A stretch of 64,000 bases of DNA. Origin: Candidatus Iainarchaeum sp. (GTDB taxonomy: Archaea > Iainarchaeota > Iainarchaeia > Iainarchaeales > UBA10219). The notes below the pieces were generated by a model. The model did not search any database. It saw nothing but the letters and a program-made list of their open reading frames with translations, and was not told the origin of the DNA. Positions 1 to 64,000 of this stretch are shown here, one piece after another. The position numbers and the translations under genes were made by a program. Positions within the stretch are counted from its first letter, which is position 1; every line of letters starts with the position of its first letter. The stretch is taken from NCBI GenBank assembly GCA_018304425.1, contig JAGVWE010000003.1, forward strand, positions 32,001 through 96,000, written 5' to 3'.

Positions 1-1340
1 GCGCCAATCCCGTCGTCGAGTTCCTCTCTTTGCAGGTGCCTGGAAGCAATCAATTCGTCCAAGGTGCTCATGTCGATGCCGTAAAAGCAGGGTGCGACGA
101 TGGGGGGACAGGAGACGCGGACGTGGATTTCGCGGGGATGCCCTTTCTCGCGGATGTAGGTCAGGAGCTCGCGGCTGGTCGTGCCCCGCACGATGCTGTC
201 CTCGACGAGGATGACCTTCTTTCCTTTCACGACCTGCTTGATGACCATGTACTTTTCCTTGACCCGTTCCAGGCGGTCGTGGGACTCGATGAAAGTCCGG
301 CCCACGTAGCGGTTCCTGAGCAGCCCCTCCTTGGAGGGCAGGCCCAGGGTGTTGGCGTAGGCGTCCGCCGCAGGCTTCGCCGTGTCGGGAACCCCGACCA
401 CGACGTAATCGTCGTCGCTCTTGACGTCCAGGGGCTCTATTTTGGCGAGTTCCTGGCCCATGGCCCACCGCGCCTCGTACACGCTTCGGCCGTCCAAGAC
501 CGAGCCCGCGTTGGCGAAGTACACGTACTCGAACATGCAGTGCGCGTTGCGCGGGGATTTCGCGAAGCGCTTGACTTCCTTGGAACCGTTTTCGACCAGC
601 AGCATCTCCCCGGGCTTCAGGTCCCTGATGCCGTTCTGCACGTAGTTCACCAACGCAACGGATTCGCTGGCCGCGCCCGTGAAGCCCTCGTGGGAGGCGA
701 ACACGAGGGGCTTGATGCCGTAGGGGGCGCGCACGGCCGCGATATCGCCTTCCGCGTTGAGGTAGACGATGGAGTAGGAGCCGTCGAATTTCTCGGAGAC
801 GTTGGCGAAGGCGGCCGGGAGGTCCAGCTTTTGCTCGCCGATGAATTGCTTGGCGAGGAAGTGCTGGATGATTTCGGTGTCGGTGTTGAGCGTGATGTGG
901 TATTTCTGGGCTTCAAGTTCGGCTTTGAGTTCCGCGTAATTCGCGAGGTTGCCGTTGAACGCGATGCTGAACCACTTCCACACGCGGCCGTGCTTGCGCT
1001 CGAAGGGCTGCGCATATTCCACGCTGTCCGAGCCGCAGGTCGCGTAGCGGATGTGGCCAATTCCTTTGGACCCGGAAAAGTCCCGCAGGAGGCGCAGCAT
1101 CTTGTCGGGTTCCCTGGAGCGGAAGACCTCGTTGACGATGCCCAGGCGCTTGTGCGTGTTCAGGAGCAGGGGCCGCTCCGCGTTATAAGTCGTGATGCCC
1201 GCCGACAATTGACCGCGGTTCTGCTGGGCGAGCAGCATCTTGTACAAGTAGAAGGCCGCGCCTCCGGTGGGCCAGTCCTTGGGCTTGCCGCCGAGCGATA
1301 CGGCTGCGACGGCACAGTTTTCCGTTGGCTCACCGGACAT
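1..1340 (-). CDS. purF: Amidophosphoribosyltransferase (3' end runs off the window)
   Basis: Translated by hand, not in the ORF track: MSGEPTEN-CAVAAV (propeptide then Cys1), GIGHIRYAT, FNGNLAN, CMFEYVYF, LVEDSIVRGTT (PRPP motif), SCPPIVAPCFYGIDM. Confidence 0.95.
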   Translation of the reverse strand, partial: MSGEPTENCAVAAVSLGGKPKDWPTGGAAFYLYKMLLAQQNRGQLSAGITTYNAERPLLLNTHKRLGIVNEVFRSREPDKMLRLLRDFSGSKGIGHIRYATCGSDSVEYAQPFERKHGRVWKWFSIAFNGNLANYAELKAELEAQKYHITLNTDTEIIQHFLAKQFIGEQKLDLPAAFANVSEKFDGSYSIVYLNAEGDIAAVRAPYGIKPLVFASHEGFTGAASESVALVNYVQNGIRDLKPGEMLLVENGSKEVKRFAKSPRNAHCMFEYVYFANAGSVLDGRSVYEARWAMGQELAKIEPLDVKSDDDYVVVGVPDTAKPAADAYANTLGLPSKEGLLRNRYVGRTFIESHDRLERVKEKYMVIKQVVKGKKVILVEDSIVRGTTSRELLTYIREKGHPREIHVRVSCPPIVAPCFYGIDMSTLDELIASRHLQREELDDGIG

Positions 1341-1437
1341 GAAGCAATGTCCCCGCGTATGGAACTGAGTGCAAACAAGTATTTATATTTATTATTCCAG
1401 TTGAATCTAGTACGGGTTGGATGTGGGGGAGAAATGC

Positions 1438-1920
1438 ATGCATTTCGTCGAGGTAGGGTGCAAGCCAGGGGTCAGGGACGTGCTGGGCCAGGCCGTCAAG
1501 GCCCGCCTCGAAGAAGACTTGTCCGCAGGAGTTAAAGGCCTCCGGAGGGTTGCTTTTATCGACGTTTACCGCCTGGAATGCCTTTTGTCGCCCCAGGAAG
1601 CCGAAAGGATCGGGGCCGAGCTCTTGCGCGACCCCATTACCCAGGTGTTTGCCGTGGACCAGCCGGTGGAAGGGGGCTTTGACTGGAGTGTTACGGTGAG
1701 CCTCCACCAGAATGTTACGGACAACGTGGGCATCGCGGCCAGGGAAGGCATTGAAGACCTCCTGGGCCGGAAGCTGGACGAAGGCGAGCGCCTCCACTAC
1801 GACCGGAAATACCTGTTCTGGGGCGACCTCACCGAGGCCCAGGTGAGGGACCTGGCTGGAAAGGCCTTGGCCAATGATTTCCTCGAGCATTGCCGGGTGG
1901 AGCGCGGCAGCCATGCCTGA
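1438..1920 (+). CDS. purS: Tandem (double-domain) PurS-like FGAM synthase subunit
   Basis: Two PurS-like repeats (VEVGCKPGVRDVLG...LLRDPITQ and VTVSLHQNVTDNVG...LANDFLE). Its stop overlaps the purL start. Confidence 0.7.
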   Translation: MHFVEVGCKPGVRDVLGQAVKARLEEDLSAGVKGLRRVAFIDVYRLECLLSPQEAERIGAELLRDPITQVFAVDQPVEGGFDWSVTVSLHQNVTDNVGIAAREGIEDLLGRKLDEGERLHYDRKYLFWGDLTEAQVRDLAGKALANDFLEHCRVERGSHA

Positions 1921-4306
1921 ACTTCGCGTGCTCGACCGGAAGCCCGCTGACCTGGTGCGGCTGGGCAAGGAAGCGCAACTCCACCTAAACGAAGGGGAGT
2001 TCGCCGCCATCCAGAAATACTTCGAGCGCCTGGGACGCGAGCCCACGCAACTGGAACTGGAGACGATTGCCCAGACCTGGAGCGAGCACTGCAAGCACAA
2101 GGTGTTCAACGGCGTCATCGAGTACGTGGACGAGCGCGGCCACAAGGAAATCATCGACAACCTCTTCAAGCGCACCATCCGGAAGGCGACGGAGCGGGTG
2201 GCAGGGGAAGTCGGCTGGCTGGTGTCCGTCTTCAAGGACAACGCGGGCATCATTGCCTTCAATTCATCCCACCACGCCTGCATGAAAGTGGAAACGCATA
2301 ACCATCCCAGCGCCCTGGACCCCTACGGGGGAGCGAACACGGGCCTGGGGGGAGTCATCCGCGACGTGCTGGGCTGCGGCCTGGGCGCGAAGCCGGTCGC
2401 GAACACGGATGTCTTCTGCTTTGGGTTGCCGGACCTGGCCTACAAGGACTTGCCAAGCGGCGTCCTCCACCCCAAGCGCATTGCCAAGGGCGTGCGGGAG
2501 GGCGTGCGCGACTACGGCAACCGCATTGGGATTCCGACTGTGAACGGGGCCATCCTCTTCGATGCCAGGTACACGTGCAATCCCCTGGTCTACTGCGGCA
2601 CGGTGGGCGTGCTGCCCAAGGGCATGGAGTCAAAGCAGGCCAGGCCCGGCGACAAAATCGTTGCCATCGGGGGCCGGACCGGGCGCGACGGCATCCATGG
2701 CGCCACCTTTTCCTCCGCGGAACTGGACGAAAGTGTGTCCACCAGCGTGGTGCAAATCGGCAACGCCATCGAGGAAAAAAAGTTCTTGGACGTCCTCTTG
2801 AAAGCACGTGACCTCCGCTTGTACTCGAGCCTCACCGACTGCGGGGCCGGAGGCTTTTCGAGCGCGGTCGGGGAGATGGGCGCTGATTGCGGGGCACGCG
2901 TCGACCTCGAAAAGGCGCCGTTGAAGTACGCGGGCATGCAGTCCTGGGAAATCTGGGTCAGCGAGAGCCAGGAACGCATGGTGCTGGCCGTGCCTCCCGG
3001 GAACGTCGAGCGGCTCGTGAAATTGTTCGCGGACGAGGACGTGGAAGCCAGCGTCATCGGCGAGTTCACGGATGACCGGTTACTGAGCGTCCACCATGGC
3101 GGGCAATTGGCCGGGCAACTGGACATGGCTTTCCTGCACCGGGGCAACCCGCGGCTCGAGCAGAAGGCATCCTGGAAGCCCAAGCCCTTCGAGGAGCCCG
3201 TCTTTTCGGAGCCCAAAAACCTGGGAAGCCTGCTGAAGCGATTGCTGGCCGCCCCGAATATTGCCTCCAAGGAGACGACCATCCGCCAGTACGACCACGA
3301 AGTGCAGGGAGGTTCCGTCTTGAAGCCGCTGGTGGGAGCGGACCTGGATGGCCCGGGGGATGCCGCCATCATGCGGCCCTTCTTCGACGGCTGGGCGGGT
3401 TTGGCGGTTTCCAATGGCATCAACCCCTTGTATGGGGACATCGACCCCTATTGGATGGCGGCTTCCGCGATTGACGAAGCCCTGCGGAACCTGGTCGCGG
3501 TGGGCTGTTCCCTGGAACGGGTGGCCTTGTTGGACAACTTTTGCTGGGGCAACCCAAAAGACGAGGCAAAGCTCGGCGAACTCGTGCGCGCCGCGAAAGC
3601 CTGCCACGACGTGGCCGTGGCCTTCAAAACCCCTTTCATCTCGGGCAAGGACTCCTTCCACAACGAGTACACGGTGGGAGGCAAGACCGTTTCCATTCCC
3701 TCAACCCTCTTGATTTCCGCGTTGGGCGTCATGGGGGACGTGCGGCAACGGGTGTCCATGGACTTCAAGCAAAAAGGCAATCCCCTCTACGTCGTGGGAA
3801 AAACGTTCCAGGAACTGGGCGGCAGCCACTATTATCGGCTGCAGGGTGCGGTGGGGCGAAGCGTGCCCAGACTGGTGGTTGCCAGGGCCCGGAAACAGTA
3901 TGCGGGGCTGGCGAAGGCTGCCGCAATTGGGGTGGGGAAGAAAAACCGCGACCGCGTGGTGCGCGCCATGCATGACTGCAGCGAGGGCGGCCTGGGCGTG
4001 GCATTGGCGGAGATGGCGTTTGCCGGCGGGCTGGGCTGTGAAATCGACCTGCGAAAGCTCCCACGCGAGGGCGTGGAACGGAATGACTACGCGTTGTTCA
4101 GCGAGAGCAACGCGCGCCACCTCGTGGAAGTCAACAAGTCAAAGCGAACGGCCTTCGAGCGGCTGCTCAGGGGAACCGATTTCGCCTGCATTGGCCGGGT
4201 GACGGGCCCTGGGCGGCTGGTGGTAAAAGGCCTGCAGGGAGAAACCGTGCTGGACGAGGACGGCAAGGCATTGAAGAAGGCATGGAAGGGGACGCTGAAC
4301 TGGTGA
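1913..4306 (+). CDS. purL: Phosphoribosylformylglycinamidine synthase subunit PurL
   Basis: QTWSEHCKHK, KVETHNHPS, DCGAGG, SESQERM, FISGKDS and HDCSEGG motifs. Confidence 0.97.
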   Translation: MPELRVLDRKPADLVRLGKEAQLHLNEGEFAAIQKYFERLGREPTQLELETIAQTWSEHCKHKVFNGVIEYVDERGHKEIIDNLFKRTIRKATERVAGEVGWLVSVFKDNAGIIAFNSSHHACMKVETHNHPSALDPYGGANTGLGGVIRDVLGCGLGAKPVANTDVFCFGLPDLAYKDLPSGVLHPKRIAKGVREGVRDYGNRIGIPTVNGAILFDARYTCNPLVYCGTVGVLPKGMESKQARPGDKIVAIGGRTGRDGIHGATFSSAELDESVSTSVVQIGNAIEEKKFLDVLLKARDLRLYSSLTDCGAGGFSSAVGEMGADCGARVDLEKAPLKYAGMQSWEIWVSESQERMVLAVPPGNVERLVKLFADEDVEASVIGEFTDDRLLSVHHGGQLAGQLDMAFLHRGNPRLEQKASWKPKPFEEPVFSEPKNLGSLLKRLLAAPNIASKETTIRQYDHEVQGGSVLKPLVGADLDGPGDAAIMRPFFDGWAGLAVSNGINPLYGDIDPYWMAASAIDEALRNLVAVGCSLERVALLDNFCWGNPKDEAKLGELVRAAKACHDVAVAFKTPFISGKDSFHNEYTVGGKTVSIPSTLLISALGVMGDVRQRVSMDFKQKGNPLYVVGKTFQELGGSHYYRLQGAVGRSVPRLVVARARKQYAGLAKAAAIGVGKKNRDRVVRAMHDCSEGGLGVALAEMAFAGGLGCEIDLRKLPREGVERNDYALFSESNARHLVEVNKSKRTAFERLLRGTDFACIGRVTGPGRLVVKGLQGETVLDEDGKALKKAWKGTLNW

Positions 4307-4311
4307 AAATC

Positions 4312-5076
4312 ATGGCGGAATTCAAGGCAATGGTGTTGAAGACGGCGGGAACCAATTGCGATTTCGAGACGGCCGAGGCCCTGCGGTTGGCGGGTTTTTC
4401 GCCGGAAACCATGCACGTCAACGAACTCATCCGCGGCGGGAAAAACCTGCGCGACTACCGCTTCCTGGTGTTGCCGGGCGGCTTTTCCCACGGGGACTAC
4501 ATCGCATCGGGGAAAATTTTGGCCAATAAGCTCAAATACCGGCTCGGCGAAGACGTTCCCCGGTTCATCGAGGAGGGCAACCTCGTGCTGGGCATCTGCA
4601 ACGGCTTCCAGACCCTGGTGAAGGCCGGGCTGCTGCCGGGCTTTGACGGGAACTACAAGCGGCAGGACGTGACCCTGACGTTCAACGACTCCGGGCACTT
4701 CCAGGACGAGTGGATCGAGTTGAAGAACGTGAACAAGGGCCGGTGCGTGTTCTCGAAGGGCCTCCGGAAAACCATCCACTGCCCCATCAACCACGGGGAA
4801 GGGAAATTCATTCCCGGAAGCCGGAAGGTGCTGGCGCGGCTGCACGAACAGGACCAGGTGGTGTTCAAGTACGCGGGCAGGAACCCCAACGGGTCTTTGG
4901 ACGACATCGCCGGCATCTGCGACGAAACCGGGCGGGTGCTGGGCTTGATGCCGCACTGCGAGAAAAACCTTTTCTCCGTGAACGACCCGCGGAGCACGCG
5001 CCTGGACCTGCCAGTCGAGGGAGAGGGCACGGCGATTTTCAGGAAGGCGTTCGAGTTCGTGAAAAAAAGGAAATAA
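4312..5076 (+). CDS. purQ: FGAM synthase glutaminase subunit PurQ
   Basis: GTNCD, PGGFSHGD, GICNGFQ, HGEG and MPHCE motifs. The GGTGA SD overlaps the purL stop. Confidence 0.95.
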   Translation: MAEFKAMVLKTAGTNCDFETAEALRLAGFSPETMHVNELIRGGKNLRDYRFLVLPGGFSHGDYIASGKILANKLKYRLGEDVPRFIEEGNLVLGICNGFQTLVKAGLLPGFDGNYKRQDVTLTFNDSGHFQDEWIELKNVNKGRCVFSKGLRKTIHCPINHGEGKFIPGSRKVLARLHEQDQVVFKYAGRNPNGSLDDIAGICDETGRVLGLMPHCEKNLFSVNDPRSTRLDLPVEGEGTAIFRKAFEFVKKRK

Positions 5077-5090
5077 GCCCTGCCGTGAAT

Positions 5091-7286
5091 TCATTTCCGC
5101 AGCTTCAAGTCGAAGACCAGGCAGTCCACCTTCTTGGTTTTCTTCCCGAAGTAGAATACCATGGACTTCCGCAGGTTCCGGTAGAGCCGGAAACCCATGT
5201 TCTTGCAGATGGCAATGCCTTCCGGGTTGTTCCCTTCAAAGCCCAGGGTGACCTTCTTGATTCCCTGTTTCCTCGCGAAACCAATGGCTTCCCGCAGCAG
5301 GGCGGTCGCAATGCCCTTGCCCCTGAACTCTGGCAGCGTGGCAGTGGAGGGGATGAACAGGATGGGGCCATCTGGGACATGGGTCTGCCGCGGGTTGTCC
5401 GTAACGCAGTAGCCGTGCCGCTTCGTCCAGCGCTCGGTCAGGCAGTACCCGATGACCTGGTTGTTGACTTCGGCCGCAAAACAGCCGGCGGGGTGCAGTT
5501 CGAGCCTGGCCGCGTAATGGGACCTGGGGTCGCAGATTCCGCGGTTGAAAGCCTTTCGCTGTATTTCCACGATGCGGTCCAGGTCCCCTGATTTCGCCTT
5601 CCGGATCCTGAACGAGGCAAAGTACTGGCGGACCAGGACGCGCACGATGTTGGACTTGAAGGAATCCCGCTCGGTTCTCGCCACCCGCCCAGCCGCCGCG
5701 GGGATGTGTCCGCCGGCGGAGCCCAGCTCCAGGCCCTGCACGGCTTCCTCCAGCAGGTCGTTGACCTTCACCTTGAAGTCCTGCCGCCGCCCCGAAAAGC
5801 GGAGCAGCTTGTCGCCCTTGTCCTGGATGAGGATGAGCGTCTGCCGGGGGAACAACTGGGTGCTGAGCTTGTTGACCAAGGCGGACTTTATCTCGTACCC
5901 TGACTTTATTTCGTAGAATATGAGGTCGAGTTCGGGGATGAATTCCGCTTTCTGGCGGACGCCCGAGTAAAGCCGCCCGATCTCGCGCTCGAAGGTCTTC
6001 TTGTACCGCATGAACTGGCTTCGCAGGACTTCCCGCCAGTTCCGCGCGCAATAGAATTCCCTGAACAGCCGGGGGAACTCCTTCGGGGCCAGGGACTCGA
6101 CCGAGGAAATGAGTTCCTTGAGTTCGAGGAGCTTTTCAAGCGGCACCTTGTTCCGGTGGCAGGTGTCCTTGATGAACTTCCGCCAGGTGCGAAGGCCCAT
6201 GTCCGCCAGCACGCCGATGGCCGAAATCCAGTCGGTTTCCCGCACGTCGATGACCTGGTTCATGCAGTCGAAGACGAGTTTGGCGGCCGGGTACTTGCTG
6301 CCATCCAAAGCAGAAAGGTACTGGGCCTTGATGAAGATGACTCTTCCGGATGCCAGGTCCTGGTAGATTTTGTGGTGGTCGAAGACCACGAACTGGATGT
6401 TCTTCGGGGCCTCCTCGATGAGCACGGGGTTGGAGTCGATGCCGATGTCGGAAACAATCACCTTGTTGATGTCGTGCTTGACGAGGAGGGGGATTATCTT
6501 TTCCCGCGTCTCGCGGTCCGAGTAGCCGGAGGGAATCTCCAACTCGGCCGGCCTGCCCCGCAGTTTCTCGATGGCGCGGTTGAGGATGCAGGCCGAGGTC
6601 AGGCCATCCGCGTCCAAGTGGTGGACGAGCGCAATGCGGTCCTCCCGGCGGAGGTGGTACATGAAGGTCGTGAGGCGCCCCAAGAGCTTCCGCGCATCCA
6701 GTTGCTTGGGAATCTTGTCCTTTATCTGGCTGCCCAGCCTCAAATCGAGTTCAAAGACCAGGCCGTCCACGGGCTCCCGGTGCAGGGGCTTGAAAAAACC
6801 GGGCACCGTTTTCTTGAGCTTGAACCGGAATTTCGAGTAAAACCCGTGCGCGCGCTTCTGCGTGCGCCGCGAAACCAGCAAGGCCTTCGAGCAATGGTGC
6901 CTGCGTGCAAGGTCCAGCAAGGCGTGCATGAGCTTGGTTCCAATCCCCTTGGCCTGGTGGTCGGGATGCACGGCCACCACGTGAATGTACATGATTTGGC
7001 CGCTGGAGACATGCCGGCCTCGAATGGGTTGGCCGGCTTCCAGGGGATGCATTTCATCCCAAAACTCGGCGCTGAGGTAACCCAAAATCTGGCCCTCCTC
7101 CTCGTATGCGAGGAAGCCATCCCGAAAGGCTTTAAGGCGCTTCCGGAGGGTTTCGCGGCTGTCGGCGATGCCAGGCGGAAAGATGAGGCGCTCGAGCCCG
7201 GCCAGTTGCTTCAAGTCCGTTTCCCGCGCCCGCCTCACCGGCGATACATAGGCGTATCCCGTTGCATGGTCTTTCAACTGGCTCAC
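5091..7286 (-). CDS. GNAT - DHH/DHHA1 phosphoesterase (RecJ-like) - GNAT fusion protein
   Basis: N-terminal GNAT (VAVHPDHQAKGIG), central HHLDADG, SDIG, FDHH and AGGHIPAAAG, C-terminal GNAT (TLPEFRGKGIA). Confidence 0.85.
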   Translation of the reverse strand: MSQLKDHATGYAYVSPVRRARETDLKQLAGLERLIFPPGIADSRETLRKRLKAFRDGFLAYEEEGQILGYLSAEFWDEMHPLEAGQPIRGRHVSSGQIMYIHVVAVHPDHQAKGIGTKLMHALLDLARRHHCSKALLVSRRTQKRAHGFYSKFRFKLKKTVPGFFKPLHREPVDGLVFELDLRLGSQIKDKIPKQLDARKLLGRLTTFMYHLRREDRIALVHHLDADGLTSACILNRAIEKLRGRPAELEIPSGYSDRETREKIIPLLVKHDINKVIVSDIGIDSNPVLIEEAPKNIQFVVFDHHKIYQDLASGRVIFIKAQYLSALDGSKYPAAKLVFDCMNQVIDVRETDWISAIGVLADMGLRTWRKFIKDTCHRNKVPLEKLLELKELISSVESLAPKEFPRLFREFYCARNWREVLRSQFMRYKKTFEREIGRLYSGVRQKAEFIPELDLIFYEIKSGYEIKSALVNKLSTQLFPRQTLILIQDKGDKLLRFSGRRQDFKVKVNDLLEEAVQGLELGSAGGHIPAAAGRVARTERDSFKSNIVRVLVRQYFASFRIRKAKSGDLDRIVEIQRKAFNRGICDPRSHYAARLELHPAGCFAAEVNNQVIGYCLTERWTKRHGYCVTDNPRQTHVPDGPILFIPSTATLPEFRGKGIATALLREAIGFARKQGIKKVTLGFEGNNPEGIAICKNMGFRLYRNLRKSMVFYFGKKTKKVDCLVFDLKLRK

Positions 7287-7420
7287 CCCTCGCTCTCCAA
7301 GCCATCCATACTATGGTTTGAACCCCTATATAAACAATGGGTTGATTTCCTTGCCTTGCCCGGCCCAAGAAAACCTTATTAAGCTGAACCCCCATACGTT
7401 AAATCCGGTGGGTGCGGCAA

Positions 7421-7588
7421 ATGGCGTATGAACACCGGAACTCCAGGGGAAAAACCTATTACCTGCACCAGAAGGGCAGGCTATACTACTTCGCATCCAA
7501 GCAGGGGCCCAACGCCATCGACCTTCCCGAAGGCTTCAAAGTCATCGAGAACCCGAAGACCGGGCTGCCCATGCTGAAAGGCAAATGA
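7421..7588 (+). CDS. Small hypothetical protein (55 aa)
   Basis: Below the ORF-track cutoff: MAYEHRNSRGKTYYLHQKGRLYYFASKQGPNAIDLPEGFKVIENPKTGLPMLKGK. Host-like codon usage and AT-rich boxes upstream. Confidence 0.75.
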   Translation: MAYEHRNSRGKTYYLHQKGRLYYFASKQGPNAIDLPEGFKVIENPKTGLPMLKGK

Positions 7589-7595
7589 ATTACTT

Positions 7596-8423
7596 CTATT
7601 CGGCGACCTTGGAAGTGCCGAGTTCCCGAATACGCACCTCGCACAGTCTAGCCCAGGACGGCATCAGTTCCCGGATGGTAAATTCGTCCTCGGCCGCTGG
7701 CCGGCCTGCAAGCCGCTTGCCCAATGCCCGGTAACCCGCCATGAGTTGCCTCCTCTGGTTTCGGGTCAAACCGATTTTCTGCACCCACGCGAGTTGCTCC
7801 ACTTCGTAGAGCGCTCCCACCGATGCCGCCAACTCCCGGGCTTCCTTCAGCCTGGCTTCAGCCGCTTCCAGCTCCACCCGAGTCCGTGCAAGCGCCTTGG
7901 ACAGTTTCGATTCGCTCAGGCGCTCGAACAACTTGTGCTTCAGGTTAAACTCCAGGGCCTCCCGTTGAACCTTGTAGGCGTTGATTCGCTTGCGCCATAG
8001 CTCCACGTGATTCAAGAAAAAATCCTTCATGGACTCTGGTGAGGAGCCGATGGTCCAAAAACGGGAGAATTTTCGCCCAAATTCCCTGGCGTTGGCATCC
8101 GTTCCATTGTAGTCCGCCAACAGGCCGTTGGCCCTGCGCCGGAGTTGTTCCCGCGTCTCGCGCCGTTCCCGCCGCCGGCCCATGGCCCGCGCGCGGTACC
8201 GCACGTACTCTTCGTAGCCGGGCTCGAACTCGGAGTAGGCACGCGATTCAAAGGGCTTGGTCCGCAGGTCCTTGTACATGGGCCGCTTGGCCGGGGGAAG
8301 GCCTTGCTCCCGGCGCAACTGATACTGGGCGCGGTAACGGGCCAGCCTCCTGCGCTGCACGAGGCGAAAATAGTTGCCCCGCTCCATCAAGGTGGGCTTC
8401 CGCCTGGGTGCCGGGCTTACCAT
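7596..8423 (-). CDS. Arg-rich helical hypothetical protein
   Basis: ATG 8423 lies about 23 nt from TTTATAAA (8446-8453). Starts MVSPAPRRKP and has a coiled-coil-like region. Confidence 0.7.
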   Translation of the reverse strand: MVSPAPRRKPTLMERGNYFRLVQRRRLARYRAQYQLRREQGLPPAKRPMYKDLRTKPFESRAYSEFEPGYEEYVRYRARAMGRRRERRETREQLRRRANGLLADYNGTDANAREFGRKFSRFWTIGSSPESMKDFFLNHVELWRKRINAYKVQREALEFNLKHKLFERLSESKLSKALARTRVELEAAEARLKEARELAASVGALYEVEQLAWVQKIGLTRNQRRQLMAGYRALGKRLAGRPAAEDEFTIRELMPSWARLCEVRIRELGTSKVAE

Positions 8424-8490
8424 AACCGATATACGGCGTTTCCGGTTTATAAACTTGCCTGGCCCCGTTCCTCGTCCATTGGCTGGAAGA

Positions 8491-9099
8491 TTACGCGGTG
8501 CCACTACTGAACTTTTTTATTTCCGAAGTTAGATAACCTTCAAGCAAGGCGAGCAAGCCGTGCGGATAGTCCGATCCACGGAGCCTCCCAGCATTGACTT
8601 CGGCGCGGTGTTGCCTGAATGCATTCAAGGCACGTTGAAAGAGTTCGGCCACGCTTTTTCGTTGTGGGCGAAGAAGCCCAGCTGGATCCAAGCCAGGGCC
8701 CTGTCGGAAATAGTCCAGGTCAGCAAATACCGCCTTCATTTCCCCTGCAAAGGCGGCACTTGCTCTTGCCATCGTTATGCCCTGCCTGGCTGCCTCAATT
8801 TCTGCTGGGGGGCGGCCCTCAAGGGATGCAAGCTGATTAAACAGCTCGGCTTTGGCCACTTCGTGTTCTCCTCTTATGCGCTCCATGTCGAAAAATTCGT
8901 GCCACATCACGGAATGCACGTTCGTTCCCGCTTGCAAAATGCCACTCGCAATGGATCCCGTGAGGTGCCTTGCATTGGCCAAGTCACGTTGAAGCCCGCC
9001 AACCGCACGCCATTTCTCATCAATCAACTGTTGCGTGCGAGGGTTAGCTCTTCTCGGCCTTCCCCTCCTTGGATCCTCAGGCCTCCGCTCTAACGGCAT
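8491..9099 (-). CDS. Hypothetical protein, paralog of 9151-9771
   Basis: Starts MPLERRPEDPRRGRPRR. The C-terminal half aligns by eye with the neighbouring ORF. TATA box at 9121-9128. Confidence 0.75.
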   Translation of the reverse strand: MPLERRPEDPRRGRPRRANPRTQQLIDEKWRAVGGLQRDLANARHLTGSIASGILQAGTNVHSVMWHEFFDMERIRGEHEVAKAELFNQLASLEGRPPAEIEAARQGITMARASAAFAGEMKAVFADLDYFRQGPGLDPAGLLRPQRKSVAELFQRALNAFRQHRAEVNAGRLRGSDYPHGLLALLEGYLTSEIKKFSSGTA

Positions 9100-9150
9100 A
9101 AAAGAATTGCCGCTGACCAATTTAAATAGTTTCCAGTCGCCGTAATCCGG

Positions 9151-9771
9151 TTAGCCGCCTTCAAATCTTCCAGCCACGACGCTCAAATGTCGCTCTAACA
9201 GCATTCGCACTTCCCGGTCATTGTCTGATTCATGGATGCTTCCGGCCGCGATTTGCCTACGATGCTCGTCTAACAAACTCAGGGCACGCTTTAAAGCCCC
9301 TTGTACCTCGGCTCGTTGCGATGGTGAAAGCTTACTTGGAATCAAGCCAACCTTTGCATCCAAATCAGTTAGTCTAAAGAATATGCCCTTCATTTCCTGT
9401 GCATAGGCAGCCGCTGCCTTGGCCTGGTTAAGAACACTAGCAGCCTCCACCCTTGCCCCTGATCCCATTTGTTTCAAGAGAGTCGCTCTACGAACCAGCT
9501 TTTCTCTTCCAACGTTAAAATCATGCACGACGGAAAGCGTAGCAAAATAATCAGCCCACGGACGAGGGTTGGCAACATCCGCCCAGTTCCATACTTCAGC
9601 CTGTGCCAATTCAAGAGCCACCCGCATGGATTCCATCCTTCGGTTTTGCTCCCCAATGCCTTCCAGGGTTTGTCGATAAAGCTGTGCCCTGCGGGTTGCC
9701 CCCGCCGTTGGTTTCCCTTGACCCCGTCGTTCCTCAGGCCGCCGCCTGTCAACCCGCTTGTCAACCGCCAT
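9151..9771 (-). CDS. Hypothetical protein, paralog of 8491-9099
   Basis: Starts MAVDKRVDRRRPEERR. Shares the A-x-A-x-A-A-x-A-x-EMK-x-x-F...RAL...HR...AG...SD...LLE pattern with its neighbour. Confidence 0.75.
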   Translation of the reverse strand: MAVDKRVDRRRPEERRGQGKPTAGATRRAQLYRQTLEGIGEQNRRMESMRVALELAQAEVWNWADVANPRPWADYFATLSVVHDFNVGREKLVRRATLLKQMGSGARVEAASVLNQAKAAAAYAQEMKGIFFRLTDLDAKVGLIPSKLSPSQRAEVQGALKRALSLLDEHRRQIAAGSIHESDNDREVRMLLERHLSVVAGRFEGG

Positions 9772-9823
9772 AAAAGAACTATTCCTAACCAATTTAAATA
9801 TCTTTACTGGCTGTTTAAAAGCA
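9772..9823. promoter_or_regulatory. Compact divergent promoter with central TTTAAATA
   Basis: TTTAAATA at 9793-9800 is nearly equidistant from ATG 9771(-) and ATG 9824(+). Confidence 0.6.
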
Positions 9824-11398
9824 ATGCAAGCCAAACTACTGGGCATCGAGGCCTTGGAGCCGGCGAAGGACGTCATTGTCAAGGCCCTCGACGAGGCGAA
9901 GCGCAAGGCCTACCTCGCCTATGCGGATGTGCGCCTGGACTTGGGGGAAGGCAAAGCGGTTTTCGCCTTGCAAGGCAATGCCAAGGGCGCAACGGAAGAC
10001 AATGAAATGAGTTGCGGGGTCCGCGTTTACGTTGAGAAGGGCGGCGTGGCCTCGGCGGGTTTTGTCGGCCGGAGCCTTGGCGAACAGGAACTGAACGGCC
10101 TGGCCCAGGTGCTCAAGGAGATGCACGGCCTGGCCTACAAGCGCGCCAGGGCGAACCAAGCACATAAGCGAGCCCTGGCGAAGAAATACAAGTTTTTCGG
10201 GAAGAGCCTGACCGCGGGAAAGCTGGCCCCGGTCAAGGCCTGCGTGGACACGCTTAAGCCCAGTTTCAAGCGGAACCCACGCGACTACTCCTTCGAGGAA
10301 CTGGTGCGGCGCACCGAGCGCTGCAGCCAACTGGTCCAAAAGCTGCCGGGCATGGCCTCGAACAGCGTTTCCATCGTGACCGGCCTGGGAAGGCAATTGT
10401 TCGCCAGCACGGAGGGCGCGTTCATCGACGACTCCAATGCCCTAACCCAGGGATTCCTCTTCGTGACCGCGAAAGGCAAGGCAGTTGAAACCTTTTACGA
10501 GTGGAACGGCGCCTATGCAGGCCTGGAAGTGCTCGAAGGCGAGAACGGCTTCCGGATGAACTTCGAGGACTTCTGCCAATACATCGCCGAAGGCACCATC
10601 GAGGTCTCGAATGCACCCGCCATGAAGACCACGGAAAAGCCAATGACCGTCATCTGCGACCCGCGCTTCAACGCCCTGGTCTCCCACGAGATCTGCGGCC
10701 ACCCCAGCGAAGCCGACCGCGCCCTGAAACGCGAGGCGGCCTGGGCTGGAAGGGCGTGGTGGTTCAGGGGCATGGACGACAACGAATTCGGGAAACCCGT
10801 GGCCTCGGAACAGGTCAGCGTCTTCTCGGACCCCAGCCTGCAAGGCTATGGCAATTACAAGTACGACGACGAGGGCGTGCCAGCGAAGAAGGTCTACAAC
10901 ATCAAGGAAGGGCGGCTGAACGCGTTCATCAACTCAAGGGAAACGGCCACCATCCTGGGCCAGGAACCCAATGGCGGGATGAGAGCCGCGAGCGCTATGC
11001 AGGTGCCGCTCATCCGCATGAACAACACCTGCCTCGACAAGGGCGACTGGTCGAAGGACGAAATCTTCAAGGACACCCGGGAAGGCTATTACCTGTTCGG
11101 CCAGAAAACGCCTTCCATTGGGGAGACGCGGCAGAACTTCAAGATCACCTGCTGGAAGCTGTACAAGGTCGAGAACGGCGAATTGACGCAGCTCTACCGC
11201 ATGGGCGGGATTACTGCCGACTCGGCGGCCTACCTGAAAAGCATCGACGCCGCTGCGGATGACCTGCACGTGCACAACATCCCCAACTGCGGGAAGGGAA
11301 CCCCCATGCAGAGCATGATGGTCGGGAACGGCGGCCCGCACACGCGGGGAAAGGCCATTGTCACCGGCGCCCACGCCGAGGGAAGGGGCAGCCTATGA
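9824..11398 (+). CDS. tldD: TldD-family metalloprotease
   Basis: HEICGHPSEAD (HExxGH-x-x-E-x-D), YDDEG, IRMNNT, and C-terminal CGKG-PMQ-GNGGP. Confidence 0.92.
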   Translation: MQAKLLGIEALEPAKDVIVKALDEAKRKAYLAYADVRLDLGEGKAVFALQGNAKGATEDNEMSCGVRVYVEKGGVASAGFVGRSLGEQELNGLAQVLKEMHGLAYKRARANQAHKRALAKKYKFFGKSLTAGKLAPVKACVDTLKPSFKRNPRDYSFEELVRRTERCSQLVQKLPGMASNSVSIVTGLGRQLFASTEGAFIDDSNALTQGFLFVTAKGKAVETFYEWNGAYAGLEVLEGENGFRMNFEDFCQYIAEGTIEVSNAPAMKTTEKPMTVICDPRFNALVSHEICGHPSEADRALKREAAWAGRAWWFRGMDDNEFGKPVASEQVSVFSDPSLQGYGNYKYDDEGVPAKKVYNIKEGRLNAFINSRETATILGQEPNGGMRAASAMQVPLIRMNNTCLDKGDWSKDEIFKDTREGYYLFGQKTPSIGETRQNFKITCWKLYKVENGELTQLYRMGGITADSAAYLKSIDAAADDLHVHNIPNCGKGTPMQSMMVGNGGPHTRGKAIVTGAHAEGRGSL

Positions 11399-12849
11399 GA
11401 ACCGTGAAAGAACTCCGGGACGCGGTAACGGAGGGCCTGCGCTGGGTGGAGAAGCAGCCGCGCGTGAAAGAAGCGGAAGTATACGCTTCGGCGACCTACC
11501 TCAACGTGCAGCGCATCTGTTACGCGACGAATGTTCCCAGCAATGGCCTCGAAGAGCCGAAGTCCGAGGAATCGTATGGCTTGAGCGTGCGCGTGCGGTT
11601 CGAGGACGGGAGACTCGGCTTCGGCAAGGAGGACAGTGCGCTGGACAGGCGGGGCTATGGCAACGCGTTCCTCAAAGCCGAACGCAACGCGGTGCTGGAC
11701 ACGGATTTCCACTCGCTGCCATCACCCCTTCCCGCATCCCTGCGGGGCAAGGCGCGTGCGCCCAGGAACGCGTTCGCGGACAAGGCCATCGCGAACCTCG
11801 ATGATGGGAAAGCCATCGACAAGGCCTATGACTGCCTGGGCGGGGCCTTCGAGGCGCTGGCGCGCGCCGAACGCGACCTCAACATCACGGGCGAATTGAA
11901 TTTCACGGTCGAACGCATGGCGCTGGCGAACTCCAACGGCGTGAAAGCCGAGGAAGAGAACACGCAGGCCCTGGCGGCTTTGACCACCCTCTTGGAAGGC
12001 AAGCCGGACATCGCCGGCATGGACTTCGACTCCAACACCCACTTGAAGGCCTTGAACGCCCGCAAAACCGGGTTTTCTTCGGCGGAGAAGGCCTTGGCCA
12101 TGCGGGGGGCCAAGAGCATCGAGTCCGGTTCCTACCGGGCGGTGCTGGGACGGCTCGCGGTAACCGACCTGCTGCACAGCCGCTTCGAGGTGGGCTTGAA
12201 CGCGGTGGACGAGCAAGCAACTCCCTTCGTCGGGAAGCTGGGCCGGAAACTCTTCTCCACGCAACTCAACCTCTCGGACGATGCTTTGGTCTCCGGGGCC
12301 ATCGGCTCCCGTGGTTACACGGACGAGGGCTTCGCGGCAGGAAAGACCTTGTTGGTAAAGGACGGGGTGCTGGAGAATTTCCTGTCAAACGACTACTATT
12401 GCAAGAAGTTCCCCGACGAGAAAAGGTACAACCCCTTGAACGGCTACCGCAGGGGCCGCAACTACGCCTCCGACCCGGGCATCCACGGCACCAACTTGGT
12501 GGTCGAACCAGGCAGCTTCTCGGACGAGGAACTCATCCGCGAAGTCAGGAACGGCATCTACATCGGCCGCATCTGGTACACCTATCCGGTGAACGGCCTG
12601 GCGTCCAGTGATTTCACGACCACCATCCGGGGAGACTCTTACCTCATCGAGGACGGCGAAATCAAGTCGGCTTTGACGCCCAACACCTGCCGGGTCTCGG
12701 ACAACTTCGAGCGCGTGTTCAAGGGCGTGCTCGGCCTCGGCCGAAAACAACGGGTCACCTTCGCCTGGGGCCAGGAACCCGTCGTCATCACGCCCGAAAC
12801 CGCGGTGGAAAGCGTGAAAGTGGAACGCATCGCCAAAGGGCTGTATTAG
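11395..12849 (+). CDS. pmbA: PmbA/TldE-family protein
   Basis: ATGA overlap with tldD. TDEG, LVKDGVLENFL and TNLVVEPG motifs; lacks HExxH, as expected for TldE. Confidence 0.88.
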   Translation: MRTVKELRDAVTEGLRWVEKQPRVKEAEVYASATYLNVQRICYATNVPSNGLEEPKSEESYGLSVRVRFEDGRLGFGKEDSALDRRGYGNAFLKAERNAVLDTDFHSLPSPLPASLRGKARAPRNAFADKAIANLDDGKAIDKAYDCLGGAFEALARAERDLNITGELNFTVERMALANSNGVKAEEENTQALAALTTLLEGKPDIAGMDFDSNTHLKALNARKTGFSSAEKALAMRGAKSIESGSYRAVLGRLAVTDLLHSRFEVGLNAVDEQATPFVGKLGRKLFSTQLNLSDDALVSGAIGSRGYTDEGFAAGKTLLVKDGVLENFLSNDYYCKKFPDEKRYNPLNGYRRGRNYASDPGIHGTNLVVEPGSFSDEELIREVRNGIYIGRIWYTYPVNGLASSDFTTTIRGDSYLIEDGEIKSALTPNTCRVSDNFERVFKGVLGLGRKQRVTFAWGQEPVVITPETAVESVKVERIAKGLY

Positions 12850-12931
12850 GCCTTTGCCTGCGGCAAAAGGCGTTTTCCGCGCCGGACGCCGTGGTAGGCC
12901 TTTTAAAGGCTTGGCAGGAAAAGTGGGTACA

Positions 12932-13789
12932 ATGGTGTCTGCCTTGCTGACCGACCAAATGCAGAAAAAGCTCTTGCAGATTCTCAACGAGGACATCGGC
13001 TCGGGCGACATCACGGCCGCCCTGGTGCCCCGGAAAAAGTGCCGGGCCACGATTGCCGCGGGCGAGCAAGCCCGGGTCGCTGGCCTCGAGGAAGTGGCTT
13101 ACTTGTTCGAGCAGGCAAAGGTTTCGGCCAAACTCCACGTCAACGACGGTGACCTGGTGGAAAAGGGCCAGATCGTCTTGGAAGCCGAGGGCGTCAACCA
13201 GAACGTGCTGGCCGTCGAGCGCACCGCGTTGAACATCCTGGGCCGGATGTCGGGCGTGGCCACGAAATGCTGGCAGGCCGTGCAGGCCGCGAAAAACCCG
13301 GACATGAAAATCCTGTTAACCCGCAAGACCATGCCGGGCTTCAACGAATTCGACAAGAAGGCGTGCGCCTTCGGCGGGGTGGGACCGCACCGCATGAACC
13401 TCTCGGACATGGTGCTGGTCAAGGAAAACCACCTGGCCTTCTTTGAGACCCTGCCCGCGGCCTTGTTCCGCGCCAAGAAGTCCAAGTACCAGGGCCCCAT
13501 CGAAATCGAGGTGCAAAACCTCCAGCAGGCCGTGCAAGCCATGCGGACCGGCATCGTGGACGTCGTCCTGCTGGACAACTTTTCCGTGGAGGACGCCAGG
13601 AAAGCCATTCCCTTGCTGAAGAAAATGGGCGAAGTCAAAATCGAGTTGAGCGGCGGCATCACCCTGGCCAACCTGCGGGAGTACGCCAAGCTCGACCCGG
13701 ACTTCCTCTCCATGGGCGAGCTCACGAAGGACGCAAAGACCGTGGACTTTTCCCTGGACATCGTGGAAGTCTTGGAGGGAGAGGCATGA
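12932..13789 (+). CDS. nadC: Nicotinate-nucleotide diphosphorylase (quinolinate phosphoribosyltransferase)
   Basis: EDIGSGDIT, ERTALN, TRKT, HRMNLSD..KENH, LLDN and SGGIT motifs. TATA at 12901. Confidence 0.96.
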   Translation: MVSALLTDQMQKKLLQILNEDIGSGDITAALVPRKKCRATIAAGEQARVAGLEEVAYLFEQAKVSAKLHVNDGDLVEKGQIVLEAEGVNQNVLAVERTALNILGRMSGVATKCWQAVQAAKNPDMKILLTRKTMPGFNEFDKKACAFGGVGPHRMNLSDMVLVKENHLAFFETLPAALFRAKKSKYQGPIEIEVQNLQQAVQAMRTGIVDVVLLDNFSVEDARKAIPLLKKMGEVKIELSGGITLANLREYAKLDPDFLSMGELTKDAKTVDFSLDIVEVLEGEA

Positions 13790-14301
13790 GGGGCCTGGTA
13801 GTGGGGAGGTTCCAGCCCTATCATTCCGGGCACCACCAGGCCATCAAGAACATCCTGGGGGAAGTCGACGAGCTGGTCATCGTCATCGGCTCCACGCAGA
13901 AGAGCTATGAGCGGGAGAACCCGTTCACGGCCGGGGAACGGATTGAGATGATTTCCGAGGCCCTGAAAAAAGACAAGCTGTTCGGCGCCTGCTTCCTCGT
14001 GCCCATCGCGGACGTGGGCGAGAACGCGGTGTGGACGAAAAAGGTGAGGAGCCACTGCCCCAGGTTCGACGTCGTGTACTCGAACAACCCCCTGGTCAAG
14101 CAGTTGTTTGAAGGCGAGGGCATCCAGTCCAAGCCCATGGTCTCCAAGCTGAAGGACATCGACTCCACCCAGGTGCGGAAGCTCATGCTCTCCAACGGCG
14201 AATGGCGGAAGCTGCTGCCCAAGCCGGTCGTGGACTACCTGTCCTCCATCAAGGCAGTGGAGCGGATGAAAGCCATCGCCAAGAACGAGGAAAAGTTCTA
14301 G
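13786..14301 (+). CDS. nadM: Nicotinamide-nucleotide adenylyltransferase (archaeal NMNAT)
   Basis: GRFQPYHSGH, IGSTQ, ENPFTAGER, SNNPLV and STQVR motifs. Confidence 0.95.
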   Translation: MRGLVVGRFQPYHSGHHQAIKNILGEVDELVIVIGSTQKSYERENPFTAGERIEMISEALKKDKLFGACFLVPIADVGENAVWTKKVRSHCPRFDVVYSNNPLVKQLFEGEGIQSKPMVSKLKDIDSTQVRKLMLSNGEWRKLLPKPVVDYLSSIKAVERMKAIAKNEEKF

Positions 14302-14313
14302 CCTGGGACCCGC

Positions 14314-15894
14314 ATGCAAGCAAATGCCCGCTTTCTCGCCGCCTTCGACTCCAAGGACCTTTCCACCGAAACCTTTGACCTCGTCATCGTCGGCACGGGC
14401 CTCGCCGGGCTTGCCACCGCTTATTACGCCCAGAAAGCCGGCAAAGACAAGAGCATTCTCCTGATTTCCAAGGCCAGGCAGAGCCAGATCAACTCCACCA
14501 TGGCCCAGGGAGGCATCTGCTGCGCGCTGGGAAAGAATGACTCCTGGCGCGAGCACGCGAAAGACACCCTGGCCGCGGGCCGCGGCCTCTGCAACGAGAA
14601 GGCAGCCAAGACCTTGGCTAGGGAAGGCGTGGAACGCATCCGGGAACTGATGAACTTGGGCATCCAGTTCGACGCGGGCGACACGAGCCTGCAGTTGGGG
14701 CTTGAAGGCGGGCACTCCAAGCGGAGAATCCTCCACATCAACGGCGACCGCACCGGCCTCGGGTTGAGCCAGTTTTACTTGGGCCTGGTGCGGGAGAGCC
14801 GCAACTGTTTCAGGTTGCCGGGAACCCAGGCCATTGACGTCCTGGCAAAGAACGGCCGCTACACCGGGCTGCTCGTGGAAACCGAGGGCGGGTTCAAGGT
14901 CTTGAAGTCAAGCGCGCTCGTCTTCGCTTCCGGCGGCTATTCCTCGCTGTACGCGCACACCACCAACCCAGTGGAAACCATTGGAGAGGGCGCCAGCATC
15001 TGCTACCGCGCGGGGCTTCCCCTGATGGACCTGGAGTTCGAGCAATTCCATCCCACCACGCTGTCCGTGGAAGGGGCCGGCAACTTTCTCATCAGCGAGG
15101 CCGTGCGGGGCGAGGGCGCCCTGCTCGTGAACGACTCGGGCAAGCGTTTCATGGCGCACGAACCCTTGAAGGAACTGGCTCCACGCGACGTGGTCAGCCG
15201 CGCGGTTTACGCGCAATTGCAGGCAGGCCGAAAGGTGTTCCTGGACGCGCGGCACCTCGGCGCCCGGTACGCGGCCCAACGCTTTCCCTTCATCTCCGAG
15301 CGGCTCCGGGAATTCGGGTTGAGCCTGGCCAGGGACTTGATTCCCATCGAGCCCGCGGCCCACTTTTCTTGTGGCGGCATCCAAACGGATTTGCAGGCAC
15401 GCACCCCCTTGAAGGGCGTGCTGGCGGTGGGCGAGGCGGCCTGCAATGGCTTGCATGGCGCGAACCGGCTGGCCAGCAACTCGCTGCTCGAAGCCATCGT
15501 CTTCGGTTACCGGGCGGCGGAGTCCGCGCTCAAGGAGAAGCCGAAGGCATCGGAACGGTTTGAGGTAAGGGCGTCGGATGGCAAAGGCAAGGCAGACTAT
15601 GGCAGGCTCACGCAGGCGCTGCGGCAGCGGATGTGGGAAAAGGCCGGGATTATGCGCGAGGAAAGGGGCTTGAAGGAGCTGCAGGCATGGGTGCAGGCGG
15701 AGTGGAACGCGCTGGCGTGCGGGAAAACCCATGAATTTTTTTCGACCGCCAACCTACTGCAGCTTTCTGCGTTGATTACCGAGAGTGCCCTTGCACGAAA
15801 GGAGTCCAGGGGCGGCCATTACCGCCTGGATTACCCAGAGCCGAGAAAGGAATTAAAAAGGCACTCCACCCTTAATAGGTATGGAAGCCAGTAA
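14314..15894 (+). CDS. nadB: L-aspartate oxidase
   Basis: GTGLAG, AQGGI, EGGHSKRRILH, QFHPT, SEAVRGEG, LAPRDVV, HGANRLASNSLLE and ESRGGHYR motifs. Confidence 0.96.
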   Translation: MQANARFLAAFDSKDLSTETFDLVIVGTGLAGLATAYYAQKAGKDKSILLISKARQSQINSTMAQGGICCALGKNDSWREHAKDTLAAGRGLCNEKAAKTLAREGVERIRELMNLGIQFDAGDTSLQLGLEGGHSKRRILHINGDRTGLGLSQFYLGLVRESRNCFRLPGTQAIDVLAKNGRYTGLLVETEGGFKVLKSSALVFASGGYSSLYAHTTNPVETIGEGASICYRAGLPLMDLEFEQFHPTTLSVEGAGNFLISEAVRGEGALLVNDSGKRFMAHEPLKELAPRDVVSRAVYAQLQAGRKVFLDARHLGARYAAQRFPFISERLREFGLSLARDLIPIEPAAHFSCGGIQTDLQARTPLKGVLAVGEAACNGLHGANRLASNSLLEAIVFGYRAAESALKEKPKASERFEVRASDGKGKADYGRLTQALRQRMWEKAGIMREERGLKELQAWVQAEWNALACGKTHEFFSTANLLQLSALITESALARKESRGGHYRLDYPEPRKELKRHSTLNRYGSQ

Positions 15895-16942
15895 ACCCCC
15901 GTCCCGCCGCATTTTAATGGGAGAGGCGGCCTTGGCGAAAAGGCCGTTTTCCTCCGCCGAAATCGAGGCCGAAGCCCGGCGGTTGCATGCGAAACTCCAA
16001 GCCGTTGGTTACCCGGTCGAGCAATGCCGGTTGTACGCGCCGCTCACCCTGGCCATCAACCGCTTGAAGAAGGAAAAGAATGCGGTAATACTCGCGCACA
16101 ATTACCAGCGGGCCGAGGTCTTGTTCGGCATCGCGGACTTCATCGGGGATTCATTGGAGCTGGCGCGGAAGGCACGGGACACCCAGGCCGACATCATCTT
16201 GTTCTGTGGCGTCAAGTTCATGGCCGAGACCGCGAAAATCCTGACCCCGGCGAAGAAAGTGCTGATTCCGGATATGGAAGCGGGCTGCTCGCTGGCGGAA
16301 AGCATTTCCGCGGCGGACGTGAAAAAGCTGCGCGCCGCTCACCCGGAGGCCGCGGTGGTAAGCTACGTGAATACCTACGCGGACGTCAAGGCCGAAAGCG
16401 ACGTGTGCTGCACGAGCGCGAACGCCTTGAAAATCGTGGAGGCGCTGCCGAACCAGGAAATCGTTTTCTTGCCCGACAACTACATGGCGCGCAACATCCA
16501 GGCGCAGACCCCTTTGGGGAAGAAAATCATGGCCTGGAAGGGCTTGTGCATCGTCCATGAAACCTTTCGCGCCGAACAGATTGCCGTTTACCGGAAGACG
16601 TATCCCGGCATCCAGATTCTGGCCCACCTGGAGTGCCACCCGGACGTGGTGAAGCTGGCCGATTACGTGGGCGGAACCTCGGGGATGGCCAAGTACGTGG
16701 CCGAAAGCCAGGCCAAGCAGTTCATGCTGGTCACCGAGTGCGGGATGTCCGATGTCCTGCGGGTGCAGTTCCCCGGCAAGCAGTTCATCGTGCCCTGCGC
16801 CTTGTGCCCGTACATGAAGAAAATCCACCTGGAAAAGGCGCTGGACGTGCTGATACGGGAAGCGAACGAGATAACGGTGCCGGAACCCGTCCGGGCAAAG
16901 GCGGAGCGGGCGCTGCAGAAAATGTTCGAGTTGACGTCCTGA
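15881..16942 (+). CDS. nadA: Quinolinate synthase
   Basis: ILAHNYQ, FCGVKFMAE, AGCSLA, YVNT, CIVHE, AHLEC and CPYMK (three Fe-S Cys). Confidence 0.96.
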   Translation: MEASKPPSRRILMGEAALAKRPFSSAEIEAEARRLHAKLQAVGYPVEQCRLYAPLTLAINRLKKEKNAVILAHNYQRAEVLFGIADFIGDSLELARKARDTQADIILFCGVKFMAETAKILTPAKKVLIPDMEAGCSLAESISAADVKKLRAAHPEAAVVSYVNTYADVKAESDVCCTSANALKIVEALPNQEIVFLPDNYMARNIQAQTPLGKKIMAWKGLCIVHETFRAEQIAVYRKTYPGIQILAHLECHPDVVKLADYVGGTSGMAKYVAESQAKQFMLVTECGMSDVLRVQFPGKQFIVPCALCPYMKKIHLEKALDVLIREANEITVPEPVRAKAERALQKMFELTS

Positions 16943-16945
16943 GGG

Positions 16946-17497
16946 CTAGTCGATTAAAAAAACCCGCCGCACGATGTGACTCACCACCGCCCGCAGCGGC
17001 AATTTTCTTTGGGTTGCAATTTGGAGAATGATTTGGTTGGTGATTTGGGCCACTTTTCGCCCCAGGTTGCCAACATCCCCAAACGAGCCTATTTCCGCAA
17101 GGCTCTTCAATGGCACTTCATGGTCCCACCATTGCTGCACCCGTTCCGCTTGGCCGGGTTGCTTGAGGAACCGCTCGATTTCCGCTGAGGTCAGGGCAAG
17201 GCCGGTTTTTTGCCGAACCCTTTCCTGTTCTTCGGCCAGGGCCAGGCCCAGTTGATAGCCTGGCTCCCGTGACCGGAAACCATGGCCGGCGTTCAGCGTA
17301 TTCGGGTAGTGGACCAGCCATTCCCTTGCCTGCTTGAGAACGCGCAGGCGATGCAGGCGGGCCAGGGTCACCTTGAGACGCGCCCGCACCTTGGGATCGG
17401 CCAAGGACCGACTGGCAGCCTTGCGCTCTTTTCTCTGCAGTCTTTTCTCTAACGTGTCAAGGCGCTGGGGGTCGAGGCCATATTTCCGCGCAACCAT
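16946..17497 (-). CDS. Arg/Lys-rich hypothetical protein
   Basis: MVARKYGLDPQRL... The ATG lies about 24 nt from TTTTAAA at 17521. The upstream part of the track ORF is just antisense to the peptidase. Confidence 0.65.
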   Translation of the reverse strand: MVARKYGLDPQRLDTLEKRLQRKERKAASRSLADPKVRARLKVTLARLHRLRVLKQAREWLVHYPNTLNAGHGFRSREPGYQLGLALAEEQERVRQKTGLALTSAEIERFLKQPGQAERVQQWWDHEVPLKSLAEIGSFGDVGNLGRKVAQITNQIILQIATQRKLPLRAVVSHIVRRVFLID

Positions 17498-17560
17498 ACG
17501 CTCATACGCCGCGGAAACCCTTTTAAACCCCTTAAACCATTGTCTACCAGGGTCTGTGAC

Positions 17561-18643
17561 ATGAAGGAAAAGGCGCGCCAGTTGTTCGACCATGTGAACG
17601 TCGATGCCGTGGTGCTGGAGAACTGTGAGGAAGTCAAAGAATTGAACCTCTACTATTTCACGGGCCTGCCGAAGAAGATTACCGGCAGCCAGTTCCTCGT
17701 GCTGACGCGGGACAAGACCACGCTCTACGCCACCGTCCTCGAGTACGGGGCCATCGAGAAAGAGTTGAAGCAGAAATTCGTTGACCTGCGGCTGTTCAAA
17801 AGCGAAAAGGACTTGCTGGCATCGCTGGCCCAGGAATTCCATGCCGCGGAAGTGCTGGGCGTCAACTACTCGGTGCTGAGCAAGAAGTCCTACGACAAGC
17901 TGGCCAACGCGTTCCCAGGCAAGATCCTGGTCGACGTGTCGGGAACCCTCAACCGGGTGCGGGAAAAGAAGACCGAAGCCGAAATCGCGTGCATCAAAAA
18001 AGCCTGCAAGGCCAGCGAAGACCTCCTCAAAGAAATTCCCTCCCTGGCACGACCCGGCAAAACCGAGTTGGACGTGCAGAAGGCCATGGACGCCTGGATG
18101 CGCGAGCGGGACTGCGTTCCCGCGTTCGAAACCATTGTGGCAAGCGGCGCGAACGCGAGCATCCCCCACCACGTGGCGGGAAACACCAGGCTCCGCAAGG
18201 GCGATTTGCTCCTCCTCGACTTCGGTGCCGAGTACGCGAACTACGCTTCGGACCTCACGCGCATGTTCGTCCTGGGCAAGGCCACCAAACGGCAGAAAGA
18301 GCTGTACAAGCTCGTGTTCGAGGCCAAGGAGCGCTCCCATGCCCAGGCGTTTCCCGGCAACCCGGCCAAGAACGTGTTCCTGGCCAGCGAAAACCACTTG
18401 AAGGCCCACGGCTTTTCCATGATTCACTCGATTGGCCACGGCCTCGGCTTGCGCGTGCACGACTTCCCGCCCAGGATGGGCCTTGACGCGGAGTGGAAGC
18501 TCGAAGCCGGCATGGTGGTAACGATTGAACCCGGGGTTTACGACAAAGGCTTTGGCGGCATCCGCATCGAGGACGACGTGCTCGTCACGGAAAAGGGGCA
18601 CACGCGGTTGACCAAGGCACCTAGGCAATTGACGGAACTGTAG
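17561..18643 (+). CDS. Xaa-Pro aminopeptidase/dipeptidase (M24B)
   Basis: IPHH, DFGAEY..YASDLTR, HSIGHGLGLRVHD, TIEPGVY and GGIRIEDD motifs. Confidence 0.95.
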   Translation: MKEKARQLFDHVNVDAVVLENCEEVKELNLYYFTGLPKKITGSQFLVLTRDKTTLYATVLEYGAIEKELKQKFVDLRLFKSEKDLLASLAQEFHAAEVLGVNYSVLSKKSYDKLANAFPGKILVDVSGTLNRVREKKTEAEIACIKKACKASEDLLKEIPSLARPGKTELDVQKAMDAWMRERDCVPAFETIVASGANASIPHHVAGNTRLRKGDLLLLDFGAEYANYASDLTRMFVLGKATKRQKELYKLVFEAKERSHAQAFPGNPAKNVFLASENHLKAHGFSMIHSIGHGLGLRVHDFPPRMGLDAEWKLEAGMVVTIEPGVYDKGFGGIRIEDDVLVTEKGHTRLTKAPRQLTEL

Positions 18644-19012
18644 TCAGGGCCCCGCGTATTTGGCCAGCAGGGCCTTCAACTCAGGCAAGTCAAAGGGCTT
18701 CATGATGTAGCCGTCCGCGCCCGACTTCTTGCATACTTCCTTGATGTTGACGTAGGCCGAGAAGAGGATGACGGGCAGGGCCTTCGTTTCCGGGCTGGAC
18801 CGGAGTTCTTGGACGAGTTTCGGCACGTCCAGGTTGGGCATGACGACGTCCTGCAACAGCAGGGCCGGCTTGTTCTTCCGGACGGTTTCCACGATTTTCT
18901 TGGCGTCGTCCACGGTGACGGACGGGTAACCGAAGACCTGCAGCAACTGTTTGGCGGTTTCCAGGATGTCGGGCTCGTCGTCCGCAATCATCACGAGTTT
19001 CTTGGAAGCCAT
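18644..19012 (-). CDS. Single-domain response regulator receiver
   Basis: IADDE, LLQDVVMP, FSA and YIMKPF motifs. AGGAG SD upstream. Confidence 0.93.
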   Translation of the reverse strand: MASKKLVMIADDEPDILETAKQLLQVFGYPSVTVDDAKKIVETVRKNKPALLLQDVVMPNLDVPKLVQELRSSPETKALPVILFSAYVNIKEVCKKSGADGYIMKPFDLPELKALLAKYAGP

Positions 19013-19055
19013 GCTCATTCTCCTTTCGTTCAATGAAAGACCGATGTCCTTAAAT

Positions 19056-20354
19056 TCAGCCATCCTGCCGGAACGGCAAGGCAAAGGAAAAAGTGGTTCC
19101 CTCGCCCAGGACGCTCTCACACCAGATCCGGCCCTTGTGGGCCTCCAGGATGCCCTTCGAGATGACCAGGCCTAGGCCGGAGCCCTTGACGTTCACGCTG
19201 GAAGTGGAACTGGCCTGGAAGAAGGGCGTGAACAGCTTGCGCTGGTCTTCCACGGAAATGCCAGGCCCGTGGTCGGAGACGCTGACCCGGACTTCGCCTT
19301 CCCGCTTCTCCAGGGAAACCAGAATCTCCGTGTCCCTGGCTGAGAACTTGATGGCGTTGTCCACCAGGTTGGTCAGCACCTGCGTGATCCGGTCGGGGTC
19401 GAAGAAGAAGTCCGGGCAGTCCCCTGCTTTCACCCTGATTTTCACGTTCTTGACCGAGGCAATGGGTTGCTCGATTTCCACCACGTAGTCGATGGCTTTC
19501 TTGAGGCTGGCCTTGACCGGGAGGGCGCTCATCTTGCCCGCGCTGATCTTGCTGACGTCCATGATGCCGGCAATGAGTTTCTCGAGGCGCAGCAGGTTGC
19601 GCAGCACCATCTCCAGGCTGCCCTTCTGGTTCTCCGAGACGCTGCCCAGGTAACCGCTCATGAACATCTGGAGCTGCGCTTTCATGGGCGTCAAGGGCGT
19701 GCGCAGCTCGTGGGAGGTTACGCTCAAGAACAAGTCCTTGGCCTTGTCCAGGGCCTTCAACTCGGCCTGCTGCTTGAACAAAAAGCCGGCCAGGTAGTAG
19801 ACGGCGAAGGCAATCAGGTAATTGAACAATAGCGTGGAAAACAGGTGGGTCAAGACGTACACGGGGTTGTACACCAGCTGGGTTTCGACGACGAAGCCCT
19901 CGGCCGGCAACAGCTTCGTGTACTCCAAGGCAACCGCGAACAACAGGAAGGCGTTGGCCAGGCTCGCCGTGACCAGGGCACGGTTGCCACCCAGGGAAAT
20001 GCCTTCCACGACGATCAAGAAGAGGTAGAGCCACAGGAACGGGCTGTTGAGGCCCCCACTCAAGTGGATGCCGCCCGTGGCCAGGATGAGCATGCTCACG
20101 CTCTGGATGTTGATGGCATACGACAGGTGCTTGCGGGGCTTGTAGAACTGCAGGTAATTGAGGCAGGCGATGCCCACCGCGGCCAGGTCCAGCAGCAACA
20201 CCAGGATGAGGGAGTGCTTCTTGCTCACCACCCAGAGGAAAAACACCACCAGGGCAATGAAAGCCCCCAGCACCCAGACAAAGGTGAGGTTGTTCCGCAG
20301 GGCGCTGGCCAGCCGCTGCTGCTGTTCTGCCTCCGTTTCCTGCTCGCCGGGCAT
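19056..20354 (-). CDS. Membrane sensor histidine kinase
   Basis: About six N-terminal TM helices, SHELRTPLT, NLVDNAIKF, DHGPGI and GSGLGL. Confidence 0.95.
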   Translation of the reverse strand: MPGEQETEAEQQQRLASALRNNLTFVWVLGAFIALVVFFLWVVSKKHSLILVLLLDLAAVGIACLNYLQFYKPRKHLSYAINIQSVSMLILATGGIHLSGGLNSPFLWLYLFLIVVEGISLGGNRALVTASLANAFLLFAVALEYTKLLPAEGFVVETQLVYNPVYVLTHLFSTLLFNYLIAFAVYYLAGFLFKQQAELKALDKAKDLFLSVTSHELRTPLTPMKAQLQMFMSGYLGSVSENQKGSLEMVLRNLLRLEKLIAGIMDVSKISAGKMSALPVKASLKKAIDYVVEIEQPIASVKNVKIRVKAGDCPDFFFDPDRITQVLTNLVDNAIKFSARDTEILVSLEKREGEVRVSVSDHGPGISVEDQRKLFTPFFQASSTSSVNVKGSGLGLVISKGILEAHKGRIWCESVLGEGTTFSFALPFRQDG

Positions 20355-20407
20355 GCGTAGGATTAACGGAAAACCCGTATATATACTTAAGCCTTTTTGC
20401 GGCAGGA

Positions 20408-21202
20408 ATGGGTATGGACCTGGTTCACGCGCGCAAGCTGGTGGCCGAAGCCATCCAGAACCAGGAAATGCTGATGGTCATCGGCGACTGTTACGTGGAG
20501 TACTGGGGGCGCGCGGCCTCCAAGCTGCCGCGGGGGAAAAGGCTGTGCCTCATCAAGGGGGATGGCTCGTTCGGCATCCACCAGAACAAGAAGCTGCGGC
20601 CCGTCAACTACATGATGGGCGCGGCCATTGCCTCGGAAGTCAAGGACGGCTGCCTGCTCCTGAGCGCGAAAAAGGCCAAGCCCAAAGAAGAAATAAGGGT
20701 CCACTTTTACGCCGTGGACGGCGTGCACCGCTATGCCATGGACGACCGGGAAGACGTGCGGCTGTTCGGGAGCGAGCGGGAGCTGAGCGGCCAGCTGATG
20801 ACGGACCTGAGCTTCATCGAGCCCGGCCTGACCCCGATGAAATCAGAGGCGCCCTTCCGCAAGGGCACGGTGGACATCCTGGCCGAGGACGGGAGGGGAA
20901 GACTCGTCGTCATCGAAGTCAAGCGCCGCAAGGCCGAGTTCGACGCCGTGACGCAGCTGGAACGGTACATGAAGCAGGTGCGCAAGCTGAAGGGCCGCGA
21001 GACCAGGGGTTTGCTTATCGCACCCGAAATCAGCCCCCACGCCCTGGAGTTGCTGGAACAATCGGGCCTCGAGTTCTACCAGTTCGACTACGAGGTGGGC
21101 AACCCCCGAGCCACCATCAAGGGCGTGCGGAAAAAGCAGCCCACCCTGAGCGAGTACCTGGGCACGCCAAGCGCACCGCTCCTCTCCCGGGGCAAGGATT
21201 AA
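20408..21202 (+). CDS. nucS: Endonuclease NucS/EndoMS
   Basis: C.VEYWGRAASKL, IKGDGSF.IH, RPVNY, VDILAED, VIEVKR and AVTQLERY motifs. Confidence 0.95.
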   Translation: MGMDLVHARKLVAEAIQNQEMLMVIGDCYVEYWGRAASKLPRGKRLCLIKGDGSFGIHQNKKLRPVNYMMGAAIASEVKDGCLLLSAKKAKPKEEIRVHFYAVDGVHRYAMDDREDVRLFGSERELSGQLMTDLSFIEPGLTPMKSEAPFRKGTVDILAEDGRGRLVVIEVKRRKAEFDAVTQLERYMKQVRKLKGRETRGLLIAPEISPHALELLEQSGLEFYQFDYEVGNPRATIKGVRKKQPTLSEYLGTPSAPLLSRGKD

Positions 21203-21238
21203 ATTAGGGTGGGCGGTAAATGGATGGGGAGCCTTCGC

Positions 21239-22120
21239 ATGTACCCTGCCAGACCCGTCTTGAAGCCCAACCTCGTGCAGGTCGAGGGCATTGACTTCTG
21301 CAACGCCAAGTGCGGCATGTGCCCGGTGCCGGTGTTGAAGCGCGCCAAGGCCCTCATGAAGATGGACTTGTTCCGAAAAATCATCCAGGACTGCGTGGAA
21401 GTGAAGCCCCTGCAGGTGATGCCGTTCCTCAACGGGGAGCCGTTCCTCGACCCCCTTATCTTCGAGCGGATTGCCTGCATCAACGAGTTGCTTCCCAACA
21501 CGTTGGTCAAACTGATTTCGAACGCGGAATTGCTGGACGAACGCAAGCTGGACAAGCTCCTGGCCCTCAAGGTCGGCATGGTCTCCTTCAGCGTCAACGC
21601 GTACTCGGCCAAGGCCCACCGGGAAGTCATGGGCCTCGACCACGGGAAGGTCATGGCCAACATCGACCGCTTCATCGAGAAGAGCCAGGGAAGAATCCCT
21701 TACAAGGTCACCTTTGTCTCGCAAAAAGAGAACCTGTTCGAGGAACAGGCCTTCAAGGACTACTGGCACCAGCGGGGCGTGCGGGCCACGGCCCTGCGCC
21801 TCCAGGACTTCGGCGGCCACGTGGACCTGGGAAAAAAGGATTCCCTGCAGGGAAGAATTAGGAGACTCTTCTCCGCCTTGCAGGGCCAGTCCAACACGCA
21901 TGCCTGTGGCAAGCTCTTCAACCACCTCACGGTGATGGCCGACGGGAGGGTGAACCTCTGCTGCTTTGACGCGGAAGGACAGGTTATCGTGGGCGATTTG
22001 AACGAACAGTCCGTCATGGAGGTCTGGAACGGCGAAAAACTCGACGGAATCCGGCGCATGCACTTGGCGGGGAAAAGGCCGGAACTGCCCCTGTGCGGCA
22101 CCTGCACGGCCATGTATTGA
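21239..22120 (+). CDS. Radical SAM protein with SPASM/twitch domain
   Basis: CNAKCGMC, NGEPFL, C-terminal C...DGRVNLCC..GDL..CGTC. Start could be 21209, 21224 or 21239. Confidence 0.9.
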   Translation: MYPARPVLKPNLVQVEGIDFCNAKCGMCPVPVLKRAKALMKMDLFRKIIQDCVEVKPLQVMPFLNGEPFLDPLIFERIACINELLPNTLVKLISNAELLDERKLDKLLALKVGMVSFSVNAYSAKAHREVMGLDHGKVMANIDRFIEKSQGRIPYKVTFVSQKENLFEEQAFKDYWHQRGVRATALRLQDFGGHVDLGKKDSLQGRIRRLFSALQGQSNTHACGKLFNHLTVMADGRVNLCCFDAEGQVIVGDLNEQSVMEVWNGEKLDGIRRMHLAGKRPELPLCGTCTAMY

Positions 22121-22134
22121 GCAGAGCCACCCGG

Positions 22135-23562
22135 TTAAGCGGGAGTGCGTGCTCTTGAAAAGAACAGGCAGCAGGCGAGGTTGGCGGTCACGATGAACAG
22201 GGCCGCGCCCACGATGAGCACGGGGCTATCGACCAGGTTGCCGTAGACGAAGGCCGGGAGTCCGAAGAGCAGCGAGCAGCCCACGCCCCACAAGGCGCCC
22301 TTGGCCGTCAGCTTGTCCCAGTAGAGGCTGAGGATGGTGGGCACGATCATCGAGGAGGCCACGGCCCCGAAAATCCAGAACAATTGCTTCAAGCCGAAGC
22401 CCGGCAGCCAGGCCGCGGCCAGGGCGACGAGGAAGCCCGCGGCAAGGATGAGGAGCATCCCCACCTTGGGGTGGCGGAGGTCGTGGGAGACCACGTATTT
22501 TTTGGCGTCCACCGCGTACAGCGAGGAGAACGCGTTGAGCGCCGAGTCCATGGTCGAGGCCAGGCCGGCCAGCAACATCAGGAGGAAAGCAAGAAGGAAG
22601 CCGCTGGGCAGCAAGTGTGCGACCGCGAGGACGCCAATCAGGGAGGCGTCCGTGCCCTCTGGCAACGCGATTCCTGAGCCCGGCGCGGCCGCGAGGAATC
22701 CGAGCACGGACAAGGCGATGGGCACGATTCCGAACAAAAGCGCGCCCCCCATGAAACCTGGTACCACGGACTTTTTCTCGAACGCGAACACCCGCTGCCA
22801 GAACTGCTGGTCGGATAGGGAGCCCGCGATGAGGCCAATGGAGGTCACCAGGCCGAAGGAAAAGGCGACGCCGGGGTCGAAGAGGTCGGAGTGTTTTCCC
22901 GTCACGCCGCCCAGGCCAGCCCAAACGGCTTCAAACCCGCCCCCTGCGGAGAGGGCTGAGGGAACTACGATGGCGATGCCCACGAAGATGACGGCCAACT
23001 GCACGACGTCCGTAACGATGGAGGACCGCAGGCCCGAGAGCCAGGAATAGGCGAGGACAATCGCGGCCAAGGCCAGCATGGCGGGCAGGAGCGGGATGCC
23101 TGTGAGCAATTGCACGAGGTTGCCGCCCGCGAACAATTGCACGGAGACGGCCATCAATTGGTAGAAGCTTTGGCCGAAAAAGTAGACCTTGCGCAGCCGC
23201 TGGTCGCCCAGCTTTTGGCCGATGAATTCTGCGAAGGTGTGGCCCTGTTGGAATTGTGCGCGGATTTTCGGCGCCAGCAGGATGAAGATGGCCACGGCGA
23301 CGATGTTGGGCGCCGTGAACCAGAAGATGCCGGGCAGGCCAAGTTGGTAAGCCATCTGCGAGGAGAGGAAGAGCGCCGGGGCCCAAATCCAGGAGGCCGC
23401 AATGCTCGCGGCGCCCATCCACCAGGGAACGTTTCTTCCAGCCATCAGGAAGTCCTCAGTGGACAGGCGCTCGTGCCGGGTGAAGAACCAGGTGATGAGC
23501 AGCATGGCGAGTCCGAAGACTGCCAAAACCAACCAACCATCGAACGCGGAAATGAAAGCCAT
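22135..23562 (-). CDS. Sodium:solute symporter family transporter (Dur3-like)
   Basis: FLMAGR, SIAASWIWA, SGLRSSIVTD, DQQFWQR and ASTMDS motifs; about 13 TM helices. Confidence 0.9.
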   Translation of the reverse strand: MAFISAFDGWLVLAVFGLAMLLITWFFTRHERLSTEDFLMAGRNVPWWMGAASIAASWIWAPALFLSSQMAYQLGLPGIFWFTAPNIVAVAIFILLAPKIRAQFQQGHTFAEFIGQKLGDQRLRKVYFFGQSFYQLMAVSVQLFAGGNLVQLLTGIPLLPAMLALAAIVLAYSWLSGLRSSIVTDVVQLAVIFVGIAIVVPSALSAGGGFEAVWAGLGGVTGKHSDLFDPGVAFSFGLVTSIGLIAGSLSDQQFWQRVFAFEKKSVVPGFMGGALLFGIVPIALSVLGFLAAAPGSGIALPEGTDASLIGVLAVAHLLPSGFLLAFLLMLLAGLASTMDSALNAFSSLYAVDAKKYVVSHDLRHPKVGMLLILAAGFLVALAAAWLPGFGLKQLFWIFGAVASSMIVPTILSLYWDKLTAKGALWGVGCSLLFGLPAFVYGNLVDSPVLIVGAALFIVTANLACCLFFSRARTPA

Positions 23563-23632
23563 CTTTTGCAACCCCCTCACGGAGTAAAGTGAATCCTTAA
23601 ATACTTGCAGCGGCCCCCTTAAAGTAAATATG

Positions 23633-23650
23633 TGGTGGCAATTGCCACCA
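23633..23650. promoter_or_regulatory. Perfect 18-bp palindrome, candidate operator
   Basis: TGGTGGCAATTGCCACCA, between the divergent symporter and TrmB genes. Confidence 0.7.
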
Positions 23651-23692
23651 AAAATAGATAGCGTTATATAGGGGTTTGAAGCCAATATACGC

Positions 23693-24430
23693 ATGTATTC
23701 CAAGGCATTGGGGGAACTTGGGTTGAGTCCCAACGAGGCCAAGGTCTACGAGGCCCTGCTCGACCTGGGCCTTGCCTCCATTGACAAGCTAGCCGTGCAG
23801 AGCCAGGTACACCGGCGGAACGTCTATGACTCCGTGGAAAAGCTGGTGGCAAAGGGCCTTGCGAGCCCCGAGTTCCGGGAAAAAAAGCGGTTGTTCAAGG
23901 CCACGAATCCCAGGCGGTTGCTGATGCTGGTCAGGGAACGGGAGGCGCTCGTGGAATCGGTGCTGCCCGCGCTCGAGCAGAAGTTCCAGAAAGCCGTGGT
24001 CGAAGAAGAAGCCGTCATCTACCACGGCTTCGAGGGCGTGAAGAACTACTTGAATGACTTGCTGGAAGTCGGCGAACCCGCGTACTTCCTTGCGGCGAAA
24101 GGCTATTGGCTGCACCCAAAACTCAAATACTTCACGCCGAAATTCGACCGGGAACGCGTGAAGCGCGGCATTCCCATGCATCACTTGTTCGACGAGGAAG
24201 TCAAGACCCGGTGTCCGGAGATACTGAAACTGGAGCTCAACCACTACCGGTTCATCCCAAAAGAATTCGGCAGCCCGGGCCTGGTCGACTTCTTCGGCGA
24301 CCACGTTTACCTCTTCCATGTCGTGGAAGACAACCCCGTGCAATTCAAAATCGTCTCCAAGCCCATCGCGGAAAGCTTCCGCACCTATTTCCGGTTCATG
24401 TGGCAATTCGCCGAGAAGGGAAACGAGTGA
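23693..24430 (+). CDS. TrmB-family transcriptional regulator
   Basis: LGLSPNEAKVYEALL...HRRNVYDSVEKLVAKGL winged HTH plus a C-terminal effector-like domain. Confidence 0.88.
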   Translation: MYSKALGELGLSPNEAKVYEALLDLGLASIDKLAVQSQVHRRNVYDSVEKLVAKGLASPEFREKKRLFKATNPRRLLMLVREREALVESVLPALEQKFQKAVVEEEAVIYHGFEGVKNYLNDLLEVGEPAYFLAAKGYWLHPKLKYFTPKFDRERVKRGIPMHHLFDEEVKTRCPEILKLELNHYRFIPKEFGSPGLVDFFGDHVYLFHVVEDNPVQFKIVSKPIAESFRTYFRFMWQFAEKGNE

Positions 24431-24451
24431 CGCCTGCAGCCAGGCCGCCGT

Positions 24452-25717
24452 TCACTTGAAGTAGTTTGTCTGGCCCCGGGCTTCCAGGCCTTCCTCGATG
24501 CGGAGCAACTGGTTGTACTTGGCGGTGCGCTCGCTGCGGCAGGGGGCACCCGACTTGATCTGGCCGCAGCCCAGGCCCACGGCAAGGTCCGCGATGAACG
24601 AATCCTCGGTTTCCCCGCTGCGGTGCGAGACCATGACCTTCCAGCCGTTTTTCCTGGCCAGGGAAGCGGCTTCAAGGGCTTCCGAGACCGTTCCAATCTG
24701 GTTGACCTTCAACAACAAGGCGTTACAGGCCTCCTCCATCAGCGCCTTGCGGATGCGCACCGGGTTGGACACCAGCAGGTCATCCCCGACCACCTGGGCC
24801 ACGTTGCCCACTTCGGCCGTGAAGTCCGACCAGTTCAGCCAGTCATCCTCCGCGAACGGGTCCTCAAAGGAGTAAACGTCGTAGGTCTTCTTCAAGTCGA
24901 AGTAGACTTCCATGAGCTCGGGCCCGGAAAGCCGTTTGCCCGCCAACGTATAGGCTTCATCGGCGTAAAACCCGCTGGCCGCCGAGTCCAAGGCCAAGCG
25001 CACGACATCCGAGTAACCGAGTTCCTGCACGGCCGACAAAATCAATTCAATGGGCTCCCGGACTTCCTTGAGAGGCGGAGCAAAGCCACCCTCGTCGCCC
25101 ACATTGACTGCTTGCTTGCCGTACTTGGCCACTATTTTTTTCTTGAGCGTCTGGTAGATTTCGGCCACGATTTGGATGCCTTCCGCGAACGACTTGGCGC
25201 CCAAGGGCATGACCATGAATTCCTGGATGTCCAACTCGTTGCCGGCGTGCGCGCCTCCATTGATGAGGTTGCTGGCAGGGCAGGGAAGCACGAACCGGTC
25301 GTTGGCGGCCAGGAAGCCGATGAACTCGTGCAAGGGAATGCCTTGCACCCGCGCGCTTTCCCGGCAGGCCGCCATGCTCGCGGAAAGAATGGCGTTCGCG
25401 CCCAGCCTCGACTTGTTGGGCGTGCCATCCAGGGCCAGCAAGGCATTGTCCACTACCCTTTGGTCGGTTACATCCAGGCCCACCAAGGCCTTCGCAATGG
25501 CCGTGTTCACGTTGGTTACGGCCATCGTCACGCTCTTGCCCAGGAAACAGTGGTCGTTGTCCCGCAGTTCCAGCGCCTCGTGAACGCCCGTGGAAGCCCC
25601 ACTGGGCACCATGGCCCGCGAGAAGCCGCTGGATGTGTGCACCTCGCATTCAACGGTTGGGTTGCCGCGGCTGTCCAGGACCTGCCGCGCGAAAACCCGG
25701 GAAATCTTTTCAACCAT
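24452..25717 (-). CDS. eno: Enolase
   Basis: DSRGNPTVE, PSGASTG, GDEGGFAP, VGDDL, LLKVNQIG and SHRSGET motifs. Confidence 0.98.
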   Translation of the reverse strand: MVEKISRVFARQVLDSRGNPTVECEVHTSSGFSRAMVPSGASTGVHEALELRDNDHCFLGKSVTMAVTNVNTAIAKALVGLDVTDQRVVDNALLALDGTPNKSRLGANAILSASMAACRESARVQGIPLHEFIGFLAANDRFVLPCPASNLINGGAHAGNELDIQEFMVMPLGAKSFAEGIQIVAEIYQTLKKKIVAKYGKQAVNVGDEGGFAPPLKEVREPIELILSAVQELGYSDVVRLALDSAASGFYADEAYTLAGKRLSGPELMEVYFDLKKTYDVYSFEDPFAEDDWLNWSDFTAEVGNVAQVVGDDLLVSNPVRIRKALMEEACNALLLKVNQIGTVSEALEAASLARKNGWKVMVSHRSGETEDSFIADLAVGLGCGQIKSGAPCRSERTAKYNQLLRIEEGLEARGQTNYFK

Positions 25718-25761
25718 GTTTGGTCCGCCTAGATTGACGCCCACACTTAATTAAAGCTTAA

Positions 25762-26499
25762 TCAAAGTTTTACGCTGGCCTCCCCTATGCGGGGCAACCG
25801 GTTGACCAGGCCCGAGACAATCTTGTCGCCGATGAGCTGCTTGCGCATGCGGCCATAACAGAAGGCGTCAAACGCGCCATAGCGGGGTGCGGGAAACTTG
25901 CCCAGCACCAGCTTCCAGACGTCCGGCCAGGCGCGCTTGAGATAGGTCAGGCCCCCAATCATTTCCTGGGGCGGCTGGTTGCGCTCGCTCAGGGAGTCCT
26001 TGACCAACGCGAAATCGATTTTCGAGACCAGCCGCGTGTAATAGCCGTCCGTCCACAGGTCGTGGCCAATGAGCACCATCCGCTCCCGGGGGATGCCGGA
26101 GACCGTCGCATAATTGGTTATCGCCACCTGCTTGAAGTACTCGTCCTTGAATTCGGGGTCTTTTTCCAGTTGCGTGAGGTAGCGCTGCCGGTCGAGCTTT
26201 TCCATGCCCTCGACGTAGCTGCCGGTAACCGAGTGGATGCGGGCCTGCCGGAAGTGGCCGGAAACCCCGGAAGCCGCCTGCAAGCGCTCCAGGGCCCGGG
26301 TCTGGCTGGAAGAAACGAGCAAGTGTTTTTCGAAGTCGAAGGCGTCCTCCAGGTGGGAAAGGTTTTCCAGAATTTCCCTGACCTTGCCGAAGGCATCCGC
26401 CTTGGACTGCACCTGGCCCGGCACCAGGACATCGCCCAAGCAGAAAAACAGGCATGTCTTCTTGAGCTGTTCCTGCCGGATGCCCTTCACCGAAAACAT
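25762..26499 (-). CDS. Hypothetical protein, degenerate HAD-like fold
   Basis: LFFCLGDVLV (motif I-like) and VLIGHDLWTD (motif IV-like). Confidence 0.55.
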   Translation of the reverse strand: MFSVKGIRQEQLKKTCLFFCLGDVLVPGQVQSKADAFGKVREILENLSHLEDAFDFEKHLLVSSSQTRALERLQAASGVSGHFRQARIHSVTGSYVEGMEKLDRQRYLTQLEKDPEFKDEYFKQVAITNYATVSGIPRERMVLIGHDLWTDGYYTRLVSKIDFALVKDSLSERNQPPQEMIGGLTYLKRAWPDVWKLVLGKFPAPRYGAFDAFCYGRMRKQLIGDKIVSGLVNRLPRIGEASVKL

Positions 26500-26563
26500 G
26501 AACCATGAGAAGGCACAAACCTATTTAAACCCTTGACCACCCAAGTCTATTGTGTGGGATGGC

Positions 26564-27514
26564 ATGGCCGAACCGCTCCTGTTTTTCACCGGAAATTCGA
26601 ACCCCGAACTGGCCAAGGAAATCGCTTCCCACTTGAAGGCGCGGCTCGGCGACGCAACTGTCACCAAGTTCCAGAACGGGGAAACCTATGCCCGGTTCAA
26701 CCAGAGCGTGCGCGGCAAGGACATCTTCATCCTGCAGAGCCTCTGCGAGCCCGTGAACGATAACCTCATGGAGCTCCTGGTGCTGGCGGATGCGGCCAAG
26801 CGCAGCAGCGCCGAAACCATTAACGCGGTCATCCCCTGGTACGGCTACAGCCTCCAAGACCGGCAGACCCAGCCCAGGGAACCGATTACCGCGAAACTCG
26901 TGGCCAACCTCCTGCAGACCGCCGGAATCAACCGGATACTCACCATGGACCTACACGTCGGCCAAATCCAGGGCTTCTTCGACATCCCCGTGGACCACGT
27001 CACGGCAATTCCCTTGTTCGCCGACTACTTGAAGAAGCAAAAACTGCACAACCCCGTGGTGGTGAGCCCGGACGCGGGAGGCACGAAACGCGCGCGCATC
27101 CTGGCCAAGGAATTGAATGCCCCCATCGCCATGATTGACAAGCGAAGGCCCAAGCCCGGCGAAGCCGAAATCATGAACGTGGTGGGAGAGGTAAACGGGA
27201 AGACCTGCATCGTCGTGGACGACATCGTCAACAGCGGTTCCACGCTGGCCCCGGTATCGAAGGCGCTGCTGGCACGAGGGGCCACCGGCATCTACATCTG
27301 CGCCACGCATCCCATCCTCTGCGGACCCGCGGTCCAGCGGCTGAAAGAAACCCAGGCCAAGGAAATTGTTTTGACGAACACCATTCCCGTTTCCAAGGAA
27401 AAGCGCCTGCCAAACGTGCGCATCCTTTCCGTGGGCAAACTGCTGGCGGACGCCATCCAGATGATGCACGCCCACAAGTCGTTGAGCGACAAGTTCGAGC
27501 AGCCCCTCCAGTAA
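26564..27514 (+). CDS. prs: Ribose-phosphate pyrophosphokinase
   Basis: FQNGE, PWYGYSLQDR, MDLH..QIQGFF, VSPDAGG and VDDIVNSGST motifs. Confidence 0.97.
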   Translation: MAEPLLFFTGNSNPELAKEIASHLKARLGDATVTKFQNGETYARFNQSVRGKDIFILQSLCEPVNDNLMELLVLADAAKRSSAETINAVIPWYGYSLQDRQTQPREPITAKLVANLLQTAGINRILTMDLHVGQIQGFFDIPVDHVTAIPLFADYLKKQKLHNPVVVSPDAGGTKRARILAKELNAPIAMIDKRRPKPGEAEIMNVVGEVNGKTCIVVDDIVNSGSTLAPVSKALLARGATGIYICATHPILCGPAVQRLKETQAKEIVLTNTIPVSKEKRLPNVRILSVGKLLADAIQMMHAHKSLSDKFEQPLQ

Positions 27515-27520
27515 TCGAGG

Positions 27521-27739
27521 ATGATGGACTTGACCAAGTGCGGTTTCTGTGGCGCTCTTGCGACCAAGATGAGCGACGAGGGCTTCCCGTCCTGCGCGCG
27601 GCATTCGGGAAAAAAGGCGGCTGCGCCTTCCTGCCCTGACTGTGGTTCCGTGATGGCCCTGCGCAGGGGCAAGTTCGGGAGCTTCTGGGGCTGCATAACC
27701 TACCCCAACTGCATCGGCATCCGGAAGATGGGGGCATAG
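27521..27739 (+). CDS. Small Zn-finger protein with topoisomerase-type C4 ribbon
   Basis: CGFCG...CARH followed by CPDCGSVMALRRGKFGSFWGCITYPNC. Confidence 0.8.
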   Translation: MMDLTKCGFCGALATKMSDEGFPSCARHSGKKAAAPSCPDCGSVMALRRGKFGSFWGCITYPNCIGIRKMGA

Positions 27740-27744
27740 GCAGG

Positions 27745-28173
27745 CTAGGGCTTACAGTAAAGCCCTTTCAGCCCGGTGGCTTCCTCGGTTTTGCGGTAAA
27801 CCCGGGCTTTGGACGCCAGCAGGGTTATCTCGTTGGTCACATGCACCACGGCATTGAATAAATGGCCGCCCCAGGCCTTGTGACCCGAGTCCCCGATGCA
27901 GGCATGCAAGTGGAAGTCAAAGCCTTTTTCGGCGTTCCGCGAAAACAGGCCGGAGAGGGCCACCAGTTCGACGGCTTCCTTCCACGTTCGCCGAAGATAT
28001 TCGCCTTTTTTCACGAAATAGCCGAGCTCGCACTCGCCGAAGGCGCCTAGGCCTGAGGCAATGACGGCTGTCCGGAGTTTGTGCTTCCGGCCCACGGCTT
28101 CAAGGGAGGCGTGCACGTTTTCCCCTGGAAACAAGCGCACGAAGACCAGGTTGCCTTGCATTTTGGACTGCAT
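27745..28173 (-). CDS. PPC/DUF296 domain protein
   Basis: VRLFPGE, ELVALSG, HLHAC and GGHL motifs. Confidence 0.9.
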   Translation of the reverse strand: MQSKMQGNLVFVRLFPGENVHASLEAVGRKHKLRTAVIASGLGAFGECELGYFVKKGEYLRRTWKEAVELVALSGLFSRNAEKGFDFHLHACIGDSGHKAWGGHLFNAVVHVTNEITLLASKARVYRKTEEATGLKGLYCKP

Positions 28174-28349
28174 CTAACCACAAGAAAAACGACGGATGCC
28201 CTTAAATAGGTTGCTAAAAAAAAGGCCGGGAAAAAAAGGTGCAAGTATAAAAACCTTCCCGGCCTGTCGATGTAACAATCAATACAAAAAAAATTTTGTC
28301 ACGCGGTTAACTTAACAACTCGTGCAAGTTTTACAAAGTCTTTTATAAA

Positions 28350-28500
28350 AGGTTGAACATAGTATTGGTCGAGGTGGTTAAACACAAAAAGTTTAACTAA
28401 CTTAGTTCAATGGTTTGGAGGCAGGCTCACTCTGCTAATAGAGTAACATTGTTCTCATGGTCCAGTCCTCCAAACCATCCCATTTCTCCTGCTTCTTTCC
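28350..28500 (+). ncRNA. Candidate structured intergenic RNA/DNA element
   Basis: TTTTATAAAA at 28341. Hairpin GTTAAAC/GTTTAAC. 12-bp stem ATGGTTTGGAGG (28410-28421)/CCTCCAAACCAT (28467-28478) enclosing an ACTCT/AGAGT hairpin, followed by a pyrimidine tract. Confidence 0.35.
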
Positions 28501-28569
28501 CGTTGTTTCCGGGCCCCGCCTTGCGCGCTTTGCGGGTGGAAAGATTTTTTAATGCGAACAACGTAGTTA

Positions 28570-28734
28570 ATGGGTGAAACCGTGAGTGGAACCAGTAGTG
28601 CGGCCGCGATGTTCTTGATTGGCATGGTGGTGGGCAGGTTTTTGCCGGCGTTCCCCGAGCCCTTTGGGGTCGTGAACCAGTTCCTGCCCCTCCTCCTCAT
28701 CGCCTTGGCGCTCTTGCTCTTCGTCCGGGGCTGA
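28570..28734 (+). CDS. Small two-TM membrane protein (54 aa)
   Basis: Translated by hand: MGETVSGTSSAAAMFLIGMVVGRFLPAFPEPFGVVNQFLPLLLIALALLLFVRG. TTTTTTAA upstream. Confidence 0.6.
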   Translation: MGETVSGTSSAAAMFLIGMVVGRFLPAFPEPFGVVNQFLPLLLIALALLLFVRG

Positions 28735-28741
28735 AACAGGC

Positions 28742-29158
28742 TTACCAGCGGCGTTTTCGGGGCTTCTTGGCCTTGCCCGGCCGCTTCCGGGCGGGCTTTT
28801 TGCGGGCGACCCCTCGGCGCCCCGCCTTCCGGGGGCGGGAAACCGGGCCCGGCTTCAAGCCCAGCGCGCGGGCGGACAACAGGCGAGCCAACTCCACGCT
28901 TTGCTCGTGCAGCGAGGGCGGAATCAATCCAATGGCTTTGAAGACCCCGGCCTTCACCCGGTAATGGCGTTCGAGGAGGCTGCCGAGTTCTTCGATGGAG
29001 GCACTGGACGCCTCGCCTTCGACGGCCAAGACAAACGAGTGAATGGCGTGACCCAACTCGGTTAAACCCTTTTTCCGCGCCTCGGCACCCCGCGCGGCCT
29101 TGACCGCTTCGGCCTGGGCCAAGGCCTTCCGGTCAACGGCTTCCGCAAGCAAACCCAA
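28742..29158 (-). CDS. Hypothetical protein with basic C-terminal tail
   Basis: TTG start after GGAGG, TATTTAAATA at 29191-29200. Tail RPRKAGRRGVARKKPARKRPGKAKKPRKRRW. Confidence 0.6.
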   Translation of the reverse strand: MGLLAEAVDRKALAQAEAVKAARGAEARKKGLTELGHAIHSFVLAVEGEASSASIEELGSLLERHYRVKAGVFKAIGLIPPSLHEQSVELARLLSARALGLKPGPVSRPRKAGRRGVARKKPARKRPGKAKKPRKRRW

Positions 29159-29241
29159 CAAAACCCTCCAACCATTGAAGGCAATAAACGTATTTAAATA
29201 GATTCGCGTCCAAATTAACTCATTCAATCGGAGGTCATTCC

Positions 29242-29406
29242 ATGGGAAAAGAGCTTTCAAAGGAACTGCTGGAAGTCCTGGCCTGCCCGGCCTGCAAGGG
29301 AGACCTGGACTACCAGAAAGCAAAAGACCAACTGGTCTGCAAGAACAAGGCCTGCAAGCGCGCCTACAAAGTCGAAGACGGCATCCCGATCATGCTCGTG
29401 GAGTGA
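29242..29406 (+). CDS. Trm112-family methyltransferase activator
   Basis: Translated by hand: MGKELSKELLEVLACPACKGDL...C...C..AYKVEDGIPIML. GGAGGT SD. Confidence 0.9.
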   Translation: MGKELSKELLEVLACPACKGDLDYQKAKDQLVCKNKACKRAYKVEDGIPIMLVE

Positions 29407-30094
29407 CCTTCCTTGGACGTCGGGTGCGCTGGGAAGCCAAGGACCTGATTAAAGGAGCGGATTTCCGACCCGGGCTGTGCTTTTTTCTCGGTGCTTCAGG
29501 CGACAACACAAACCCTTCGGCCAATAAACTTTTCCGCAGCCGCTTACGGGCGCGCCACAAGCGCTGGTCAACTGCGTTTCTTTTCAGTCCGAGTACGGCT
29601 GCAATCTCTTCTGGTGTCTTATCGCCTTGAATGGACAACCGCAATACTGCCGCCTCCCTAGGGGGCAGCAAGCCAATCGCATTTTCAATTAAGGCAACGG
29701 CTTCACGGCTTTCCAGTGTATAATGGCGCGTTCTCCGCGCACGATAACGCTCTTCCGCATCTGCGGGAAGTTGGCGGAGCGGATGGCTACGTTGGGTACG
29801 CCATTCCAGTAAAAAAGTGTTCTTCACGCCGCGTGTCAAATATCCAATCAAGCCATCCTCCGTTTTGGCTACCAGTTTCCCTGTAACCCAATTCCATGCG
29901 ACCTCGGCTGCCCGCGCACGCATCAGTTCACGCAAATGACGTGTGGAGAGATTGCGATATTCAGGCAGCAGGTGTCTGTAAAGGATCCGCCCCATGGCAC
30001 TATCCCAACCCGGCCGCGTCCTGTCGAGCATGGCCAGTAAATCTTCTATCGCACGGTTGTCACTAGCCGTATACCCGTGAACTGGACCTGACAT
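29390..30094 (-). CDS. ECF sigma-70-like protein (region 2-like plus region 4)
   Basis: LPPREAAVLRL...KTPEEIAAVLGLKRNAVDQRLWRARKRLR (sigma70 r4_2 pattern) and upstream LIGYLTRGVKNTFLLEWR (region 2-like). Confidence 0.75.
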   Translation of the reverse strand: MSGPVHGYTASDNRAIEDLLAMLDRTRPGWDSAMGRILYRHLLPEYRNLSTRHLRELMRARAAEVAWNWVTGKLVAKTEDGLIGYLTRGVKNTFLLEWRTQRSHPLRQLPADAEERYRARRTRHYTLESREAVALIENAIGLLPPREAAVLRLSIQGDKTPEEIAAVLGLKRNAVDQRLWRARKRLRKSLLAEGFVLSPEAPRKKHSPGRKSAPLIRSLASQRTRRPRKVTPRA

Positions 30095-30147
30095 ACACCA
30101 GATACACACACGACCCCAAATAAAAAGGTTACCTTCCTTCCTCTGTC

Positions 30148-30627
30148 ATGGACCTCTTGTTCCACCTGCTCATCCCCTACACGCTTTTGCGGCTCCGGGG
30201 TTATGGCAACCGCTACCTGGTCCCGTTGGCGGTGCTGGCCGTCCTCCCCGACCTCGACCGGTTCGCGTGGCTGCGGCGAAGCTGGCACAGCCTCCTCCTG
30301 GGCCTTGCGCTGGTTGCCCTGGCCTGGTTCTTGGCGCGCAAGCGGGCGGACGGCAAACGCATCACTTTCATCAGCGGGTTCTACTTCTTCTCGCACCTCG
30401 CCCTCGACTTGGGCGGGGAAATGGCGTGGCTGTGGCCCCTGGACTCCAGCTACTACGTGGTCACGCCCTACGTGAAGCTCGTCAACCTCTGGCCGATTTT
30501 CGGCGTCGACTTCCAGGTGGTGCCAACCGTGGTCCAAGGCATTGGAACCGTGCTGAGCGCGGCTGGGTTTGGGGTGCTCGGGTTGCTACTGGGGTTGTGG
30601 ACTGTGAACAGCCTGCGACGAAAATAG
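30148..30627 (+). CDS. Membrane metal-dependent hydrolase (YdjM-like)
   Basis: N-terminal H, LPDLD, HSLL and SHLALD motifs with TM helices. Confidence 0.8.
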   Translation: MDLLFHLLIPYTLLRLRGYGNRYLVPLAVLAVLPDLDRFAWLRRSWHSLLLGLALVALAWFLARKRADGKRITFISGFYFFSHLALDLGGEMAWLWPLDSSYYVVTPYVKLVNLWPIFGVDFQVVPTVVQGIGTVLSAAGFGVLGLLLGLWTVNSLRRK

Positions 30628-30628
30628 T

Positions 30629-31003
30629 TTAGGCGCCTGGAATGAATTCGGCGAACGGCTTGCCGGAAAAGTGCTGGTCGCCGGTGAGCAGTTTCTTCTC
30701 GGCGCTGGCATAGGAATAAATGATGGCGTCCGCCAAGTGCAGGCCCTCAGCCTCGCACAAGTTGCCGGCCTCTATGGCCCGCTCGGCAGTAAGGGGCAGC
30801 ACGAGACTGTTCTGCATGACGTAATCAATGGCTTGATTCCGTTCAGCATCCGAAAATTTCCGTTTGACAAGGATTCTGGTGAGTTCACTTAGGACCAGGG
30901 TTGGCGTTTCGAGGTAGTTCCCTTCCAGCATGGACTTGAAGGGGGAGGCAGCATCCCCAAAATAGGATACCCAAGCATAGGTGTCAACGATATAGGTCTT
31001 CAT
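30629..31003 (-). CDS. vapC: VapC-like PIN domain toxin
   Basis: IVDTYAWV, SE, LHLADAII and LLTGDQHF motifs. Confidence 0.9.
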   Translation of the reverse strand: MKTYIVDTYAWVSYFGDAASPFKSMLEGNYLETPTLVLSELTRILVKRKFSDAERNQAIDYVMQNSLVLPLTAERAIEAGNLCEAEGLHLADAIIYSYASAEKKLLTGDQHFSGKPFAEFIPGA

Positions 31004-31193
31004 GAATTTCTTCCTCGACGATGTCCTTGGTCGAAATGCGCCCGGCTAAGAAACCGGCCAAGCTCTTTTTCTTCTTGAACAGGCCCTCAACCAGGATTTC
31101 GTTGGCTAATTTGGATAGGTTGTCGGGAGAACGTTGGCGGAGCTTGGCGAAGACCGCTTCATCCAACACCAAGGTGGTGCGCACTTTGGACAT
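30984..31193 (-). CDS. Putative VapB antitoxin (RHH-like)
   Basis: MSKVRTTLVLDE..LR..NLSKLANEIL with an acidic C-terminus; overlaps the vapC start. Confidence 0.75.
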   Translation of the reverse strand: MSKVRTTLVLDEAVFAKLRQRSPDNLSKLANEILVEGLFKKKKSLAGFLAGRISTKDIVEEEIHEDLYR

Positions 31194-31290
31194 AGTACCA
31201 GCATATAGCATACAGCATACCTTTTATTTAAGCTTAATTGCTATAAGCTAGGCACCAAAAGCAATATAAAATAATTCGTTGATTGACGAA

Positions 31291-32991
31291 TTATTGTAGA
31301 CACGCCTTCACGAACCCCAAAAACAGGGGGTTGGGCTTCAGGGGCCGGGACGTGAACTCGGGGTGGAACTGCGTGCCCACGAAGAACTTGTGCACGGGCA
31401 ACTCCATGATTTGCATGATGCGCTTCTGGGGCGCGCGGCCGGAGAACACCAGGCCCTTGGCGGTCAACTGGTCGATGTACTGGGTGTTGACGTTGAAGCG
31501 GTGGCGGAAGCGTTCCCGGATTTTCGCGGCGCCATACAGCTTGTAGGCCAGCGTGCCTTTTTCCACGAGGACGTCGTAGCCGCCCAGCCGCATGGTGCCT
31601 CCAAGGCCTTCAATATCTTCCTGCTCGGGGAGGATGCAGATGACGGGATGCGGGGTCCTCGGGTTCACCTCCGTGGTGTTTGCGTCCTTCAAGCCACAGG
31701 CATTGCGCGCGAACTCAATCGTTGCCAACTGCATGCCATAGCAGAGGCCGAGATAGGGGATGCCGTGGGTGCGCGCGTAGCCGATGCAGGAAATCTTTCC
31801 CTCCACGCCGCGCGAGCCGAAGCCGCCGGGGACGATGAGGCCGTCAACGCCGGCCATGGCTTCTTCAACGGAACGCTTGCCCTTCTCGAGGTCGGTTGTT
31901 TCAATCCACTTCACGTTGACCTTGGACTGGGTCACGGCCGCGCAGTGTTCGAGCGCTTTCAGGATGCTGATATAAGAGTCGAAGAGACCGGTGTACTTTC
32001 CGGCGATGCCCACGGTCACGGCTTTCACGGGCTTTTCGACGACGTTGGCCTTGGTCCACTGCTCGAGGGCTTTCTGCTGGCCGTCAAGCTTGAACTTCTG
32101 GTCCCAGCCGAAGTGGACCAGGATGGCGGTGTCGACTCCCAGGTTGCGGAGGAACAGGGGCAGGCTGTAAATGTTGTCCACGTTGTGCATGCCGAACACG
32201 CGGTTCATGGGCACGTTGCAGTTGAGGCTTATTTTCTCGGTCACCTTCTGGGTGATGGGGTGCTCGGAGCGGCAGATGACCACGTCGGGTTGAAGGCCCA
32301 GCTCCAGCATTTTCTTGATGCCGAGCTGTGCGGCCTTGGTCTTGAACTCGCCGACCGAACTGGGTTCCAGGATGTAGGTGAGGTTGACCAGGCAAACGTT
32401 TTCCGCGCCCTCCTCATAGCGGAGCTGCCGCATGGCCTCCATGATGTGGAGGTTCTCGTAGTCTCCCACCGTGCCGCCGACCTCGATGAGGAGCATGTCC
32501 GCCTTAGACTTCACGGCGAGGTTGCGGAGGACGTTTTTGACTTCGCCGGTCACGTGGGGGACGAACTGCACGTCCCTTCCAAGATATTTTCCTTCGCGTT
32601 CCTTTTGGATGATGGACTGGTAGATGCGGCCGGATGTTACGAAGCTGTCCTTGTTGACGGTCAAGTCGAGGAACCGCTCGTAGCTGCCCAGGTCCATGTC
32701 GGTTTCCGTGCCGTCGTCCAAGACGAAGACTTCGCCGTGCCGGTAGGGGTTGAGGGTTCCCGCGTCCACGTTGAGGTAGGCCTCCATCTTGATGGGCACG
32801 ACCCTGAGCTTGCGGTTGATGAGGCACTTGCCGAGCGCCGAGGTAAACGTTCCCTTGCCGATGCCGGAGATGACCGAACCCGTTACAACCAGGTACTTGG
32901 TCTTGCCGGGCTTGTAGCCATCCGGGATGACGGAATAGAATTCCTCCGAGGAATGGGAGGCAATCTCGTCAAACACTTTCCTGGTATCCAA
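31291..32991 (-). CDS. pyrG: CTP synthase
   Basis: VTGSVISGIGKG, YLNVDAGT, HGEVFV, PGGFG, GLCYGMQ, RHRF and QFHPEF motifs. Confidence 0.98.
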   Translation of the reverse strand: MDTRKVFDEIASHSSEEFYSVIPDGYKPGKTKYLVVTGSVISGIGKGTFTSALGKCLINRKLRVVPIKMEAYLNVDAGTLNPYRHGEVFVLDDGTETDMDLGSYERFLDLTVNKDSFVTSGRIYQSIIQKEREGKYLGRDVQFVPHVTGEVKNVLRNLAVKSKADMLLIEVGGTVGDYENLHIMEAMRQLRYEEGAENVCLVNLTYILEPSSVGEFKTKAAQLGIKKMLELGLQPDVVICRSEHPITQKVTEKISLNCNVPMNRVFGMHNVDNIYSLPLFLRNLGVDTAILVHFGWDQKFKLDGQQKALEQWTKANVVEKPVKAVTVGIAGKYTGLFDSYISILKALEHCAAVTQSKVNVKWIETTDLEKGKRSVEEAMAGVDGLIVPGGFGSRGVEGKISCIGYARTHGIPYLGLCYGMQLATIEFARNACGLKDANTTEVNPRTPHPVICILPEQEDIEGLGGTMRLGGYDVLVEKGTLAYKLYGAAKIRERFRHRFNVNTQYIDQLTAKGLVFSGRAPQKRIMQIMELPVHKFFVGTQFHPEFTSRPLKPNPLFLGFVKACLQ

Positions 32992-33175
32992 TCAAACCCC
33001 TACTTGAGATTATTTAACAAAAACAGACTAATTTATTGGCGCAACGGTTATTTAAACCTTTTTACAAACCCCGTTTGCGAAAAAAAGGCGAGAAAAGGCC
33101 CTAATTTGGGAAAAGCGTTCCACTGAAAAAACGATTTTACTTCGACTTTTTCCCATAATAGATGACGCGATTAGA

Positions 33176-33185
33176 GTTTAAATAC
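33176..33185 (+). promoter_or_regulatory. TATA box for the stable-RNA transcript
   Basis: GTTTAAATAC about 25 nt upstream of the structured RNA start. Confidence 0.6.
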
Positions 33186-33209
33186 CTAACGGGCGCCAAT
33201 CCTCTTTCC

Positions 33210-33326
33210 ACGACAGACGGCGACTATTGAAGGACTACCGCCCCATCGAACCCTGCGGGTGAGATGGGGCACGTCCGCGATGTCAACCCCCATGGGGGCC
33301 TAATCGGCTGGCGCCTCGTCAGTTGT
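33210..33326 (+). rRNA. Structured ~118-nt RNA, candidate divergent 5S rRNA
   Basis: Ends pair (ACGACAGACGGCG with CGCCTCGTCAGTTGT). Two internal arms form a three-way junction. CCCATCGAAC resembles 5S loop C (CCCAUnCCGAAC). Directly abuts the tRNA. Confidence 0.45.
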
Positions 33327-33399
33327 GGGGGTGTAGTCTAGCCTGGCAGGATTCGAGGTTCGGGACCTCGCGGCAGGAGTTCAAATCTCCTCACCCCCA
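33327..33399 (+). tRNA. tRNA-Pro (anticodon CGG), no intron, CCA not encoded
   Basis: Acceptor GGGGGTG/CACCCCC-A, anticodon arm CGAGG-TTCGGGA-CCTCG, T arm AGGAG-TTCAAAT-CTCCT. Confidence 0.96.
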
Positions 33400-33406
33400 T
33401 TTTTTT
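33400..33406 (+). terminator. Oligo-T archaeal terminator
   Basis: T7 run immediately after the tRNA. Confidence 0.55.
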
Positions 33407-34184
33407 ATTGCAGGTCACGGATTTTCCCGAAGTAGTACGGCTGGTCCTCGATGACCCACACCTTGAAGTCGCCCAGCGGCTGTTTGAGGAACGGCGAAAT
33501 CACTTTTTCCTTCAAGATGTTGGTGCCGATGGTGACCGCGTTGTGCGACGGGATGACGATGAGCTCTTTGCCCTTGAATTTCCCGTGCAGGAAGCACTTG
33601 AACAACTCGGCTTTCACGCCCTCGCGGATGGAAATCGCTGGATGCTCGTTGCCGATGACGATTACTTTCGCTTTCCGGAATTCCTCGTTGTCGGGGACGA
33701 AAGCACCATGCGTGACATAGGTGCTGGTGGCAGGCAGGAAGAGGCCTTCCTCCAATACCTTCAAGCCCTTGAACCGGGCGATGGGGCCGAGAATCGTGTC
33801 ATGGTTGCCCTTGACGAGCACGATTTCCCGGCAGTGCTGCTGCAGGAAGTCCAGCATGCCCAAAACCTCCTTCCACTCCTGCTCGGAGATGCCGCCGAAC
33901 TCGTGCTTCAGGTCGCCATTGACGACAATCCGCTCGATTCCCTTGCCCTCGGCGGCAAGCGCCAGGAAGGCGAGGCCCAGCCGGCCGACGATGTCATGGA
34001 AGTTGAAGCGCGGAATCAGCACCCCCTCCCGGTTCAGCATCTCCTCATACCCGAGGTGCAAATCGGAGACGACGAAGGCCTTCTCCCGGACGAGGTAGAG
34101 GCCCAACCCGTAAATCTCGCAGCCGGGCAACACCTCTTTTTGGGACATGCGACCCGATTCCTTCTTCGCCGCTTTTTTCGCCAT
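33405..34184 (-). CDS. Metallophosphoesterase (Lhr-associated, SbcD/Mre11-like fold)
   Basis: SDLHLG, NGDLKH, KGNHD, THG and EHP motifs. Confidence 0.9.
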   Translation of the reverse strand: MAKKAAKKESGRMSQKEVLPGCEIYGLGLYLVREKAFVVSDLHLGYEEMLNREGVLIPRFNFHDIVGRLGLAFLALAAEGKGIERIVVNGDLKHEFGGISEQEWKEVLGMLDFLQQHCREIVLVKGNHDTILGPIARFKGLKVLEEGLFLPATSTYVTHGAFVPDNEEFRKAKVIVIGNEHPAISIREGVKAELFKCFLHGKFKGKELIVIPSHNAVTIGTNILKEKVISPFLKQPLGDFKVWVIEDQPYYFGKIRDLQ

Positions 34185-34186
34185 GG

Positions 34187-36793
34187 CTACACGACCTTCT
34201 GCTTCTCCGCGATGCGCTGCATGACGCGCTCGTGAATCCGGCGGATGAACGCCAGCCTATCCTCCATCTTCATGACATCCCCGTAGCCCTGCAGCAACAA
34301 GTTGAAGGCAAAAGGCGAGGGCAGGGGCGTCGCGATTTTCCGCACCTTCACCTGCCCGCTTTCCAGCCACTGGACTACTTTTGCCGCGGAATCGATGTCC
34401 ATGAGGTCCTCCAAGACTTCCCGCCTGGCCTCGCGGAGGATGCAGAAGTCGCGGGAAATGCGCCGGACCGCGCTGATGAGCAGCCTCGAACTCATCTGCT
34501 GCCGGCCCGCGCTCTTGGTCTTTCCGCGGTAGCTGCGCAGAATCATCAGGGCGCGCGTGGCGCAATGCCTAAACCTCCGGCTCAGCACTTCCGTGCGGTC
34601 CAGGGCCATTTCCAGGAGCATGCGCAGGTCCGGGCTCTTGACTATCCGTAAGGCGGTGTCAATGGGCAGCTTCCCCTCCGAGGTAATCACGAAGCCGTTG
34701 TCGCCCATGCTCAACTCCACGTCCTTGTGCGTGAGCCGGGAGAGGGCATAGGCATATGCTTTGCTCAGGGCGTCGTTCGTCCTCCTCCCGAACAGGGAGT
34801 GGAAAATCAAATGAGTCAACTCGCCCTCGCAGTAGGCTTCAATCACCAGTTTCTTGTCGTGGGGGATTTCCGCGAACAAGAACTGCTCGTGGAAGTACTC
34901 GTAGATGGCGTTCGCGGAATTCTCGTCCACGTACAGGTATTCGTGCAGCCACTCGATGACCTCCGTCTTGGGCTTCCGGTAGACAAACTTTTCCTCCATG
35001 AGGCGCCGGAACCGCTGGATTTCCAGGGCCAGGTCGAAGGACAAGGGCAGCATCTCGCTCGCCCAGCTGGGAACCGTGGGAGGCCTTTTCTCGGCCGACC
35101 GCACCTGGATGGTCATGCCCCGGGAAAAGTTGAAGACATAGCTTTCCCCGCCCAAGACGAAGACGTCGTTCTTTTTGAGGCGCTCCAAGAACATTTCGTC
35201 GATGGTGCCGATGGTCTGCTCGCCGAGCTTGACCTTTATTTTGGCCTCGTCCGGGATGGTGCCGACATTGGTCATGTAAATGATGCGCGCCATCTTGCCG
35301 CGCTTGCCAATCCACCCCGTTTCCCGGTCAAACCATATCTTGGCGTAGACATAGCGCAGCTCCAGGGAAGTGTACTCCCCGGCCAGATAGTCTATGACCT
35401 CGAAGAAATCGGTTCGCTTGAGGGAATGATAGGGAAAGGCACGCGTGACCAACCGGAACAGGTCCTCGACCTGGATCTTGTCCTCAATGGCTATTCCGAA
35501 AATGTGCTGGGCCAGCACATCCAGGCAGTTCAGGGGCACCTGGATCTTGTCAATCTTTTTCTCGAGCGCGTTCTTCAACAGGACCGCGCATTCCACGAGG
35601 TCATCGCGGTCGAGGACAATGATTCGGCCTTTCACCTGGTCATGGAGCTTGTGCCCGGACCGGCCCATGCGCTGGATGGCCCGCGCCACGCTCTTCGGGC
35701 TGCCCAGGAGGATTACCAGGTCGATGAAGCCGATGTCGATGCCCAGTTCGAGACTCGTGCTGCACACCACGCACTTGAGCTTGCCTTGCTTGAGCCGGTT
35801 CTCGATGTTCAGCCGGTGCTCGCGGCTCAGGCTGCTGTGGTGCGCGCCAATGTTCCCGGACAAATACTTTTTGGGGAACTTTTCCTTCAGGTGGTGCACG
35901 ACCCGCTCCGTGGCCGAACGCGTGTTGGTGAACACCAGGGTGGTCTGGTGGCCCTGGATAAGCTTGTCCAGGGTGTCGTAGAGGGCGCGATGCACCTGTT
36001 CCGGCGTAACGTCAATGAAGTTGGGCAACGGAGAGAGGACTTTCAAGTCCATTTTCTTGAGGAACGAGACATCCACGATTTTGCAGGGGCGTTGGACGCG
36101 CTCGCTTTCGTAGCCCACCAGGTACTCGGCGACCAGCTCCAGCGGGGCCACGGTGGCACTCAAGCCGATGCGCGTCATTTCCGGGGCCAGCCGCTGCAGG
36201 CGCTCCAGGCTCAGGGCCAGGTGCACGCCGCGCTTGTTGCTGGCCAGGGCATGGATTTCGTCGACAATGCACCATTTGACTCCCCGGAGGTTTTCCCGGA
36301 ACTTGGGCGCGTTCAAGAGGATGGCAATGGTTTCAGGCGTGGTGATCAGAATGTGGGGCGGTTTGCGCAGCATTTTTGCGCGCTCGGAAGTGGTCGTGTC
36401 GCCGGTTCTAACCGCCACGCGGATGCCCAGTTTCCGTTCCTTCTTCCCTTGAACGGCGGCAATCTCTTCCAGGGGCTCCAGGAGGTTGCGCTGGATGTCG
36501 TTGTTCAGCGCGCGCAGCGGCGAGACGTAAACGCAGTAGACCTTGTCCTCGAGCTGGTTGCCCTGGGAGAGGTTCAACAGCTCGGAGATGACCGCGGTGA
36601 ACGCGGAAAGGGTCTTGCCGGTGCCGGTCTCCGCGCTGACCAGGGTGTTCAACCGGGCATGGATGTTGAGAATGGAATAGCGCTGGGGCTCGGTGAAGCT
36701 GCCGAACTTCTGCCTGAACCACGCCGAAAGCAAGGGGTTCAGGTTGCGGTGGATTTCTTCGTCCGAGTACTTCTCGGTCTGGCGTTCAATCAT
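34187..36793 (-). CDS. lhr: Lhr-family (Lhr-core) ATP-dependent helicase
   Basis: AETGTGKT, SPLRALNND, TTPE, DEIH, KRG, LSAT, HHSSLS, SLELGIDIG, QRMGRSGH and PSPF motifs. Confidence 0.95.
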   Translation of the reverse strand: MIERQTEKYSDEEIHRNLNPLLSAWFRQKFGSFTEPQRYSILNIHARLNTLVSAETGTGKTLSAFTAVISELLNLSQGNQLEDKVYCVYVSPLRALNNDIQRNLLEPLEEIAAVQGKKERKLGIRVAVRTGDTTTSERAKMLRKPPHILITTPETIAILLNAPKFRENLRGVKWCIVDEIHALASNKRGVHLALSLERLQRLAPEMTRIGLSATVAPLELVAEYLVGYESERVQRPCKIVDVSFLKKMDLKVLSPLPNFIDVTPEQVHRALYDTLDKLIQGHQTTLVFTNTRSATERVVHHLKEKFPKKYLSGNIGAHHSSLSREHRLNIENRLKQGKLKCVVCSTSLELGIDIGFIDLVILLGSPKSVARAIQRMGRSGHKLHDQVKGRIIVLDRDDLVECAVLLKNALEKKIDKIQVPLNCLDVLAQHIFGIAIEDKIQVEDLFRLVTRAFPYHSLKRTDFFEVIDYLAGEYTSLELRYVYAKIWFDRETGWIGKRGKMARIIYMTNVGTIPDEAKIKVKLGEQTIGTIDEMFLERLKKNDVFVLGGESYVFNFSRGMTIQVRSAEKRPPTVPSWASEMLPLSFDLALEIQRFRRLMEEKFVYRKPKTEVIEWLHEYLYVDENSANAIYEYFHEQFLFAEIPHDKKLVIEAYCEGELTHLIFHSLFGRRTNDALSKAYAYALSRLTHKDVELSMGDNGFVITSEGKLPIDTALRIVKSPDLRMLLEMALDRTEVLSRRFRHCATRALMILRSYRGKTKSAGRQQMSSRLLISAVRRISRDFCILREARREVLEDLMDIDSAAKVVQWLESGQVKVRKIATPLPSPFAFNLLLQGYGDVMKMEDRLAFIRRIHERVMQRIAEKQKVV

Positions 36794-36866
36794 GGCGGGC
36801 CCCAGGAAAAGAGTCGAGCAAGGAATTGCGTCGGAATAGGAATAAAATACCTTGGCTCCCCCACTT

Positions 36867-37238
36867 ATGCAAATGAAAGCGCCTTCCTTGCTTGCCCTGC
36901 TCCTGCTGACCCTGGTTTTGATTGGGTTGTCCGGCTGCCTTGCATCCGGGCCGCAAAAGTTGGACAAGGAAAAGCTGCCGCCCCTGCCCAACAACAAAAC
37001 CGATTGCGAGGCAACGGGCGGAAGCTGGGGGCTGTTCTCCGGGGGCCCGGAGGAATCCTGTTTCCTGCGTACGACGGACGCCGGCAGGCCGTGCACGAAC
37101 TCCGACCAGTGCGAGGGCGCGTGCGAAGCGGACCAGGAAGGCGCAACGACCGGCGCATGCACCAAGAGGAGGCCCGTGATGGGCGGCTGCCACGCTTTCG
37201 TGGAAAACGGCCCGGCTCGCACGGTATGCATTAATTGA
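36867..37238 (+). CDS. Small Cys-rich lipoprotein
   Basis: Lipobox LSGC followed by C...GG.W..C..T.DAG..C..S.QCEG.C. Confidence 0.8.
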   Translation: MQMKAPSLLALLLLTLVLIGLSGCLASGPQKLDKEKLPPLPNNKTDCEATGGSWGLFSGGPEESCFLRTTDAGRPCTNSDQCEGACEADQEGATTGACTKRRPVMGGCHAFVENGPARTVCIN

Positions 37239-37290
37239 AGGCCCACGCACACCGCTTTTAAACCCTTTACAACCCCATTCCTTGGATTGC

Positions 37291-38436
37291 ATGGAGCGCG
37301 TCTACTTCAAGGACAAGGAAATCGTTTTGGTGGGCACGGCGCACATCAGCCAGGCCAGCATCGACCAGGTCAAGAAGGCCATCGAGGAAGAGAAGCCGGA
37401 CTGTGTGGGCGTGGAGTTGGACGCACAGCGGTTCGAACAGCTCCAGCAGGGCAGCCGCTGGCGGGAAATGGATTTGGTGAAGGTCATCCGGGAAGGCAAG
37501 GGCTACTTATTTTTGTTGAACATCTTGTTGGCGAACATCCAGCGGCAGCTCGGCGACCAAGTGGGGGTCAAGCCCGGCGAGGAAATGCTGGCAGCCGTGA
37601 ACGCGGCCAGGGAAAAGAACATCCCGGTGGCGTTGCTGGACCGCGACGTACGCATCACCTTGAAGCGCGCCATGGCCCGGATGTCCGCCCTCGAAAAATT
37701 CAAGTTATTGTATGCGGTGTTGCTGGCCTTGTTCGAGATGCACGAGCCCCTCACCAAGGAAAAGGTCGAGGAGCTCAAGCAACAGGACACCCTGAACGCG
37801 TTGCTCAAAGAACTCGGGCGGGAGGCTCCCGGTGTCAAGCAGGTGCTGGTCGATGAAAGAGACCAGTTCATTGCCAACAAGATTCTGGCGGCGAACGGCA
37901 AGAAGATTGTCGCGGTCGTGGGAGCCGGGCACATCGAGGGCATCCAAAAGCACTTGGCGCACCAGATGCCGATTGCGCACTTGAACCTCGAGCCCACCAA
38001 GAACGTGTGGATGGAGTTCCTCAAATTCGTGGTGCCCGTGGTATTCATTGCTTTGCTGGCCTATGGCCTGGTGAACAAGGGGTTTTCCACGGGCCTCGAA
38101 ATGATTGGATGGTGGATTGCCATCACGGGCGGCTTGTCCGCCTTGGGCGTGCTGGTGGCGCGGGGGCATCCCTTCGCCATTGCCACGGCTTTCCTGGCCG
38201 CGCCCCTCACGACCTTACACCCCGCGCTGGCGGCCGGCTGGTTTGCCGGCCTCGTGGAAGCCAAGATCCGCATTCCCCTGGTGAAGGACTTTGAGGGGTT
38301 GAACAAGCTGAACAGCCTCTCGGACTTGAACAACAACCGCGTGACTCACATCCTGATGGTTACTGCCCTGGCCAACCTGGGGGCCACGATGGGCACGCTT
38401 ATTGCGTTCCCCTATCTCTTGAGCCTGCTGGGCTGA
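37291..38436 (+). CDS. TraB/PrgY (pheromone-shutdown) family protein with C-terminal TMs
   Basis: LVGTAHIS, VGVELD, PGEEM, DRD, DERD, VVGAGH and AAPLTTLHP motifs. Confidence 0.92.
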   Translation: MERVYFKDKEIVLVGTAHISQASIDQVKKAIEEEKPDCVGVELDAQRFEQLQQGSRWREMDLVKVIREGKGYLFLLNILLANIQRQLGDQVGVKPGEEMLAAVNAAREKNIPVALLDRDVRITLKRAMARMSALEKFKLLYAVLLALFEMHEPLTKEKVEELKQQDTLNALLKELGREAPGVKQVLVDERDQFIANKILAANGKKIVAVVGAGHIEGIQKHLAHQMPIAHLNLEPTKNVWMEFLKFVVPVVFIALLAYGLVNKGFSTGLEMIGWWIAITGGLSALGVLVARGHPFAIATAFLAAPLTTLHPALAAGWFAGLVEAKIRIPLVKDFEGLNKLNSLSDLNNNRVTHILMVTALANLGATMGTLIAFPYLLSLLG

Positions 38437-38502
38437 TTTTTAAAGCCGCAAGCCAAGGAGAAACGAATAAATACTTCGTGCGAGACAATATTAGTGGTTT
38501 GA

Positions 38503-39078
38503 ATGAAGTACTGGGCCTTGGTTTCGTTGCTGGTGCTGGCCGTTGTCTTGGCTGGCTGCACCTCAGGCACGGGCCAAGCCATTAGCGCGCCGCTGCTGCC
38601 TGACCGGGAGAACCGCACCTCGGTCTTTGTCATGGAAGACCTTGTCATGTACGGTTTTGGCAGCAAGAAACTGGAGGTAAACAGCGAGGGCCTCAAGATA
38701 CTGCCCCAGTATGGAAAGCTGTTGGCCGGCGTCAGAGCCCAGTTCAAAGCAGCCAGGGACGGGGAAGCCGATACCTCGGGGAAAGCCGATAAGTCGGGTC
38801 ACAAGTACACGGTGCACTTTTACTGCGACCGCTGCTATCTTGGACTCAACATGGCGTCCGACATTCGGGTCAGAATATACCCGCCATCCGTTAAGAAGGG
38901 AGAGAAGGCGACCGGAGAGGCCGGGGTCTGGTCGCTGCCCTACGCAAATCCCTGCGGGGAAAAAACCAAGATAAGGGCCGTATTGGAATTTGAGGACCTC
39001 AATACCAAGAAAATCACGGAACTCGAGTCCAAGGAAGTCGAATTCATTGTCCGGGGCTCGGGCACCTGCACTAAATAG
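38503..39078 (+). CDS. Lipoprotein of unknown function
   Basis: LAVVLAGCTSGTGQA lipobox; beta-rich mature domain. Confidence 0.8.
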   Translation: MKYWALVSLLVLAVVLAGCTSGTGQAISAPLLPDRENRTSVFVMEDLVMYGFGSKKLEVNSEGLKILPQYGKLLAGVRAQFKAARDGEADTSGKADKSGHKYTVHFYCDRCYLGLNMASDIRVRIYPPSVKKGEKATGEAGVWSLPYANPCGEKTKIRAVLEFEDLNTKKITELESKEVEFIVRGSGTCTK

Positions 39079-39090
39079 GGAGAATGACAA

Positions 39091-39642
39091 ATGCAAAAAC
39101 CAATCCTCGTTTTAGTTCTTGTTCTCGCCGTTGTCTTGGCGGGTTGCGCTTCTGGCACGGGCCAAGCCTATAGCGCGGATGATTTGCCAAGCGGAAAGAA
39201 TGCCGCCGTCCAGTTGAGCGACAAAATCACGGTCAGTTACATTGACACCAAAAACCCCGATTACAAGCCCTGGAACCCCGAAAAGTTCAGGGTTGAGGTG
39301 CCGGTGGGCGGCAGCCTCCTGAAATACGGGGCCTACAGCGACGTCGACATTGATGCGAAGATTGTGGATGATAAACGGATGGACGAAGACCACCAGTACT
39401 GGATTCGGTTCAAGGTTGAGGGCTCGGGCATCACGCTGACGAACAGCAAGCCCTTTGAGGAGTTCCGGGTTAAGAAGTCCGTCCGGGGCACGAACATCAA
39501 GGGCAGCGTCTACTCGAATTTGATGGACTGCGGAAAACCCGGCACTATCGTGGTTCAACTCATCTTCAGGAACCCGAAGAAAGGCCATGAAGTGGTGCTA
39601 AAGGAAATCCGCAGCGGAACCTATTACGGTAGCAACTGCTAG
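39091..39642 (+). CDS. Lipoprotein of unknown function, signal region near-identical to the previous gene
   Basis: LAVVLAGCASGTGQA. Confidence 0.8.
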   Translation: MQKPILVLVLVLAVVLAGCASGTGQAYSADDLPSGKNAAVQLSDKITVSYIDTKNPDYKPWNPEKFRVEVPVGGSLLKYGAYSDVDIDAKIVDDKRMDEDHQYWIRFKVEGSGITLTNSKPFEEFRVKKSVRGTNIKGSVYSNLMDCGKPGTIVVQLIFRNPKKGHEVVLKEIRSGTYYGSNC

Positions 39643-39682
39643 AACGCAGGCGCCCTATTCCACTCTCGTGCCCGGGCTTTCT

Positions 39683-40336
39683 TCACTCTCTTTCACGGCC
39701 TTCTTTGAGGTAGGGCAGCAGCGCGCCCTTGGCTTCGGCTTCCTGGATGAGTTTTTTCGCGAACTCCATGCGTTGCAGGCACCCGGCCAGGGCCAAAACC
39801 GCGATGAGGCCGAGGGCCAACTGCATGGGCTTGAAGCCCGCAAGGGAGGGGACGAAGGCAGATGCCAGGAGGCCCAGCAGGAACACGAGCAGCCGCTCCG
39901 CGTGCTCGCCGATGCCTGGCCAGTCGCGGTTGTCGGTTACAATCACCAGGCCTGCGCGGGGCTTGGCGTAGCTGGCGATGAACGACAGGCCGATGGCCAG
40001 CGCGGTCTCGAGGGGAAACCGGGGGGCAAAGGCCGCGTAGAGGAACAGCTCGACAAATTTGTCCATCAAGGCGTCGAAGTAGTTGCCGAAAGGCGAGCGC
40101 TTGTTCAAGAGTTTTGCCACGCTGCCGTCAATCAAGTCCATGGAGGCCGCCAGCACGGCGAAGAAGAAGGCCAACAGATACCGGCCTTGGAAGACGAAGG
40201 CAGCCGCAACTAAGGCGAAGACCACGCCCAACAGCGAAACCTGGTTGGGGGAGATTCCAAGGGCGGCAAAGGGTTTGGCTAACGCAGTGCAAATCCCGCG
40301 CACCCGGTTGCGTGTAGCCTGGCCCAGCATGCCCAT
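39683..40336 (-). CDS. CDP-alcohol phosphatidyltransferase (archaetidylinositol-phosphate synthase-like)
   Basis: SPNQVS and DLIDGSVAK...FGNYFDALMD motifs. Confidence 0.9.
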   Translation of the reverse strand: MGMLGQATRNRVRGICTALAKPFAALGISPNQVSLLGVVFALVAAAFVFQGRYLLAFFFAVLAASMDLIDGSVAKLLNKRSPFGNYFDALMDKFVELFLYAAFAPRFPLETALAIGLSFIASYAKPRAGLVIVTDNRDWPGIGEHAERLLVFLLGLLASAFVPSLAGFKPMQLALGLIAVLALAGCLQRMEFAKKLIQEAEAKGALLPYLKEGRERE

Positions 40337-40947
40337 CAGCCTTCCTTGTGCCCGCAAACCCTTTTAAGGTCTGCTTTCAGTTGTTCCGGGGAATGAAAGT
40401 AAACCACTTGGAAGCCCAGCAGGGTTGCGGCCAAGACATTGTACCAGGAATCGTCGACGAAGAGGGTTTCATCCGCCCTTGCGCCCACGGCCTTCAAGGC
40501 GGCTTCAAAGGCGGCGGGAAAGGGTTTCATGGCCTTTATTTCGTTGGAGAAAACCAGGGCATCGAAGCCGGCATAGCGCTTGAGCATGCGGTTGGTTGCA
40601 ACCTGGTAGTCCGAGGTGTTGGTCAGCAGCACGCATTTCACGCCGTTCCGCCGGAGGCCCGCCACCGCATCCAGCACGCCGTAGAATGGTTTGTTGGCTT
40701 TGTAGGGCGCGGTCAGCAGCTTCTCGAATTCCCCACGGGTCAGGGGAGCCCTGCCGTTGTCGAGCACGCGCGACCAGAACGAAAAGGAATCCATTTTTCC
40801 CGTCAGGTGCGCGCAGTTGTGCAGGCAGTAGCGGAAGAAGAACAGGGACAGGGGCACGCCTCGGGCCCTTGCCGCCGCCTGGAAGGTTTGGAAGTCGTTG
40901 TTCTCAATCACGACGCCGTTGAAGTCCAGGATGGCTGCTTTAATCAC
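40336..40947 (-). CDS. HAD-family phosphatase
   Basis: LDFNGV, LTN, MKP and FVDD motifs. Confidence 0.88.
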   Translation of the reverse strand: MIKAAILDFNGVVIENNDFQTFQAAARARGVPLSLFFFRYCLHNCAHLTGKMDSFSFWSRVLDNGRAPLTRGEFEKLLTAPYKANKPFYGVLDAVAGLRRNGVKCVLLTNTSDYQVATNRMLKRYAGFDALVFSNEIKAMKPFPAAFEAALKAVGARADETLFVDDSWYNVLAATLLGFQVVYFHSPEQLKADLKRVCGHKEG

Positions 40948-41399
40948 TCGCTCACGTCCTCGACGGAGGCCTCGAAGGCGTACTCCAGCAACTCGGCAGG
41001 CGTTATTTCGAGGAGGTGCGCGTCATCGCCGCCCCCGGCGTAAACCTTTTCCTTTGCCATGAGCTTCTGGTCAACCAGGGTTTTCACGCCGTACACGCTG
41101 ATGGGCGGAACGCCCCCGACTTCGTAGCCCGTCATTTCAAGGACCTGCTTGGGGTTGGCGAGTTGCAAAGCGGGGCCAAGGCCCATGGCTTTCGCGACCT
41201 TGGCCGGGCTGACCTTGTCGTCTCCCAGCAGCACCACCAGGACTGCCTGGCTGCGGTCGTAGACGAATACAATGGTTTTGGCGATGTCGTTGACGTTAAC
41301 CCCCAGCACATGGGCGGCTGCCTTGCAGTTGGGCACCTTGTCCACGCACTCGATGAGCTTGGCCTTCAAGCCGTTGGCTTCGATGAATTCGTCGAGCAT
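40944..41399 (-). CDS. YbaK/aminoacyl-tRNA editing domain protein
   Basis: IAKTIVF, TGYEVGGVPP and YAGGG motifs. Confidence 0.92.
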   Translation of the reverse strand: MLDEFIEANGLKAKLIECVDKVPNCKAAAHVLGVNVNDIAKTIVFVYDRSQAVLVVLLGDDKVSPAKVAKAMGLGPALQLANPKQVLEMTGYEVGGVPPISVYGVKTLVDQKLMAKEKVYAGGGDDAHLLEITPAELLEYAFEASVEDVSE

Positions 41400-41439
41400 A
41401 GGCAAGAAAACGGGAAAAAAAGGTTAAAAAGCCAAGGCT

Positions 41440-42615
41440 TTAGGCCCTGGCTTTGACCGCTGCGCACTCCCGCTTCAGGAGTTCGGCCTTGTCCGTGCGC
41501 TCCCAGGTGAAGTCCGGGTCGTCTCGTCCAAAGTGCCCGTAGGCGGAGGTCTTGGCGTAAATCGGGCGCCGCAGGTTCAGGGCCTTTATCATGGCTGCAG
41601 GCCGGAAGTCGAAGTGCTTGAGGACCGCGTTGTACAAGGCCTTTTTGTCGACTTTCTCGGTGCCGAAGGTGTCTACCATGACGCTGATGGGCTTTGCCCC
41701 GCCGATGGCATAGGAAAGCTGTATCTCGCACTTGTCGGCGAGGCCTGCGGCAACCACGTTCTTGGCCGCGTAGCGCGCCATGTAGGCTCCGGACTTGTCC
41801 ACCTTGGACGGGTCCTTACCGGAGAATGCCCCGCCGCCGTGGTTGCCGATGCCGCCATAGGTGTCGACGATTATTTTCCGGCCCGTGCAGCCGGCGTCCG
41901 CAACGGGCCCGCCGAGAACGAACCGGCCCGTGTTGTTGATGAAGTACTTCGTGTCCGCGTCCGCCAACGCGCCGCAAACCGGCTGGATGACTTCGCGCTT
42001 GATGTCTACCCTGAGCTTGTCCAGGGAAACATCGGGGTCGTGTTGCGCGGCGATGACCACGGCTTCCACGCGCTTGGGCTTCCCGTTCGCGTACTCGATG
42101 GTCACCTGGCTCTTGCCGTCCGGCCTGAGGTAAGTGAGCACGCCTTTCTTGCGGACTTCGGCCAGCTTGTGGCAGAGCCGGTGGGCCAGCAGGATGGGCA
42201 GGGGCATCAGCTCCGGGGTCTCGTTGGTCGCGTAGCCGGACATCATGCCCTGGTCGCCCGCTCCGACTTCCTTGTCACCGCTCGCGTCCACGCCCAACGC
42301 TATGTCGGGGCTCTGCTTGTTGATGGAAGTCAGCACGCCGACGCTCTGCGCGTCGAAACCGTACTCGGGCTTGGTGTAGCCGACTTCGCGGAGGACGTTG
42401 CGCACGATTTGCTGCACGTCAACGTAGGTCCGGGTCGTAATCTCGCCCGTGACCAAGATGAAGCCGTTGCCGGCCATGGTCTCGCAGCCGACCCGTGCCA
42501 GGGGATCGTCCTTGTAAATGGCGTCCAGGATCGAGTCGCTGATGCGGTCGCATACCTTGTCCGGGTGCCCTTCCGTTACTGCCTCCGACGTGAACAAAAA
42601 GTCTCCGTTGCGCAT
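41440..42615 (-). CDS. metK: S-adenosylmethionine synthetase, bacterial/eukaryotic type
   Basis: [27 protein letters not shown] and [14 protein letters not shown] motifs. Confidence 0.97.
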
Positions 42616-42743
42616 GGTGTTTCCTCCCAAGAAAGAAGTATTCCCTGGATTAGATAGGGACCGGTTTATATTAATAATTTCCTGCTGTAATTATTCGCAT
42701 AAGAATAAATAGGGTTTTAAAGGGTTTGAGACAAGGGTATTTC

Positions 42744-43316
42744 ATGCTGCCGGAATTGGGCGACATCAAGTTCAGGCGCAAGCAGTTCGGCTTGACGCAG
42801 TCCGAGCTGGGCCACCGCGCCGGGGTCTCCCAGTCCCTCATCGCGAAAATCGAGGCCGGCAGCCTCGTGCCGAGCTATGAGAACGCCAAGAAATTGTTCG
42901 ACTTGCTGGACCAGCTGCACGAGGAAGTCAAGGTGAAGGCATCCGATCTGATGACGCACAAGGTGTTGAGCATCCCCAGCAACGCGAGCCTGGCGCGGGC
43001 CGCGAAGGCCATGAAGGAGAAGGGGGTGTCCCAGCTCCCGGTCATGGACAACGAAAAAATCGTGGGCACCCTTTCCGAGAAGGACATCCTGCAGCGCATC
43101 CATGACACGGATCACGCCATTGACCTGGGGCAGTTGACGGTTGCCGAGGTCATGGGCGAGCCGCTTCCCCTCATCCGGGAGGACACGACCTTCAGCCTTA
43201 TCTCCTCCCTGCTGGAACACTATCCGGCCGTGCTCATCGGAAAGAAAGGCAAAGCGGTTGGCATCATCTCCAAGTCCGACTTGCTGAAGGTCCTCCTTAA
43301 TAGAAAGAAGAAATAA
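42744..43316 (+). CDS. XRE-HTH plus CBS-pair regulator
   Basis: GLTQSELGHRAGVSQSLIAKIEAG followed by two CBS domains (SQLPV, GIISKSD). Confidence 0.92.
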   Translation: MLPELGDIKFRRKQFGLTQSELGHRAGVSQSLIAKIEAGSLVPSYENAKKLFDLLDQLHEEVKVKASDLMTHKVLSIPSNASLARAAKAMKEKGVSQLPVMDNEKIVGTLSEKDILQRIHDTDHAIDLGQLTVAEVMGEPLPLIREDTTFSLISSLLEHYPAVLIGKKGKAVGIISKSDLLKVLLNRKKK

Positions 43317-43341
43317 TAGTAGGCAGGGGGCGCCGGAGCAA

Positions 43342-43376
43342 AGGTTTAAATACGTAAGCCGCACATAGTAATGTAG
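43342..43376 (+). promoter_or_regulatory. Promoter copy 1 of the surface-protein locus
   Basis: AGGTTTAAATAC-N7-GCACATAGTAATGTAG, similar to 47584-47620. Confidence 0.6.
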
Positions 43377-43441
43377 GTAGTAACTTTTTACTACTAACGA
43401 GTGACAAAGGTTTCCACTCGGAAGGGAGGAGGGAGTATTGG

Positions 43442-43744
43442 ATGAATAAGGCAATGGCTTTGGCGTTGATTGCATTGTTTGCTTTGACCGCTTTGCCTAG
43501 CTTTGTCTCAGCCTATTATCCCTATGGGTATTATGGCGGCTACCGCCCCGGCGTTTATAACTACGGGGCACCGTATTATGGCTCGTACTATAACTACGCG
43601 CCAGGCTCGTACTACAACTACGCGCCATTCGTGTACAGCTACGCCTACTACAGGCCGGCCGTATACAACCGGTACTACGCCTACCCAATGGGTTACCCCT
43701 ATCAGTATGGGGGATGCGGCTGGGGTCCATGCGGGTATTGGTGA
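43442..43744 (+). CDS. Secreted Tyr/Gly-rich low-complexity protein
   Basis: Sec signal ending VSA. By my count 28 of 76 mature residues are Tyr. GGGAGG SD. Confidence 0.8.
   Translation: MNKAMALALIALFALTALPSFVSAYYPYGYYGGYRPGVYNYGAPYYGSYYNYAPGSYYNYAPFVYSYAYYRPAVYNRYYAYPMGYPYQYGGCGWGPCGYW
43580..43627 (+). repeat. 24-bp tandem duplication encoding GSYYNYAP twice
   Basis: GGCTCGTACTA(T/C)AACTACGCGCCA x2. Confidence 0.85.
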
Positions 43745-43804
43745 AGGCAGTAACGGCATGAAGTCTTGCCGCCTAGCTTACAGCAGCGTTGAAAAGGGAA
43801 AAAC

Positions 43805-44332
43805 ATGCGGAAAACCATTTTACTGGCGGGAATGATGGTGCTTGCGTTTTTTGCAGGCAACGCCCTTGCCGCCCCGTTTTACTACTACGGCGAGCAACGG
43901 GCCACGCCTGACTACTTCAACAGCATCGACCCCTTGATCGGCTCGCCCTATTACCCGGAAACCGCCCGGACCTATAGCCTGCGCGGCTACTTCTTCCACC
44001 GCAACTACCCGGTGAGCGCGCTCTCCATGGCCTATGAGCCGCTACGCTCCGAGGAACGGTTTCCCTATGGCAACGTCTACTCGTATGACCCGTTCACGGG
44101 CCTGACCTATCTCACGGGCAGCAAAGGCTACCGGCCATTCGACTACCGCTACAACCAAGGCCTCGGCAGTGCCTGGAACGGCCAAGGCCTTTCGGGCCGA
44201 AGCGCCGGCCGAGACCCCTCGGGTCGAGGCCAGGGCTACCAGTACCTGGACGGCGTGGCCTATAAGCAGCCCGCGGCAGCCAGCCCGGGCTTTGACTTTG
44301 ACACGTATGCCAGAGGGGTAACCTACAGGTGA
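43805..44332 (+). CDS. Secreted Tyr/Gly/Pro-rich protein
   Basis: Signal peptide ending ALA; Tyr-rich mature part. Confidence 0.8.
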   Translation: MRKTILLAGMMVLAFFAGNALAAPFYYYGEQRATPDYFNSIDPLIGSPYYPETARTYSLRGYFFHRNYPVSALSMAYEPLRSEERFPYGNVYSYDPFTGLTYLTGSKGYRPFDYRYNQGLGSAWNGQGLSGRSAGRDPSGRGQGYQYLDGVAYKQPAAASPGFDFDTYARGVTYR

Positions 44333-44336
44333 AAAC

Positions 44337-45137
44337 ATGAAAACCACTGCCTATCTTTTGGGAATAATCTTTTTGGCCTTGTTCGCGGCCAACGCGTTCG
44401 CGCAGGCCACGGTCCAACAGAACCCCATCGATTACACGTACTACGGTTACCCGACGGACTACCCCCTTAACTATATCCTGAAGAATAAGTTCCAGTTGTC
44501 GGGACCGGCCATGTTCGACTTCCGGTTCCTCTCACGGTACATCCCCAACGGAAAGCCGAACATCCTCGAAGAAGGCGTGTGCGTGGACGACGCCTGCTAC
44601 TGCAAGGTGAGATACGGCTTGCACGACAACACGAGTCACGTGCTGCCGCGCGACTACCAGATTTACATCACGCACCACAACAGCGCCAGCGACTACTCCG
44701 CGCCCAGGGGCTCACACAAGGGCTTGTACATGGACTGCGGGCAAAGCGTTTACCCTCCGAACCCCTATTATCCCGGGGAACGGAAGCCGCCCTACGTGCC
44801 CCAGGCTTACACGGCTGAAACCCTGGGCTCCAAGTACGGGACTCCGGTCAGCTGGAGCGTGGCCTATGACTACGCGAAGAACCTGCTCAAGCAACAGCCG
44901 CAGTCGGCCTACACCTACCAGCAGTTCTACGGCTATGGGAACACAAGCAACCCGCAGTTCAACCAGTACACGCGCCAGGGCGCCTACGACTGGGGGTATC
45001 CCATTAACACGACCTACAACCCCTACCAGACCGGAAGCTCTTACCAGGGGCCTACCAGCATTGGAGACCCCCTAGCGGGGGCAGGCGGCTATAGGACCAC
45101 CTACCGGCCGGGGTATACCTATCCCTACAATGGGTGA
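44337..45137 (+). CDS. Secreted Tyr-rich protein with central Cys/His segment
   Basis: Signal ending AFA; CVDDACYC...HD..H...HH...H...C; Y/G/P/Q-rich C-terminus. Confidence 0.8.
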   Translation: MKTTAYLLGIIFLALFAANAFAQATVQQNPIDYTYYGYPTDYPLNYILKNKFQLSGPAMFDFRFLSRYIPNGKPNILEEGVCVDDACYCKVRYGLHDNTSHVLPRDYQIYITHHNSASDYSAPRGSHKGLYMDCGQSVYPPNPYYPGERKPPYVPQAYTAETLGSKYGTPVSWSVAYDYAKNLLKQQPQSAYTYQQFYGYGNTSNPQFNQYTRQGAYDWGYPINTTYNPYQTGSSYQGPTSIGDPLAGAGGYRTTYRPGYTYPYNG

Positions 45138-45142
45138 AAACC

Positions 45143-47521
45143 ATGCTGTCGCACAAAACTGTCCTCGCACTGGCCTTGTTGGTCTTGCTCGCTTCGAGCG
45201 CACTGGCCCAGACCTACAACTATTATAACCAGCCCACGGTCATCCCCGGGCAGCAGACTTCCAGGATTTCGCAGGCCGACATCGAGAAGGCCTTGCGGGA
45301 AATAGCCCGTGTCTACGGCCAAGTCCAGGGCAGGTTCATTGCCGAACAGCAGACCGGCTACCAGCTTCCAACCGTTGCCCAGGGACAGCCTTCGCTGGCC
45401 GGGCAACTGCAGAAGTACCTGCCCCAACCCACTGCCGCTGCCCAAGGACAACAGGCCAACCCGTTCCTGACCTATGGCTTCCAGCAGGACGTGACTGACT
45501 TGTTCAGCCGGGACTTCGTCCGGCAGCAACAAGGCGAGAACCCCCTGTACTCGCTGCCCCAGTACAAGCAGGACCCCCAGGCCCAAGCCGCTTACCAGCA
45601 GGCGCAACTCCCCGATTACCGGGAAGTGCGGCTGGTGGAATTGCGGGAGCGCAGCGTGCTCCAGGGAAACATGGAGTTCTTTGACGTGGAAATCAGGAAC
45701 ACGAACTTCATGCCCCGGGCCTATGCCTTGCACGTTGAGAAAGAGGATGCTTCCCTGAAGACCTCGCTGTCGGAGAGCGCGTTTTCGCTGGCTCCAGGCG
45801 AGGCCCGGACCGTGAAGGCCATCGTGGAGCCCACCAAGGAGACCAAGCCGGGCGCCAAGGCGGTTTACGTCGTGGTTACGAGCAGCCCCACCACGAGCGC
45901 CCCTACTGGCACTGGTTTGGGGCAACCCAGCTATTATGGCCAGGAATACGATTATGGTGGGGCCTCGGCTCTGGCCTCGGCTGCGGCCTCGGCTTTGCCC
46001 GCGCCCGTGATGGGGTTGCAGCGGCTGGTCGTTTCATTGGAGGACTTCCAGAAACCCGTCAAGGCCGAAACCGTCGTGTTGAAAGTCAACCGCCAGGAGT
46101 ATGACGTGGGCGCGAAGGGCTTTGACGTCCAGGTCAGCCCGAACAAGGTGGGCGGTTCGGACAAGGTAGAGGTCAGCATCGCTGAAGACTTTTTCGTGGG
46201 CAGCCAGCCTGCCGTGGTGGAAGTCCTGTTCATGGATGCGTTCGACAACGCGTACTCGCTTTCCTTTGAGTTGGTGCCCTCCAAGTACGAGGTCCAGGCC
46301 CGCAACCTCGAGTTCAAGGCCCAGGTCTTCAAGGCTTTGCAGTATGGCCGCGAGTTGCGGAACGCTTACTTCCGCGCGAGGGCTTCGACCGGCAAGTACG
46401 TGAAGAACAACGCGTACCAGTTGCAGGGGCCCCGGGCGTTCGTGAAGCTGGAGGAAACCATTCCAGTGGGCTCGAAGAATAACTTCGAGTTTTATGCGGA
46501 AGACCAGTTTGGCACTTACTTCAAGACGGTGGGAAGCTTCACCATCCGGTTCCTCGTGGCTCCCCAAGGCATGGGCTTGCCCGAGCAGGGCTACCGGGAG
46601 TACGGCAACAAGCAGGAGTACCGGGAACCGCTGACCCTGAGTGTCGTGGAAAAGCCGGTCTTGGCGGACGTGCTGCAGATTACCGCTTATCCGGCTGAAA
46701 TTAGCCTTAAAGGCGGGGAAAGCCGGGCTTTTGAGGTCAGCGTCTTGAATGCGGGCACGGAGCCGGCCAGGGACCTGGACCTGGCTTTGAGGGGGCTGCC
46801 GCAGGGCGTTGAATTCACGGCGAGCCAGGTGGATGAACTGCCGGCCGGAAAGTCCGCTGTGTTCAAGGCCACGCTGGCCACTGGTCTGGACGTCGAAAAA
46901 TCGTTCAGCCTGGAACTCGAGGCAAACGGCCTGGGCTTGATTGCCGCAGGCAAGGCATTGACCCTGAAATTGGAGCCCAAGCCACGGGTGTCCGAGCAGA
47001 ACCTGGTCAGCGAAGTCGTTGAACGCGAGCTCTCAAAGACCACGGTGAAGAGCAAGGTCTCCGACGAACAAATCAAGGCCGAAGTCGAGAAGATGATTTC
47101 CGCCCTGCAGTCCGAGGGCTTGAAGAAGGAGTCCGCCGAAAAAATCAGGGAACTGATTCCGGTGGACTTCGCCGTGAAGGCGAACATCTTGAATGCCGAG
47201 GGTGAGAAGGTGGACGCGCTTTACGGGATCAAGAAGGGCAAGGACTTGTTTGTCACGCGCGTGTATGACGGCATCGTGAACTCGGAGGTCAACCTGGACT
47301 ACGATACCTTGAACCGGTTGGCCGTGGAGAACATGGTGGGTTCCTTTGGCCAGGCGGGCCTGGTGGGCTTTGGGGTCAGCGACCAGGGAGTCGCAGTGGG
47401 TTTGGTCATCCTGGTGATTGGCCTGGTCGCCGTCATTTTGCTGTTCCGGGAAAAGCACAGTTCCAACGAGAAGTTCCTCCGCAAGCGGAACTTCGCCGTG
47501 ATTAAGGCCAAAAACCATTAA
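45143..47521 (+). CDS. Surface protein: Gln/Tyr-rich N-terminus, Ig-like (NEW3-like) domains, C-terminal TM
   Basis: Signal ending ALA; FSLAPGEARTV; C-terminal hydrophobic helix plus basic tail. Confidence 0.85.
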   Translation: MLSHKTVLALALLVLLASSALAQTYNYYNQPTVIPGQQTSRISQADIEKALREIARVYGQVQGRFIAEQQTGYQLPTVAQGQPSLAGQLQKYLPQPTAAAQGQQANPFLTYGFQQDVTDLFSRDFVRQQQGENPLYSLPQYKQDPQAQAAYQQAQLPDYREVRLVELRERSVLQGNMEFFDVEIRNTNFMPRAYALHVEKEDASLKTSLSESAFSLAPGEARTVKAIVEPTKETKPGAKAVYVVVTSSPTTSAPTGTGLGQPSYYGQEYDYGGASALASAAASALPAPVMGLQRLVVSLEDFQKPVKAETVVLKVNRQEYDVGAKGFDVQVSPNKVGGSDKVEVSIAEDFFVGSQPAVVEVLFMDAFDNAYSLSFELVPSKYEVQARNLEFKAQVFKALQYGRELRNAYFRARASTGKYVKNNAYQLQGPRAFVKLEETIPVGSKNNFEFYAEDQFGTYFKTVGSFTIRFLVAPQGMGLPEQGYREYGNKQEYREPLTLSVVEKPVLADVLQITAYPAEISLKGGESRAFEVSVLNAGTEPARDLDLALRGLPQGVEFTASQVDELPAGKSAVFKATLATGLDVEKSFSLELEANGLGLIAAGKALTLKLEPKPRVSEQNLVSEVVERELSKTTVKSKVSDEQIKAEVEKMISALQSEGLKKESAEKIRELIPVDFAVKANILNAEGEKVDALYGIKKGKDLFVTRVYDGIVNSEVNLDYDTLNRLAVENMVGSFGQAGLVGFGVSDQGVAVGLVILVIGLVAVILLFREKHSSNEKFLRKRNFAVIKAKNH

Positions 47522-47583
47522 CCCCCTGGAAAGCCTTGATAAGGCCTGGGAGGCTTATTCTAGCCTCAATTGCCGCCAGAGAT

Positions 47584-47638
47584 AGGTTTAAATACTACCT
47601 CGGCAGCATGGTATATGTAGCTTGTTCACATGAACAAG
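47584..47638 (+). promoter_or_regulatory. Promoter copy 2 plus inverted repeat
   Basis: AGGTTTAAATAC-N7-GCAGCATGGTATATGTAG followed by CTTGTTCA-CA-TGAACAAG. Confidence 0.6.
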
Positions 47639-47657
47639 TTAATCAAGGTGGGTTTTG

Positions 47658-48191
47658 GTGAAAAACACGGCAATCTTCCTGGCACTCTTGTTGGTGGTTA
47701 CAACCATCCGGGCAGAAGTCCTTGAACTGCCTGCCGAAGTCCAGTTTAGCGGACAGCCGGTCGAACTCTCTTTTAAGGTACGCAATGAGGCCTTCCAGGC
47801 CCTGCCGGTGCAGGTCGACGTCCAAGTCGTTTCCTTCAAGGTCCTGCGCAAGCCCGACCTCGTCCAACCCGGGGAAGTCCAGGAAATCCGGCTGCAGCTT
47901 CAACCCAGGAACGACCTCCTCGGCTCAACCTACCAGTCCACTATCACGGTCAAGATGGGGGCCCAGGAAACCCGGAAAGAAGTCAAATTCGTTTTCGGGG
48001 AAGCCCCCAAGCAGGCCCCGAAGAAAAATGCCCTCCCTCCAGCCACTCCAAAGGCTCCCACCGCATTCGCGGTGCTGCCCCTGGCCTTCAACGAGTTCAT
48101 GATGAACCTGGGGCTCGCGTTGCTGGCGGCCATTCTCTTGATTTCGTTCATTGCAAGGCTTACCAAAAGATTCATGCAAAACAGGGGTTGA
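47658..48191 (+). CDS. Small Ig-like membrane-anchored surface protein
   Basis: Signal peptide, VQPGEVQEIRL, Pro/Lys linker, PTAFAVL, then TM. Confidence 0.8.
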   Translation: MKNTAIFLALLLVVTTIRAEVLELPAEVQFSGQPVELSFKVRNEAFQALPVQVDVQVVSFKVLRKPDLVQPGEVQEIRLQLQPRNDLLGSTYQSTITVKMGAQETRKEVKFVFGEAPKQAPKKNALPPATPKAPTAFAVLPLAFNEFMMNLGLALLAAILLISFIARLTKRFMQNRG

Positions 48192-48197
48192 AAAAAG

Positions 48198-49715
48198 ATG
48201 GACAAAGTCTTCCTCACGGGTTTGTTGATGGTCTTCCTGCTCGGATTGCCTGGTCTAGCCGGCGCCGTGACTTTCTCTGACCGGCTGCCAACAGGCGATA
48301 GCTCGAACGACCCCCTCCAAAAGATTGCCGTAACCCTTTCCGACCCGGACGGCATCAACAAGGACAAGGTTTACTTCGAAGTCGACGGCTTCAACTATGC
48401 CTTGAACGACCCCCGCATGAGCTATAACGAGGCCACGGGCCGCCTGGAATATACTCCCATCCGGGAGCGGGACGAACTCGACAAGGTGGACGTACTCGTT
48501 TCAGCCGAAGACACCCTGGGAGAAAAAGGCGAACTCCGGTTTTCCTTCACGATTAACTCCATCGGCCCGGCACCCATTGACTTCCTTTCCTTCGAAGCCG
48601 GCGTGCTCCGGTGGGCAAAGCCCTTGTCCCTGGACTCGGTGGCCAAGTACAAAGTCTACCGGGACACTTCCAGAATCAAGGACAACGGCAAGTCAGCCTA
48701 CTTCCTGGCCGAGGCTACGGGATTGAATTACACGGACTCCACAAGGGAAGAAGGAAAGAGATACTTCTACGCCGTTACGGCGGTGGACAACGCAGGCAGC
48801 GAAGGCCGGATTGCCTTGAACGTCTCCAGTGACGGACAGGTCTTCCCGGTCGGCCAGCCGGCTCCGGCTCCCCTGCCCCTGCCGTTCCCGGTTTACCCGG
48901 CACCCACTCCATTCCCTCCGACGGTGCCATACCCCGGCTTCGAAGGATTCGACCCTTACCCCCTGCCGAGCCCCAGCATCCCGTTCACGGGCCGCGTGGA
49001 CTTCGCTCCGAAGGGAGAAGTCATCCAACTCGAGCGCGGCGGCATTTCAAAGGCCGACTTCTCGGTCTCCAACGGTTTGCCCGTGGAAGTCACGGTCCGC
49101 TTCGAGATGAGTCAGGCCTCCATCGGCAACGGAACCGTTTTCATGTTCCAGCCCCAGAGCCAGCAGCTCCGCTACGGCAGGGGCTCCGGCTTCAAGCTCG
49201 CACCCGGCGAGACCACGTTTATCAGCCTGCCCGTAAAGGCCTCCGAACAGGCGTTGCCAGGCATTTACCTGCTGGGCATCGATTTAATCGCCTTGGACGA
49301 GGAAGGCCGCATGGTCTACTCGGACAGCTCCGGGGCGGAAGTGCAGGTATTCGCGCCCCTGCCCGAGCCTTTGGCTGCCGACCTGGTTCCCGCCAACTAT
49401 TACCAAGAGCTGGCACCGGTTGAAGACAACGGCCGCATCGAGGCCAGAATCGTCGAAGCGCCTCAGCCACTTATCCGCATCGCCGTGGAAGACGCCCAGG
49501 TTGCGCCCAAGCAAAAGGCAGCCGAGGCCGCAGCCGAGGCCAGAGCCGAGGCCCGTCAACCGCTGACCCAGGTCGCAGTCAAAGAGGCAGGCAATGCCCC
49601 TGCCGGGTTCTTCAACCTGGCCGCCATGACCACCCTGAACATGGCCCTCGGCTTCCTGGTGCTGGCCTTGTTGCTGGTGTACGGTTTAATCAGGCTTTCA
49701 GTGGAGAGGCGGTGA
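48198..49715 (+). CDS. Surface protein with Ig-like and fibronectin type III domains, C-terminal TM
   Basis: LRW..YKVYR..YTD..YFYAVTAVDNAGSEG (FN3), Pro-rich linker, KLAPGET, PAGFFNL, then TM. Confidence 0.85.
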   Translation: MDKVFLTGLLMVFLLGLPGLAGAVTFSDRLPTGDSSNDPLQKIAVTLSDPDGINKDKVYFEVDGFNYALNDPRMSYNEATGRLEYTPIRERDELDKVDVLVSAEDTLGEKGELRFSFTINSIGPAPIDFLSFEAGVLRWAKPLSLDSVAKYKVYRDTSRIKDNGKSAYFLAEATGLNYTDSTREEGKRYFYAVTAVDNAGSEGRIALNVSSDGQVFPVGQPAPAPLPLPFPVYPAPTPFPPTVPYPGFEGFDPYPLPSPSIPFTGRVDFAPKGEVIQLERGGISKADFSVSNGLPVEVTVRFEMSQASIGNGTVFMFQPQSQQLRYGRGSGFKLAPGETTFISLPVKASEQALPGIYLLGIDLIALDEEGRMVYSDSSGAEVQVFAPLPEPLAADLVPANYYQELAPVEDNGRIEARIVEAPQPLIRIAVEDAQVAPKQKAAEAAAEARAEARQPLTQVAVKEAGNAPAGFFNLAAMTTLNMALGFLVLALLLVYGLIRLSVERR

Positions 49716-49723
49716 AACAAGTC

Positions 49724-51544
49724 ATGAACACGAAAATCGTTTTAGCTGGACTGGTATTGCTGCTCGTGGCAGGCCTTGCCGCGTTCGCAAAAGCCGAACC
49801 CATGGTAATGGCAGGCCAGGCAAAAACCTTGACGGTGGAACTCACCAACACGAAGAGTGTGGCCGAGACCCTGGACTTGTCCATTGAAAACCAGAACACG
49901 GGCATCATCGCCGAAGTCGAGCAAAAAGCGCTGACGCTCAAGGCCGGCGAACGCCGGACCGTGAACGTGATAGTCAAGGCACTGCCGGACGCCAGGGAAG
50001 GAACCTATTCCATCCGCTTGGTCGGCAAAAAGATGGTAACAGTCCAGGCCCAGCCGCAACCCATGCAGCCAGTAACGGCTCCCGGAGCGGTTCCAGCCAT
50101 GAACCAGCCCATGATGCCCATTCCGCCTGTTTACGGCCAGGCACCCGCTTACAACCAGGCCCTCCCAGGGTTTTCACCCGGACAGCCTGGAAGGCCGGTG
50201 TTCTATCCAACCATTCCAGGCAGGCCCCCGCTCCTCGTCGACGAAGGCGAAATGGATGTGGATGGCGCCCTAGCCATCGAAGCACATCTCTCCAATGCCG
50301 TGGACCCCGACAGCGTGAGGCTGGGCGTTAGGAACGAACTCTTTGACGCGAGCCGCAGGGAACTCAACGTGAGAGGCATCCCCGGCGGCGCCATCGTGGA
50401 ATTCGCAGATGATTTTTTCGAGAAAAAGGAAATCGTGCCCGTGTTCCTTGCCCTCGGCGACAGCCGCGGCAACGAGTACCGGTTTTCCTATGCCTTCAGC
50501 CCAGTGACCCTTGCCGTGGAAGACCCGCGGCTCTCGGTCCGGATCAACGAACTGGATGACGTGGACCCGACCTCGGTGCGGTTCGACCTCCGCGCCAACG
50601 ACTTTGGCGGAACCTTCACCGCTGACGGGCCGGGCATTTCCCTGAACCCCGTGACCGGCGAGATCGTGGCCGACCTGCGCGGCGCGCCGCTGCGGCTCGG
50701 CAGCCGGATTCCCTTCAGCGTGTACGCGAAGGACCTGGTGGGAAAGGAGTTCCGGGTCTCGGGAGACTTCGTGCTTGACTTTGACGACCGGCTTGCCGCC
50801 GCAGGCCAGGCAGTGAACAGCGGTGACACGCTCAAGGACTTCGTGGACTCGGTGGACCGGCAAAAGTACCGGGACTACATCCTCTACCGGAGGAACGTGA
50901 CCGAACCCTACATCAACTCGAGGAACTACATTGACAGCGTGAACCGACAGATGGACATCGACGCGGTAAGATACGGCGGGCCCATCTACCCGGCCAGCGA
51001 ACCATTCCTGGTGCAGGACCGGGACCGCATCACGTACTTCCAGGACGCGGAAATGGATGGCAGCCCCTACGCGGACGCCATTCCATTCGGGCCCATGAAC
51101 CCCTTCCTGGGGGACAGCTTCCCGGCACCCGAAGCAGGCCAGTTCGAGCCCAGGGAAACCGTGCGCGAAGAAGTGGTCTTCGAGAAAGCACTTTCCTTCC
51201 GAGTAGTGAACGAACGGGCTTCCACGGCCGCTCCATCCACGCGAGTAGCCGGGAAACCAGCCAAGCCCAACGCGGCCCAGGCTTTTGCCTCGCCCGTGCG
51301 GGTCACGGAAGCAGGGACCTCACCGGTAGCCGGCTTTGTTTCCTTCAGCTCCGTTGCCGCCATCGGAACGATTGGCGCGGGCATCGTCGTGGTGCTCTTG
51401 CTGGCCTTCATCGTGGGCTCGCTGAGCCGGCCTACGGGCCAGCCAACGGTTCGACCGGCCAGAACCGGGAACCGTTTGCCCCGGAAAAGAACTGGAAACA
51501 TTTCACCGGCCATGCACGTCATCCTCAACTACCGAAGCGGATGA
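49724..51544 (+). CDS. Surface protein with Ig-like domains and Pro/Gln linker, C-terminal TM
   Basis: LTLKAGERRTV..PDAREGTYSI; VAGFVSF, TM and basic tail. Confidence 0.85.
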   Translation: MNTKIVLAGLVLLLVAGLAAFAKAEPMVMAGQAKTLTVELTNTKSVAETLDLSIENQNTGIIAEVEQKALTLKAGERRTVNVIVKALPDAREGTYSIRLVGKKMVTVQAQPQPMQPVTAPGAVPAMNQPMMPIPPVYGQAPAYNQALPGFSPGQPGRPVFYPTIPGRPPLLVDEGEMDVDGALAIEAHLSNAVDPDSVRLGVRNELFDASRRELNVRGIPGGAIVEFADDFFEKKEIVPVFLALGDSRGNEYRFSYAFSPVTLAVEDPRLSVRINELDDVDPTSVRFDLRANDFGGTFTADGPGISLNPVTGEIVADLRGAPLRLGSRIPFSVYAKDLVGKEFRVSGDFVLDFDDRLAAAGQAVNSGDTLKDFVDSVDRQKYRDYILYRRNVTEPYINSRNYIDSVNRQMDIDAVRYGGPIYPASEPFLVQDRDRITYFQDAEMDGSPYADAIPFGPMNPFLGDSFPAPEAGQFEPRETVREEVVFEKALSFRVVNERASTAAPSTRVAGKPAKPNAAQAFASPVRVTEAGTSPVAGFVSFSSVAAIGTIGAGIVVVLLLAFIVGSLSRPTGQPTVRPARTGNRLPRKRTGNISPAMHVILNYRSG

Positions 51545-51596
51545 CGTCCCCTATTTTTCTTTCAACCGCCCAGCCCGCGCTTGACCACCGGCACGT

Positions 51597-53456
51597 TCAA
51601 CGCTCCTTTCGAACCCAGGCCAGGGCAGTCAACAGCAGGGCATAGCCCCCTAACAAGCCCAGTAAAGGCGTGAGCGCGGCCAGGGAGAGGCCTTTCACCA
51701 TCAAGGCCAGCAGGACCTCTTTTGCTGCAGTCAAGGGCAGGAACCTGCTTATCGTGGCAATCCCGGCCGGCATGAACTCGAAGGGGAAAATCGTTCCGCT
51801 CAGGAACAGCATGGGAATCATGGCCAGCAACGAGCCAAGGATGGCCGTGGACAGGGTTTGCGTGAACTGGGCAATGAACAAGCCCAGCGCCGAAAAGGCG
51901 AGCGCGATGACGACCAGCACGGCCAACAACTCCAGGGGCTGCGCGTGCAGGGGCACGTTGAAGGCGAACACGGCCAAGCCCAGCACGATGCCGGCCTCCA
52001 CCAAGGCGAACGCGAGTTGGCCGAACAGTTTGCCCGCCAGCCAGGTTCCCCTCGAGACGCTGGACAAGGCCACGCGTTTGGAAATCCCGGCATTGCGTTC
52101 GAGCACGACCGACAACGCGGTCAAGAGGATGCAGGTCAAGAGCAGGACAATGGCCACCCCTACGGGGGTCACCACCGCCAGTTGGCTGGCCTGGAACGCC
52201 TCTTTTTCCGTGACCTCGACTGGCGTCACCAGGTACGCGGGCTGGTAGGCCTTGAAGCCGTGCACGTTTTCCAGCATGCCGTCCATCAAAGCGCGCGTTT
52301 TCTTGACGTCCTCGTTGAGTTCGGCCTGGGATTCCTTGGCCTCGAAAACGGTTGGCTTGCCTTCGGCGACCGTTTGCTCGAGCGAGGAAACGCTGTCCTC
52401 GAAGCCGCCCAGCGATTTCCTGGCGTCCTCGAGCCCGACCTCAGTGGCGTCAACGCCGGAAAGGGCTCCTTCGACGCGCGCGGCCGTGGAATCGATGTCC
52501 ACCAGGACGCTGCGCAAGTCCGTGGAAACCTTGTTCATGGAATTCACCTGCACGGCCAGGCTGTTCTGCATCTGCTGGAGCTGCGAGCGCAGGGGTTCCG
52601 CGGTGTAGGCCTGCATCTGGGCCAGGTTTTGCCGCATGCGGAGCAATTCGCTGGTCTGCGCGCCCGACGTGTTCTGGGCGTCGAAGACTTTTTTCTTGTA
52701 GCCGGTGAGCAGCGCGCGCGTGTCCTCCAGGCCGGAACGCGAGGACTCCAGGCGGGTCTTCGTGTCGCCATAGAACGAGTTGAAGGCGTCCAGGTCACCG
52801 GTTTCCTTTTCCAGGTCAATGGAATCGAATTGTTGGCTGAGCTTTTCCAGTTTTTCGCGGGTGCGCGCCAGGGTCTCGGAGAACGAGAGCAGCTTCTGGT
52901 TCTCGCTGTCCAAGTCGGCCTCGATTTTTCCCAGGTCGGACCAGATGTCGCCCAGGAGCTCGGTCGCCGTCTGGTAGGCCACGCCGCGCACGGCCGCACT
53001 GACCTGGGCGGCAACGGCTTTGCCGGCCACGACCGAGGAATTGTCGTACACGACTTCCACGGAAACCGGCTGGTTCTTGGCCGAGGGCCGCTGCACCAGG
53101 ATGGCCACCGTTTTTTGCCCGGAGGCGACGGCTTGCCGTGCCGCTTCCGGCGTGGAAACGAATTCGAGTTTCAACGCGTTCTGGTCCGAAATCTTTTCCA
53201 AAAAGCTTTCGCGGTCAAAGCCTTCCCCGGATTCAGGGAGGTAGAGGGCGGCCGAGACGCTTTCGATGGCCGGCTTTCCCAGGGCTTCCGCGTACGCCGT
53301 GCCCTGCCCAAAGGCGAGGGCCAGGGAGAGCATGACCAGCGCAGGGTAGACCAGCACCAGGGCCAGGGCAATCCGTTGCGCGCCGATGAGCTTGACTTCC
53401 TTGGAGGCGATGGCGCCCAGTTGGAGCAGGGGCTGGAAGGGGCTAGGGCTTGGCAC
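51597..53456 (-). CDS. ABC-2 type exporter permease with long extracellular coiled coil
   Basis: N-terminal TM, heptad-rich region of roughly 250 aa, then ER..G...R, LAGK and FLSGTIFP TM block. Confidence 0.88.
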   Translation of the reverse strand: MPSPSPFQPLLQLGAIASKEVKLIGAQRIALALVLVYPALVMLSLALAFGQGTAYAEALGKPAIESVSAALYLPESGEGFDRESFLEKISDQNALKLEFVSTPEAARQAVASGQKTVAILVQRPSAKNQPVSVEVVYDNSSVVAGKAVAAQVSAAVRGVAYQTATELLGDIWSDLGKIEADLDSENQKLLSFSETLARTREKLEKLSQQFDSIDLEKETGDLDAFNSFYGDTKTRLESSRSGLEDTRALLTGYKKKVFDAQNTSGAQTSELLRMRQNLAQMQAYTAEPLRSQLQQMQNSLAVQVNSMNKVSTDLRSVLVDIDSTAARVEGALSGVDATEVGLEDARKSLGGFEDSVSSLEQTVAEGKPTVFEAKESQAELNEDVKKTRALMDGMLENVHGFKAYQPAYLVTPVEVTEKEAFQASQLAVVTPVGVAIVLLLTCILLTALSVVLERNAGISKRVALSSVSRGTWLAGKLFGQLAFALVEAGIVLGLAVFAFNVPLHAQPLELLAVLVVIALAFSALGLFIAQFTQTLSTAILGSLLAMIPMLFLSGTIFPFEFMPAGIATISRFLPLTAAKEVLLALMVKGLSLAALTPLLGLLGGYALLLTALAWVRKER

Positions 53457-54435
53457 TGGCCTTCACCCCCGCAGGGGGCAGGTGCCTTTCCCCCGTCAAG
53501 TGGATGAACACGTCTTCGAGTTCGGGTTCCTTCAACTGCTGGCTCAACACCTTGATGCCCTTGCCTTCCACCAGGGAAACGATTTTGCCAGCGGCCTCAA
53601 CCTGATTCCTTTCAGGCAGGGAAACGAAGAGGAAGTGGTGCTTCCACTGGACGCCGGCCTTCGGGTAGAGTCGGTGGATGCCGGCCAGCAGCTCTTTTTC
53701 GCGTTCCAGGTCCGTGCCTTCCGCGGCGCGGAGGGCCAGGATTTTTTCCCCGCCAAAGCGCGCGATGAGTTCCTTGGGGCTGCCGTGGGCCAGGATTTCC
53801 CCGTGGAACAGGATGGCCAGCTCGTCGCACAGCTTCTGGGCTTCCTCCATGTAGTGGGTGGTCAAGACAATGGCTTTGCCCTGTTTTTTGAGTTCCACGA
53901 TTTTCTTCCAGAAGGTGTGCCGCACGTTGGGGTCCAAGGCAACCGTGGGCTCGTCGAAGAAAACGAGGTCGGGGTCGTGGACCAGCGAGCACGCGATGTT
54001 CAGCAGGCGGCGGTAACCGCCCGAGAGTCGCTCGGCGCGCGTTGCCGCAAAGGGCCTGAGTTCCAGCCACCCGAGGAGGGCGGACACGCGTTCATTCAAT
54101 GCCGCGCCGCCCAGGCCGTTGAGGCAGCCGAAGAAGCGGAGGTTTTCTTCCACGGAAAAGGAGGGGTAAAAGCATTCCTCCTGGGGCACGACTCCGAGGA
54201 ACGCGTGCAGGTCCTTGCCGTATTCCTTCAAATCGCGGCCGCGGATTTTCACGTGGCCGGCATCGCTGGGGTAGAGGCCGGAGAGGATGCCGAGCAGGGT
54301 GGACTTGCCCGCGCCGTTCGGGCCCAGGAGGCCGAAGACCTGGCCGTTTTCCACGGCAAAGGAAACCCCTTTCAACAAGGCCCGGCCCTGGAAGGACTTG
54401 CCAATGCCCTGTGCCTCTAACGCCGATTTCATCAT
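53443..54435 (-). CDS. ABC transporter ATP-binding protein
   Basis: GPNGAGKST, LSGG, FFDEPT and TTHYMEEA motifs. Confidence 0.96.
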   Translation of the reverse strand: MMKSALEAQGIGKSFQGRALLKGVSFAVENGQVFGLLGPNGAGKSTLLGILSGLYPSDAGHVKIRGRDLKEYGKDLHAFLGVVPQEECFYPSFSVEENLRFFGCLNGLGGAALNERVSALLGWLELRPFAATRAERLSGGYRRLLNIACSLVHDPDLVFFDEPTVALDPNVRHTFWKKIVELKKQGKAIVLTTHYMEEAQKLCDELAILFHGEILAHGSPKELIARFGGEKILALRAAEGTDLEREKELLAGIHRLYPKAGVQWKHHFLFVSLPERNQVEAAGKIVSLVEGKGIKVLSQQLKEPELEDVFIHLTGERHLPPAGVKASAKP

Positions 54436-54603
54436 AGAATTGGGGCCTATGGGGTTAAAATGCGTTTCCAAGGCGTTGGCTTTGCTCTTAAAGTCGCTTT
54501 CGCTCCTTAAGTCGGGGTCTGCTCAGGTAGCCCCCCTGTTCGAATTAAGGCCCAATCAAGGCCAATAGGAAATAATGCCTGTTTCAGCACAACTACTAAT
54601 TAC

Positions 54604-54679
54604 TACTAATTTAGTTAAAATTAGTAATATCGATAGGTTTTTATTACTAACATTTACTAATTTAGTTAAGATTAGTAAT
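54604..54679. repeat. Two 25-bp palindromic direct repeats upstream of fic (candidate operators)
   Basis: TACTAATTTAGTTAA(A/G)ATTAGTAAT at 54604-54628 and 54655-54679. Confidence 0.8.
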
Positions 54680-54691
54680 TGAGTTGTTCGT

Positions 54692-56050
54692 ATGAAGACC
54701 CCTGAAAAACCGCCGAGCTGGCCTAGTGAATTACGTACTTTCGTGAAAACAAACGATTTGCCAAAAATGCTTCAGGACAGCGAATTGTCCGGCATAATCA
54801 AGGAGAGCCAGAGAAAATATCTGTATTGGGAGGAACTCAGGCACCGCTACCCTAACCCGTCTCATCCCCACAAGTCCATCTGGGCGATTATCAAGCTTTT
54901 CAGGGTACAGCAATACAAGTCCATTGTGATAGGGGGTCGAGTTTTCAATTACTTTCTCACAGAGTCAGCACAAGAAAAACTTCGTTACGCTGATTCGCAT
55001 GCCGGACAAATAATTGGTTCGGAATCTCCCCGCGATAAGTTTCAGGGCGGGGAAAGGAAGCGCTACCTGATTAATTCCCTGATGGAGGAAGCCATTGCTT
55101 CAAGCCAATTGGAGGGGGCAATGACTACTCGCAAGGTCGCCAAAGAAATGCTTAGAACAAAACGCGAGCCAAGAAGCAAAAACGAGTTAATGATTTACAA
55201 CAACTACCAAACAATTAAATACATTAAAGACCTTTTTGAGACCTCAAACGCAGGGGACAGCAAACTAACGTCTTCCTTGATTTTATCATTGCATAAGCTC
55301 ATAACTAAAGGCACGCTTAAGAACCCGCGAGCCGAAGGAAAGTTCAGGGGCACGGATGACATAATAGTCCGAGATGATGCCAACGAAGTAGAATACGTTC
55401 CCCCACCACATAATCAAGTCCCCACCCTAGTCAACGACTTATGCGATTTTGTGAATGCTCCAGCCCTCCCGTTCATTCACCCGCTAATTAAGGCCATAAT
55501 ACTCCACTTTCTGGTTGGATATATTCATCCATTTGAGGACGGCAACGGCAGGGCTGCGAGAGCCTTATTTTACTGGTTTTGCTTAAAGTCCGGTTACTGG
55601 CCCTTTGAGTTCATGCCCATTTCAAGGATAATAAAGAAAGCACCGGCAAAGTACGCGAGAGCATTTCTTTTCACGGAATACGATGACTTGGACATGAATT
55701 ACTTCATTGAATTCAATTTAGACGCGATAAAGCAGGCAATCGTTGAACTTGGCGCTTACCTGAAGAAAAAACAAAAAGAAAAAAACGAGGCGCTACAGTT
55801 AATGACTAAATTGGCCAAGGACCTTAATCTACGCCAATCCCTTATATTGAAGGACTTAGTGGAAGAACCTGAAAAAGCTCTCTCAATAAAAGAAACAAGT
55901 GCGAAATACAATGTAACCTATCAAACAGCGAGAACGGATTTATTGGAACTCTCAAAAAAAGGCTATCTTGGCCTACACAAGAAACGAAAGCAGTTCGTGT
56001 TTTATAAATCAGACAAATTCGACGAAAAAATAAGAACGGACAAAAACTGA
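54692..56050 (+). CDS. Fic-domain protein with C-terminal wHTH
   Basis: HPFEDGNGRAAR, inhibitory motif SSQLEG, VTYQTARTDLLEL. Visibly AT-rich relative to its flanks. Confidence 0.93.
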   Translation: MKTPEKPPSWPSELRTFVKTNDLPKMLQDSELSGIIKESQRKYLYWEELRHRYPNPSHPHKSIWAIIKLFRVQQYKSIVIGGRVFNYFLTESAQEKLRYADSHAGQIIGSESPRDKFQGGERKRYLINSLMEEAIASSQLEGAMTTRKVAKEMLRTKREPRSKNELMIYNNYQTIKYIKDLFETSNAGDSKLTSSLILSLHKLITKGTLKNPRAEGKFRGTDDIIVRDDANEVEYVPPPHNQVPTLVNDLCDFVNAPALPFIHPLIKAIILHFLVGYIHPFEDGNGRAARALFYWFCLKSGYWPFEFMPISRIIKKAPAKYARAFLFTEYDDLDMNYFIEFNLDAIKQAIVELGAYLKKKQKEKNEALQLMTKLAKDLNLRQSLILKDLVEEPEKALSIKETSAKYNVTYQTARTDLLELSKKGYLGLHKKRKQFVFYKSDKFDEKIRTDKN

Positions 56051-56064
56051 AACGCCCAAGGCGT

Positions 56065-56754
56065 TCAAGGCTTTTTAAGGGGGTGCAGGTGGGCCGCGAG
56101 GAACGGGCTTTCCAGGAAGAGCGCGCGCTCCTTGCGGGGGTCTTCCAGGGGCGGGTGCAAGAACAAGAGCACGCGTTTTTGGTCGAAAACCGCATATCTC
56201 CCGGTCGGGCTTGCCTTATAATGGACTTTAACGCCTTTCCTGGCCAACTTATCGTTTTTTGCAGACAAGACCCCTTGTTTTCGCTTGATTCCCTCCCGGT
56301 CCGAGCAAATTACCACGCTTTCCCTGCAATTATCCGTTTCCTCGGCGATACGGTTGTAGATGGTGTGCCGGCCGGTGAGGATGACTGCGTCCTCGGCAAC
56401 GCCTTGGCGTTCCTCTTTGGCGCCCTCGAGGAGGCTGGACAAGGAGAACGCAATGGTCTTCAATTCCTGCAAGTCCTTGTGGTGGCGCTCCGTTTTGTCC
56501 AGGGCCAGGTTCTTGTACACGGTTTCCAGGCGAAGGGCCTTGAACTCCACGGGCTTGCTGGGCCTCCGCACCACGAAGCCCTTGGCCTCCAGGGAGGAAA
56601 GCACGTCATAGATGCGCGCCCGGGGAATGCCCGCGTCCTTCGACAACACCGCCGGCGTAGCGGACCCGAACCGCGAGAGCGCGGAATAGGTCTTGGACTC
56701 GTACTCGTTCAAGCCCAACCGCTTCAAGGAATCCAGGAGCTCGTGTCTAGGCAT
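56065..56754 (-). CDS. TrmB-family transcriptional regulator
   Basis: LGLNEYESKTY...GIPRARIYDVLSSLEAKGFV. Confidence 0.9.
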   Translation of the reverse strand: MPRHELLDSLKRLGLNEYESKTYSALSRFGSATPAVLSKDAGIPRARIYDVLSSLEAKGFVVRRPSKPVEFKALRLETVYKNLALDKTERHHKDLQELKTIAFSLSSLLEGAKEERQGVAEDAVILTGRHTIYNRIAEETDNCRESVVICSDREGIKRKQGVLSAKNDKLARKGVKVHYKASPTGRYAVFDQKRVLLFLHPPLEDPRKERALFLESPFLAAHLHPLKKP

Positions 56755-56857
56755 TCACCATCGACTAGTAGTAAGTCGTTACTAGAATAAATAGGTTGCG
56801 CGCCCGGGCAAGCCGTGGTTGCCACGGTTTTTAAACCCCTGCCCAGTCATTACCGCT

Positions 56858-57475
56858 ATGTGGGGGCCCGTTCGCAACCTGTTTTACTTTTTCTTCGACC
56901 TGCTCTCCAACCCGGCCAAGTGGTCGGTGTACCAATTCCTCCACCACCCCCTGCCGCCCTACCAGGTCAACGTGGGCTGCAACAAGAACCTGGTGAGCGG
57001 CTGGATCAACGTGGACCGGGGCGGCAACGCCCGCCGCGCGCTGCGCATCGACATCCTGGGCGGCCTGCCCTTTGAGAATAACTCGGTCCGGTTCATGGCC
57101 AGCAGCCACTTCCTCGAGCATTTGACGCGGGCGGAAGCCAGGCAATGGTTCCGGGAAATCCAGCGCGTCCTCCAACCAGGGGGCGTTGCCCGCTTCGCCT
57201 TCCCCGAACTCGGCTACTTCGTGCGGCAATACGCGGCAGGCCGGATGCAGGCCTTCCTCAACGACCCCGACACCAATGGAGACAAGTTCAACCACTTGTT
57301 CTACGACTACGAGCACCGCTATATCTACGACGAGGAAACCCTTCGAAAGGACCTCACGACAGCCGGTTTCAGGGAAGTCCGCTCCGCGTCATGGAACCAA
57401 AGCCAGTGCAAGGAATTGCAGGGCCTCGAAGGGGACAACCCCTACAAGGTTCCCTGCTACGAGGCCGTCAAGTGA
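56858..57475 (+). CDS. Class I SAM-dependent methyltransferase
   Basis: VNVGC..GWINVD, LPF, SHFLEHL and RVLQPGG motifs. Confidence 0.88.
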   Translation: MWGPVRNLFYFFFDLLSNPAKWSVYQFLHHPLPPYQVNVGCNKNLVSGWINVDRGGNARRALRIDILGGLPFENNSVRFMASSHFLEHLTRAEARQWFREIQRVLQPGGVARFAFPELGYFVRQYAAGRMQAFLNDPDTNGDKFNHLFYDYEHRYIYDEETLRKDLTTAGFREVRSASWNQSQCKELQGLEGDNPYKVPCYEAVK

Positions 57476-57503
57476 ACCCCGGCCGTCAAATGAGCCCGTT
57501 GCT

Positions 57504-58127
57504 TCACATCGTGGCCAGGAAGGCGGCCAAGCCGTTCGTCACCAGTTGCACGGCGAGCGCGGCCAGGAGCAGGCCCATGACGCGGGCAAAGGCCTTCAAC
57601 GCCAGGTGGGGCACGCGTTCCTGGAGGGCCGCTCCCCGGGAGAGGATGAGGTAAGCCAGGACAAAGGCCAGCACCGTGGCGCCGAGGAATTCAAGGGCCA
57701 GTTGAGGGGAACCGGCTTGGTTGGCCAGGACAACCCCGGTTGTGATGGCGCCTGGCCCGACAATCAGGGGCATGGCGAGGGGGAAGGCGGCGATGTCCTC
57801 CATTTGAAGGGCTTTTTCCCGCTCGTTTTCGCTGAACTCGGTCTGGGTCTTCAAGCCGAACAGCATCTCCAAGGCGATGACGAACAAGAGGATGCCTCCC
57901 GCGATTTCAAAGGAATACATCTTGATGTGCAGGTAGTCGAAGACCAGGTTGCCGAAGAACGAGGCCAGGACGAAGACCGTGAACGCGATGAGCACGGCCT
58001 TGCGCACGATGTCCGTGCATTCCCCGCCATTGCACTTGTTGAGGAGGGCCACGAAGATGGGCACGTTCGCGAACGAGTCTAGGATGATGAAGATGGAGAC
58101 GAAGGCCAGCAGGAGGAACTCGAACAT
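57504..58127 (-). CDS. MarC-family membrane protein
   Basis: ANVPIF, FEIAGGILLF, FPLAMPLIVGPGAI and RVMGLLLAALAVQ motifs. Confidence 0.95.
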   Translation of the reverse strand: MFEFLLLAFVSIFIILDSFANVPIFVALLNKCNGGECTDIVRKAVLIAFTVFVLASFFGNLVFDYLHIKMYSFEIAGGILLFVIALEMLFGLKTQTEFSENEREKALQMEDIAAFPLAMPLIVGPGAITTGVVLANQAGSPQLALEFLGATVLAFVLAYLILSRGAALQERVPHLALKAFARVMGLLLAALAVQLVTNGLAAFLATM

Positions 58128-58182
58128 GCTTCAACTAACAGGGAGTATGGAATATTAATACGTATCGGAATCAGTTTAGTGG

Positions 58183-58880
58183 ATGCAGGGAATCCACCCA
58201 CGGATATGGTTTTGGCGCCTGGAGGGGAAAGTCAAGCACCTACTTTTGCCGAGCCGGTTCAAAGAGCTATACAAGAAGTCAAGGCCATTGATGACTATTC
58301 TGGAGGCCAAACAACTGTACGACCTCGCGAAAAAGAATGCCCGCCAAGGCATCCTCGTCGAAATCGGGAGCGCCTGGGGCGGAAGCGCGTGCCTCCTCTC
58401 CCAAGCCTCGAAGGAAGCCAGCAGAAATAAAGTGTACTGCGTCGACTCCTGGTCCAGCCCGGAAAAAAGCATTGAAACCCTCTGGAACAAGGAATCGTTG
58501 GGGGTGGGGGGGGGGGCAAACCACTCACAAGCGACTCCTTCTACGGCAAGTTCCTTGCCAACACCCGCGAAAACGGCGTGCCCGGACTGATTGAACCCAT
58601 CCGCGGGAAGTCGGTGGAGGTCGCAAGACATTGGGACAAACCCATCCAGTTGCTTTTCATTGACGGAGCACACGAATACGAGGACACCAAAGCCGACTTC
58701 ACGGCCTGGGAACCCTTCCTCGCCAAAGGAGGCACCATCGCGTTCCACGACTATGAGCTCTCGCCGTGCCCGGTGTACGGCGTCACGCAGGCGGTCAATG
58801 AACTGATTGCGCCGTCAAAAAGGTTTTCAAAACTCGAAAGAATAAATTCCCTGGTTTGGGCGACGAAAATAGCGGAGTAA
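58183..58880 (+). pseudogene. Methyltransf_24-like SAM methyltransferase frameshifted at a poly-G tract
   Basis: Frame 1 has VEIGSAWGGS and YCVDSW. After G11 (58506-58516) another frame gives FYGKFLANTRENGV..IRGKS..LFIDGAHEYE..GGTIAFHD. Confidence 0.8.
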
Positions 58881-58906
58881 GCCCGGAAAGAGGGCCGGAA
58901 AACTCA

Positions 58907-60826
58907 CTAATCCTTTTCCCAGAACGTCTTAATATACTTTTCCGGTTCCTCTGTGACGATCGGGGCAAAGCCCTTGGGGAAGCAGTTGCGGTAATTGTCC
59001 CAGGTGTAACGCTTGTCCAGGAACACGACAATGCCCTCGTCCGTGGGGCTGCGGATGACCCTCCCAGAGGCCTGGATGGCCTTGGTGATGGCGGGATACA
59101 GGTAACCGTAATGCCAGCCGCGCGCGAATTTCTCGTCAAAGTAGTCGATGAGGCACTGGACTTCCAGGCTCATTTCCGCCAGGGGGATGCCGACGATGAC
59201 CGCGCCCAGCAGCTGGTTGCCGGGGAAGTCCAGGCCTTCCGCGACGCTGCCCCCTGCCACGGCCAGCAGCACGGCGCCGAAGGCCGAGCCCGCGTTCCGG
59301 AACCGCGTGAGGAGATTCGAGAGCTCGCTCGAAGTCATCCGGCCGTTTTGGCGGATGATTTCCCGCGAAACCAGGGGGGCAAGGAAAGGATAAACACTGT
59401 CAAGGACCTGGTAGCTGGGAAAGAATGCCACGGAGTTGCCGGGAACCACGTTCACGACCTTCGCGATTTCCTTCGCGATTTTCTGGTATTCCTCGAAGTT
59501 GCGACTCGTGTACTTGGTGGAAACGGTTGGAACGACCAGGTGCAGGCGGTTTTCGAGCGGGAAGGGGGACTTGTATTCCTTCATCACGGTGCGCTCGCGT
59601 GGCAGGCCGAGGGTATCCGCGTACATCTCCAGTGGAAGGAGGGTGCCTGACATCAGCACCGCTGAATGGACCTGGTCGAAAATGCCCCGCGAAACCAGGG
59701 CCGGGTCAAGGGCCTTCATCGAGAGCGAGTAGTCCTCGCCGTTGTTCATGCGCTTGACGATGCGCACATGCCCTTCCAGGTTCCCAGGCCATCGCTCGAC
59801 GAAGTTCGCGAGTTGCACGAGGTAACTCGAGGACTTGTTGGTTGCTTCCATGTACTCCACTCCCTGTTCCCTGAGCTCCGTGGCCAAGGCCTCGAAGTCA
59901 TCGATTTCCCCCTTGAGGGGGTCGAGCAACTTGTCCTTGGACACCAATGCCTCGTGACGCTCCAAGGAGAGAGAGGCCCTGGCAATGGCTTTTACGGCCT
60001 TCTCCAGGGCTTTCAGCTTTTCCCGCAGGCCCTCCTGGTTGAGCTTGAAGAGCTCTTCTTCGGCCTTCCGGAGGGCGAAGGTAGTGAGGGAACAGCTCAT
60101 CAGCTTGCGCACGCGCTCGGGCAGGTTGTGGGCCTCGTCCACGATGACGATGGCGTCCTCCAGTTTCTTGGCGAGCTTCTTGAGCATGACCTCGCCGATG
60201 GACGGGGCCAGCAAATGGTAGTAATCGGCGATGACGACGTTGCATTCGCGCGCCACTTGCACGCTGAGTTCGTAGGCGCACAGGGGCAGTTCGTCCTTGC
60301 CGAGCCTGAAGTTGACCGCGTAGTCGCGCAGTTGATGATGCGACCACACCACGCCATACTTTGACAGCGTCGCGTCCAGGTAGGCCTTCGCGGAATCGCG
60401 GGCCTTCTTATCGAAGCCGGGAAAGTTCGCGTAGAACGCGCACTGTTCCCTGCGTACACGCTTGCTGCAGACCTCGTAGAAGCCGTCGAACTCGGCCTGG
60501 GAGAGCACGGGGTCGGAGCACATGTACTTCTTGCCCACCAAGTCAACCGCGCGCACGTTGAGCTTGAACTTTTTCGCCAACCCGTTCACGACCTGCACGG
60601 CGATGTCGTGCTGCGAGATTTTGGGCGTCAAAAAAAAGACGGTCTTGTGGTGTTTCAAGGCATAGGAGAGCGCGGGCCCCAGGGCGGCGTCGGTCTTGCC
60701 CATGCCCAGGGGCGCGTGGCAGAGGATGTGCTTGCCCTGCTCGATGGCGTTGCCGATGTCCAGCATCAACGCGTCCTGGTGCGGCCGGGGCTGGTCAAAA
60801 CGGAAATAAATGTCCGAAAGCTCCAT
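58907..60826 (-). CDS. XPD/Rad3 (DinG-family) Fe-S helicase
   Basis: APLGMGKT, four Cys, DEAHN, MSGTL, FFPSY, EGLDF and QASGRVIR motifs. Confidence 0.93.
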   Translation of the reverse strand: MELSDIYFRFDQPRPHQDALMLDIGNAIEQGKHILCHAPLGMGKTDAALGPALSYALKHHKTVFFLTPKISQHDIAVQVVNGLAKKFKLNVRAVDLVGKKYMCSDPVLSQAEFDGFYEVCSKRVRREQCAFYANFPGFDKKARDSAKAYLDATLSKYGVVWSHHQLRDYAVNFRLGKDELPLCAYELSVQVARECNVVIADYYHLLAPSIGEVMLKKLAKKLEDAIVIVDEAHNLPERVRKLMSCSLTTFALRKAEEELFKLNQEGLREKLKALEKAVKAIARASLSLERHEALVSKDKLLDPLKGEIDDFEALATELREQGVEYMEATNKSSSYLVQLANFVERWPGNLEGHVRIVKRMNNGEDYSLSMKALDPALVSRGIFDQVHSAVLMSGTLLPLEMYADTLGLPRERTVMKEYKSPFPLENRLHLVVPTVSTKYTSRNFEEYQKIAKEIAKVVNVVPGNSVAFFPSYQVLDSVYPFLAPLVSREIIRQNGRMTSSELSNLLTRFRNAGSAFGAVLLAVAGGSVAEGLDFPGNQLLGAVIVGIPLAEMSLEVQCLIDYFDEKFARGWHYGYLYPAITKAIQASGRVIRSPTDEGIVVFLDKRYTWDNYRNCFPKGFAPIVTEEPEKYIKTFWEKD

Positions 60827-60885
60827 CCAAGGAATGGGGCTAAAACGGGTTTTTAAAGCCTTGGAGGGTGGATTTCCGGTGCGGC

Positions 60886-63800
60886 TTACACCCGGATGGT
60901 CTTCCCACTTTCATGGTAGCGTTTCAAGGTGTAGGCTGCCAAGAAGGAAACGCCGATTTCGGCGAGGGCCGCGATGACGCCCAGGCCGAGCCTCGAGGAG
61001 AGGCCCAGCCACAGCGGCAGCGCGAAGGCCAGCAGGGCCAGGAAGGCCTGCACGAGTTTCTCGCGCTTCAAGTGCGTCGTCGACTTGGGCCCGGGCGGGA
61101 AGAACGCCCGCGCCTGCGAGTACACGAGGTAGGCGGCGGCCATGGCGCATACCAGCAGCAGGACCACGGCAAAGGGGCCGACCTGCTCGATGGCCTCGAT
61201 GGTGGGTTCCAGGGAACTCGAAATCGAGTTCAAGATCGAGCCGAACAAGTCCAGGGCGCTGAAAGACTTTTCCGCGGAAAGCTGTTCCTTGACGACTTTC
61301 ACGGCGTACACGCCCGGCACCTTCACCGTGAACTCGACCTTGCCCAGCTCGTCCGTGAGCGCCTCCAGCTTTTCGCCGTCCGGGGCCTCCGCGATGACGG
61401 TCGCGGCGCGGATGGTGTTGCCCAACTGGTTCCTGACTTCCACGACCTGCCGCTCGCCGATGGTCAACGACTGCTTCAAGGCAATCAGGAGTTCCTCGGG
61501 CTCCGAGCAGTCCGAGGCCTTGTCCCGGCAGGTGCCGTCCGCGCACTGGACCGTTTCCTCCGGACACTCGCAGTTGCCGGACTCCAGCGAACAACGCGCG
61601 CCGCGCTCGCAGTTGCTGATCAACCCCTCGCAGTCCCCGCACACGCAGGACTCGTCCAGGCCGCACACCCCATCCGCCTCGCAGGAAGCCGGCTGGCCGC
61701 AGAGCATGCTAGGCTTGCAGCTTCCGTCCGTGCACCGGTTGGTTCCGGCCGGGCAAGCCGCGACCGGCGAGCACTTGCCGCGCGCGTCCAGCACCGTTCC
61801 CTTTGGACAGGCACAGGCGCTCAACCGCACATTGCAGGCCACGGTGGAAGCACAGATGCCTTGCTTGCCGTCGCAGTCCCGGCACGAGCAGTCCTCGCTG
61901 GCCTCGCACACGCGGTCGTTGTCGCACAGCCGGGGAGAAGGCGGCTCGCTCACGGCCAGGTCCAAAATGAATTCCCCGAAACCCTGCTCGCCTTCCAAGA
62001 ACACGACCTTCAACCCGTTGGGCAGGCGCTCAATGCCTGCCGCCAGGTTGCTGCCCAACGCCTCGCTGAACTCGAATTTGATGCGTTCCGCGACCTTGAG
62101 CCGGCCCAGGGAAAACGAGAGCTTGTTGGGCGAGGGAAGCAGGTAACCGGGCTTTCCGGGCTTGTCCTTGCCGTAAATCCGCATGGAGGCCGGGGTCTTG
62201 ACCTTCAAGCCGATTTTTTTTGCGGCAAAGTTGGCCTGCGGTTGCTCAACTTCGAAGACCAGGTCGTCCACGGTCTTCAGGTCCTGCGCGGCCTTGAACC
62301 GGAAGTCCAGGGAAAACCTCCCGGAAGCCGAGTCCCGCACCGAGGACTTCAAGCTGTAGAACTGGCCGTTCACGAAGCGGTCCGAGTACTGCACCTGGAC
62401 GTTCTTGTTGCCACCCGAGACCCTGAGCTTCGCGCCCTCCGGCACCGGGACCCCATTGGCTTGGAATTCCACGCTGCCCTGCTGCAAGGGCTTTGAAAAG
62501 TTTTCAAAGGTCAGGTTGATCTTCATGTCCACGGGCCCCGGAACCAGCGAACAATCAGGGCGACAGCTGTTGTCCGCGCAGAGGTTGGTTCCAGGCAAGC
62601 AGCCGCCGGCCTTGCAGGTTCCGTCCGGGGCCAGCACGGTTCCGGTGGGGCAACCGCACAAGCCGGTTCCGGTTGAGCCCACGGTCTCGCCGAAGTAACG
62701 GCAGGCCGAGGCATCCACGCAGCCGTCCTTTTGGCTAGCACAATCCGAACAATTGCAGGCCTCCGTGGTTTCACACGCGCCGTCCCGGTTGCAGGGCAAG
62801 AAATTGCCGGAACCACAGTCCACCTTGCAGGTGTTGTCCAGGCAACGAGTCGTTCCCACCGGACAGCCTCCACCTACCGAACCGCAGTCCACCTTGCAGG
62901 TGTTGTCCGAGCACAGGCTCTGACCAACCGGACACTGCAAGGGGGGACCGCAATAGTCGCGGCAGCTGCCGTCCACACAGGCAGTTTTTCCAACCGGGCA
63001 AATAGGACAATTAACTTGACAAATCGGGGGCCCACAGTCCAGCCGACAGGCGCTGTCCGAGCACAGGGTTTGGCCGACCGGGCAGGGCCCGCAAAACGTG
63101 CGGCAGGTGTTGTCCGCGCAACGCGTTTGCCCTCCTGGGCAAGGCAAGCAGTTGCTTTTACAGGGGCCGGGACCTGGGTCGGGCGTGCACAGCCAACTGC
63201 ACGAGCCATTGGAGCATCTGGTTTTGGGCGGCAGGCAAGGCGGGCCCGAACCGCAGTCGGCTTGGCAAGTATTGTCTTCACAGCGCTGTAAACCATTGGG
63301 GCAGGGCAGGCATTCGACAAAAATCCCGGTGCAGGGTCCGGGCCCGCAATCGGTTTGACAACTATTGTCTCCGCACAACTGCTGGCCCGGTGGGCAGGCA
63401 CCGGTTCCGCAGTCCGGCCGGCAGACATCGTCCGCGCACAAGGCTTGCCCGAGCTGGCAGGGGCCACAGAATTCCCTGCAGGAACCGTCCAGGCATGGAA
63501 TCCTTCCAGGGGGACAGGACGGACAGTTCACCTGGCAGGGACCTGGCCCCCGGCCGCTGCCGCAATCAAAGCGGCAAACGTTGTCCTCGCACACCTTCTT
63601 GGGAGGCAAACAGGGCTCGCCCCCACCCGGCCCACAGTCGACCTGGCAGGAACCATTGGCGCACCGGTTCAGGCCGGGCAGGCAAGGCACGCAGTTGACC
63701 TGGCAGGGACCCGGCCCACAATCCAGCCGGCAGGAGTTGTCATTGCATGTTTGGCTGGGTGGCGTGCAAGCCTGGCCCTGGCATTGGCTGGGAGGCTGGC

Positions 63801-64000
63801 AGGTGCCATCCAGGCAACGCGTCAACCCCTCTGGGCAGGGAAGCGATTGGCAGTAGGGGCTGCAGCTCCCGTCCACGCACAAACCGCTGCCCGGCGGACA
63901 GGACTGGCGCGGGCAACGGCCTGGGGCCGCGCATTGATTGCAGCCCTCGCACAAAACCGTTCCCTGGCTGCACTCGCAGACATTGGCGGCGGGGAGTTCG
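60886..64000 (-). CDS. Large Cys-repeat surface protein with C-terminal TMs (5' end outside the window)
   Basis: The frame stays open to the window edge. Many C-x-(D/N)-(G/N)-(S/T)-C repeats, a beta-sandwich insert and about three C-terminal TM helices. Confidence 0.88.
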   Translation of the reverse strand, partial: ELPAANVCECSQGTVLCEGCNQCAAPGRCPRQSCPPGSGLCVDGSCSPYCQSLPCPEGLTRCLDGTCQPPSQCQGQACTPPSQTCNDNSCRLDCGPGPCQVNCVPCLPGLNRCANGSCQVDCGPGGGEPCLPPKKVCEDNVCRFDCGSGRGPGPCQVNCPSCPPGRIPCLDGSCREFCGPCQLGQALCADDVCRPDCGTGACPPGQQLCGDNSCQTDCGPGPCTGIFVECLPCPNGLQRCEDNTCQADCGSGPPCLPPKTRCSNGSCSWLCTPDPGPGPCKSNCLPCPGGQTRCADNTCRTFCGPCPVGQTLCSDSACRLDCGPPICQVNCPICPVGKTACVDGSCRDYCGPPLQCPVGQSLCSDNTCKVDCGSVGGGCPVGTTRCLDNTCKVDCGSGNFLPCNRDGACETTEACNCSDCASQKDGCVDASACRYFGETVGSTGTGLCGCPTGTVLAPDGTCKAGGCLPGTNLCADNSCRPDCSLVPGPVDMKINLTFENFSKPLQQGSVEFQANGVPVPEGAKLRVSGGNKNVQVQYSDRFVNGQFYSLKSSVRDSASGRFSLDFRFKAAQDLKTVDDLVFEVEQPQANFAAKKIGLKVKTPASMRIYGKDKPGKPGYLLPSPNKLSFSLGRLKVAERIKFEFSEALGSNLAAGIERLPNGLKVVFLEGEQGFGEFILDLAVSEPPSPRLCDNDRVCEASEDCSCRDCDGKQGICASTVACNVRLSACACPKGTVLDARGKCSPVAACPAGTNRCTDGSCKPSMLCGQPASCEADGVCGLDESCVCGDCEGLISNCERGARCSLESGNCECPEETVQCADGTCRDKASDCSEPEELLIALKQSLTIGERQVVEVRNQLGNTIRAATVIAEAPDGEKLEALTDELGKVEFTVKVPGVYAVKVVKEQLSAEKSFSALDLFGSILNSISSSLEPTIEAIEQVGPFAVVLLLVCAMAAAYLVYSQARAFFPPGPKSTTHLKREKLVQAFLALLAFALPLWLGLSSRLGLGVIAALAEIGVSFLAAYTLKRYHESGKTIRV

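What the first reader, a model, noticed from the sequence alone, without database searches (positions are those of the whole stretch)
29390..30094. Bacterial ECF sigma-factor-like gene in an archaeal genome
Seen: a clear sigma70 region-4 HTH plus a region-2-like segment, a basic disordered C-terminal tail, atypical codon usage, and a convergent overlap with the trm112-like gene. Known: archaeal RNA polymerase initiates with TBP/TFB and does not use sigma factors. Inference: a repurposed DNA-binding regulator, a decaying horizontal transfer, or, speculatively, an effector aimed at a bacterial partner's RNA polymerase.
Basis: partly seen in the sequence, partly recalled or inferred. Interest (0 to 1): 0.7.

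Follow-up and report, generated by a model that had tools for sequence, protein, structure and literature searches.

The report
Sigma-factor-like gene in DPANN archaeon
A small groundwater archaeon carries a bacterial-style sigma-factor-like gene that looks imported and keeps only its DNA-binding half clearly intact; such genes are already known from related archaea, so this is a modest curiosity.

Summary
Window 29390-30094 (-) is an intact 234-aa ORF. It has a clear sigma-70 region-4 HTH (Pfam Sigma70_r4_2, E 6.8e-12) and passes NCBIfam's ECF-sigma model (51.5 bits, cut-off 42.9), but only over the region-2.4-like helix, linker and region 4. Residues 1-77 match no family model, and Pfam Sigma70_r2 is not hit.

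The genome is archaeal: TBP and Rpo10 are present and the bacterial alpha-CTD was not found. Its closest relatives are labelled Ca. Iainarchaeum (DPANN).

The gene is not an assembly artefact. Contigs from several runs bridge it into its neighbours.

Codon usage is strongly foreign: GC3 is 0.53 against 0.78 +/- 0.08 genome-wide, the lowest 1%.

It is a sequence orphan. None of 195 other genomes of the order holds an orthologue (one weak region-4 match, E 0.006), and nothing below E 1e-10 except itself appears among 1.84 billion representatives.

A TATA-like box lies 28 nt upstream of the ATG, as for many genes of this genome.

The premise of rarity fails. 39 of 196 genomes of the order carry an ECF-sigma match over cut-off, and sigma-70 genes in DPANN are published (Castelle et al. 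2021).

Best reading: a horizontally acquired, ECF-derived protein that now acts, if at all, as a sigma-4 DNA-binding regulator. The main rival is a neutral passenger.

The parts
29390..30094 (-). Sigma-factor-like ORF, 234 aa including stop codon 29390-29392. Databases hold the same protein with three start calls (234, 213 and 201 aa).
29864..30094 (-). aa 1-77: predicted three-helix N-terminal region with no detectable family. It sits where sigma regions 2.1-2.2 would be. The DxxQ-type motif of the aligned ECF sigmas is not conserved.
   Evidence: Weak structure and feature hints of Sigma70_r2.
29723..29863 (-). aa 78-124: region-2.3/2.4-like helix (LIGYLTRGVKNTFLLEWR) and linker. Aligned by TIGR02937 from model position 49 and by hhalign to the order's ECF-like profile.
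29504..29722 (-). aa 125-197: sigma-4 domain with the region 4.2 HTH.
   Evidence: Sigma70_r4_2 E 6.8e-12; 3hug_E Z 10.7, rmsd 1.4 A over 73 aa; 3vfz_A Z 9.2, rmsd 1.0 A over 62 aa; pLDDT 95-98
29390..29503 (-). aa 198-234 plus stop: basic tail predicted to be unstructured. Its last 17 nt overlap the 3' end of the convergent Trm112-like gene.
30118..30126 (.). A/T box TTTTTATTT (minus strand), TATA-like. It is centred 28 nt upstream of ATG 30094 and 26 nt upstream of the divergent ydjM-like ATG 30148.
   Evidence: sequence; genome-wide peak of A/T heptamers at -29..-24
29242..29406 (+). Trm112-like gene (context; native, conserved next to pyrG in a relative).
30148..30627 (+). YdjM-like membrane protein, divergent neighbour with native codon usage (context). 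The Pfam YdjM score is just under cut-off (27.3 vs 29).

Best explanation
The gene descends from a bacterial-type ECF (group IV) sigma factor and entered this Iainarchaeales (DPANN) lineage by horizontal transfer from an unsampled donor. In an organism that has archaeal RNA polymerase with TBP, and in which no bacterial core was found, only the sigma-4 half is clearly preserved. That half comprises the region 4.2 helix-turn-helix, the linker and the last helix of region 2. The part that in bacteria grips the beta' clamp helices (regions 2.1-2.2) is no longer recognisable.

The most likely mode of action is as a stand-alone sequence-specific DNA-binding regulator. The sigma-4 HTH would read a short site, the 37-aa basic tail would add non-specific DNA affinity, and the protein would modulate TBP/TFB-dependent transcription without acting as an initiation factor. 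It would be made from a leaderless mRNA starting at ATG 30094, driven by the TATA-like box shared with the divergent ydjM-like gene.

Shown: domain content, archaeal host, genuine genomic context, foreign codon usage, orphan status, and a promoter-like box at the genome's usual distance.

Inferred: the transfer itself, expression, DNA binding, the regulatory role and the role of the tail.
For: - Sigma-4: Pfam r4_2 E 6.8e-12. Structural matches to sigma-4 domains at Z 9-10.7 and rmsd 1.0-1.9 A.
- ECF ancestry beyond a generic HTH: TIGR02937 scores 51.5 bits against a 42.9 cut-off, a cut-off that none of the 4 control archaea reach. hhalign to an independently collected profile of 11 Iainarchaeales ECF-like proteins gives 97.4% probability, E 1.1e-11, over aa 78-196. 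The top Foldseek hits are ECF sigmas.
- Sigma-2 loss or divergence: no Sigma70_r2 hit, while 28 of 28 aligned ECF hits have it, as do 9 of 10 tested ECF-like ORFs of the order. aa 1-77 score 1.2 bits even against the biased profile.
- Archaeal host without a detected bacterial core.
- Foreign origin: codon score in the lowest 0.3% and GC3 0.529 against 0.778. Flanking genes are native. A relative keeps pyrG and Trm112 close together but has other genes between them.
- Not an artefact: contigs of runs X1 and X3 span 28417-32328 and 28417-33000 with 0 differences. X6 covers 29397-30162 and X8 covers 29026-29427.
- Promoter: an A/T box at -28. A/T heptamers peak at -29..-24 across 1285 upstream regions. 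On this contig, 40 of 170 genes have one there, against 10 of 170 in a control window.
Against: - No expression data: no RNA run holds the stretch.
- No orthologue exists, so selection on the ORF cannot be measured. All database copies are identical.
- My crude coding-potential score for the ORF is negative (-36.8), as expected for foreign or non-functional DNA.
- The TATA-like box may serve only the ydjM-like gene.
- No repeated candidate binding site was found.
- Some evidence suggests the N-terminus is still a sigma-2 domain. This includes collinear phmmer alignments to ECF sigmas from aa 21-25 onward. hhalign gives 91.5% against a profile of those same hits (biased). The ESM Atlas gives structure TM 0.55-0.63 to Sigma70_r2 clusters, under that tool's bar. 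'Sigma-2 lost' may therefore be 'sigma-2 very diverged'.
Confidence: 0.5

Rival explanations
1. Neutral passenger or decaying transfer: a recently imported ECF-like gene that is intact only because too little time has passed, with no function in the archaeon.
For: - Extreme foreign codon usage without amelioration.
- No orthologue in 195 other genomes of the order, and none below E 1e-10 except itself in 1.84 billion representatives.
- Region 2.1-2.2 is undetectable.
- It lies in a gap between pyrG and Trm112 whose content differs in a relative, next to a PIN-domain gene.
Against: - A 234-codon frame with no stop and a sigma-4 domain scoring as well as those of bona fide ECFs.
- By my estimate, a random frame of this length at this GC would stay open with probability of about 1e-4 (not a tool result).
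- The asymmetry, with sigma-4 kept and sigma-2 gone, is what selection on DNA binding alone would give.
- A TATA-like box sits at the right distance.
Confidence: 0.27
2. A sigma-like factor that works with the archaeal RNA polymerase, for example docking on the clamp coiled-coil that is conserved between bacterial beta' and archaeal Rpo1, and directing or modulating initiation at special promoters.
For: - ECF-like genes recur in the order: 39 of 196 genomes over cut-off. They are near-universal in some families, e.g. 17 of 18 genomes in one family and 6 of 6 in another at E<=1e-5. That suggests retention and a function in archaeal cells.
- Castelle et al. 2021 (passage) leave the mechanism open.
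- A possible diverged sigma-2 fold.
Against: - In this particular protein the core-binding part is the least conserved.
- It is unrelated to the order's other sigma-likes at the sequence level.
- No interaction was tested.
Confidence: 0.05
3. A working sigma factor or decoy aimed at the RNA polymerase of a bacterial partner (an effector).
For: Only the bacterial ancestry of the fold.
Against: - No export signal or secretion-system context was seen among the neighbours scanned.
- Region 2.1-2.2, needed to bind bacterial core, is undetectable.
- The gene appears to use an archaeal-type promoter.
Confidence: 0.03
4. Contaminant or chimeric assembly: a bacterial fragment wrongly joined into an archaeal contig.
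For: Foreign codon usage confined to this one gene.
Against: - Logan contigs of four runs from four coded studies cover it. Two bridge both junctions over 3.9-4.6 kb with 0 differences and even depth. X1 and X3 may be the source samples; X6 and X8 are not flagged so.
- The gene's 3' end overlaps the native Trm112-like gene.
- The 202-kb contig shares synteny with Ca. Iainarchaeum MAG contigs and carries the genome's TATA signature.
- No close bacterial homologue exists to be the contaminant.
Confidence: 0.02
5. A generic archaeal HTH regulator with no sigma ancestry that merely resembles sigma-4.
For: - Sigma70_r4_2 rings over cut-off in 13 of 14 control genomes, which include archaea.
- The same genome holds other sub-threshold sigma-4-like HTH proteins.
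- The N-terminal 77 aa match nothing.
Against: - TIGR02937 is passed, which the 4 control archaea do not do.
- The alignment extends through the linker into the region-2.4-like helix in curated and independent profiles.
- GerE and other HTH models score below their cut-offs.
- Foreign codon usage.
Confidence: 0.08

Closest known systems
Bacterial ECF (group IV) sigma factors, e.g. M. tuberculosis SigE/SigH/SigL and E. coli sigmaE
   Same: - Two-part helical architecture of ECF length.
- Sigma-4 domain nearly superimposable on solved ones (3hug_E rmsd 1.4 A over 73 aa; 2h27_D rmsd 1.9 A over 69 aa).
- Recognition-helix pattern LG..(x)..V..RL.RAR..L shared with aligned ECFs.
- A helix matching the region 2.3/2.4 motif.
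- Passes TIGR02937.
   Different: - Pfam Sigma70_r2 is not hit.
- The AEDxxQE-type region-2.2 motif of the aligned ECFs is absent.
- It carries a 37-aa basic tail.
- No anti-sigma-like neighbour was found.
- The host has archaeal RNAP, and the bacterial alpha-CTD was not found.
Sigma-70-class genes of DPANN archaea (fam00359 of Castelle et al. 2021, PMC8204110)
   Same: - Sigma-70-family gene in a DPANN genome, with mis-binning excluded.
- No recognisable anti-sigma partner.
- Coexists with TBP.
- Function unknown.
   Different: - The paper stresses Woesearchaeota, whereas this genome is Iainarchaeales-like.
- This protein has no sequence relative among the order's sigma-likes.
- It lacks the Sigma70_r2 hit that 9 of 10 tested ones have.
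- Whether fam00359 includes it could not be checked (supplements closed).
Archaeal stand-alone regulators with sigma-4/LuxR-type HTH (Tfx, HTH_10/Bat, GerE-like; surveyed in PMC5413776, passages read)
   Same: The same HTH superfamily is used for DNA binding in archaea without any sigma function. This is the working model proposed here.
   Different: This protein scores on ECF models, not on GerE (14.4 bits, cut-off 23.5). It also keeps the ECF linker and region-2.4-like helix.
PhyR-type sigma-like domains (degenerate sigma used as a protein-binding decoy)
   Same: A sigma-derived protein whose RNAP-binding function has decayed while the fold is reused. This parallel is recalled; 2 of 29 aligned ECF hits carried PhyR_sigma2.
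   Different: No receiver domain, no PhyR model hit for this protein, and no partner identified.

Membership tests
ECF (group IV) sigma-70-family sigma factor | Sigma-4 domain with region 4.2 helix-turn-helix | tested here: met
   Pfam Sigma70_r4_2 E 6.8e-12 and Sigma70_r4 E 3.5e-9. VIA Z 10.7, rmsd 1.4 A over 73 aa to the SigL sigma-4 domain.
ECF (group IV) sigma-70-family sigma factor | Sigma-2 domain (regions 2.1-2.4, Pfam Sigma70_r2) that binds the beta' clamp helices and the -10 element | tested here: inconclusive
   Against:
- No Sigma70_r2 at E<=1.
- aa 1-105 hit nothing at E<=10.
- The independent profile A4 gives 0.3% probability for aa 1-105 and -1.5 bits for aa 1-125, within shuffles.
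- aa 1-77 score 1.2 bits even with the biased profile A2.

For:
- The region-2.4-like helix aligns.
- The biased profile gives 91.5%.
- ESM Atlas structure TM 0.55-0.63 to r2 clusters, under its bar.
- The AF2 N-terminus is helical at pLDDT 64-84, but from an ECF alignment.
ECF (group IV) sigma-70-family sigma factor | Whole-protein score above the curated cut-off of NCBIfam TIGR02937 | tested here: met
   51.5 bits against 42.9, over model positions 49-165 only. Most of the score is sigma-4.
ECF (group IV) sigma-70-family sigma factor | No region 1.1 and no region 3; about 170-250 aa | tested here: met
   234 aa. It aligns collinearly with 28 ECF proteins. Eight predicted helices fall in two groups.
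ECF (group IV) sigma-70-family sigma factor | Binds bacterial RNAP core and directs promoter-specific initiation | not testable with these tools
   The host lacks a detectable bacterial alpha-CTD and has Rpo10 and TBP. No binding test of this kind was run.
ECF (group IV) sigma-70-family sigma factor | Cognate anti-sigma factor encoded beside it (common, not universal) | tested here: not met
   Neighbours scanned with Pfam show no anti-sigma domain. The only near-hit is a sub-threshold RseC_MucC match on the YdjM-like protein (15.2 bits, cut-off 24.4). The same-strand downstream ORF has no family and is separated by the convergent Trm112-like gene.
Sigma-70-class genes of DPANN archaea (Castelle et al. 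2021, fam00359) | Sigma-70-family gene genuinely resident in a DPANN archaeal genome | tested here: met
Sigma-70-class genes of DPANN archaea (Castelle et al. 2021, fam00359) | Sequence membership in that protein family | not testable with these tools
   The family's model and Supplementary Table 3 were not available. With this protein as query, no relative was found in 195 other genomes of the order, apart from one weak region-4 match at E 0.006.
LuxR/GerE-type stand-alone HTH regulators | Pfam GerE above cut-off | tested here: not met
   GerE E 0.031, 14.4 bits against cut-off 23.5.

The most novel reading that the evidence does not exclude
The Iainarchaeales sigma-like proteins, this orphan included, are not relics. 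They would be a class of archaeal transcription factors that use a sigma-derived scaffold to engage the archaeal RNA polymerase or TBP/TFB complex at specific promoters. That would be a sigma-like layer of promoter selection inside an archaeal cell.
Probability: 0.05. Interest if true: 0.85.

Novelty: new member of a known kind. Interest (0 to 1): 0.35.

Why it matters
What sigma-70-family proteins do in cells that initiate transcription with TBP and TFB is an open question, and it is already raised in print for DPANN archaea.

This gene adds one data point. In at least one lineage the DNA-binding sigma-4 half is kept while the core-binding half becomes unrecognisable. That points to reuse as an ordinary DNA-binding regulator rather than as an initiation factor.

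The wider count made here is probably more useful than the orphan itself. ECF-like ORFs above a curated cut-off occur in 39 of 196 genomes of the order, mostly with both domains. That count identifies better candidates for biochemical tests.

Tried and rejected
- Homodimer prediction for aa 1-200: the verdict was 'no answer'. It is not used as evidence either way.
- RNA evidence: the look-up of sequencing runs listed no RNA holder, so nothing can be said on expression.
- Viral origin: no relative in viral contigs. PHROG hits were only generic sigma-factor families over aa 85-193.
- Mobile-element boundaries: repeats around 27000-34000 were short and imperfect, with no convincing flanking direct repeats.
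- Candidate operator: the GGAAGGTAACC motif next to the TATA-like box occurs once in the genome. Its shorter versions occur at about chance frequency.
- Bacterial sigma-70-type promoter scan: 1 site inside the gene against 0.3 expected, not meaningful.
- Single-sequence AF2 gave pLDDT 48 and was discarded in favour of the alignment-based model. That model's N-terminal fold may be imposed by its ECF alignment.
- Full-length structural rows have rmsd of 11-22 A. They do not show a sigma-2 fold, and no sigma-2-only chain appeared.
- The search for homologous proteins found only the protein itself. Longer and shorter forms were not searched.
- No phylogeny was built. At about 25% identity I judged it uninformative for a donor.
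- Literature: searches returned only one paper that treats sigma factors in DPANN (PMC8204110; one passage read). I read passages of PMC5413776. All other papers were seen as listings only. I found no listed title on sigma-like genes in Iainarchaeota or Diapherotrites specifically, but I did not open those papers.
- Supplementary Table 3 of PMC8204110 may list the lineages holding fam00359 and could not be seen.
Full report
**What is there.** On the minus strand, window 29390-30094 is an open frame of 234 codons. The longest version starts at GTG 30109.

- Pfam finds Sigma70_r4_2 (E 6.8e-12, aa 136-186) and Sigma70_r4 (E 3.5e-9). Both are over their cut-offs. No Sigma70_r2 is found.
- NCBIfam's general ECF model TIGR02937 is passed at 51.5 bits against a cut-off of 42.9. 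The alignment covers only model positions 49-165, which is aa 79-190.
- The best solved-structure relatives by sequence are M. tuberculosis SigE chains, aligned over aa 82-192.
- The gene's last 17 nt overlap the 3' end of a convergent Trm112-like gene at 29242-29406 (Pfam Trm112p, E 3e-13).
- Upstream lies a divergent YdjM-like membrane protein gene (30148-30627).

**Is the host an archaeon, and is the gene really in it?** The window is part of a 202-kb contig of a 1.48-Mb, 7-contig genome rated 92.55% complete and 1.3% contaminated.

- The genome has TBP and Rpo10/RNA_pol_N. Each of those families rings only in the four archaeal control genomes.
- The bacterial RNAP alpha-CTD was not found, while the control rang in all ten bacteria.
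- An ORF that looks like TFB by eye was printed. It was not family-tested.
- The neighbouring CTP synthase finds its closest relatives (70% and 67% identity) on contigs labelled Candidatus Iainarchaeum archaeon.
- One of those contigs (L035) shares the order Lhr helicase, phosphoesterase, pyrG, then Trm112 a little further on. Between pyrG and Trm112 it has a different gene.
- Logan contigs of run X1 (28417-32328) and run X3 (28417-33000) bridge the sigma-like gene into both neighbours with no differences. Runs not flagged as possible sources cover 29397-30162 (X6) and 29026-29427 (X8).
- The contig shows the same promoter signature as the rest of the genome.

Misassembly or contamination is therefore very unlikely.

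**Foreignness.** I built a gene set by iterated codon-likelihood selection, giving 1062 genes of at least 150 aa.

- Within that set the ORF's synonymous-codon score is lower than 99.7% of genes. Its GC3 is 0.529 against 0.778 +/- 0.076.
- Its flanking genes are ordinary: YdjM-like GC3 0.867 and pyrG 0.846.
- The protein is a sequence orphan. HMMER against 1.84 billion representatives finds only itself below E 1e-10, and the next best hit is E 8e-7.
- The word-indexed search finds only itself.
- Used as a query it finds nothing in 40 relatives. In all 196 genomes of its order it finds only itself and one weak region-4 match at E 0.006.
- No relative appears in viral contigs.
- Database copies differ only in the called start (234, 213 or 201 aa) and are otherwise identical.

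**How much of a sigma factor is left?** Sigma-4 is excellent. pLDDT is 95-98, and VIA gives Z 10.7 with rmsd 1.4 A over 73 residues to the SigL sigma-4 domain, with similar values for SigD, sigmaE and SigW.

Homology extends N-terminally through the linker into one helix (LIGYLTRGVKNTFLLEWR) that matches the ECF region 2.3/2.4 motif. Two results support this:

- The curated TIGR02937 alignment.
- hhalign to a profile of 11 ECF-like proteins of the same order that were collected without reference to this protein (97.4%, E 1.1e-11, aa 78-196).

Residues 1-77 are another matter.

- As part of aa 1-105 they hit no Pfam or NCBIfam model even at E<=10.
- The independent profile gives 0.3% probability for aa 1-105. 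It gives -1.5 bits for aa 1-125, inside the range of 300 shuffles.
- Against a profile built from this protein's own search hits (biased in its favour), aa 1-77 score 1.2 bits. aa 1-105 score 21.9 bits.
- In the alignment with 28 ECF sigmas, the region-2.2 AEDxxQE-type motif is not conserved.
- All 28 of those proteins have Pfam Sigma70_r2, and this one does not.

Some hints point the other way.

- Several phmmer alignments run from aa 21-25 to about aa 190 of ECF-sized proteins.
- hhalign to the biased profile gives 91.5% for aa 23-105.
- The ESM Atlas's own single-sequence model of aa 1-110 resembles Sigma70_r2 clusters at TM 0.55-0.63, all under that tool's bar. 12 of its 30 feature hits carry r2 or ECF families.
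- The AF2 model predicts four N-terminal helices at pLDDT 64-84, but it was built on an ECF alignment.

I conclude that the N-terminus is either a very diverged sigma-2 or a replaced domain. The core-binding determinants cannot be recognised.

**Tail and promoter.** After aa 192 the model has no secondary structure and pLDDT is about 50. The last 40 residues hold 12 K/R and 1 D/E, a level reached by 3.0% of 1283 predicted proteins. The whole protein has pI 11.3.

In the 53-nt gap between the two divergent start codons lies TTTTTATTT (30118-30126). It is centred 28 nt from ATG 30094 and 26 nt from ATG 30148.

Genome-wide, A/T heptamers pile up at -29..-24 from predicted starts. The counts there are 271 and 229 per 3-nt bin, against 40-84 further upstream, over 1285 regions. 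On this contig, 40 of 170 genes have one there, against 10 of 170 in a control window.

This fits leaderless mRNAs with a TATA box. It favours ATG 30094 over the downstream starts used by some annotations, and it means the foreign gene sits behind an archaeal-type promoter. That promoter may primarily belong to the ydjM-like gene.

**Context in the order and in print.** It is not in this group.

- TIGR02937 matches over its curated cut-off occur in 39 of 196 genomes of the order, and in 92 of 196 at E<=1e-5.
- In the phylum, 33 of 215 genomes have a match at E<=1e-11.
- The matches include single-contig genomes. They are near-universal in some families: 17 of 18 genomes in one and 6 of 6 in another.
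- Most matches span the whole model.
- Of 10 such ORFs scanned, 9 have both Sigma70_r2 and a region-4 domain over cut-off.
- Several of them carry basic N- or C-terminal extensions.

Castelle et al. 2021 (PMC8204110; passage read) already reported sigma-70-class genes in DPANN, especially Woesearchaeota. They ruled out mis-binning, found no anti-sigma factors and left the mechanism open.

Sigma-4-type HTH annotations in archaeal regulators are also documented (PMC5413776, passages). They ring in the archaeal controls.

**Mechanism.** The best-supported reading is a horizontally acquired ECF-derived protein in which only DNA binding is under recognisable constraint. It would act as a stand-alone regulator. 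The sigma-4 HTH would give specificity, the basic tail would add general DNA affinity, and the target would be TBP/TFB-dependent transcription. I put this at about 0.5.

The main rival, at about 0.27, is a neutral recent passenger. Without orthologues or RNA data the two cannot be separated.

Readings in which it engages an RNA polymerase, archaeal or bacterial, are not excluded. They are disfavoured for this protein because the core-binding half is the part that has vanished.

A homodimer prediction gave no answer and is not used.

**Verdict.** This is a real feature, correctly observed, and an interesting oddity of DPANN genomes. It is a new and degenerate member of an already reported kind rather than a new kind.

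Noticed in passing
window 28742-29161 (-), frame open to 29323: ORF of 139 aa (193 aa from the frame's first start) downstream on the same strand, with no Pfam, NCBIfam or PHROG family. It has the most basic C-terminal tail in my predicted proteome: 19 K/R and 0 D/E in the last 40 aa. A TATA-like ATTTAAATA and a GGAGG lie before a TTG at 29161. The long version would overlap the Trm112-like gene.
   Followed up: partly
window 30118-30126: One A/T box sits at promoter distance from both divergent start codons (30094 and 30148). It may be a shared, bidirectional TATA element for two leaderless genes.
   Followed up: partly
window 41443-42630 (-): The S-adenosylmethionine synthetase matches NCBIfam TIGR01034 metK at 569.5 bits. 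From recall, that is the bacterial/eukaryotic type rather than the archaeal type. Other bacterial-looking genes in the window are nadA, nadB and a histidine kinase. This fits the hybrid gene content described for DPANN.
   Followed up: no
window 54692-56047 (+): A Fic/DOC-domain protein with a DeoR-like HTH lies in a 43% GC stretch. It has the second-lowest codon score in the genome, so it is another likely import.
   Followed up: partly
window 30632-31211 (-): A PIN-domain gene (Pfam E 1.2e-11) overlaps a 75-aa upstream ORF that has no family hit. This looks like a VapBC-type pair between the ydjM-like gene and pyrG. The pair is absent from the equivalent gap in relative L035.
   Followed up: partly
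G000 C1:81843-82763 (-) = L007:1477-2394: A 306-aa ORF with NUMOD3-type repeats (Pfam E 6e-5) and a C-terminal sigma-4-like HTH just under cut-off (Sigma70_r4, 19.1 bits vs 24.1). This is a second, unrelated use of a sigma-4-like domain in the same genome.
   Followed up: partly
loci L016-L032 (other genomes of the order): Many ECF-like ORFs of the order begin with a basic MPxxxK/R-rich extension. Some end in basic tails (L020, L021), and some are 360-470 aa long with extra regions (L017, L025, L031, L033). One genome (G108, contig C47) has three such ORFs within about 2.2 kb.
   Followed up: partly
window 30148-30627 (+): The YdjM-like protein gives a sub-threshold match to RseC_MucC, a positive regulator of sigmaE (15.2 bits, cut-off 24.4). 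This is probably a transmembrane-helix artefact, noted only because of its neighbour.
   Followed up: no
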